From: Microbotryum violaceum
Taxonomy: Eukaryota
DNA: 64,000 nt
Assembly (NCBI GenBank): GCA_001244265.2
Contig: LN717261.1
Location: 434,001 to 498,000 of the forward strand
Reading direction: 5' to 3'
Shown: positions 1-64,000 of the stretch, one piece after another
Layout: every line of letters begins with the position of its first letter
How positions within the stretch are numbered: the stretch's first letter is position 1
Position numbers and translations under genes: made by a program
Notes under the pieces: generated by a model
The model's input: only the letters and a program-made list of their open reading frames with translations
Database searches by the model: none
Told to the model about the DNA's origin: nothing

Positions 1-2133
1 TTGCCATCATCCTTACGAGGAACAACTGCAAGATCCCCCCCCTGTTGACCAACTCCAATTGGAACCACCGGAGGAGGCTGTGGATCCGGCAAAGTTGGAT
101 CCACAACAGGTGAAGTTGGTGTAGACGGCAACACATCTGGCGGAGGATGAGGAGGATGAGAAGGTTGAGAATGATGAACGGGATCAGAAGCGTCCGCACG
201 ATCTTGAGACAAAGTGACAACGGAAGGAGTCTCAAGGAATGTGACGTGACGCGAAACGTAGACCTGTTTCGACGATTGGACCCAGACACGGTAGTTGTAT
301 TCACCGGAGTACCTGAGGAAAACTCCCTGAATGGAGCGAGGTGCAAGCTTGGAGCGACGCTCCTTGGGAACGTGGACAAACGCCGTAGATCCAAATGGTT
401 GAAGATGAGCAAGACTAGGCTTCTTGCTGGGAAGAACTTCGATTGCCGTTTTTCCTTGAATACGAGGATGTGGTTGACGATTGAGAACAAATGTCACGAC
501 GGCCAGAGCATCTGACCACAATCGCATGGGAAGACCGGAGTCGAGGAGCATTGATCGAACGAGACCCATGAGAGATCCATTGAGTCGCTCTACTTGACCA
601 TTTTGCTCCGGAGTATAGGGGGCCGTGAATTCCACGATGATGCCCTGCTTTTCAAAAAGAGCCCGGAACAATGAGTTGTTGAATTCACGACCATTGTCCG
701 ATCTGACCCTCTTAATTTTCTGACCCGTTTGACGCTCGGACTCGGCTTGAAACTTCGACCATGCTTCGATAATTGTCTCATCCCTCTTGTCCTTTAGCAC
801 GATCGTCCATTTAGCCGTTGATTACTGATCCACGATAGCGAGATAGATAGTATCGCCATGGTGACTGGGGTGCTTGACAAACCCGAGATCGATGAAGACG
901 CAGTAGAGTGCATGAGGCGCTTCGGTACTCTTGTTGGAGAAGGGTGATCGCTTTGACTTGGTCTGGATGCACGAGAAGCAAGGAGTAACCTTCTTGTCCT
1001 TCAGAGTGATGCCAGTGATAGCCCCGGATTTGACGGCCAAAACGATCGCCGCAGGAGATTGACGGCCCAACTTCCGATGTGCTTCCATCAACGTACAGGT
1101 TCCAGTGAGACGATTGGCTCCGACCCTTTAAGGCGATGAGGATGACATGATAGGCTGAACGGGAGCTGCATCCATGACAAACCCCGGACCAGGAAGCGAG
1201 CGCAGAATCGACTTGCCGCGGATGCTGAAAATGAGATTGCTTTGGGGACCAACAGCGTACGTCATCGATTCCAACAGACGGTCGATGAAGATAAACCCGC
1301 ATTGAGCACCTGAAGATAAACCCGCATTGAGCGAAGATAAACCCGCATTGAGCACCGGGCATGTAGTAGACCCTCTTAATGGTGATACGAGCGCCATATG
1401 AGGTAAGAAACGTCACTGAGCCATGACCGGGAGATCCGATTTGAGATTGATCGGCGACAGAAATTTTGAGAGGCTCAGAGACAACGTCCGATAGGACCGA
1501 CTTGTCTCCAACGCAATGGACTTTAGGACCCGAGTCAATGATCCATTGAAAACGTGGCATCGTTCGCGAATAGGGGAAAGTGTAGGTTATCAATGCAGAT
1601 TCATCTGCACCAATGGCAGCTACGTTTGAATTTGAGTCCGAGGAAGCGGGAGCGCTCGCATCCTTGTTCCTGCTTGGACAGAGACGCCAACCACGCTCGT
1701 GTCCCAGTGCTTTGCAGCGCGAACAATACGACTTGGAGTAGTCCTTTTGCGCCGTGGTGGAAATACGGGCGACGAGGCTAGTATCGTCAACGATCCGAGC
1801 GGATAACGATTCCTTTTGTTTGTTTCGGGAATCCGCCATTTCGACGTTCATCAGGAGTTTCGGATAGAACGTGTTCCAATCCATGTGGATGTTGATTTCG
1901 GAGGCAAGGCTCCCAACGATTGAGTCATACTGGGCTGGGAGCGACCGAACGAGCATGCCTGCAAACAGCCAATGCGGAAGCGGAGCTCCGAGGTTCTGAA
2001 AATCGGTCATGGCGATCTTGACCTTGTTGACAAATTCCTTAAGACACAAAGACAAAGATAGGCGCGCGCGCAGAATAAAGTATTAACCAAGACTAGTAGC
2101 AATGAGTTAGGCTCTCAAACCCCACTTCTAACA
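1..2133 (-). mobile_element. Ty1/Copia LTR retrotransposon remnant (Copia-1), runs off the left edge; 5' LTR fragment fused to mid-gag by a deletion
   Basis: Minus strand: gag C-terminus with Zn knuckle CSRCKALGHERGWRLC, protease WIIDSG, pre-integrase HRKLG..CFSC, integrase VFIDLGFV and NGQVERLNGSL. An LTR-like start TGTTAGAAG at 2133 runs ~90 bp and then joins gag directly, with no PBS. Confidence 0.85.
1287..1353. repeat. 21-bp triplication (GAAGATAAACCCGCATTGAGC x3) frameshifting Copia-1 pol
   Basis: Copies at 1287-1307, 1312-1332 and 1333-1353; net +46 nt. Confidence 0.9.
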
Positions 2134-2577
2134 GCGGAGGTTGTTGGCGGCGGCATCTATGCGATTATTAGAGCGGAGGCCGGGTTGTGCGGAGGAGGAG
2201 CGAGAAGTAGCCTCGCTGGCGGCGCGCTCATTTTTTATTTTTTTTTGTATCAGCCTCCCAGGCGTGCTCAGGTCGCTCACGCTGCCAACCTGTCCGCTGC
2301 CCCTGTGTTCTCCGTGAAGATTGTCTGTACGTGAATGTTTGTGAATGACACATTTCGGCAGTGGCAGGAACTGGATGATTGAAGGAATTGCGCTACAATG
2401 TGGTAGACACGCAAAACAGGATGTCTCAGTCTGCTTCGGGAAGCAGAGGATCATGTGCCAGGTTGCTTTGATGGGAAATGGAACCTCGACGAACGTGGGC
2501 GAAACGGTTTTTCGCTGGCCGACCCATGCTGAATCAGCGCTAGCTAGTTTCGGCGACGCGCTAGACCGAGAGCTGCA
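2134..2577 (-). mobile_element. Helitron unit 0: 5'-subterminal remnant, cut on the left by Copia-1
   Basis: Homologous to the 5'-subterminal blocks at 10250-10550, 29990-30090 and 32010-32300 (ggaaatggaacctcg..gcgctagaccgagagctg). Confidence 0.75.
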
Positions 2578-2687
2578 TCACACCGTAACCGTTCACCTGC
2601 AATGTGATGTACTTTGCTGCAACAGCTGCGCTACTGTTGTAACGGAAACGGAGAAGTCCGTGCGCGACAATCAAATGTACACAGTCT

Positions 2688-3988
2688 TCATTTCATCATT
2701 GAGCTACTTTTTTGTTCTCCGGGAGCCCGATGATGGGCTCAGAGTGTCGTCGAGACCTGCGTCGAGTGTGGACCTTTTCACGGGTGTTGCAAGCTTGACT
2801 TGCGAGCTGCCACGTAATGGTGAGCCGCAATTCATCGAGTCAGACGTCTGTTTTTGCGTGACACAATTATCAGTATTCTTGCTGTTGTCTATCTGTAGCC
2901 ATGGCAGTGAAGACTTACATTTAGTGTCCCATGGACCCGGATTCTCAGTGGTATGAAGTCAATCCTTCCGCTGTATTTTCCCGTGGCCTTTGACTTCCAC
3001 GCTCTGCCTTGTATCGAGCGCATGACTGAACAGACATCCCCCACCCTCAGAATGGTGTGTGTACAGATCAGCATGGCCGTCAACGTTGAGGGGCAGCGGT
3101 GTAGCATAGGAATTTGCTACTTTTCGCCCATTGTAAATGCCTTCGGCAGCATTTTTGTAAAAGCTGTGGTACTTGCTTCCATCGATGTCGTTTTCCCAAG
3201 TTGGTAACGGTGGGTGCCCCCCCTTTTCGGGGACAGGGTCACCTCCTATCACAGACGTCCAATGTCTGTTTTTCATATCAGTTGACGTCATGCCTAAGAC
3301 TGCACTCCCATGTGAACGGACGACTCACGCATGTAGTGTCACCAGTTGATGGTGAAGAAAAACAACTCGAGGGTTGATGTTCAAAGAGGATGTGCTGAAG
3401 GGAATTGCTGCTTGGTAGTCTTCCATTAGCTCCTCAATAACCCAAGACCTAGAGCACGGTTAATGGAGTTACTTACATGAGTCTGTAGCTATGCTGCATG
3501 CGGGAGCCATTTCTCGAGAAAATTTCTCCCGTAAGTGTTGCAGAGCGTCGACAACGACGGCTTCGGGTGTTGCGAGCTCGAGACCGATTTGTCGAGAGAA
3601 CAGTTCCGGTCGGCCCACCCGTTCGATGTCCGCATCTCTGAGGCTGAATGGGCGGTTGGTTAACATCAAGGTATATTAATGGTCTGCTCCCCTAAACAAT
3701 TTGCCGTTTGCGTCACTTACTACACCGGTGGCATCCCTGTTGAGGGATCAATTGACACGATCTTCCCAAACATTGTGACGATTACTTGAGCCGTGTCCTG
3801 GGCCAGGACCGCGTGGCCATAGTTACCGTCGGGTAACTTGACGATTTCGAAGTTGTTGGTGTTCAAGGAGGAAAGGGTGGTGCGTTGTTCTGCCCACTGG
3901 GGCAAGTCAATCAACATCATCAATTGAGAGGTCTTCGCTGCACATCGGCGCTGTTGTAAGTGGGTTGTGTTTCGGCTCTTTTCATCAT
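2688..3988 (-). pseudogene. Second multi-exon Helitron gene of unknown function (boundaries approximate)
   Basis: ORF pieces 3720-3923, 3469-3669, 2959-3291 and 2889-3107 separated by minus-strand GTAAGT/GTGAGT donors (~3720, ~3476, ~3328, ~2918) with AG acceptors. Deleted copies recur at 23700-24330 and 31400-32020. Confidence 0.55.
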
Positions 3989-4441
3989 GTACGATGGGAG
4001 GAGGTGCGAAGGGGGTGTGAAGAATAGCAGGGAGAGAGATGGAGGAGTCTGCCCGTCAATTTAAATTGGGCTCATAGAATGTCGCGGAAGACCCCGAAAT
4101 GTCGTGGAGTGAAGCCCAGTGTCGGCAAGCCGTGACACGCTGGCGGGGCGCCTAACGGCGGAATTGGCGCACTGGCGGACACCACCCATCACGTTCGCCG
4201 AGCTTCCATGATCCGCCCAGTCAGGCCACAGCCACTGTTGCCGTTGGGGAATTAGAGGAGTCACCCGGACATCCATGATCCGCTCAGTCAGGCCACAGCC
4301 ACTGTCGCCGTTGGGGAATTAGTCAAGGTGCCATCGTTTCCAGCGCTCCCAGCAGTCAGGAGTCACCCGGACATCTATCCCTCCCCAGTTAATTGGAATT
4401 GGAATTGGCGGAGCTTCACTATGGAGCTTTGACATAACTCT

Positions 4442-7400
4442 TCATTTCATCAACTCAAAAACCATTCTAAAGACGATGTTTTCTGTTACATTGTCTGCTT
4501 CTTCATTCTCTGTCTGATGAAGCAAAACTCTGACACCATCCACATTTGTTGCTCGAGACAACGCAACGTACAACTGGCCGTGAGAAAAGACGGGCGTCTC
4601 CAGACAGACTCCCACCTGCGCAAGTGACTGGCCTTGCGACTTGTTGATCGTCATAGCCATTGCGAGCTGAATCGGAAACTGCGTCCGGTGCAGAGTGAAC
4701 GGAAGCTCAGCCGACAACCCTGTCTTCAGCGTGATCCGTGGCAACAAAACGGGTTGTCCAGCATGATCTCCTGTGAGAATGATGACTTCAAGGACGCGGG
4801 TGTGTAACCGAGTTAACAACAGCCCGGTGCCGTTGCACAGCCCCGCAGCGGGGTCCAAGTTTCTGAGGAGCATAACGGGACATCCCAATTTGGATTTGGC
4901 AGCGTGCAACGCCATCCCGGGAATGTTGAGGCTCTGAAGATACTCGATTGAGAATAGTGATTCGTCTTCGTTTTCGACCGAATCCGCGCTGTAGAACGTC
5001 TGAGGTTCTCCCGGCAGCAGGTCGAGCACCATGTCGTTTATTTGATCCACCTGCGAGTTCTTGGGCGCCAGAATTGCTCAATTTTGAAAATATTCGATTT
5101 TTGCGCCAATTGACATGTTGTTCAGTTCGAAGGCGGGGACGTGATACACGTGTCTGATCAAGCCGGATCTGTTCCTCGTGGTTGCCGGCAGGAGAAGCTC
5201 ACGCGGGAGCGCGATAGAGTCTTCTGTTTTGTTTGCCGAGCCGTCTCCAACTCCCAAGAGCCAATTTGCAAAGTCGTGTGCCTTTTCCCGTTCCGTTTCG
5301 GTCATGCGGTCTGCAGCGGCCAGAAGACGCATGTTTGTCTGCGCTTGCACCGTGCCGCGGTTAGTATAGGGTCTGAAAGTCAAGGAAGGACTACTACTTA
5401 CAGAGAGATGCAGCACCTCAACTTCCCCCCCGAAGTCAGCATTCATGATGCAAGCGTCGACAATTTGTGGAGGCAGTGACTTGGGAATAATGGGAAGACA
5501 TTGCTTCGGATCCACTGTGATGTCACAGTCCAACTGGTCAGTTACTCATGCTGTGCTGTGCTGTGCTGTTGAAAGATTGGAACACACCTGCCAACACAAC
5601 GGTCAGTCCACCAAACCGAGCTGTTGACAATCGCACATCTTGCAACATCCTGTCCACCAGCTGGAAACACCGGTGCCTCGTCCCAGACGATCAAGTCGCA
5701 CATCCGAAAAAGCTCGGTGAGCTGTCCTTGTTTTGGAACATTGCATGTAGAGTCGTCAAAGATGTCGATCGGGATTTTGAACCGTGAATGTGCCGTTCTG
5801 CCTTTTGGCAGTAGCAGTGCAGCAATACCCGATGATGCAATGGCAAGAGCGTATTTTCCCTCTGAGCGAATCCGAGCGCGGATCATTTTTTCCAAGAATG
5901 TTTTGCCTGTCCCTCCCGGAGCATCCATGAAAAAGACTTTTCCACGGCTGTTCAGAATCAAGTCAAGAACTGTCTCAACAACAACGCGTTGTTCAGCGTT
6001 GCACGACTCGAAGTTGTTCCTCCAGAGACCCTCCAATTCGTCGAGTTCTGCTGCTGTGGCTGATTTCTCCATGATGAGACGATTTGTTGAAGCTTTGTCA
6101 TCAAACTGAATCGTTGGCAGCGGCAGGCCGTGGTCTGACAATGAGGAGTCGAGTCGTTGCAGAATGTTGCTGAGCTGTAGCAGGCCCCAGCTGGCTACAT
6201 GCTCGGGTGTGATGATCGGCTGCCGTCTTTGGTTTCGCAGTTGGTATTCAACGTCTTGGGTGAGGTTGTCATAGTGCTTTGCCCATAACTGCGCCGCGTT
6301 TGTGACTCCATCATTGGCCATTAACAGCATGGCAAACAGGTGTCGCAGCTCGTGGCCAGCACGGAAGACCACTGCCTCGGTCAGACATCTGTCGGCTTCA
6401 GCGTCGTTGCGTAGGAGCCCCCGTTTGACACAGGCTTCCCGGAATGTTCGAAACTCAACATCATTGAAAGTCTTCAGATCCGCAAACGATGTCGGAGAAG
6501 GCACCTTGAGAAGAAGTAGCTGCAAGTAGTATTGCTCTCCGCCTTCAGGACCACAAAAGTAGATTCTTCCAATTGTCCGGTTGTCAACTTTTCATGGAAC
6601 CCAAACACGATCTTTGTTGTTCCATGTGAATTGGGTTGGTACGTTGATGTAAAGCAAATCTTGTGCATTGTGATTGGGCAGCATCTTGGTGCACAATTTG
6701 ATGAAGGCGGTTAACATTGTTTCCGGTGGCGCTGATAAATCCAGTGCTCCATGATCTGGGTCGAACCAAACTTGGTGCTCATTCGGCAGGTGCTGCGCAA
6801 GTCTGGCCACTGCGGGATTCCGATCGTGCATCCCGAATCGAAATATCCGGTGAATGGCTTCGGGGGCGCAAACATATCGAGCGTCAAGGAAGTTGTTGAT
6901 TTCGTCTTGAGCTTCGGGTTCGTCGATCGTGAATGAAGTACGGTCGTGGCCCTTGTAAACGTACTTGTACAGGTACTTGATTGCCAACGCCGCTTGCGAT
7001 TTCTACGTTGACATGACAGTTGTACTTGGACGCAAGGAGCGGATTTGTTGGAACAACGTTTGCATCCGTATAAACTTCTTCTTGCGCTGTGCCCGGGAAT
7101 TTGACATACTGGTGTATGCCGCAACGCCGGTAGTGTGGATAGCCACCATCTTCGCTGGTCGTGCGCGGTTGGAGTTGTTTGGGAAACCGTTTGGTACATT
7201 TTCCATGGTTGTCATGGCAGGTATGCTTGCCGGGACGATCACATCGCCGGTGTAGCATGGAGTTTGTGATGGTCTCAAACAATGCGGGAAATTTGTCGCG
7301 GTCCGGTATTTCTGCGGTGACTATCTTGTCGTAGTCGTCGTTTGTTTTTGGTTTGTCTTCAGGGTCCATGATCAAAAGGATATGGGCGTGAGGCAGTCCG

Positions 7401-9981
7401 CGATTTTGAAATTCAACAACATAGACATATGCAATGACCTGTGCAAAGAATTGAGACTCGTGAGCATTCTATTCATTTTATATTTTAAGGATTCACCGCG
7501 CCGATGACATACCTTTCCAAAGACTCCCGGCGCACGACCAACGCCTAATACATCTGCAAGAAGTGCTTTCAACTTTCCGTGAAAGACCCGTGTTACTATG
7601 TCGGGACGGTCGGATGCGGTTTGGCCCGGAAGCAACGCGTTGACAATTTCCGACCAGGCAGGGTTGCATGTCATCGTGATGGATATGTCCGGAGCACCAA
7701 AAACACGAACAATGGCCATAGCATCTTGATAAAGTTGGACCATTTGGCGTGGTGATCCGGTGTGAGAGGACGGTAGAATGACTCTTTTTGCAATCTGCGC
7801 GGGATCGAGTCCTTCAGCCAGGCTTGCTTGAAGGGACGAATACTCTTCGGCTCTGAGCTTCTTCTGATTGGCTCTCATCCAATATAGCCGTTCTTGTTCA
7901 GTCATTGCCCAGGCATCCGCAACAAATTTCTGGAACAACCGTCCCCCTAGGAACAGCGTCGGGTAACTGATATTGTGAGGACAACTATGGAAATAATACG
8001 CGTTGAATTGGCTCTGTGTAATACGTTTGGATCCGGCCCTTCTGGTTTGTGGGTTGGTGTTGGCGTTATCTGTTGTGCGTTGCAATACACCGTTTTCGTC
8101 TCGCACACGCTGAGCTACCTCTGCTGCGATAGTGTTTTGGCTGAGGGGGATTCTGTTGTGGTACCAGTCTTCGCCATATGGTAACAATAGCGGGTATGTG
8201 AGTGCCATGAGTGCAGGGTGACCATCGTGAATCAGCTGACTTCTGCAACTGTCATTGTTTGGCGGGTTACGTAACCGAACGACAATCTTTCTTCTTGAAG
8301 ATTGGTACTCGGTGTCGTCTCCGGGTAGTATGACGGCCACCTCCTCTTGCGTTGGCAAGTTGTACATTCTCGGGTCTTGATTGCGCGGTGCAAGTAAGCG
8401 GAGCTGGTACATGTGAGATGCTTCACTGTCCATGAATTCTTTTGCCGTTAAGAACAGTTTGACGCATCTGTTGTGGAGTCGCAGCATGCCGTCGAGTACA
8501 GTAATGATCTGCTGATACGCCGAGTCCAGACGTCGAACCTCTTCAGGCGGTCCGTTGAATCTTCGTCGGGCTTCAATCCGTTCGGTCGGAGCCAGGAAAA
8601 GAATCTGGGCAAAGACGGGGTCGTCTGCTGGGCCTGGTGCCAGTGTGCCGATACGGTGAAGTACTGTTCCGCTAAGGTAGAAGGATGGTGGTCCGGAGCC
8701 GCTGATTATGCCATGGCCCTTGCTCGTGCCGAATGATGCCATAGCAAAGCTTTCGTGGAATGCAAGAATGCGGTCCCGAAAGATCTTCTCAACTGTTTCA
8801 CGGATAGTCAGCGAGGCTGTTAGTCCGCTGTACTCATTCTAGCAAGTTGAACGAATCGACGTGTACTAACCTGGACCATCGCCAGTCAGGAGCTTGAGCA
8901 GCTCGGGCGGGGGCTTTTCGATCCCGGGCAATCGAACTTTGCCGTCCGCGCAACAGAGTTTGAACGGTGTGGCGCCGCCTGGGGTTGGTGATTTTTCGAA
9001 CTCCCAGTGTAGAGCCGAACAGATCGGACATTGCAACGTCATTGATCCAAGATCATGCCGGGGAAAAGGCCCTTCTGGCAACGGTAACAGCGCAGTTGGG
9101 ACGGTCTGGCTCGATCGCTCTCTTGCGCGTTGGGGTCGTTGACGCTGCACCGCGGATCGTTGTTCAACGACAGTAGTGGCTGAAGTGGCAGTTGCTTCCG
9201 TATTTGAACTGGCGATGCGAGAAAGGCTTGAAACCGCTTCCATGTGTGGACGAACGAATCTCAAGCCCCGAGGTGAAGGACTGCGGGCCCGTCGCATTTG
9301 CCGGGCCACACTGGGACTGCTGGCTGCCTGTGCAGATCGACTCGACAATCCATTTTGTGCGTCGTCGTGTTGATCGATTGGTGGCAGCGTCTGTGCGATT
9401 AGAGCAGGAGTCGGGTTGTGCGGAGGGGCGCCTGCAGCCTCGCGAACGGCGCGCTCAGCTTGCTCACGTTGCCGACGTCGCTGCTGCCCCTGTGCTCTCC
9501 GCAAAGGTTGTTCATGAGGAAACGGCACGTGAAAGTTAGCAGATGACATGTCGGCAGTTGCAGCGTTTATTGGTGGCGGCGTCTGTGCGGTTAGAGCGGA
9601 GGTCGGGTTGGGCGGAGGAGCGGGAAGGCAGGGGGTCCCTGGAACGGCTTCCATGCGTGGATGAACGAATCTCAAGCCCGGAGGTGAAGGACTGCGAGCC
9701 CGTCGCACTTGCCAGGCGACATTGGGACAGCCGGCTGCCTGTGCAGATCGACTCGACAATCCATTTTGTGCGTTGTCGTGTTGATCGATTGGTGGCGGCG
9801 TCTGTGCGATTAGAGCGGGAGTCGGGTTGTGCGGAGGGGCGCCTGCAGCCTCGCGGGCGGCGCGCTCAGCTCGCTCACGTTGCCGACGCCTCTGCTGCCC
9901 CTGTGCTCTCCGTGAAGGTTGTTGTTGAAGAGACGGAAGGTGAAAGTTAGCTGACATATTGGCAGTAGCGTATATAATCAT
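4442..9981 (-). pseudogene. Helitron Rep-helicase (HUH endonuclease + PIF1-family helicase), intron-containing, frameshifted
   Basis: N-terminal CPICSALHW..CCADGKV; LPSSHTGSPRQMVQLYQDAMA..TMTCNP..DRPD; HUH motif EFQNRGLPHAHIL (~7376-7414); YLYKYVYKG; helicase DAPGGTGKT, GRTAHSRF, DEAP, QFP..AMTINKSQGQSL, FSHGQLYVALSR. Introns 8793-8870 (GTTAGT..CTGAC..CAG), 7439-7512, ~5516-5587 and ~5339-5401. Stops and frameshifts at ~6592, ~6985, ~5670 and ~5080. Confidence 0.95.
9241..9970. repeat. In-frame 411-bp-period duplication in the RepHel N-terminus
   Basis: catgtgtggacgaacgaatctcaagccc at 9241 matches catgcgtggatgaacgaatctcaagccc at 9652; the protein repeats MSANFH..RRAQGQQRRRQRE..RRARSPSP. Confidence 0.9.
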
Positions 9982-11500
9982 TCCGAGGTTAACTAAGTCA
10001 GATAGAATTTTCAGAGGTTTTTGGCGGCGGCGTCTGGATTAGAGCGGAGGTCGGGTTGAGTGGAGGAGCGGGAAGGCAGGGGGTCCCTGCAACGGCTTCC
10101 ATGCATGGACCACACATTCAAGTTTTTAACTGTCATCGTGCGCAAGTTCTGGATTGATGCTTTTGGCGAAGCAGCCTTGCGGACGGCGCATCGGCGACCC
10201 GTCGGCTGCCCCTGGGGGCTCTGCTCTCCATGAAGAATGTTATACAGCAGAAAACCACGGAGCGTCGTGGAGTGAAGCCCAAAGCAGAGGGTCACGTGCC
10301 AGGCTGCTTGGATGGGAAATGGAACCTCGACGAACATGGACAAAACGGTCTGTCGCCACGTGGTCTGTCTCCCGTTCTCTGACGTTCTTTGACGTCGACG
10401 TGGTGGACACGCGAAACAGTCTGCTTCGGAACAGAGAGAGTCACGTGCTATTGAATGGAACCTCGGCGAAGGTAGACGAAGCGGTGTCGCCGATGCGGAA
10501 TCAGCGCTAGCTAGTTCTGGGGACGCGCTAGACCGAGAGCTGTCTATGATGTCATGCCACGTAGTTTGTCTCTCGTTCCTTAGTCATTTATATAGATAGA
10601 AGATAGAAGACTAGGTTCGGCGGTGCGCTCCGTGCGCCACCTCACACCGTAACTGTTGACCTGCAACCCGCAGCTGTTCTTCGTGGGCGCCGGCAGAAGC
10701 TCACGTGGGAGCGCGATAGAGTCTTCTGTTCTGTGAGCCGAGCCGTCCCCAACTCCGAAGAAATCTGCAAAGCGCTGTGCCTTTGCCTGTTCCGTTTCGG
10801 TCATGCGGTCTGCAGCGGCCAGAAGTCAGAAGACGCATTGTTGGTCTGCGCTCGCACCGAGCCGTTGTTAGTATAGGGTCTAAAGGTCAGGCGAGGACTA
10901 CTACTTACAGAGAGATCCCTGCAGAAGTCAGCATTCATGATGCAAGCATCGACAATTTGTGCAGGCAATGACTTGGAATAACGGGAAGGCATTGCTTCGG
11001 GTCTCCTATGATGTTACAGTCCAACCGGCCAGTCAGTCATGCTGCCCTGCGCCTTGCTTTTGAAAGATCGGCACATACGTGCCAACACGACGGTCACTCC
11101 GCCGAACCGAGCCGTTGAGGATCTGCCACGGGATGGTGAGCCGCAATTCACGCAATCAGAGCCTGTTGCCTTGCGTGATTTGACTATCAGTATTGTTGCT
11201 GTTGTCCATCTGTAGCAATGGCAGTGAAGACTCACATTTGGTGTTCCAATGACCTGGATTCTCAACCGTAAGAAGTCAAGCAGCACCTCAACTTCCCCCC
11301 ATAAGTCAGTATTCCATGATGCAAGTGTGGACAATTTGTGCAGGCAATGACTTGGAAATTGCGGGAAGGCATCTTGAGAAGACTTGTCCCCTGTGATGTT
11401 ACAGTCCAACCGGTCAGTTAGTCATGCTGCCCTGCGCTGTGCCGTTGAAAGATTGGCATGCACCTGCCAACACGACGGTCAGTCCACCAAACCGAGCCGT

Positions 11501-12238
11501 TGTCTGTTCAGCTTTAGCGGTAAGAGTTCCACGCTCATTGTTCAAGCGCGCATCCGTGCATTCTAGTCCTGACTCAGCGTCAGCCGATCCTAGCCTCTCA
11601 GGAGCGCTCACGTATTCCTAGCCTCTCCAGAGCGCTCAGCATCCTAGGTCTCTCCGTGAGTTCCTCAGAGCCCTCAGCCTCTCTGCGAGTGCCTCGCCTC
11701 CGCGCCGCTTACCCTCTCCTCGGTTCCGCACCGTCGACACGTTCTGGGACCAGCTTGCTGCTCCAGCACTGCCACCCTCTGCCAAGGGTCAGTTGGTCCT
11801 CCAACATTGGATCCTCATCCAAGTGATCCGTCGCTCACCCAGCAGTCTCCCTTCATCAGGACCTTACAGCAGCCTGCTGCTCTCCAGAAACCCTCGACGC
11901 ACGCATGCCTGCCACGCGCTCGAAGTAAGTGTTCAGAATACGCTCAGCTAGTTGCACGACGTACTCATAGCTCACTTGCCCTGCAGTAGCTCTCCACGAC
12001 CTCTCTGTACGATCTCCACCCTTTCCTGGATCGCCCTAGTTGGGCGCACCAAACTAACGCATAGCATCCCATAGGCTACCTCCCGCGGAGTCTTCCCGGA
12101 CGCTCGTTCAATTGTGTTGAACGCCTGCGCTACGCCTCGCAAAGGTATGCTACACCATGCCTCTGTCATAGTTGCTCGGTTACTTATCATCCCCGATCGC
12201 TACGCCTCGCAAAGCGATCTCTCGGTCCTTTAAGCTTC
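11501..12238 (+). repeat. Ngaro repeat A1 (~738 bp)
   Basis: Near-identical to 17195-17779 + 22911-23066. Confidence 0.92.
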
Positions 12239-12269
12239 AAACAGCCCGCCTTGCGCGCCATCAAGGATC

Positions 12270-14056
12270 ATGTCGTTGCCTCCCCTAGAAAAGGACAATC
12301 CGATCCCGTGCTCGCTCAAGCGAACAGTCGACGCGATCAAGCTAGTCGACGCGGCGCTTTCTGCCGACATCCTAACGGAGGACGCGCGCAGGGATCTTAT
12401 CACTAAGCTCCCTCTTGAGGCGGGTTCGACCAGGAACCGCCCCTCTGGGGACATCGAACTGGTCTTTTGGCTCGGGGAGTTGCGAGCCATCCCGACGGAT
12501 ACTCCGCTAGCCATCGATAACCTCAGCGAGCTCCACCCTGTCATTGCTACGAACGAGGGCTATTACCGCAAGCGCGCGACTTTGGCGGCACTTATGACCC
12601 CCGATGCCCCTCTCGCGGAGGGCGCCTTCCACGTCGCGCAGGCTGCGGCCGCGGCCGCTGCGGTTCCCGGGCCCCCTAGTATCGTGACGATAGAAGGCGT
12701 GGGCGAAGTTCCCTCTTACCACCTCAACGCTCTTCCTCGGGGAATGGACGGGATCATCATTGTGGAGAAGCGTCTTTTCGTGTTTTCCACGCAATTTGAC
12801 GCCACTCAGTTCCCAGTCGGCTGTCTTGCTCAACTCGTAACCTCTCCCAGAGGAATGCTCGTCTCTACCCAAGACGCCATTGACGATGAAGAGCAGAACT
12901 GGGCAGACGTCGAATCCGAGAGGATGGAGCAACTCATGTGTCTCGCCGGGTCCCCAGCTCCAGCTCCAGCTCCGGCTCGCCCGCCCATCCACCGAGCGCA
13001 AACGGCGCCATTGCAAGCCCACTTGGCACCCCCAACGCAACAGCACCCTTCAGTGTACCAGCCCACGTCCCCCGCTATCCATGTACCCACTGTAGAGCCC
13101 GCCACTACCGCCTTGAACGCCTCAATGCAGCTCGTGCGGCGCCGGCCTACTCCGCGGATCCCAAAGAGATTGGATGACTCAGCCAAGAAGCGTCTTGGGA
13201 TAAGGCCCGCACGCTCCCACGCAATGATCCGACTCGTCTCGAGACGGCGGCAGGCATCATCAGGCTTAAGCTCCAGCGCCAAGGCGAGGTCAAGATGGAC
13301 GTGATTGAAGTCATGAAGAGCATGTGCGGCGCCTACGTAGACGTTCGCGACATAGTACACCCCCAAGAGGCTGAACTCTTCGACTCCTACACTGACAAGA
13401 ATGGCATCAAATTCACGGGCATCCAAGCGCGAGCCCAGCAAAAGGCCAGCAAGGTCAAGACTCCCGTTGCCGACTTCCCCGAGTATCTCCGCGCTCTGAA
13501 AGAGATTCAAGCGGTCGAAAACAAGGTTTTTGGCACGTGGGCGGGAGCGGATTGGTCTCATTACCTCAAGTTCCTTGACAACATGCACACGGGAGTGCAC
13601 AGCGGCATGAAGGGCTCCAAGCTTCCGATTGCTTTTGATAAGCGTTTTCGGACTCTGCGCTCGGAACCAAGCGCTACGGTCACCTCTCTCCTCGAGGCCA
13701 ACACCAGCCACTCAGTCTACGTAAACGTCATTATCAAGGTAGCGACCCTCGCGAGCCAATCATCAACCCAACCCGCGCTTGAGGAGCGGACATTTTGTAA
13801 GCACCACCTGCCAAGCGCTTCTGGCCCGGCGCAGAAGAGATCGACGCTCTCGAAGATTGATTGGATCTGCATGCGTTTCAACAGAGGGCAGGCGCACCCG
13901 GTTGAGACGTGCAGACTGGAGCATATTTGCTGGGACTGCAAGACCGAGGGACACCGATCTGGTGATTGCATCTGTTCGAATCTCGAGGCCGGGATTGGTG
14001 GCCAACTTGCACAAATGGCAGCGAAGTCCTCAGCTTGTTCTGCCGCTCGGAAGTAG
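12270..14056 (+). pseudogene. Ngaro gag-like ORF1 (two frameshifted pieces) with C-terminal Zn finger
   Basis: ORFs 12270-13304 and 13295-14056; CMRFNRG..CRLEHICWDCKTEGHRSGDC. Confidence 0.75.
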
Positions 14057-14059
14057 ATT

Positions 14060-16020
14060 CCTCAACAACGGCGACAGCTTGGAAGACCAGGTCCCCCTGT
14101 CACCGCACACCCTCCCCCCTCTCTCCTCGCTGGCATCAGGCCGGCACCCCGCATACAGTGCCAATTCCACTTCGAGGCTCCCACTTCAGACCCTCCCTCT
14201 ACCCCACTTCTCACTTCCTCCGCGACCGGCCTGGCAGGACCGCTTGCGTGCGCAACCTTCACCCCTGCGCAACTTCACTCTATCCAGCGTGCACAATGCA
14301 TGTACCCGTCACAATTCAATCTTATCTGTACAATCAAGGACAACTCGTTTGAGACATTACTTCGCTCACATCCCGACCAGGACCTTGTCCGGTCTTTTGT
14401 TCGGAGGGGTTTGAACCAGAGCACGATGGCAGCATGGCCTCTGGGGACGACCCATCAACGATAAACTTCCCTCGCTCGGAAACTCACCGGAGCTTCATCC
14501 AATCAACCATTGATGAAGAAGTTGGCAAGGGCTGGCTATCAGCGGGAACGTCTTTCCCCATCCCCAGCGCGACATACAGCTCCGTCTTTGTCGTAGAGTC
14601 AACCAATCACCGGATGCGCATCGTCGCCGACCACACAAGATCGGGCCTCAACGACAGGATCTCTCGGGCAGCTTGTCCCACGGTCTACAACACAATCATC
14701 AATTTCATTTGACTGCTTCGGTGGCACCGCTTTGCCTCCAAATTGCTGATGCCCAATTCAGTGCTGTGGAAGCTCGACGTCTCCTCTGCGTTCAAAGTCC
14801 TCGTCATGTCAAAGGATTGGCAGGCTCGCCAAGGGATTGTAATCAAGAGGTGGTTGCCGGACGGTGATCTCATCACGTGGTATCACATTGAGTGGCGCGG
14901 CATATTTGGTTGCCGGGCTATGCCCTATCTCTGGACCCGCTTCATGTTGCTCGTAGTTTGGATTGCTCAGCAGTCCTACAGCATCGAGTACCCTCTGGCC
15001 TACATGGATGACACTTCCGGGGTGGACATATCCAATACACTCGTGCCCTTTGTTCACAACGGCGTCCAACACATGATACCCTTGCAGCAGGCACAGATGG
15101 TGGACCTGTGGCAATCACTCGGCCTCCCCTTCAAACTCTCACCGGGCAAAGCCCCCTTTGGCTGGCGGGTAACCATCACGGGGATCAATTGCAACTTAGA
15201 TGACTTTTCCATCTCACTCACACCCAAGGCTATTGGCGACCTTGCGACCGCAATTCAGGCCTTTCTGGACTTCCCAGGCCGCTGCCCGCCGCTCCACCAA
15301 TGGCGCCAGATGATGGGTTGGCTGAGCTGGGCTCTCAACGTGGCGCCTCAGGCCCACCCACACGTCACACCTTTGTACAACAAAATTGGCTCAAAAACCC
15401 GGGCCAATGTGGGAGTTCCTCTGAACCTCGAGGTACGGGAGTCGCTTGCCTTCGCCTCGATTGCGCGACTATTGGCGGCCACCCCAAGGCTTGACCTCAA
15501 TGCAACAAGCCTGACTTGTTGGTCAATTGATGACACCAATCTGGTCATCTACACTAACGCATATCTCCAAAACAATGACCACACTGGCGCTGGCTTGGGC
15601 TTCTGGTTCACGCTACCCGGGGGATGCCACTACTTTGCCATGCGCCCAGGCTGCATGTTCGAGCGGATCCAGTTTGCGGAAGCCCTGACGGTGGTCATTG
15701 CTCTTGACATCGCTATATTGGGGGTGTTCGGGTCTTTTTGACAAGTCTTGGTTCGCATAAACTCCGCACCCGCAGCTTACGCGCTGGATTTGGGCGCGTG
15801 CTCGGACACTCCGTTCCTCCCGCTGCGGACATTGACACTGCGGGCTTTCACCATCTTCGCCTCCCATTGCTTTGACCTGAAGGTCCAACATGTTGCGGGT
15901 AAAAACAACACCACGGTGAATGCTCTGTCTTGCCTGCCTCTTTCAAGGCTTTGCCAGACCTTTCCGGCCTTTCATGACTTTGACCCCTCCTTGTGCGTGC
16001 TGGAGGGGACGCCATTATGA
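14060..16020 (+). pseudogene. Ngaro reverse transcriptase / RNase H
   Basis: MRIVADHT, LWKLDVSSAFK, FGCRAMP, YMDD; decayed RNase H motifs YTNA, QFAEAL, HVAGKNN..NALS. In-frame TGA stops at 14710 and 15739. Confidence 0.9.
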
Positions 16021-17064
16021 CGACCTACCGCCCAGGGGGGCAGACAAGGTGTCTCCTTTGCCTCCCGCCCCCTGCCCGGACCAAGCCTGCAAGGTTTGGT
16101 CCACCCACTGTCAGATGACCTCGAGTTTTCTGACAAGCTGGTCCTTTGTGCGCTCGAGCCTTGCACAAGATCCGACTACCAATGCTCCCTTTGCCAGTGG
16201 TTGGCGTACGTCCAGGTTCAAAACGACATGGGCTTTGACATCAGCTGCCACCCGACTGTGTCCACACTGCGCGCCTTCATCGCTCATCGCTATTGCTTTG
16301 TCACCACTGTGCACCAAACACTTTCTGGCCTTGCCCACTTCCTCGGTCCCATCATGGGCTTGACGTGGGAAGAAGTGCGGTCTGATTGCTTGGTTTGGGC
16401 CGCAATTGTCGGAGGGCAAAAACTCTGGAGGCATGCACCAGTACAGGCTAAACCCCTCCCCTTTGAACTGGTCAACAGCTTACTTGATTGTGCACTCACC
16501 GATCCGCTGCTGGACTACAATTGTCTATGCTTTCTTGCAATGCTTGCCTTGGGATTTGGCACCTGCGCAAGGAGTGGCAAGCTCACTCTTCCTGACACCA
16601 TACACTTTTGAGACACGGAGAAGCTACCGGACCGCAACTCTGTTGTCATCTCCAAATTGGGCTTTTGAGTTCGTCTCCCTTACCACAAAGCCGACCAACG
16701 TTGGCGAGGATCCCATCTTCAGGTCATTACTGAGGCTACAAGTCCCCACTTTTCCAGAGTGCTCTCCCTTTTCCTTGCGGCATGTGACTCTTGTTTTTGT
16801 ACCTCAGGGAGCGGAGCAAAACTGTTCTTGTTGTCCACCGGTTCCCCGCCGACTCGCACATGGTCCGTCATGCACCTTCACGCAGAGTTTGGCAAGGCAT
16901 TCTCTGGCCACTTGCTCCGTTCCGGCGGCGCCACCCACTATGCGCTCAGGGGCTTTCTGCCCACAGAAATTCAACACGTTGGCCACTGGAAATCAGCCGC
17001 GTGGGAGGAGAACATTCACATTTTGCCTGAGCTCAATATGGCGCTCCTTGCACACCAAAAGTGA
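16017..17064 (+). pseudogene. Ngaro tyrosine recombinase
   Basis: CARSGKL (box I Arg), FSGHLLRSGGAT (HxxR), GHWKS; the expected catalytic Tyr position reads N (AWEENI). Stops at 16609 and ~16667. Confidence 0.88.
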
Positions 17065-17100
17065 TCTTCATCTGCCAGTCATCAATCAAATTACAACATA

Positions 17101-17196
17101 TACGACACGGTCCCTTTTGGTTTCTCGAGCCCAGCTGCAACATGACATCACCTCTCTTGCTAAAACCACTGTGCAAGCGGCTTTGGAGAGTTGATG
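17101..17196 (+). repeat. Ngaro repeat B1 (second copy B2 at 23143-23239)
   Basis: tacgacacggtccc...ctttggagagttgatg occurs twice. Confidence 0.92.
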
Positions 17197-17671
17197 TCTG
17201 TTCAGCTTTAGCGGTAAGAGTTCCACGCTTGTTGTTCATGCGCGCATCCGTGCATTCTAGTCCTGACTCAGTGTCAGCCGATCCTAGCCTCTCAGGAGCG
17301 CTCAGCGTATTTTCCTAGCCTCTCCGGAGCGCTCAGCATCCTAGGTCTCTCCGTGAGTTCCTCAGAGCCCTCAGCCTCTCTGCAAGTGCCTCGTGTCCGC
17401 ACCGCTTACCCTCTCCTCGGTTCCGCACCGTCAACACGTTCTGGAACCAGCTTGCTGCTCCAGCACTGCCACCCTCTGCCAAGGGTCAGTTGGTCCTCCA
17501 ACATTGGATCCTCATCCAAGTGATCCGTCGCTCACCCAGCAGTCTCCCTTCATCAGGACCTTACAGCAGCCTGCTGCTCTCCAGAAACCCTCGACGCACG
17601 CATGCCTGCCACGCGCTCGAAGTAAGTGTTCAGAATACGCTCAGCTAGTTGCACGACGTACTCATAGCTCA

Positions 17672-17917
<246 letters not shown>

Positions 17918-17960
17918 CTATGAGATCAAGATTGCAGAAGGAAGACAAGAGCAATTTCTA

Positions 17961-18152
<192 letters not shown>

Positions 18153-18164
18153 TCACCCCCGGGT

Positions 18165-22670
<4,506 letters not shown>

Positions 22671-22713
22671 CTATGAGATCAAGATTGCAGAAGGAAGACA
22701 AGAGCAATTTCTA

Positions 22714-22935
<222 letters not shown>

Positions 22936-24804
22936 TCAATTGTGTTGAACGCCTGCGCTACGCCTCGCAAAGGTATGCTACACCATGCCTCTGTCATAGT
23001 TGCCCGGTTACTTATCATCCCCAATCACTACGCCTCGCAAAGCGATCTCTCGGTCCTTTAAGCTTCCTGCCCACCTTCCCTATTTACACTTTAATGTCTC
23101 TTTCTTACTTTGATACATTTCAATAGTGACCGAGTTGTTAGTTACGACACGGTCCCTTTCGGTTTCTCGAGCCCCGCTGCAACATGACATCACCTCTCTC
23201 GCTAAAAATCACTGTGCAAGCGGCTTTGGAGAGTTGATGACGATTGCACATTTTGCAACATCCTGCCCACCAGCCGAAAACATCAACGGTGCTGCATCGG
23301 TGCCTCGTCCCAGAGCTCTGCGAGCTGTCCTTGTTTCGGAACGTTGCACGTAAAGGTTGTCGAAGATGATGATCGGGATTTTGAACCGTGAACGTGCCGT
23401 TTTGCCTTTTGACAGTAGCAGTGCAGCAATACCCGATGATGCAACGGCCAGAGCGTATGTTCCCTCTGACCAAATCCGAGCAAGGACCGTTTCTTCCAAG
23501 AATGTTTTGCCTGTCCCTCCCGGAGCATCAACGAAATCGAAGATTTGTGTAGACGATGACTTGGGAATAACGGGAAGGCATTGCTTCGGATCCCCTGTGA
23601 TGTTACAGTTGAACCGGTCAGTTAGTCATGCTGCCCTGCGCTTTGCTTTTGAAAGATTGGCATACACCTGCGACCACAATGATCACTCCACCGAACTGAG
23701 CCGTTGAGGAGCTGCCACGGATGGTGAGCCGCAATTCACGGAACCTGTTTTTTTTTTGCGATTCGTCCTTTAGAACTATCCTGTTGTCCATCTGTAGCAA
23801 TGGCAGTGAAGAGTCACATTTTGTGTCCCATGAACCCGGATTCTCAACCATACAAAGTCAATTCTTCCGCTGTATCACTGACGTCCAATGTCTGTTTTTC
23901 GTATCAGGTTTTCCGTCATATCTAAGACTGCACAGTCATGTCAAGGGATAACTCTCGCATGCAGTGTCACCAGCTGACGGTGAAGAAACGACTTGAGGGT
24001 GACATTCAAAGAAGACGTGTTGAAGGGAATTGCTGCTTGGTAGTTTTCCATTAGCTTCTGATCGATCCCACACCAAGAGCACAGTTCATGAGGTTACTTA
24101 CTCGAATTCGTAGCTATGTTGCATGCGGCAGCCATTTCTTGATCCTGTATTCGTTGCAGAGCTTCCACGACGACCGCTTCAGATGTCGCGAGCTCAAGAT
24201 GGCGTTGGGATGAGGTGCCATGGGTCAGGGGTGAAGAGCAGGAGGGAGAAAGATGGAGAAGTCTGCGCCTCAGTTTAAACTGGGCTCGTAGAATGTTGCG
24301 GAAGACCGCGAAATGTTGTGGAGTGAAGCCCAGTGTCGGCACCCCATGACACGCTGGCGGGGCCCCTAACGGCAGAATTGGCGCACTGGCCGACGCTACC
24401 CGAGGTCCGGAACTGGTTCAAGTGGACGAACGAATCTCAAGCTTGGAAGTGAAGAACTGCGGGCCCGTTGTACTTGCCGTGCGACATTGAGACTGCCTGC
24501 TGCCGGTGCAGTTGACTTGACAAACCAGTTTGCGCAACGTTGTGTTGATCGGTTTCGCGCTGCTGCTTCTGGCGAAGGCATCGTTGTCGCTGAGCTTCGG
24601 CGATTGTTCAAGGTTGCTGGCGGCGACGTCTGCGATTAGAGCGGGAGGGGAAGAGGAGGATTGTGCGGAGGAGGAGGAACGCGAGCAGCTGCCAATGTCT
24701 CTGCTGCCCCGCTGCTCTCCGTGAAGAATGTTGTACAGGAGACGGGACGTGAAAGCTTGCAGATGACTCTTTGGCAGTGGCCGAACTGGATGTTGAAGGG
24801 ACTA

Positions 24805-29987
<5,183 letters not shown>

Positions 29988-30165
29988 TGGAACCTTGGCA
30001 AAGGTAGGCAAAATGGTCTTTCACTGGCCCCATGCTGAATCACCGCTAGCTGGTTCCGGGGACGCGCTAGACCGAGAGCTGCCGATGATGTCACGCCACA
30101 TGGTTTGTCTTTTGTTCTTTGACGTTCTTTGTCTAGACAACAGTCGGTTTTAGAGTATAGTAGGA

Positions 30166-32377
30166 CTAGGTTCGGCGGTGCGCCACCTCACACTGAAAAT
30201 CAGCAGTTCTGTTGCACGAAACGCTATCGCTCAAGCCGTTCCCGTTGAAGACGTCTTTGCTGACCTTGAGACCTCCAAGGGATCGCAGCATTCATAGGTA
30301 GTGGATGCATTGGATGAAGTTGATCTTCCGGCAGTGGACGCAGTGCCAGTGCCATCGGTGACTGTGTGGCGGCTGGCCGTTGGCGTGCCTTAGATCTTCT
30401 GAAAGTAGACTGGTTCGTCAATGTTGATGCGGTAGACGCAGGGTTCGGAAGAACGGTGGGACTGGACCGGAACGCTCTCACTCAAGCCTTTCCCGTTGAC
30501 GACGTCTTTGCTGACCTTGAGGCCTTCGAGAGATCGCAGCGTTCACAGGCGGTGGAACCATTGGATGACAACATCCACCGGGACAGAGTGGACGTCGGGC
30601 GTTGGCTGGGGTGGAGGTGATTGATTGATAGAATCATTTGCTGCCTTTCCCTGAGTCTCCGCAATTGATATGCCCTAGATCCTCTGGAAGTAGAATGATT
30701 CGTCAATGTGGCTGTGGTAGAGGCAGGGTTTGGCAAAGAACTGTGTGGGACCGGACCGGACCGGAACGCTCTCGCTCAGGCCTTTCCCATTGACAATGTT
30801 GTTGCTGGTCTTCAGACCTCCGAGACGTCGTGCAGCTATCAGTGTGCTTGCTGTTGTCCATCTGTAGCAATGGCAATGAAGACTCGCATTTAGTTTTCCC
30901 ATGACCCGGATTCTGCACCGTACAAAGTCAAGCCGCACCTCAACTTCCCCCCAGAAGTCAGCATTCCATGAAGCAAGCGACTTGGGAATAACGGGAAGGC
31001 ATTGCTTCGGATCCCCTGTGATGGTACAGTCCTACCGGTCAGTTAGTCATGCTGCCCTGCGCTTTGCTTTCAAAAAATTGGCACATACCTGCCAACACGA
31101 CGGTCACTCCACCGAACCGAGCTGTGGAATAACAGGAAGGCATTGCTTCGGATTTCCTGTGATGTTACAGTCCAACCGGTCATTAGTCACGCTGCCCTGC
31201 GCTTTGCTTTTGAAAGATTGGCACATACCTGCCAACACGACGGTCACTCCACGGAACCGATCCGTGGAATAACGGGAAGGCATTGCTTCGGATTTCCTGT
31301 GAGGTTACAGTCCAAACGGTCATTAGTCGTGCTGCTCTGCGTTTTGCTATCGAAAGATTGGCACACACCTGCCAACGCGAGGGTCACCCCACCGAACCAA
31401 GACCTTCAGGATCTGTCACGGGATGGTGGGCAGCAATTCACACAACCAGAGCCTGTTTCTTGAGTGATTCGTTACAACTATCAGTATTCTTGCTGTTGTC
31501 CATCTGTAGCAATGGCCGTGAAGACTCACATTTGGTGTGCCAATGATCCGGATCCTCAACCGTACAAAGTCAATCCTTCCGCGCTATCACTGATGTTCAA
31601 TGTCTGTTTCTTGTATCAGTTTGTCCGTCATAGCTAAGACTGCACAGTCATGTCAAGGGATAACTCACGCATGCAGTGTCACCAGCTGACGGTGAAGAAA
31701 CAACTCGAGAGTTGACATTCAAAGAGGACGTGTTGAAGGGAATTTCTGCTTGGTAGTTTTCCATTAGCTTCTGAACAATCCCACACCAAGAGCACAGTTC
31801 ATGAAGTTACTTACTCAAATCCGTAGCTATGTTGCATGAGGCAGGCATTTCTTGGTCTCGTATTCGTTGCAGACCTTCCACGACGACTGCTTCGGATGTC
31901 GCGAGCTTGAGGTGGCGATGGGATAAGGTGTGAAGAGCAGGAGGGAGAAAGATGGAGAAGCCTGCGCCTCAGTTTAAACCGGACTCATAGAATGTTGCAG
32001 AAGGCCGCGGAACGTCGTGGAGTGAAGCCCGAAGCAGAGGGTCATGTGCCCAGCTGCTTTGATGAGAAATGGAACCTCAACGAACGTTGGAACCTCGGCA
32101 AACGTGGACGGAACGGTTTGTCGCCACGTGGTTTGTTTCCCGTTCTCTGACGTTCTTTGACGTCGACGTTGTAGACACGCAAAACAGTCTGCTTCGGGAT
32201 ACAGAGAGTCACGTGCTATTCAATGGAACCTCGGCAAACGTAGGTGAAACGGTCTGAAACAGCGCTAGCTAGCTGGGAAGCTGGACCGAGAGCTGCCTAT
32301 GACGTCACGCCACATGGTTTGTCTTTGTCTCAGGACGTTTTTTATTATGTAGTTTTAAGGATTAGAGTATAGTAGGA
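30166..32377 (-). mobile_element. Helitron unit C, 2.2-kb non-autonomous; last unit of the array
   Basis: 3' CTAG at 30166-30169 with shortened hairpin; 5' TCCTACTATACTCTAA at 32377 preceded by host A (minus). Contains three tandem ~120-bp copies of a helicase intron segment (30985-31400). Confidence 0.88.
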
Positions 32378-32948
32378 TAAGGATTTCCGCGTGCAAATAT
32401 ACGCACACTCAAACTGTCAATTTGGCCAGGCCAATATTTTTTGGGCCAAATTGCTCTGCTTTTGACCCCGGCGACTTGCGCCCGACCTGACGTTCCTTAG
32501 AGGCTGAGCGCTGAGAGTTGACGGCGCTTTACGTCTGCTGCGGTCCCCCTTCAGTTCCCATCGCCCGAGATGGCTACGCTGCCGCCTGTTCTCACCCACC
32601 TTCAAGACGGCGATCAGCATGCCCTAGGAACGGAAGTTGGCGACGAACTGCTGGACGAACAAGCCAAGACAGCGCCATTCAAAGAGATCCGAGTTCAAGA
32701 TTTCCAATCTAATGCTCTTGAGATGGAGGAGGGGAAGTATTTGGTGGCTGTTCGATGGTCGGAAGAGAACCTTGCAATGTGACAGCTTTTGAAATCATAC
32801 CCTATCGCTTGCTAGCTGGAATTGATGGTCCAAGCTGGGCCTTGTCCGAGTGACAAAGTGACAGCCGCACAGTGTCGCCAATGCGCCGATCGTCTGTCTC
32901 GCACAAGAGTCAAGATTTGGTACATGTTACGAATTATTGTCTATAGTT

Positions 32949-34411
32949 TCAATCCGAACTCGCTAGTCTACAACGCATGGTTAGTCTCGGGGCCACGGGG
33001 GACGAGAGGTTCGTTCCGAGCGTCGAGGGGAAAAAGCTCCGAAGGCGCGTTCGACAAGGCGGGGTAGCAAGGCGAGTGAGATCTTCTGGAGTTTCGGTCG
33101 AAGAGCTAGCGGTAGCATGTTCCCTTGAGTCGGCAAGTGATTGCATCTGTTGCTCAATCACCTCCCTTGGCTGTCGCTCGGACCAAAGTGCGGCGGCGGA
33201 GGTAACGTGTTCTCCTCTGATCCCTCTTCGGATCCGAACTTAGAGTCATCTCCTGAATCCTTTGCTTCCCCGCAAGATGTCCTGAACTTGACGCCTCTCC
33301 GCATTTGATTCCGAAAGTCCCGACGAAGGTGAATCATCCTTGCTCGCTTTGTCGTCGTCGTCGTCCCGGCAGATCAACACTTGCGCTCTTCCCCCAGTCT
33401 TCCTCTTCTTCTGCTTGCTCCCCATTTGCGAATATTTGCACGCCCTTGCCCTTCCTGCTCTCCTCCTTGCTAGTGGGCATCAACTGCATCGCTTCGGCGG
33501 GGGAGGGGGAGGGGGCGTGCGAAGCGGATTTCTTGAGCCCTAGCTGAGCGCTACTCAGCCGGCCACGCGCCGAGCGTACCACTGGTGTCAAGAGCCCACC
33601 CCCATTGCGATCATCCGCATGTACCGGAGATGATCGCGACGTCCTTGCGTCGCTCGAGGTTGATCGGCTAAAAGCCGGGTCGGGCAATGGCGCGGCGGGA
33701 GCTGAATGACGGGTGGTCGAGGCGCGACTCGACAACTGCAAAAGAGTTGAGCTCGATCCTGAGGGATAGACGAGGGACGACTTGAGGATGTGGAAAGAGT
33801 CGAGCCGGATTTGAAGGCATTTGACCAGTCGTTAACGTAAGCCCAAGGCACATTGTCCCGGATCTAGTCTACGGAAGCGAGAGCCGAGAGATCAGCAATG
33901 GGACACAAAACAAGGGACGGCAAACGTGAATTGACGAGACTGACCTGTTTCCTCTAGACCCATGTTGTGAGAGTTGATCAACTCCAGATTTGCTGCTGGA
34001 CCTTGTTTGTCAGCCGCGACCCTAGCTTCCGTCTTGCCGAAAGCCATCGCGCGTTGTTCACTTGAGCGTAAATCGGCTCGGCGAGCTTCGATTTTGGCAG
34101 CCATGGCAGCGAATTGTTGTTCATTTTCTGGAGCGTTACCACCATGTTCATCATTTCGAGCTGTTGAGCTGGAGTGAGTGAAGCTTGAGGTTGAGGTTGA
34201 GGCTGAGCGGGCGGTTGAGCAACGAGAAAAGGAGGGCGCGAGTGGGCTGGGAAGAGTCAGGCACGAGCCCCGACACGCGCTCGATATGTTGTTGTAACAA
34301 AGGAGGTGCATCGCCAGCGGTTGCAGCGCCAAAAGAAGAAGCCGTATCGGAATTCAAGGCCAAGCTGAACAAATCGTCGGTGGAGCCAGATGTTGATCCG
34401 TTCATGTTCAT
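32949..34411 (-). pseudogene. Possible intron-containing hypothetical gene, Ser/Ala/Pro-rich, frameshifted
   Basis: Collinear minus ORFs 34151-34411, 33892-34332, 33334-33741 and 32949-33161; one plausible intron (GTCAGT ~33944 to CTGAT..TAG ~33869). No recognisable domain. Confidence 0.3.
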
Positions 34412-34869
34412 CAGGAGAGGCGAGGGGAAGACAGTGGCAGGAGGAAAAGAGGGAACTCGAGGCGGTTGCCTGTGTGTCGGGCCGCCGGCAGCCCCAGGGT
34501 TAAGCAGTAACAGCAGCAGGCTCAGCTAGGTGGGTGCAGAAGAGCTACAAATGAGATTCAAGAGACCTCTCTCTGTCCCATTTTTACGTGGTAATCATTC
34601 TAGGTACTCGAGCAGTTGCATGCGCTTTGATTGAAAAGTCACCCGGCACTGGTATGGGAAACCGCCGAGCCATCTTGTTCGGAAGAAGGGCTTGCATGAA
34701 TTAAATTTCGGTGCGAGGCGATCTTTGGTCCAGGGAGACGAGAACACGAACTTCAGTCAACGGTCGATAGCAGAGTCAATGATTGGTGAGGAACCAATCA
34801 AGAGGACTCCGCGCCTCCCTGGCCAAAATGGCTTAAACTACCCAAAAACCCCAAAGACGCTTCTAGCCA

Positions 34870-39774
<4,905 letters not shown>

Positions 39775-39957
39775 CCCAATTGGACACTTTCTAATGAATA
39801 CTGAGCCCAAGAATCCCTGGCCTCGCTCTCACTCACAATCACCGCCTCAACCCAGTTGGCTCCCATTGTGCTCACAGACGAGATCATCTTCTGTTGCACC
39901 AACCCATTCCAACACATCAACTGGTACCAGCCCACCGGACGTGCCTTTTTGAACCTA

Positions 39958-45697
<5,740 letters not shown>

Positions 45698-46234
45698 CCC
45701 CGGTGGGTAGCCTCGTAAGCTTGAAGACCTTGTGCAATTTGAATGAGCCCAACTCCTTTTCAGAAGCGGCCATCCAGTGTTTGGCCTCAGGAGAGGCTAT
45801 CGCTCCACAAAAGTCTTGGGAAGCGGGGGGTGGCGAGACGAAACCATAGCAATGAGCTCTGGTGGACGACGGTAGACTGGGCGAGTAGACACGACACGAA
45901 GGGCGCCTGTACGATGCTGAGCACGCAGGCGAGTCGGTAAAATGTTACCTGCATCAACGTTCTCGAGCGCACCAGGGTTGCGGCTGACACGGTAAGGTCG
46001 ATACTCGTAACCATCCTCAGGAGGTAATGGTTGATTGTGTTCTGCAGGGCCATCGTTGTCGTCACTGTCGATAGCCTCAACAGCTTCCTCGCGTCGATGA
46101 TCGATCGGGTCCTCTTCAACTTCAGCGTCTTTGGCCAATGGACCGACAGCCGGGAAAGGAGGAGGAGCAACGTCGTCATTGTCCATATGTTGGAAACGTG
46201 GAAGAGGAGCGGGAGCTGGCCGAAAAGCCGGACC

Positions 46235-46418
46235 AAGCTTGGGTACGAGCGCAGGCCGTAAAGCCGGACCTTCTGCCTTGGGAAAGAGCGCAGGCCGTAA
46301 AGCCGGAACTTCTGCCTCGGGTACAAGCGCAGGCCGTAAAGCCGGAACTGCCTCGGGAAAGAGCGCAGGCTGAAAAGCCAAACCTGCCTCAGGTAGGGGA
46401 GCAGGCCGTAAAGCCGTA
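46235..46418. repeat. Coding minisatellite (~39-bp unit) in the Copia-4 linker
   Basis: gcgcaggccgtaaagccgga repeated ~5 times; encodes PALRPAL(F/V)P. Confidence 0.85.
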
Positions 46419-48571
46419 ATCTGCTCCAAGCCAGGAAACGGCAGTTGGTGTACTAACTCGTGTTCCTGTAGAGGTTCAACTTCGTAGATGCGAGGCTCGA
46501 CAGCCGAGTCCGCGATCGAAGGAGCCTTGTCGGAGAAGGTGACATCGGAAGAGACGACAATCTTGAAAGACCGACTGTGTTCGACGCGAACCTCGTAGTT
46601 GTACTCCCCCGAATAGCCGAGGAAAGTACCCTTGACAGTATGGTCATCGAGCTTCTTACGAATCGCCTTGAGAACGAGAACGTAGGCAGTAGATCCGAAC
46701 GCGCGAAGATGCGAAACGTCGGGTTGCTTGCCGAAGAAGACCTCGAACGCAGTCTTGCCCTTGAGATGCGGGTGAGGACCGCGGTTGGAAACGAAAATAG
46801 CCGCTTCCAATGCGTAGAACCAATACTTCTTGGGAAGTCCGGAGTCCTTGAGCATGGCACGGACGAGCGCAAAGAGAGAGCCGTTCACGCGCTCCGCTTG
46901 ACCATTCTGCTGCGGCGTGTAGCGTGGAGCCAGTTCATGGGTGATGCCAAGTGCCTTGAATTCGTCGCCAAAGATTTGGTTGACTAACTCGCCTCCATTG
47001 TCAGAACGAACAAACTTGATCTTCTGACCGGACTGCCTCTCGACCTGCGCTTGAAAGCCGCGCCAGACCTCGAGGACTTCGGACGCCGACTTCGAACCAA
47101 GTGGAAAAGCCCACTTATAGGTTGAAAGTTGGTCGACGATAACCATGTAGATGGATCGTCCATTGGTATCGTCATCGTTGACGAATCCCAGATCGACCAA
47201 AACCCGTTGAAGAACATGTTCGGGTTTTCGACTGACATGATTTTGAGAGCCCGCGCGCGCCTTCGCGATGATGCACGGCTCACAGTCTTCAATCTTCTTG
47301 TCGAGTAAACGAATTCCAACGATAGCCTTGGATTTGACGAGTTGAAGAAGTGAAGAGGGTGCCATGTGTCCGAAGTTCGGATGCCCTTCCATGAGCGAAG
47401 CTCTAACGGAAGCACGGGTAGCTGCAACAAGCACAGGCTAGGGTGGAGAGACAATCTCAAAATCGAAGACGTAACTTGCTTGTTTGGCCTTCATCTTGAC
47501 AGTTTCGGCAACGAGAGAGCCGTCAAGCCAAACCTGTTGAGTATCTCCCCATGGCCATAAACCAATTTCGCACCTCCAGCGCGGAGCGCCGACATTGAGA
47601 TTAGACCATACTTCGATCCAGGGAGGTAGTACATCTCCTTGAAATTGAGAAGGTGACCTTGCGAAGTCTTAACAGACATTTGCCCATATCCAGTGGCTTG
47701 ACCAAGCGAATTGTCGGCCATTTGGACTTGAATCGGGGATTCTTTGAAGTTTGAGAGTAGCGAGCGATCGCCAACAAAGTGGTGACCAGCTCCGGTATCC
47801 GTGATCCAAACGAAGTCGGTATCGGGAGCTCTCGAGGAAGAACCAGCAAGGTAAATGGAATGGGAGTTCATTGCAACCAACGCGGGGGCTGCAGATGACT
47901 TTGAACGGTTTTCAGGGCACACAGCATCGCTAGACCAGTGTCCCTTCGCTCCACACGCATGACAGGTAGAATCGGGAGGACGGCGATTTCCCTGACCGTT
48001 GCAATTGCCTTTCTTGTGACCTCTTTTGCGACGCGGTCCCTTTTGCGATTCGCCTTGCGCAACGAGCGCAGGAACAGGCGACTGAGCAATGGCGCGTCCA
48101 GAAGTCGCGGCAGATTGTCCATTGACTCAACTTGCCAGCGAGACTTTGAACTGGTAAGACCGTGCCTCGGAAACAATCTCTGAAGGTAGAGCCAGAGGTC
48201 GACGCAGTGAGCTTGTGAACGACTCGTGTTGCGAGTCGAAGACGGAATTGAGCATCAGCGTCGACTGCTGAGCTGGTGGCATCCCAGAGCCACACGCCTC
48301 AAGATCTTGCAAAATTCCTTGAATGGTGATCAAGTGGTGCAGTAACTGCCCACAATCGCCAGACGAGAACTTGCGCGCATAGAGCTCAGTCGTCAAGGCG
48401 GAAATCTGAGCGCTCATCCTTCCTAGGTAGAACGTGTTCAGCGAGTCGAGTATGTCATAAGATGTGTAACAACCCCTGACCAAGTGAAGGTTGGCCTCAT
48501 CGAGAAACTGAATGATTTCAGCTTGAGCTCGAACCTCCTTCTTTAGCTCCATGGCAATCTTTGCGTCCATA

Positions 48572-48962
48572 CATCAGCAAAATGGCCACGCGCGCGAACC
48601 CGCTTAAGGATTCGCCCGAGATTACGTGCGCTTAACGGTGCATAAGATGCGCATAAGGACGCATGCACGCATAAGAGCGCTTACGGACCGCTTTGCGTAT
48701 GCAAACAAAGCGCGCGAGGAGTCTTAAGCGCGCCGTAAGTGCGCCGTAAGAGTCCCTTATCTAGGGTACACTTAAGCGACACTTTTTTTATTTGATAGAC
48801 TTCATTAACAGCATAATTATATTAATACCTAGAAATCTTCGGAACACTTAACGCGCGCGCGGCTTAACGAGTGGTTAAGGGCGCTAAGAGCAGCTTTAGG
48901 CCGCTTAACGACTGCTTTACGAGGTTTCGCGCGCTTACGCGCGTTTGGCCATTTTGCTGATG
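48572..48962. mobile_element. 391-bp MITE (Tc1/mariner-type by TA duplication) inserted in Copia-4 gag
   Basis: 17-bp perfect TIR CATCAGCAAAATGGCCA; TA at 48570-48571 and 48963-48964. Excision restores the gag frame DFAA-MDAK. Confidence 0.93.
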
Positions 48963-49596
48963 TAGCTGCGAAGTCAAGCCGCTCGAGGGGCGAGTGGAAG
49001 CCACACGATCGATCGTCGATTGCGGCTTGGAGAACAGCCTCCGCAGCCGGGCTCATCCGCCTCGAGGCGCAAAGATGCAAATCCTTGGACCCAAGACGAC
49101 CAATCAGACGTCGACGCCAATCCATATAGTTGGCTGCCCGAAGAATTGGGACATGTAATCCACGTTCACTCGTTTCGGTAGAGTGTGTTTCGGTGTCCAT
49201 TCCGATGTTGGTGGTGCGATGTGAATCGCTTTGCTGACCCGGGCCTCCTACGCTACCCGTTGGACTCATAACCTAACGCAGAAAAGATGCGAGCGCGGAA
49301 GTAAAGCCTTCCGATAGGTGAGGGTGCACGACGCCGAGAAGTCAGGACCACAATGTAGAGCGAGTGATTATAAGTATTCCAGTAACTAACCTTCCGATAG
49401 GTGAGGGTGCACGACGCCGAGAAGTCAGGACCACAATGTAGAGCGAGTGATGAGAAAGCTATCAAGAGTAAACAGCCGCGCGGGAAGAAAGCCCCGTGCG
49501 CTCCCTAACTTAAACAGATCAAACTCCAATACCAAAGTGACTAACGACTAAACGCACGCGCATCCGCGCAGATACCACAGGCACAGACACATATCA

Positions 49597-51167
49597 AATG
49601 ACAGCAACTAGGCCCGTATCGGACTTGCCCCGCGAGATTTGTGTCGCACCGCCGTTGGCCGCTTTCCACGAATCGGCACAGGCCTTCAAGACGCGAGAGG
49701 AAGGGCGTCAGCGCGTTGAAAGGATCGCAGGGGGCGGCTCGGATCAGCGGACCTTTTCTGACTTCTTGCTGTTGCCACCATCATAGATCTCCTTCATCGA
49801 TTGAGCTCGTCTTCGCCGATGAAGAGGGCTGGTGTCGACTCCTGAGGATCGTATTTGGCTGAGGTGTCGCAAGAATGTTGGAAGTTGCCATCCAGAGCGA
49901 CAAGATGCTGCACTTCGACTCTATGGTGGGCTTGGTTTAGACGCGTCGATCCGTAGCATGCTGGACACTTATCCGAGAGAGAATCCGCGACACCGAGGAC
50001 GAGGTCACCCAATTCTCGCTCGGATGTCGTGAGAGCCCGAAATTCGTCAAGGGCGCGCTGGAGTTGCTTTCGCAACTCCTTGTCCTGCGCAAAGGATGAT
50101 AAACATCAGATAATGCTCAATAGCAATCATGACAGGAGGTCGAACTCACGAATTTATGCTGACTCAGGCCCGGCCGACCCCATCCAGTTTGGTCATAGAA
50201 ATGTCGAGCCCGCGAGCTGCTCCATCGACAGGAAACGGCGCGGTGCTCCACCAGGAGTCGAAAAATTGGAGAAGTCGAAAGGTGAATGCAGAGCGAGGAG
50301 CAGCTGTGGTCGATCAGATTAATCCTGTCTGAGCAAGGCGCTCGGCGTACGTAAGGCATGGGCTAGCGCTGCTGGATCTCGGACAAAAAGCGATCGGTAC
50401 CTTGACCACTGCATCGATTCGACCTTGTCAGCGCGTTATTCAACACAGTGAACCAACTTGCCTTATTCACATACAACTTATGAGGTCGTACACGTCAAGC
50501 AGTAATGTGAGGGGGCTCTTGCATGAACAAGGCGGCGGCACTTCGCTAGCGACCGAACCCTGGCACAGCTCCTCGTCCACGTCAATCAAGGGCCGTAGAT
50601 GACCTTTGACCCCAACGCAAAACGCGATATACTGGCGCAGAAGCGCTGGCCGTTCCAAGCGCCTAAGACGAGAGTCGCTGAACACGAACTGCTTGTACGT
50701 TTCTTGCTTCGACTGACCACGTGTGGCTGGTTCGAAACTTTCGTCTTGGCGCAGATCAGCCAGTGATAATCGCTCGGCGGTTGCACTATAGTCAGGCGCG
50801 ATTGGTATATGGGATGTTCGATCCGGAAAGTATGGGGCCGGACTAAAGTCGCGTTCATAGCCACCACCGTACTCGCTGTGGCGTTCATCATCCCAATCCA
50901 TCCCACTCGGGTTGGCGGCTTCGTCGAAATCGGCCTGAATCGGAGGGGCCATTGGAGGTTGAGGAGACGGCGAGCTAGCTTCGCCACGAGCATGTTCATT
51001 GAAGGTTCTTTGCTGAATTTGGCGCGCAGTGTACGTAACCATGTGCCGGGTTCCGGGATGTTGGTGCGGAGTTGAGGGTCCGAACGAAGGCGTTGGGGCT
51101 TATAGTCAGGATGTCCCTCGAAGTAGTCAGGTCGGAACTTGAAGCGATTCCATTTATGCCTGCCCAT
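49597..51167 (-). pseudogene. KDZ (Kyakuja/Dileera/Zisupton-type) transposase with CxC1-like domain, truncated by Copia-4
   Basis: PPPCSC; GLI*STTAAPRSAFTFRLL; LRKQLQRAL; CPACYG; LVALDGNFQH; CADSWKAA..DTGLVAVI, cut just before the expected CRH. Introns present. Confidence 0.85.
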
Positions 51168-51590
51168 TGTCTGATGCAAATTCGAGAATGTATTACTGTG
51201 TGATACAATAGTTGGTGCTCGTCTTAGAACTGAGGCAGGTCTGATTTGGCGCTGAGCGGGGGGAGGCTTGAAGAGACAGCTCTGCGGGCGACTGCACAAG
51301 TACTCCCTAATAATAGGTCAATCTCATTAGCAAGTTGCCCTAGTCCTCGGGCCGTCCAGCAACCCGGGTTACAGGGGGGGGCAACATGTATGGCTACGCC
51401 GCGCGGAAGCGAGGGTCGGAGGCGCGCTGCGTGCGCCACTTTTTAGCGTGCCTATATATATAGCCAGAGGTGACCTCTATATATATATAAAAGCACGCAC
51501 ACATAACCGCTCTACTCGCTTGTCACTTTGGGCTCACATAAGGTCGGCTTTTGGGCCCCGTCGGAGGCACTCTGGTCCCACATCGGAGGC

Positions 51591-52112
51591 TGTCATCGTG
51601 TACACTACATTGCAGGGGCGCTCTCAACTCCAGCATACGGAGATTGGGGGATGGGAACTCGGGCGCGCTCGGACCTCTTTAGATTCTGACTTAGATTACC
51701 CGAGGCAGCGACTAGCGCGGCTCTCCCTCTCTTTTCCCTTAACGTTCCCTATCCTCTTCTACTCGGCATCTTCGTTTGCTCACTGCGCTGCTCCTCATAG
51801 GTTAGTGTAATACATTTCGAACGTTCCCTATCCTCTTCTACTCGGCATCTTCGTTTGCTCACTGCGCTGCTCCACATAGGTTAGTGTAATACATTTCGAA
51901 CGTTCCCTATCCTCTTCTACTCGGCATCTTCGTTTGCTCACTGCGCTGCTCCACATAGGTTAGTGTAATACATTTCGAACGTTCCCTATCCTCTTCTGCT
52001 CGGCATCTTCGTTTGCTCACTGCGCTGCTCCTCATAGGTTAGTGTAATACATTTCGAACGTTCCCTATCCTCTTCTACTCGGCATCTTCGTTTGCTCACT
52101 GCGCTGCTCATA
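51591..52112 (+). mobile_element. Solo LTR (522 bp, TG..TA) containing a 79-bp tandem array
   Basis: TSD GAGGC at 51586-51590 and 52113-52117; removal restores the host repeat catcggaggc|gactctgg. Confidence 0.8.
51741..52112 (+). repeat. 79-bp tandem array of intron-shaped units
   Basis: GTTAGT starts at 51801, 51880, 51959 and 52038, each preceded by CATAG; branch-like GCTCAC ~17 nt before each AG. Confidence 0.95.
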
Positions 52113-52889
52113 GAGGCGACTCTGGTCCCACACCGAAGGCGACTCTGGTCCCACATCGGAGGCGACTTTGGGATCACAGATCACATCGGAGCGGACTTTG
52201 GGATCACATCGATGCGGACTTTGGGATCACATCCGAGGTCATTCTTGTACCACGTTCATGGGAACTTTGGTACCACATAGTGTAGAGGCCTGTATCTCTT
52301 GCAATATGTGATGTATCACTCTGGGGAATGTAGTATGATGTATGTACAGGTCTATAGTACTTCTGGCGGGTGAGACGAGGCGGACAATGCAGTAGTTGCT
52401 ACATCGGGGTTCTTCCCCGCTGTGCCGCTCCGCGCCCGTGTCAGCGGTTAAACCTTACGCCGATCGTCACGAGGCAGCAATTGTAGCTTGCAATAAATAT
52501 CATAGGGTGGAGCAAACGTATTTTCTTGTTGACTAGAATACTTATGCGGTAATGGCATAATCACTACATGGGTGAGCTGTAGTGTTCCTTAGGCCTGCAA
52601 TCGTTAGCACCCTTATTCGAGAAAATTCAAACATTCGGCGAAAGCCCTGGGGCCGCGCCAAAACTCGCAGGCGCTCGTCGTTTGACGGGCTACACCGGCA
52701 AACTCACGAATGCCCCTGAAAGCAGCTCCTTTCCTCAGAGCTTCACACGCTCACTGGTCTTTCCCCCCACTCTCTCTATCTTCTTACACATAAAGTCCTC
52801 ACGTAAACACTCCTCCCTATCTTAGTCGCGCGGAAATACTGTGCATCTCGAGCAAACGACGCCCAGTGAAGGGTTTACCTTCAAGGTAG

Positions 52890-57447
<4,558 letters not shown>

Positions 57448-60400
57448 GGAAGAAAAAGTGCACCACCTATAGAGGTGGCAGCAGTAGGACGATACGCAGC
57501 AGTGTCAGAACCGATAGTTGAGGAACAAGTGATTAAAGAAAAGCTAAACAAGGGAGTCCGCATTGCGAAGGCATAGGCCCACGCGCAAGAATATAATCCA
57601 CTCAGACACTAAGTTTAAACCACTGCCTTAAAACCAATCGAGCCCTGGGCGCGCTCCGCGCCTTGTTACCGATGGCCTACCACTTAGACAACACTCCCCC
57701 TGGTCGAGGTAGCGAGAGAAGCCATACCAAGTCCAGCGCAATGCTTGAGAAAGAGTGCTTTAGGCAGTGCCTTTGTGAACATGTCGGCCGTGTTGAGAGC
57801 GGTCGGACAGTATTGAAGGGTGATGTCACCGAATTCAACGTGTTCACGTACGTAGAAATGGTGCACGTTCCAGTGACGAGTGCGACCACGATGAGCGGGA
57901 TTGCGGGCGATAGCGATACAAGCTTCGTTGTCTTCATGTAGAACAGTCGACGAGGTTTGATCGATGCTCAATTCGAGAGCGAGAGAGCGAAGTCCAACTG
58001 CCTCTTTGGAAGCAGCAGACGCAGCAAGAGTTTCAGCCTCGGTTGTGGACGTAGCAACGATAGATTGCTGTTTGCATTGCGCGCATGGCAACATAGCCGC
58101 CGGTTGATTTACCGTTGTCCCAGTCGTCGGCCCAAGACGCATCAGAGTAGATCTCAAACTTGGTAGAAGCGCCAAAACGAAAGACAATACCGAGGTTGAC
58201 AGGCGTAGAGAGATAACAAAGGATACATTTGATACATTTGATAGCGATCCAGTTCGTCATGGTAGGCGCAGCGACGTGCTTAGCGACAGAACAAACAGCA
58301 TTGGCGATCTCCGGACGAGTGCGATGAGCCGCATATTGCAAAGCACCAACGGCCGATTGATAAAGTTTGACATCCGTGAAAGGTTCATTCGATTTGACGA
58401 CGTTCCGATCTTCCATTGGAGATGAGACCGGACGGTTCGAGACAGAATCGAACGCATAAGTCTCAAGGAGACCACAAACATACATACTCTGGTGTACCAT
58501 GATGTATTCGGAAGTGCAATGGAACTCTAGGCCGAGGAAAGTTTTGACAGGACCGAGTCGTTTAAGCGAGTATACCAAATTGAATGCAGATAGTTCATCA
58601 TTGAGAAACTGTTGGTCGTTCGAAGCAGCGAGTCCATTGTCGACATAAAGTGATACGAAAATGAACCGGCGACCTTTGCGTTTGAGGTAGAGACAAGCGT
58701 CCGACGTAGAGCAATGGAAGCCACGAGTCTTCATGAGGTCATTGACCACAGCATACCATTGACGAGGAGCTTGCTTTGTTCCATACATTGACTTGAGGAG
58801 TTTGAGGACTGAACCGGGCTTGTGTGCAAGCGGCCAGCCATCAGGAACCTTGATATAAACATCTTCTGTCATTGTGCCATTGAGAAAGGCTAAATCATAG
58901 TCGAACTGTTCAAGGACGAGGCCTTGGGCAGCGGCGATAGCGATGAGGAATAGGATGGTAGAAAGTGAAGCAACGGGAGCAAAGTTGTCGATGAAATTGA
59001 CACCGTACGTTTGTGAATAGCCTTGAACAATGAGACGAGCCTCGTACTTGGTGATATTTCCTTGTGCATCTTCTTTACGTGTGTAGATCCAACGAACACC
59101 ATGAGCGCGCATACCAGTTGGAAGAGTAGTGGAAGCAAAAACCTTGAGTTCGACGAATTTCGCAATCTCGGCGGCTTCGGCGGCTTTCCAGAAAGGAGCT
59201 TCGATGGAGGCCATAGCTTCTTCATGAGTACGAGGTAGTGCGAGGTTGGTGGGTGAAACACGGGCAACAAGTTCAGGAGGATTGAGATAGATGTGATTTG
59301 TATCGATGACCGAGTAAGCAGCGTGGCGACGTTGACGGCGGGAACCAGCGGGCAAGATATTATCCTCGTTGATGTTTTCTAGAGGACCCGGATTGCGACT
59401 GACATTGTAAGGACGATATTCATGGCCATCATTAGGGTAAGCAAGATTGTCAGCTTCATTATCGGACCCAGGATCAGGTGTCACTGGCCTAGAAGCATGA
59501 TCATCATCATCTCCAGCTGAGTGCTAGGAGCGAGACTAACCGGTGTTACTGGGCGAGGTGCAACAGCAGGACCAGGTACATCTGCGCGAGGTGCTTCAGG
59601 AAGGTGGACATCGTCCTCAAGTTTGATGAAGTTTTGATCAGGTCGAAGTTGAGGAACCATTTCGTACTTGTAAAGATGTTCAACGACAAAATCGCGAGGA
59701 TCAGACTGAATGTCAATGATCGGAGTAGACGAGGTCGATGGAATGTCCGAAAAAGTCACATCTCGAGTGATAATGACCTTGGGTGTGGTGTTTTGATCAA
59801 CAAGGATGAGATAGTTGTATTCACCGCTGTAGCCAAGAAAGATGCCCTTTTGTGAATGATCGCTCAACTTCTTGCAAAGTGCCCTAGGTAGTAGTGCATA
59901 GGCGGTAGAACCGAAGGTATGAAGATGCGAAACGTCGGGCTTGTGATCAGTGTAGAGTTCATACGGCGTCTTGCGCTTAGAAGGATGAAGCGAGCGGTTG
60001 AGAGCAAACGTGACCAATGCAAGAGCGTAGGACCAGTATTTTCCGGGAAGACCAGCGTACTTGAGCATTGCACAAACGAGATCAAAGAGGGTGCAATTAG
60101 CTTGTTTGGCTTGACCATTTTGTTGCGGGGTGTAACATGCGGTAGTTGTGTGTGTGATACCAAGACGATGGAACTCATCACCGAGAAGTCGATTGACAAA
60201 CTCAGTACCATTGTTGGAACGAACAAACTTGACCTTTTGACCAGTCAGGCGTTTGGTGTAGGTGATGAAAGAATTCCATGCTTTGAGTACGACGGCGGCT
60301 GTCTTGGAGACAAGCAGATATGTGAACTTTGTGTGTGAGAACTGATCGACGATAACAAGATAGATTGATCGGCTTTGGAAGTCTTCATAGTCAACAAATC

Positions 60401-62406
60401 CCAAATCCATAGAGATGCGATACAGAACGTGATCTGCCCCCCGGGATTGTTGATTATGAGGAGTTGCCGTCATTTGAGTAAGGATGCACGATTCGCAGTC
60501 AACGACAGTTGTGTCAGTCAAACGAAGGCCAGTGACCGCTCCCGCACAATGCAGGGCGAGGAGCGAAAGTTGCGAAATATGGTTGAAAAACAAGTGCCAA
60601 GAATAGAGTGAAGCGCTAGTCGATGATCGAGTGACAGCATTGACAGGTTCTTCAGGAACCACAGTGAGATTGAAGTTGTAATTGGTGTCAATTTCGGTGC
60701 TGGCAACAATGTTATTGCCAATATGCACATTGATAGTCGAACCGTCATCTCCGAACAATAGTTTAGCTCCGGCGATACGGAGTGCCTTGAAAGAGACTAG
60801 ACCTTGTTCAGCGCCGGGGAGATGATAAACCTTCTGAATGTTGAGCGTATGATTCTTGTTCGTGCAAACGGTAATGGAACCATAGCCTTTACAGAGAACC
60901 GGGGAACCATTTGCTACACGGACCATGACCGCGTCGAGAGTGAAGTTTCGCAAAAGTGAACAATCACCGACAAAGTGACGATGAGCGCCAGTATCGCCAA
61001 TCCACGTGTTCCGGAGCAGGGCGGCATCCGAAAATTCACCGATGGAGTAAATGGTATAGTTTGTTGACATTTCAGTCACCGCGTTTGCATCGACGGCCGA
61101 ACTACCAGACTTGGATTTCCATTCTGAGTGTCGTTTGTGTTGAGGGCACTTCATGTCGATGGACCAATGTCCGTTTTCTCCGCAAGCAGTACAGACGCAG
61201 TTGGGTTTGCGCTTCGGTCCTTGGTTCTTCTTCGAGCCCCCTCGCTTTCCACCATTTCCCTGACTCGCGTCCGAAATACGAGCGGTGAGAGGAGTAGGCA
61301 AAACATCCGAAAGTTTGTTGACCGGTGGAGTAGAACGAGGTAAAAACCGAGCTTGAAGTTCGAGCGAAGTCAGCTTGGACCGAGTGTAGGTGATGGTTTC
61401 CGCCGGTGGAGCGAGCGAACGACGAAGGTTGTCCAAAGTCGAAGCCCAGGCGGGATGAGTGACCGAGTCCAGCATCAGATTCGACTTGTAAAATGACATC
61501 GAAAGATTGGCCAAGCTCGTCGAGCCGAGTAAAGAGATCTTGTAAAGTAGTGAAGTGCTTCACAATCTCTTTTCCTTTTGAGAATTGGAGATTTCGAAGT
61601 TGGGCCGTCAAAAATCGAACTTGATCAGAGATCAATCCTACGTGGTTGTTGTGTAGACTCTCCACATCTCATTTGAAGTCGTGCAGGCGCGAGCGGTGAC
61701 AGTGTTGTCTGAGTCGAGGTAATTCAAGATGAGAGATTGAGCCTTGGCGTCTTGTTTAAGTAACGCCTTTTGGCGCGCGGTGAGCAGTTCAGGCGCCAAG
61801 AGCAGGTCGAAAACTGTAAGACGAGGGCCCGCACCGGGGCGAAGGCCAAGTCCCAAGGTGGAGGCTTCGGTTTTGGAAAAACCGAGGCTGACTATGCCCC
61901 ATAAGTCGTGGTTGACGAGGACGAGTTTCAAACCACGTTCCCAGGCACGGTAGTTGCCTGTTTTGAGTATCGGTACTCGGTTGACATCTGATCTCAAGTG
62001 GTAGGAGATCAGATCGGCAGGGGGTGCGTCCCCATCGCCTGTTTCGACGTAGAGCGTCGAGCTCATAACCTGAAGTAAAAAGTGCACCACCTATAGAGGT
62101 GCAGTGGCAGCAGTAGGACGATACGCAGCAGTGTCAGAACCGATAGTTGAGGAACAAGTGACTAAGTATTGCAACTAACCTATAGAGGTGGCAGCAGTAG
62201 GACGATACGCAGCAGTGTCAGAACCGATAGTTGAGGAACAAGTGATTAAAGAAAAGCTAAACAAGGGAGTCCGCATTGCGAAGGCATAGGCCCACGCGCA
62301 AGAATATAATCCACTCAGACACTAAGTTTAAACCACTGCCTTAAAACCAATCGAGCCCTGGGCGCGCGCCGCGCCTCGTTACCGATGGCCTACCACTTAG
62401 ACAACA
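57448..62406 (-). mobile_element. Ty1/Copia element (Copia-5), full length, decayed
   Basis: LTRs ~57448-57693 and 62071-62406; partial TSD TTTG(C); PBS GGTTATGAGCTC; CTACGENGHWSIDMKC; WIGDTGA; RT MYGTKQ, YVDN; PPT AGGGGGAG. Confidence 0.94.
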
Positions 62407-63151
62407 TTTGCGCTGCCCCTTTACCAGATTATCCTTCTCGAACACCAGTTCTACTCTTCCCAACTCATGTCACCAATCATTGGATACTTGTCGAGGCACG
62501 CCTTTCGGATTGCACATTTCGGGTGTACGACTCTCTTTTTGGCAGGGAGAACATGCGCAAGGAGGCAAACAAAAGTCTCGATGTGAGTTCATCCCCATGA
62601 CCATCACAAAGCACTTTCAAAGGCGCTCAAACTCTGCGCAGCTGCTGACGTCATTCGCCCTTTCTGCCTGCCAATCAATCATCACTTTCTTGGAAACTCG
62701 TGCAGAGAGACCGATAGAGCGCATCACTGGAGGCATCGATCGACCGACGGTCCCGTACAGAAATTGGAAGCGATTGATTGTCAAAGCGGCGAAGGCCGGC
62801 GATCAGCCTCAACCGGATAGATATCCTCAACAGACTGATGGCAACGCGTGTGGGGCGTTCGTGTGCCGAGCGATGATAACCCTGGTATGCGCAGCAGTCG
62901 CCAAAATGGAACCCGATTGGAGCTGGGGCCCACAGGTTGAGCCGGGAAGATTTTATTCAGAGCTTCGAGACTATATGTTGGATGTCACCCTGCACTCTCG
63001 TCTACGATGCGACATGAGCTCGTCTTGGTTTTCGGGCTCGCCGGAGTCTCCAACCGTCTCGTGTGCTACTCGTGATCCAGACAACACAATGGATAGCAGG
63101 AAGCCTCATGGCAATACACAGCCTGGAGATCACCTCGGTGAGTTCGAATAA
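62407..63151 (+). pseudogene. Ulp1/C48 SUMO-protease domain; probable C-terminal part of the Mutator-like gene
   Basis: LLFPTHVTNHWIL (His), VYDSL (Asp), PQQTDGNACGAFV (Gln, Cys); GTGAGT donor at ~62583. Same strand as, and contiguous with, the DDE-SWIM gene once Copia-5 is removed. Confidence 0.85.
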
Positions 63152-63621
63152 GATATTGAAGCTCCTGCATGCTCTATTGTCCTAAGGAGCTCTGCTCTTC
63201 TCCTCCTCCTCATGTCCCTTGTTGTTTCGGAATGACTCACCCCTGATCTCATCACTCGGCCATTGTTTCGTACCAAACTACTACTCTCCCTGCCTTGCTG
63301 CCCTTCGCTCTCTCGTATGTAACATAGGATACTCGACGTAAGTGCTACCAAATCTGTCCTGCGAATGTTATTCAAAGTCCCTACCCTTTGCACCGATCCC
63401 GATCCCTGCTACTGAGACTTGCGCCTGTTTTAAGAAGAGCTTGGTGTCAATATCTCAATATCTAGTTTAGTTTATGCTTGACGGGGGCAGAAGTGCTGAC
63501 AATTTATTTTAGTGCGGAGAATGCTCTCTGCTTCAAGTTTGAGCACTCACCGTCCACTGGGTTGGAGGCAAGTCATGCCATGCCATGAGTCATGAGTCAG
63601 GACCGAGCCCTTGCGCAAGCG

Positions 63622-63624
<3 letters not shown>

Positions 63625-63666
<42 letters not shown>

Positions 63667-63760
63667 CTGTCTCTTGTCTCTTTTTTTTTTTTTTCGCGCC
63701 CGATTCTCGTGTCCCTCCCGGCGCCTCATTTTTTTTCTCTATCTTTTCTTTTTTTTTTCC

Positions 63761-63794
<34 letters not shown>

Positions 63795-63880
63795 CTTTTC
63801 TTTTCTTTTCTTTTCCTTTCTTTTCTTTTCTTTTCCTTTCTTTTCTTTTCTTTTCCTTTCTTTTCCTCTCCTCTCCTCTC
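63625..63880. repeat. Poly-T / (CTTTT)n low-complexity tract
   Basis: Long T runs followed by cttttcttttc repeats. Confidence 0.95.
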
Positions 63881-64000
63881 CCCCACCCCCCGACATGGGT
63901 ACGGGCCCAAAAGTTTCGCGAGTGTGGAGGCAATAAGCACTGCCGTTCGAGCGAAACGAATAAGGTGCAGAAGCGAACAGGCATTTCTCTCGCCTACTCC

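Follow-up and report, generated by a model that had tools for sequence, protein, structure and literature searches.

Elements that are copied through RNA should lose their introns by that copying, yet mRNA levels in basidiomycetes often need introns, and introns are reported to raise mRNA levels in this group (PMC3744415, PMC4935854). The question raised by four LTR loci in the window (the whole 64,000-nucleotide stretch of DNA analysed here) is what the intron-shaped, copy-number-variable unit within them is and how it has been kept. The initial annotation had read it as a self-duplicating unit that is removed by splicing and restored during reverse transcription, an interpretation that is partly supported as a whole. 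The reading that we favor, tentatively and with a little less than even confidence, is an inherited and selected leader module containing an intron-shaped unit, the copy number of which changes by template switching and the linker of which serves as a splice donor.

Element identity and layout of the unit

The Ty1/Copia domain set, with gag and an integrase ahead of RVT_2 on one strand, was identified via Pfam in Copia-3, Copia-4 (partial), and Copia-5, which backed the Copia identity and the orientation assigned before, and the units were confirmed as sense-strand features of the R/U5 part of the LTRs. As in other Ty1/Copia elements, there were LTR pairs, 5-bp target duplications (with just 4 of 5 letters matching in Copia-5), and a primer binding site (PBS) adjoining the 5′ LTR. 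The PBS motif was exact at all three 5′ LTR ends, and an ATG within the PBS was the gag start in 4/4 elements. The four loci are the R/U5 ends of LTRs from one old Ty1/Copia clade, a trait of which is a PBS that matches the anticodon loop of the initiator tRNA and encloses the gag ATG. Fungal PBSs showing complementarity with the anticodon loop of tRNA-iMet have been reported (Kojima 2024, PMC10886601), and no tRNA genes were found in the window.

The LTRs at the four loci share the layout X–s–X, in which X is a family-specific segment of 41–80 nt with copies that are 96–100% alike, and s is an AT-rich linker of 16–22 nt that opens as AG|GTTAGT in every case and is the only conserved piece of the leader module. 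The A+T content was 69–76% in s versus 44–63% in X. One unit, comprising s and the second X, measures 62–97 nt across families, and each LTR carries 0 to 4 units, with one unit being the commonest state (5/6 unit-bearing LTRs seen). Between the second X and the PBS, 0–45 nt of U5 remain. Other tandem repeats are present nearby in the window.

In the Copia-4 5′ LTR (minus strand), X1 lies at 49391–49451 (61 nt, ending in AAG and identical to X2 at 61/61 positions), s at 49369–49390 (22 nt, 73% A+T, starting with GTTAGT and containing AATAC), and X2 at 49308–49368, so that s and X2 form an 83-nt intron-shaped unit. These are followed by a short U5 remainder at 49275–49307 and the PBS AGGTTATGAG at 49265–49274, with gag opened by the ATG at 49269. 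The S-family solo LTR (plus strand, 51591–52112, 522 bp) ends with its last X and is flanked by the 5-bp target duplication GAGGC at 51586–51590 and 52113–52117. Its copies of X start at 51741, 51820, 51899, 51978, and 52057, and its linkers at 51801, 51880, 51959, and 52038, forming an array of 4.7 × 79 bp (51741–52109) that is 98% identical. A contig from an RNA run, with a loose end at 52041, leads from X...AGGTTA of this family into PBS-like and gag-like sequence.

The Copia-3 solo LTR (minus strand, 54337–54712, 376 bp, with the target duplication TTCTG on the sense strand) contains X1 at 54479–54558, s at 54462–54478, X2 at 54382–54461 (77/80 identical to X1), and a U5 remainder at 54337–54381. 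The full-length Copia-3 element (minus strand, 41025–45698) has two zero-unit LTRs at 41025–41304 and 45419–45698, each with one X (41071–41150 and 45464–45543) and no s, with the PBS at 45410–45419 and the gag ATG at 45414. Copia-5 (minus strand) combines a one-unit 5′ LTR at 62072–62406, comprising X1 (62180–62247), s (62164–62179), X2 (62091–62163, with 1 substitution and a 5-nt insertion relative to X1), and a U5 remainder (62072–62090), with a zero-unit 3′ LTR at 57449–57693, the single X of which (57467–57534) is of the X1 type. Its PBS, again AGGTTATGAG, occupies 62062–62071, and gag is opened by the ATG at 62066. This unequal LTR pair needs an extra event under any model. On re-measurement, the coordinates given for the units at the four loci and their lengths of 83, 97, 89, and 4 × 79 bp were correct.

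The pattern GTTAGT-N(0–10)-AATAC had 7 matches at the four loci versus 0.06 expected, a number reached in 0/100 shuffles, and every match lay exactly at a joint between direct-repeat copies, the sole sites of this pattern in the window. The sequence AGGTTAGT matched 8 times versus 0.72 expected, 7 times at joints and once at 8865–8872. The AG|GTTAGT joint proved common to all families, as had been proposed. The linkers were alike in 8/10 family pairs (≤3/300 shuffles reached the score), whereas X was alike in only one or two of the ten. The claim that the X segments are unrelated thus stood in 8/10 pairs and failed for Copia-4 and Copia-5, which are detectably related (score reached by 1/300 shuffles), and weakly for Copia-5 and S (14/300 shuffles). 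The families could not be upheld as four independent cases, for they have in common the PBS, the ATG within it, and a TAGCTTT/CT-rich tract ahead of X. Since they are not independent, the shared linker can be inherited.

The start of X lies directly after the CT-rich tract, with a TATA-like box upstream (~55 nt in Copia-5, and 38 nt in a distant relative, L002), and remains a plausible transcription start, as the initial annotation had it. Judged by these signals, X probably corresponds to the transcribed repeat R or to the 5′ portion of it. ATG is scarce in the leader, with 1 in 513 unique nt versus 6.4 expected, and, 25–45 nt ahead of X, Copia-5 has two ATGs and Copia-3 one.

Inheritance of the module and origin of the linker

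The metagenome scan for relatives returned only L001 and L002, and the scans of genome contigs and viral contigs by Pol alignment yielded no further ones. The contig L002, the Pol of which has 46% identity (tblastn best segment) or 48–49% identity (alignment) to that of the window, also has the layout X–AG|GTTAGT–X. Its X is unrelated to those of the window, its two copies are identical (41/41), and 11 nt of U5 separate the second from the PBS, with the coding region forming one ORF of 1,447 aa. The only ATG in its leader, at position 1371, lies at the joint between s and X2 out of frame and would be removed by splicing. The linker starts with AG|GTTAGT and lacks AATAC, so that the sharing of GTTAGT..AATAC, which had been claimed for the four families, holds at the four window loci and not in this relative. 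A sixth linker variant, with only its donor part visible, was found in a Copia-3-like LTR in DNA run X1.

Randomly varying duplication breakpoints had been named as a sign of ordinary slippage; instead, the layout of L002 was conserved. Because this layout recurs at 46–49% Pol identity, the module is inherited and conserved, reaching beyond the source genome, probably that of a Microbotryum, and is not the product of four slippage events. A description of the module was not found in the literature searched, and the supplementary TE libraries of the Microbotryum papers may include these LTRs.

Variants were also seen at the loci themselves. A zero-unit Copia-4 LTR is present in run X3 (loose end at 49368), and the Copia-3 solo LTR is missing in the DNA contigs of runs X1 and X3, where 54330 is joined to 54712 with no gap. 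At the Copia-5 site, contigs of runs X3 and X17 join 57453 and 62407 with 611 letters between them, which is not a clean empty site. The sister LTRs had been taken as the exactly spliced form. They do carry a single X without s, but this is not diagnostic, because the identical sequence would also result from a deletion between X copies, whether through template switching or through recombination.

Several sources of s were considered and rejected. The linker is not a plain duplication joint, since it is absent from the unduplicated form; such a joint fitted 0/5 families, and the linker was unlike U5 start plus U3 end in 5/5. For a copy of another part of the same element, no second copy was present in 4/5 families; the S-family linker resembled LTR positions 8–21 (6/1,000 shuffles), a weak result given the multiple tests. 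A degenerate PBS joined to the start of gag was matched in 0/4 families beyond the common GGTTA. An intron born by plain tandem duplication (the AGGT model) was rejected as the linker is missing in zero-unit LTRs, and an introner-like element was rejected as the body of each unit is copied from the leader beside it and is specific to its family, with X unrelated in 8/10 pairs.

Splicing and rival explanations

The unit has the shape of a 62–97-nt 5′-UTR intron, since s opens with a near-consensus donor and the second X ends in AG just before the start codon. Donor and ends were close to the intron consensus (AG|GTTAGT ... (A/T)AG) in 5/5 fully read families, and the length was within the host intron range, bracketing the 65–84 nt of four RNA-supported introns nearby (run X18). 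The AG at the end of X2 does not count as independent evidence, X2 being a copy of X1, the last two letters of which belong to the donor consensus. The donor consensus is GTRAGT, in which T at +3 is unusual. This T is invariant in the linker, although the donors of the four real introns nearby are loose (GTCCGC, GTGAGT, GTGATC, and GTGAGA), which suggests a further or different constraint on it. Read as its complement on the antisense strand, the start of the linker is a branch-like ACTAAC followed by YAG.

The branch-like motif that had been described in X did not exceed chance, and the same held for AG depletion. The motif YTNAY occurs in 5/5 units and is also frequent by chance, internal AG depletion in X was not significant (P 0.10–0.99), and in Copia-3 and L002 AGs intervene downstream of the candidate branch sites and before the end of the unit, so that the AG-free tails measure just 19 and 7 nt. 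Run X18, which is RNA-like with GT..AG joints in neighboring genes, had none of the 15 joints listed of 54 at a unit and is uninformative on unit splicing and expression. The X+s sequences and the L002 leader folded no better than shuffles (z −0.92 to +1.33; 6/6 not significant), and Rfam gave no family match at the units, with 2 weak snoRNA-like chance matches elsewhere.

In the reading that we favor, the conservation observed would reflect selection, for s cannot be recovered from the zero-unit state, and still the module persisted while X turned over completely. The unit number would change between 0 and 4 through template switching by reverse transcriptase from one X copy to another, or through out-of-register annealing of the minus-strand strong-stop DNA among these copies; the behavior of reverse transcriptase on direct repeats is the basis for this step. 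Repeated gain and loss of units would in turn keep the X copies alike, and zero-unit LTRs would be loss products. With s as the splice donor, the unit would be removed from part of the transcripts, giving an intron-dependent expression benefit, while unspliced RNA would pass the module on.

That ordinary tandem duplications arose independently by replication slippage in four LTRs and share letters by chance is very improbable. LTRs do commonly hold tandem repeats, and others lie near in the window, but a chance origin is contradicted by the joint motif (7 found versus 0.06 expected), by identical borders and an identical linker start in 6 linker variants, including the relative at 46–49% Pol identity, and by the linker being absent from the unduplicated form, with no family of five fitting a duplication joint. 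A rival that deserves more weight, although we consider it unlikely, treats s as an RNA 3′-end or U1-binding signal and not as a used donor: it would be either the poly(A) signal or site at the end of R in the 3′ LTR, or a site at which U1 snRNP silences premature polyadenylation in the 5′ LTR, with the second X merely carried along within U5 and copy number changing via template switching likewise. This would fit the A+T richness of s relative to X, the likeness of AATACA/AATACT to known poly(A) hexamer variants, the position of s directly after the putative R, the S-family LTR, which ends with X and hence has no LTR sequence past it, and the weak branch-site and AG statistics for a true intron. 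However, the most conserved part is AG|GTTAGT, not an A-rich hexamer, AATAC is lacking in L002, and s is entirely missing from zero-unit elements, even though one of these is a full-length Copia-3. This rival also offers no reason for the second X to be held identical to the first.

The regeneration cycle of the initial annotation appears improbable to us. In it, transcription would begin at X and polyadenylation would take place where s ends; the unit would be spliced out of the 5′ end and then rebuilt by a non-homologous, end-to-end minus-strand transfer onto the 3′ end of the RNA. The second X would be freshly copied from the first in each cycle, failed splicing would lead to arrays, and homologous transfer to zero units. 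One step would thereby explain the identity of X within families despite its turnover between them, as well as the placement of the duplicated segment from the putative start site onward. A pyrimidine|purine step forms this border in 4/5 families (in Copia-5 only if one mismatch is allowed), and the Copia-5 3′ LTR has an X1-type X, which is what a precise excision of s+X2 should leave, but the same LTR would result from a crossover within the last ~12 nt of X. Moreover, neither an A-run nor any other trace of an RNA 3′ end is present at the joint between s and X2, the differences between the X copies of Copia-5 (5-nt insertion and 1 substitution) and Copia-3 (3 substitutions) need later mutation, and the first two X copies of the 4-unit S array differ where the model predicts identity after the last addition. 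Homologous transfer of unspliced RNA, which also transmits one unit, together with unit gain and loss explains the same facts with no non-homologous step, and the end-to-end step is required by no fact. Still more doubtful is a function on the antisense strand, where the linker complement, GTATT...ACTAAC followed by YAG, would provide a branch site and an acceptor for antisense transcripts coming from gag, and arrays of at least 2 units would hold a complete antisense intron. Both linker blocks conserved in Microbotryum (GTTAGT and AATAC) look like canonical intron signals on that strand, and the invariant T at +3 fits the CTAAC branch consensus better than the donor consensus. In one-unit LTRs (5/6), however, the antisense donor is 2–6 nt from the branch motif, so that an intron is impossible; GTATT is absent in L002, and the conserved AG ahead of GTTAGT has no antisense role.

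Meaning and comparison with known systems

A duplicated-leader, intron-shaped module inside the LTR, ahead of the PBS and the start codon, would be a new answer to the conflict between RNA copying and the need for introns, and could be a case from nature in which introns are born and turned over through reverse transcription. The boldest version, a self-renewing LTR intron, has little probability in our estimate. Its acceptor half would be a copy of R and its donor would sit in a short tail found only downstream of R, and because of this arrangement strand transfer could rebuild the intron after splicing. If true, the retrotransposon would keep an expression-boosting intron that retrotransposition should erase, with a new intron body in every diverging family. 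Even if s is unspliced, the module is a conserved landmark, not described before, for a clade of Copia elements, a directly testable system, and a source of LTR length polymorphism that will confuse LTR-based dating and TE annotation.

In the R region of retroviruses and LTR retrotransposons, direct repeats are gained and lost by template switching of reverse transcriptase. The module resembles these in having its repeat placed between the putative start site and the PBS, in the likeness maintained among the copies, in a unit number that varies among LTRs, and in zero-unit forms that equal clean one-period deletions. Unlike ordinary R regions, which are not known to hold such a module, it has a conserved, non-repeated linker of donor form between the copies and a layout kept at ~50% Pol identity. 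In the Rogers model, an intron is born by tandem duplication of an exon segment with AGGT, both splice sites coming from the duplicated AGGT. Here too the intron-shaped unit spans precisely one repeat period, and the unduplicated leader is recreated when it is taken out, whereas the donor is in the linker and absent from the unduplicated form (0/5 families fit). Retroviral donors occur in or near R/U5, as in HTLV-1, where the donor is in R, and in HIV-1, where the major donor suppresses the poly(A) site of the 5′ LTR. The putative donor here likewise precedes gag in the leader and may serve the choice between spliced mRNA and unspliced genomic RNA, or the control of poly(A), but the candidate acceptor is the end of the second leader copy, upstream of the PBS, and not far downstream as in retroviruses. 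The introners of fungi and algae are near-identical units inserted in many unrelated genes; they share with the present units an intron-like size and the ability to multiply, while the unit body here is family-specific and copied from the neighboring leader.

For LTR retrotransposons of maize, spliced transcripts contained in LTRs, multi-exon and non-coding with introns of 1,303 bp on average, have been described (bioRxiv 10.64898/2026.05.08.723830). The authors proposed that LTR-internal introns are important for the element and claimed the first such evidence (bioRxiv 10.64898/2026.05.08.723830). As far as the maize introns are described in that source, the direct-repeat build, the copy-number variation, and the position adjoining the PBS distinguish the module reported here from them (bioRxiv 10.64898/2026.05.08.723830).

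Leader architecture of the Copia LTRs

Nested Ty1/Copia elements on the minus strand fill 41-64 kb of the window and include LTR pairs. Pfam domains for gag, integrase, and RVT_2 were found in the order expected for Copia in Copia-3 (41025-45698, minus strand), Copia-5 (57449-62406, minus strand), and the truncated Copia-4. Since the best outside protein match was from Microbotryum silenes-dioicae (85% identity), the window probably derives from a Microbotryum species, a genus in which one report describes Copia-like elements as abundant (PMC4469406).

The motif GTTAGT-N(0-10)-AATAC had seven matches in the window, at four loci, against 0.06 expected, while AGGTTAGT had eight against 0.72 expected, seven at the LTR loci and one at 8865-8872. 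All seven LTR-locus matches sit exactly between two direct-repeat copies (X1 and X2) of a family-specific segment X, and the sense-strand order is CT-rich tract, X1, linker s, X2, short U5 remainder B, and PBS. In Copia-4, X has 61 nt (X1 and X2 identical at 61/61), s 22 nt, and B 33 nt; the corresponding lengths are 68, 16, and 19 nt in Copia-5, whose X2 carries one substitution and a 5-nt insertion, and 80, 17, and 45 nt in the Copia-3 solo LTR (77/80). The plus-strand solo LTR of family S, precisely delimited to 51591-52112 by flanking GAGGC target duplications, contains 4.7 copies of an X of about 60 nt (98% identical) separated by 19-20 nt linkers, and its last X is the LTR end. Because an RNA contig of run X18 also passes from X...AGGTTA to a PBS-like, gag-like continuation (loose end at 52041), this family has no B. 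The intron-shaped unit (s plus X2) noted in four LTR families by the initial annotation was confirmed, and it extends beyond the window to L002, a metagenome contig with a Copia relative, and to a sixth linker variant.

The exact motif AGGTTATGAG directly follows the 5′ LTR in 3/3 cases (45410-45419, 49265-49274, and 62062-62071), and the corresponding site in L002 is 1425-1433. In the four elements examined, the ATG of this motif opens the gag frame (Copia-3, 45414; Copia-4, 49269; Copia-5, 62066; L002, 1429). Fungal PBSs complementary to the tRNA-iMet anticodon loop have been reported (PMC10886601), which fits a PBS that contains an ATG. This ATG is the complement of the initiator-tRNA anticodon; the gag start codon lies inside the primer-binding site in 4/4 elements, and therefore the entire 5′ UTR is LTR sequence. 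X1 begins just past the CT-rich tract, with a TATA-like box 38 nt upstream in L002 and about 55 nt upstream in Copia-5, and its border falls at a step from pyrimidine to purine in 4/5 families (in Copia-5 only with one mismatch allowed). The leader (X, s, and B) is poor in ATGs, with one in 513 unique nt where 6.4 would be expected; Copia-5 and Copia-3 do have ATGs farther up, at 25-45 nt before X. These features fit a predicted transcription start at or near X1, so that X would approximately equal R.

The host repeat of the S solo LTR (51334-52325) is deeply covered by run X18 RNA contigs; within it lie two blocks rich in TATA (51450-51495) as well as tandem repeats of 23 bp (52113-52238). 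One contig joins 51585 to 52113, possibly with extra letters, skipping 527 nt that equal the solo LTR and one target-duplication copy. Another repeat family contains a 140-bp × 3 tandem repeat (30985-31398, 90% identical) and recurs at about 5457, 10948, 11333, and 23537.

Inheritance of the module

The Pol stretches of the families are 48-51% identical by alignment; despite this distance, they have in common the PBS, its ATG, and a TAGCTTT/CT-rich tract ahead of X. The earlier impression that the X segments are unrelated held for 8/10 family pairs and failed for Copia-4/Copia-5 (detectably related) and Copia-5/S (weakly), while the shared GTTAGT joint was borne out, with linkers significantly alike in 8/10 pairs and AG|GTTAGT also present in L002. 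The intact L002 element, with a Pol stretch 46% identical in the best tblastn segment and 48-49% by alignment, ends its LTR with a TATA-like box and CT-rich tract, an X of 41 nt, AG|GTTAGT plus 15 further linker nt, a second X (41/41 identical), and 11 nt of U5 before GGTTATGAG. The sixth AG|GTTAGT...AATAC variant was found in a duplicated Copia-3-like LTR in DNA run X1. The module is therefore inherited and conserved, with X completely replaced; independent chance slippage is scarcely credible.

Positions 1-1425 of L002 recur at 4707-6131 with 100% identity, so that the contig is either an element with its internal region between two LTRs or one assembled as a circle. With an intact 1447-aa ORF, the element is probably active.

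As to the origin of s, a plain tandem-duplication remnant (U5 start plus U3 end) fits 0/5 families and a decayed PBS plus gag start 0/4 beyond the common letters GGTTA. In 4/5 families, s lacks a further copy within its own element; in S, the linker shows a weak resemblance to the start of the LTR. As these sources fail, zero-unit LTRs have no simple way of recovering s. That the module has nevertheless outlasted deep divergence speaks for selection or active regeneration.

Unit number, splicing, and rival readings

Both Copia-3 LTRs and the Copia-5 3′ LTR contain one X without s, and a zero-unit Copia-4 LTR was found in run X3. The Copia-3 solo LTR is absent from contigs of DNA runs X1 and X3, where its flanks are joined seamlessly, indicating that unit-bearing copies inserted recently. 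Contigs of runs X3 and X17 join the Copia-5 flanks (57453/62407) with 611 letters between, perhaps a multi-unit solo LTR or a different insertion. Runs X1, X3, and X17 contain a Copia-4-like LTR variant with 18 letters, resembling the end of X only, instead of the whole X–s–X (49302-49464).

Our preferred reading, held tentatively at somewhat below even chances, takes the module as a leader element conserved in this Copia clade, in which the s+X unit would be a 5′-UTR intron and template switching would set copy number. Reverse transcriptase jumps between direct repeats; minus-strand strong-stop DNA annealing out of register between X copies would yield zero, one, two, or more units, and repeated cycles would keep the copies alike. 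The initial annotation had instead proposed that RNA may start at X and be polyadenylated just after AATAC, splicing removing a unit and end-to-end transfer rebuilding it. This interpretation is partly supported. Sister LTRs do equal the spliced form, but this equality is not diagnostic, since out-of-register annealing also gives zero units. The Copia-5 3′ LTR has an X1-type X without the 5-nt insertion, as exact removal of s+X2 predicts, although a crossover within the terminal ~12 nt of X would have the same outcome. Homologous annealing needs no non-homologous step. The full regeneration cycle is improbable.

For splicing speak the invariant donor AG|GTTAGT, the terminal AG, and unit lengths of 62-97 nt, bracketing the 65-84 nt of four introns supported by run X18 transcripts in neighbouring genes (49684-49752 and 50085-50149, minus, region 49604-50656; 53879-53962 and 55111-55192, plus, region 53600-55200). 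The sole leader ATG (L002 position 1371) is out of frame inside the unit, and basidiomycete introns have been reported to raise mRNA levels (PMC3744415, PMC4935854). Against it, the acceptor AG simply arises when X1 is copied, AGs intervene in the Copia-3 and L002 units, branch-like motifs and AG depletion in X did not exceed chance, and a T that never varies at +3 is unusual for a donor when those used in neighbouring genes are so loose. Likewise, by sequence the linker-start complement resembles a strong branch site plus acceptor on the antisense strand, no structure signal was found in the leader, and no Rfam family matched the units. An unspliced linker acting as a 3′-end or U1-binding signal is a less likely alternative. 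Function of the conserved letters on the antisense strand is more doubtful than either this or the regeneration cycle.

ORFs tested in the two spliced regions had no Pfam match; the minus-strand gene adjoins the Copia-4 LTR. A candidate 77-nt intron (8793-8869, minus) between ORFs 8866..9981 and 7372..8742 starts at AG|GTTAGT, contains ACTAAC and CTGAC, ends in CAG, and holds the one AGGTTAGT of the window outside LTR joints.

The literature search found no description of an X–s–X leader module. The authors of a 2026 maize preprint regard the long introns they describe as the first evidence that LTRs can contain introns (bioRxiv 10.64898/2026.05.08.723830).
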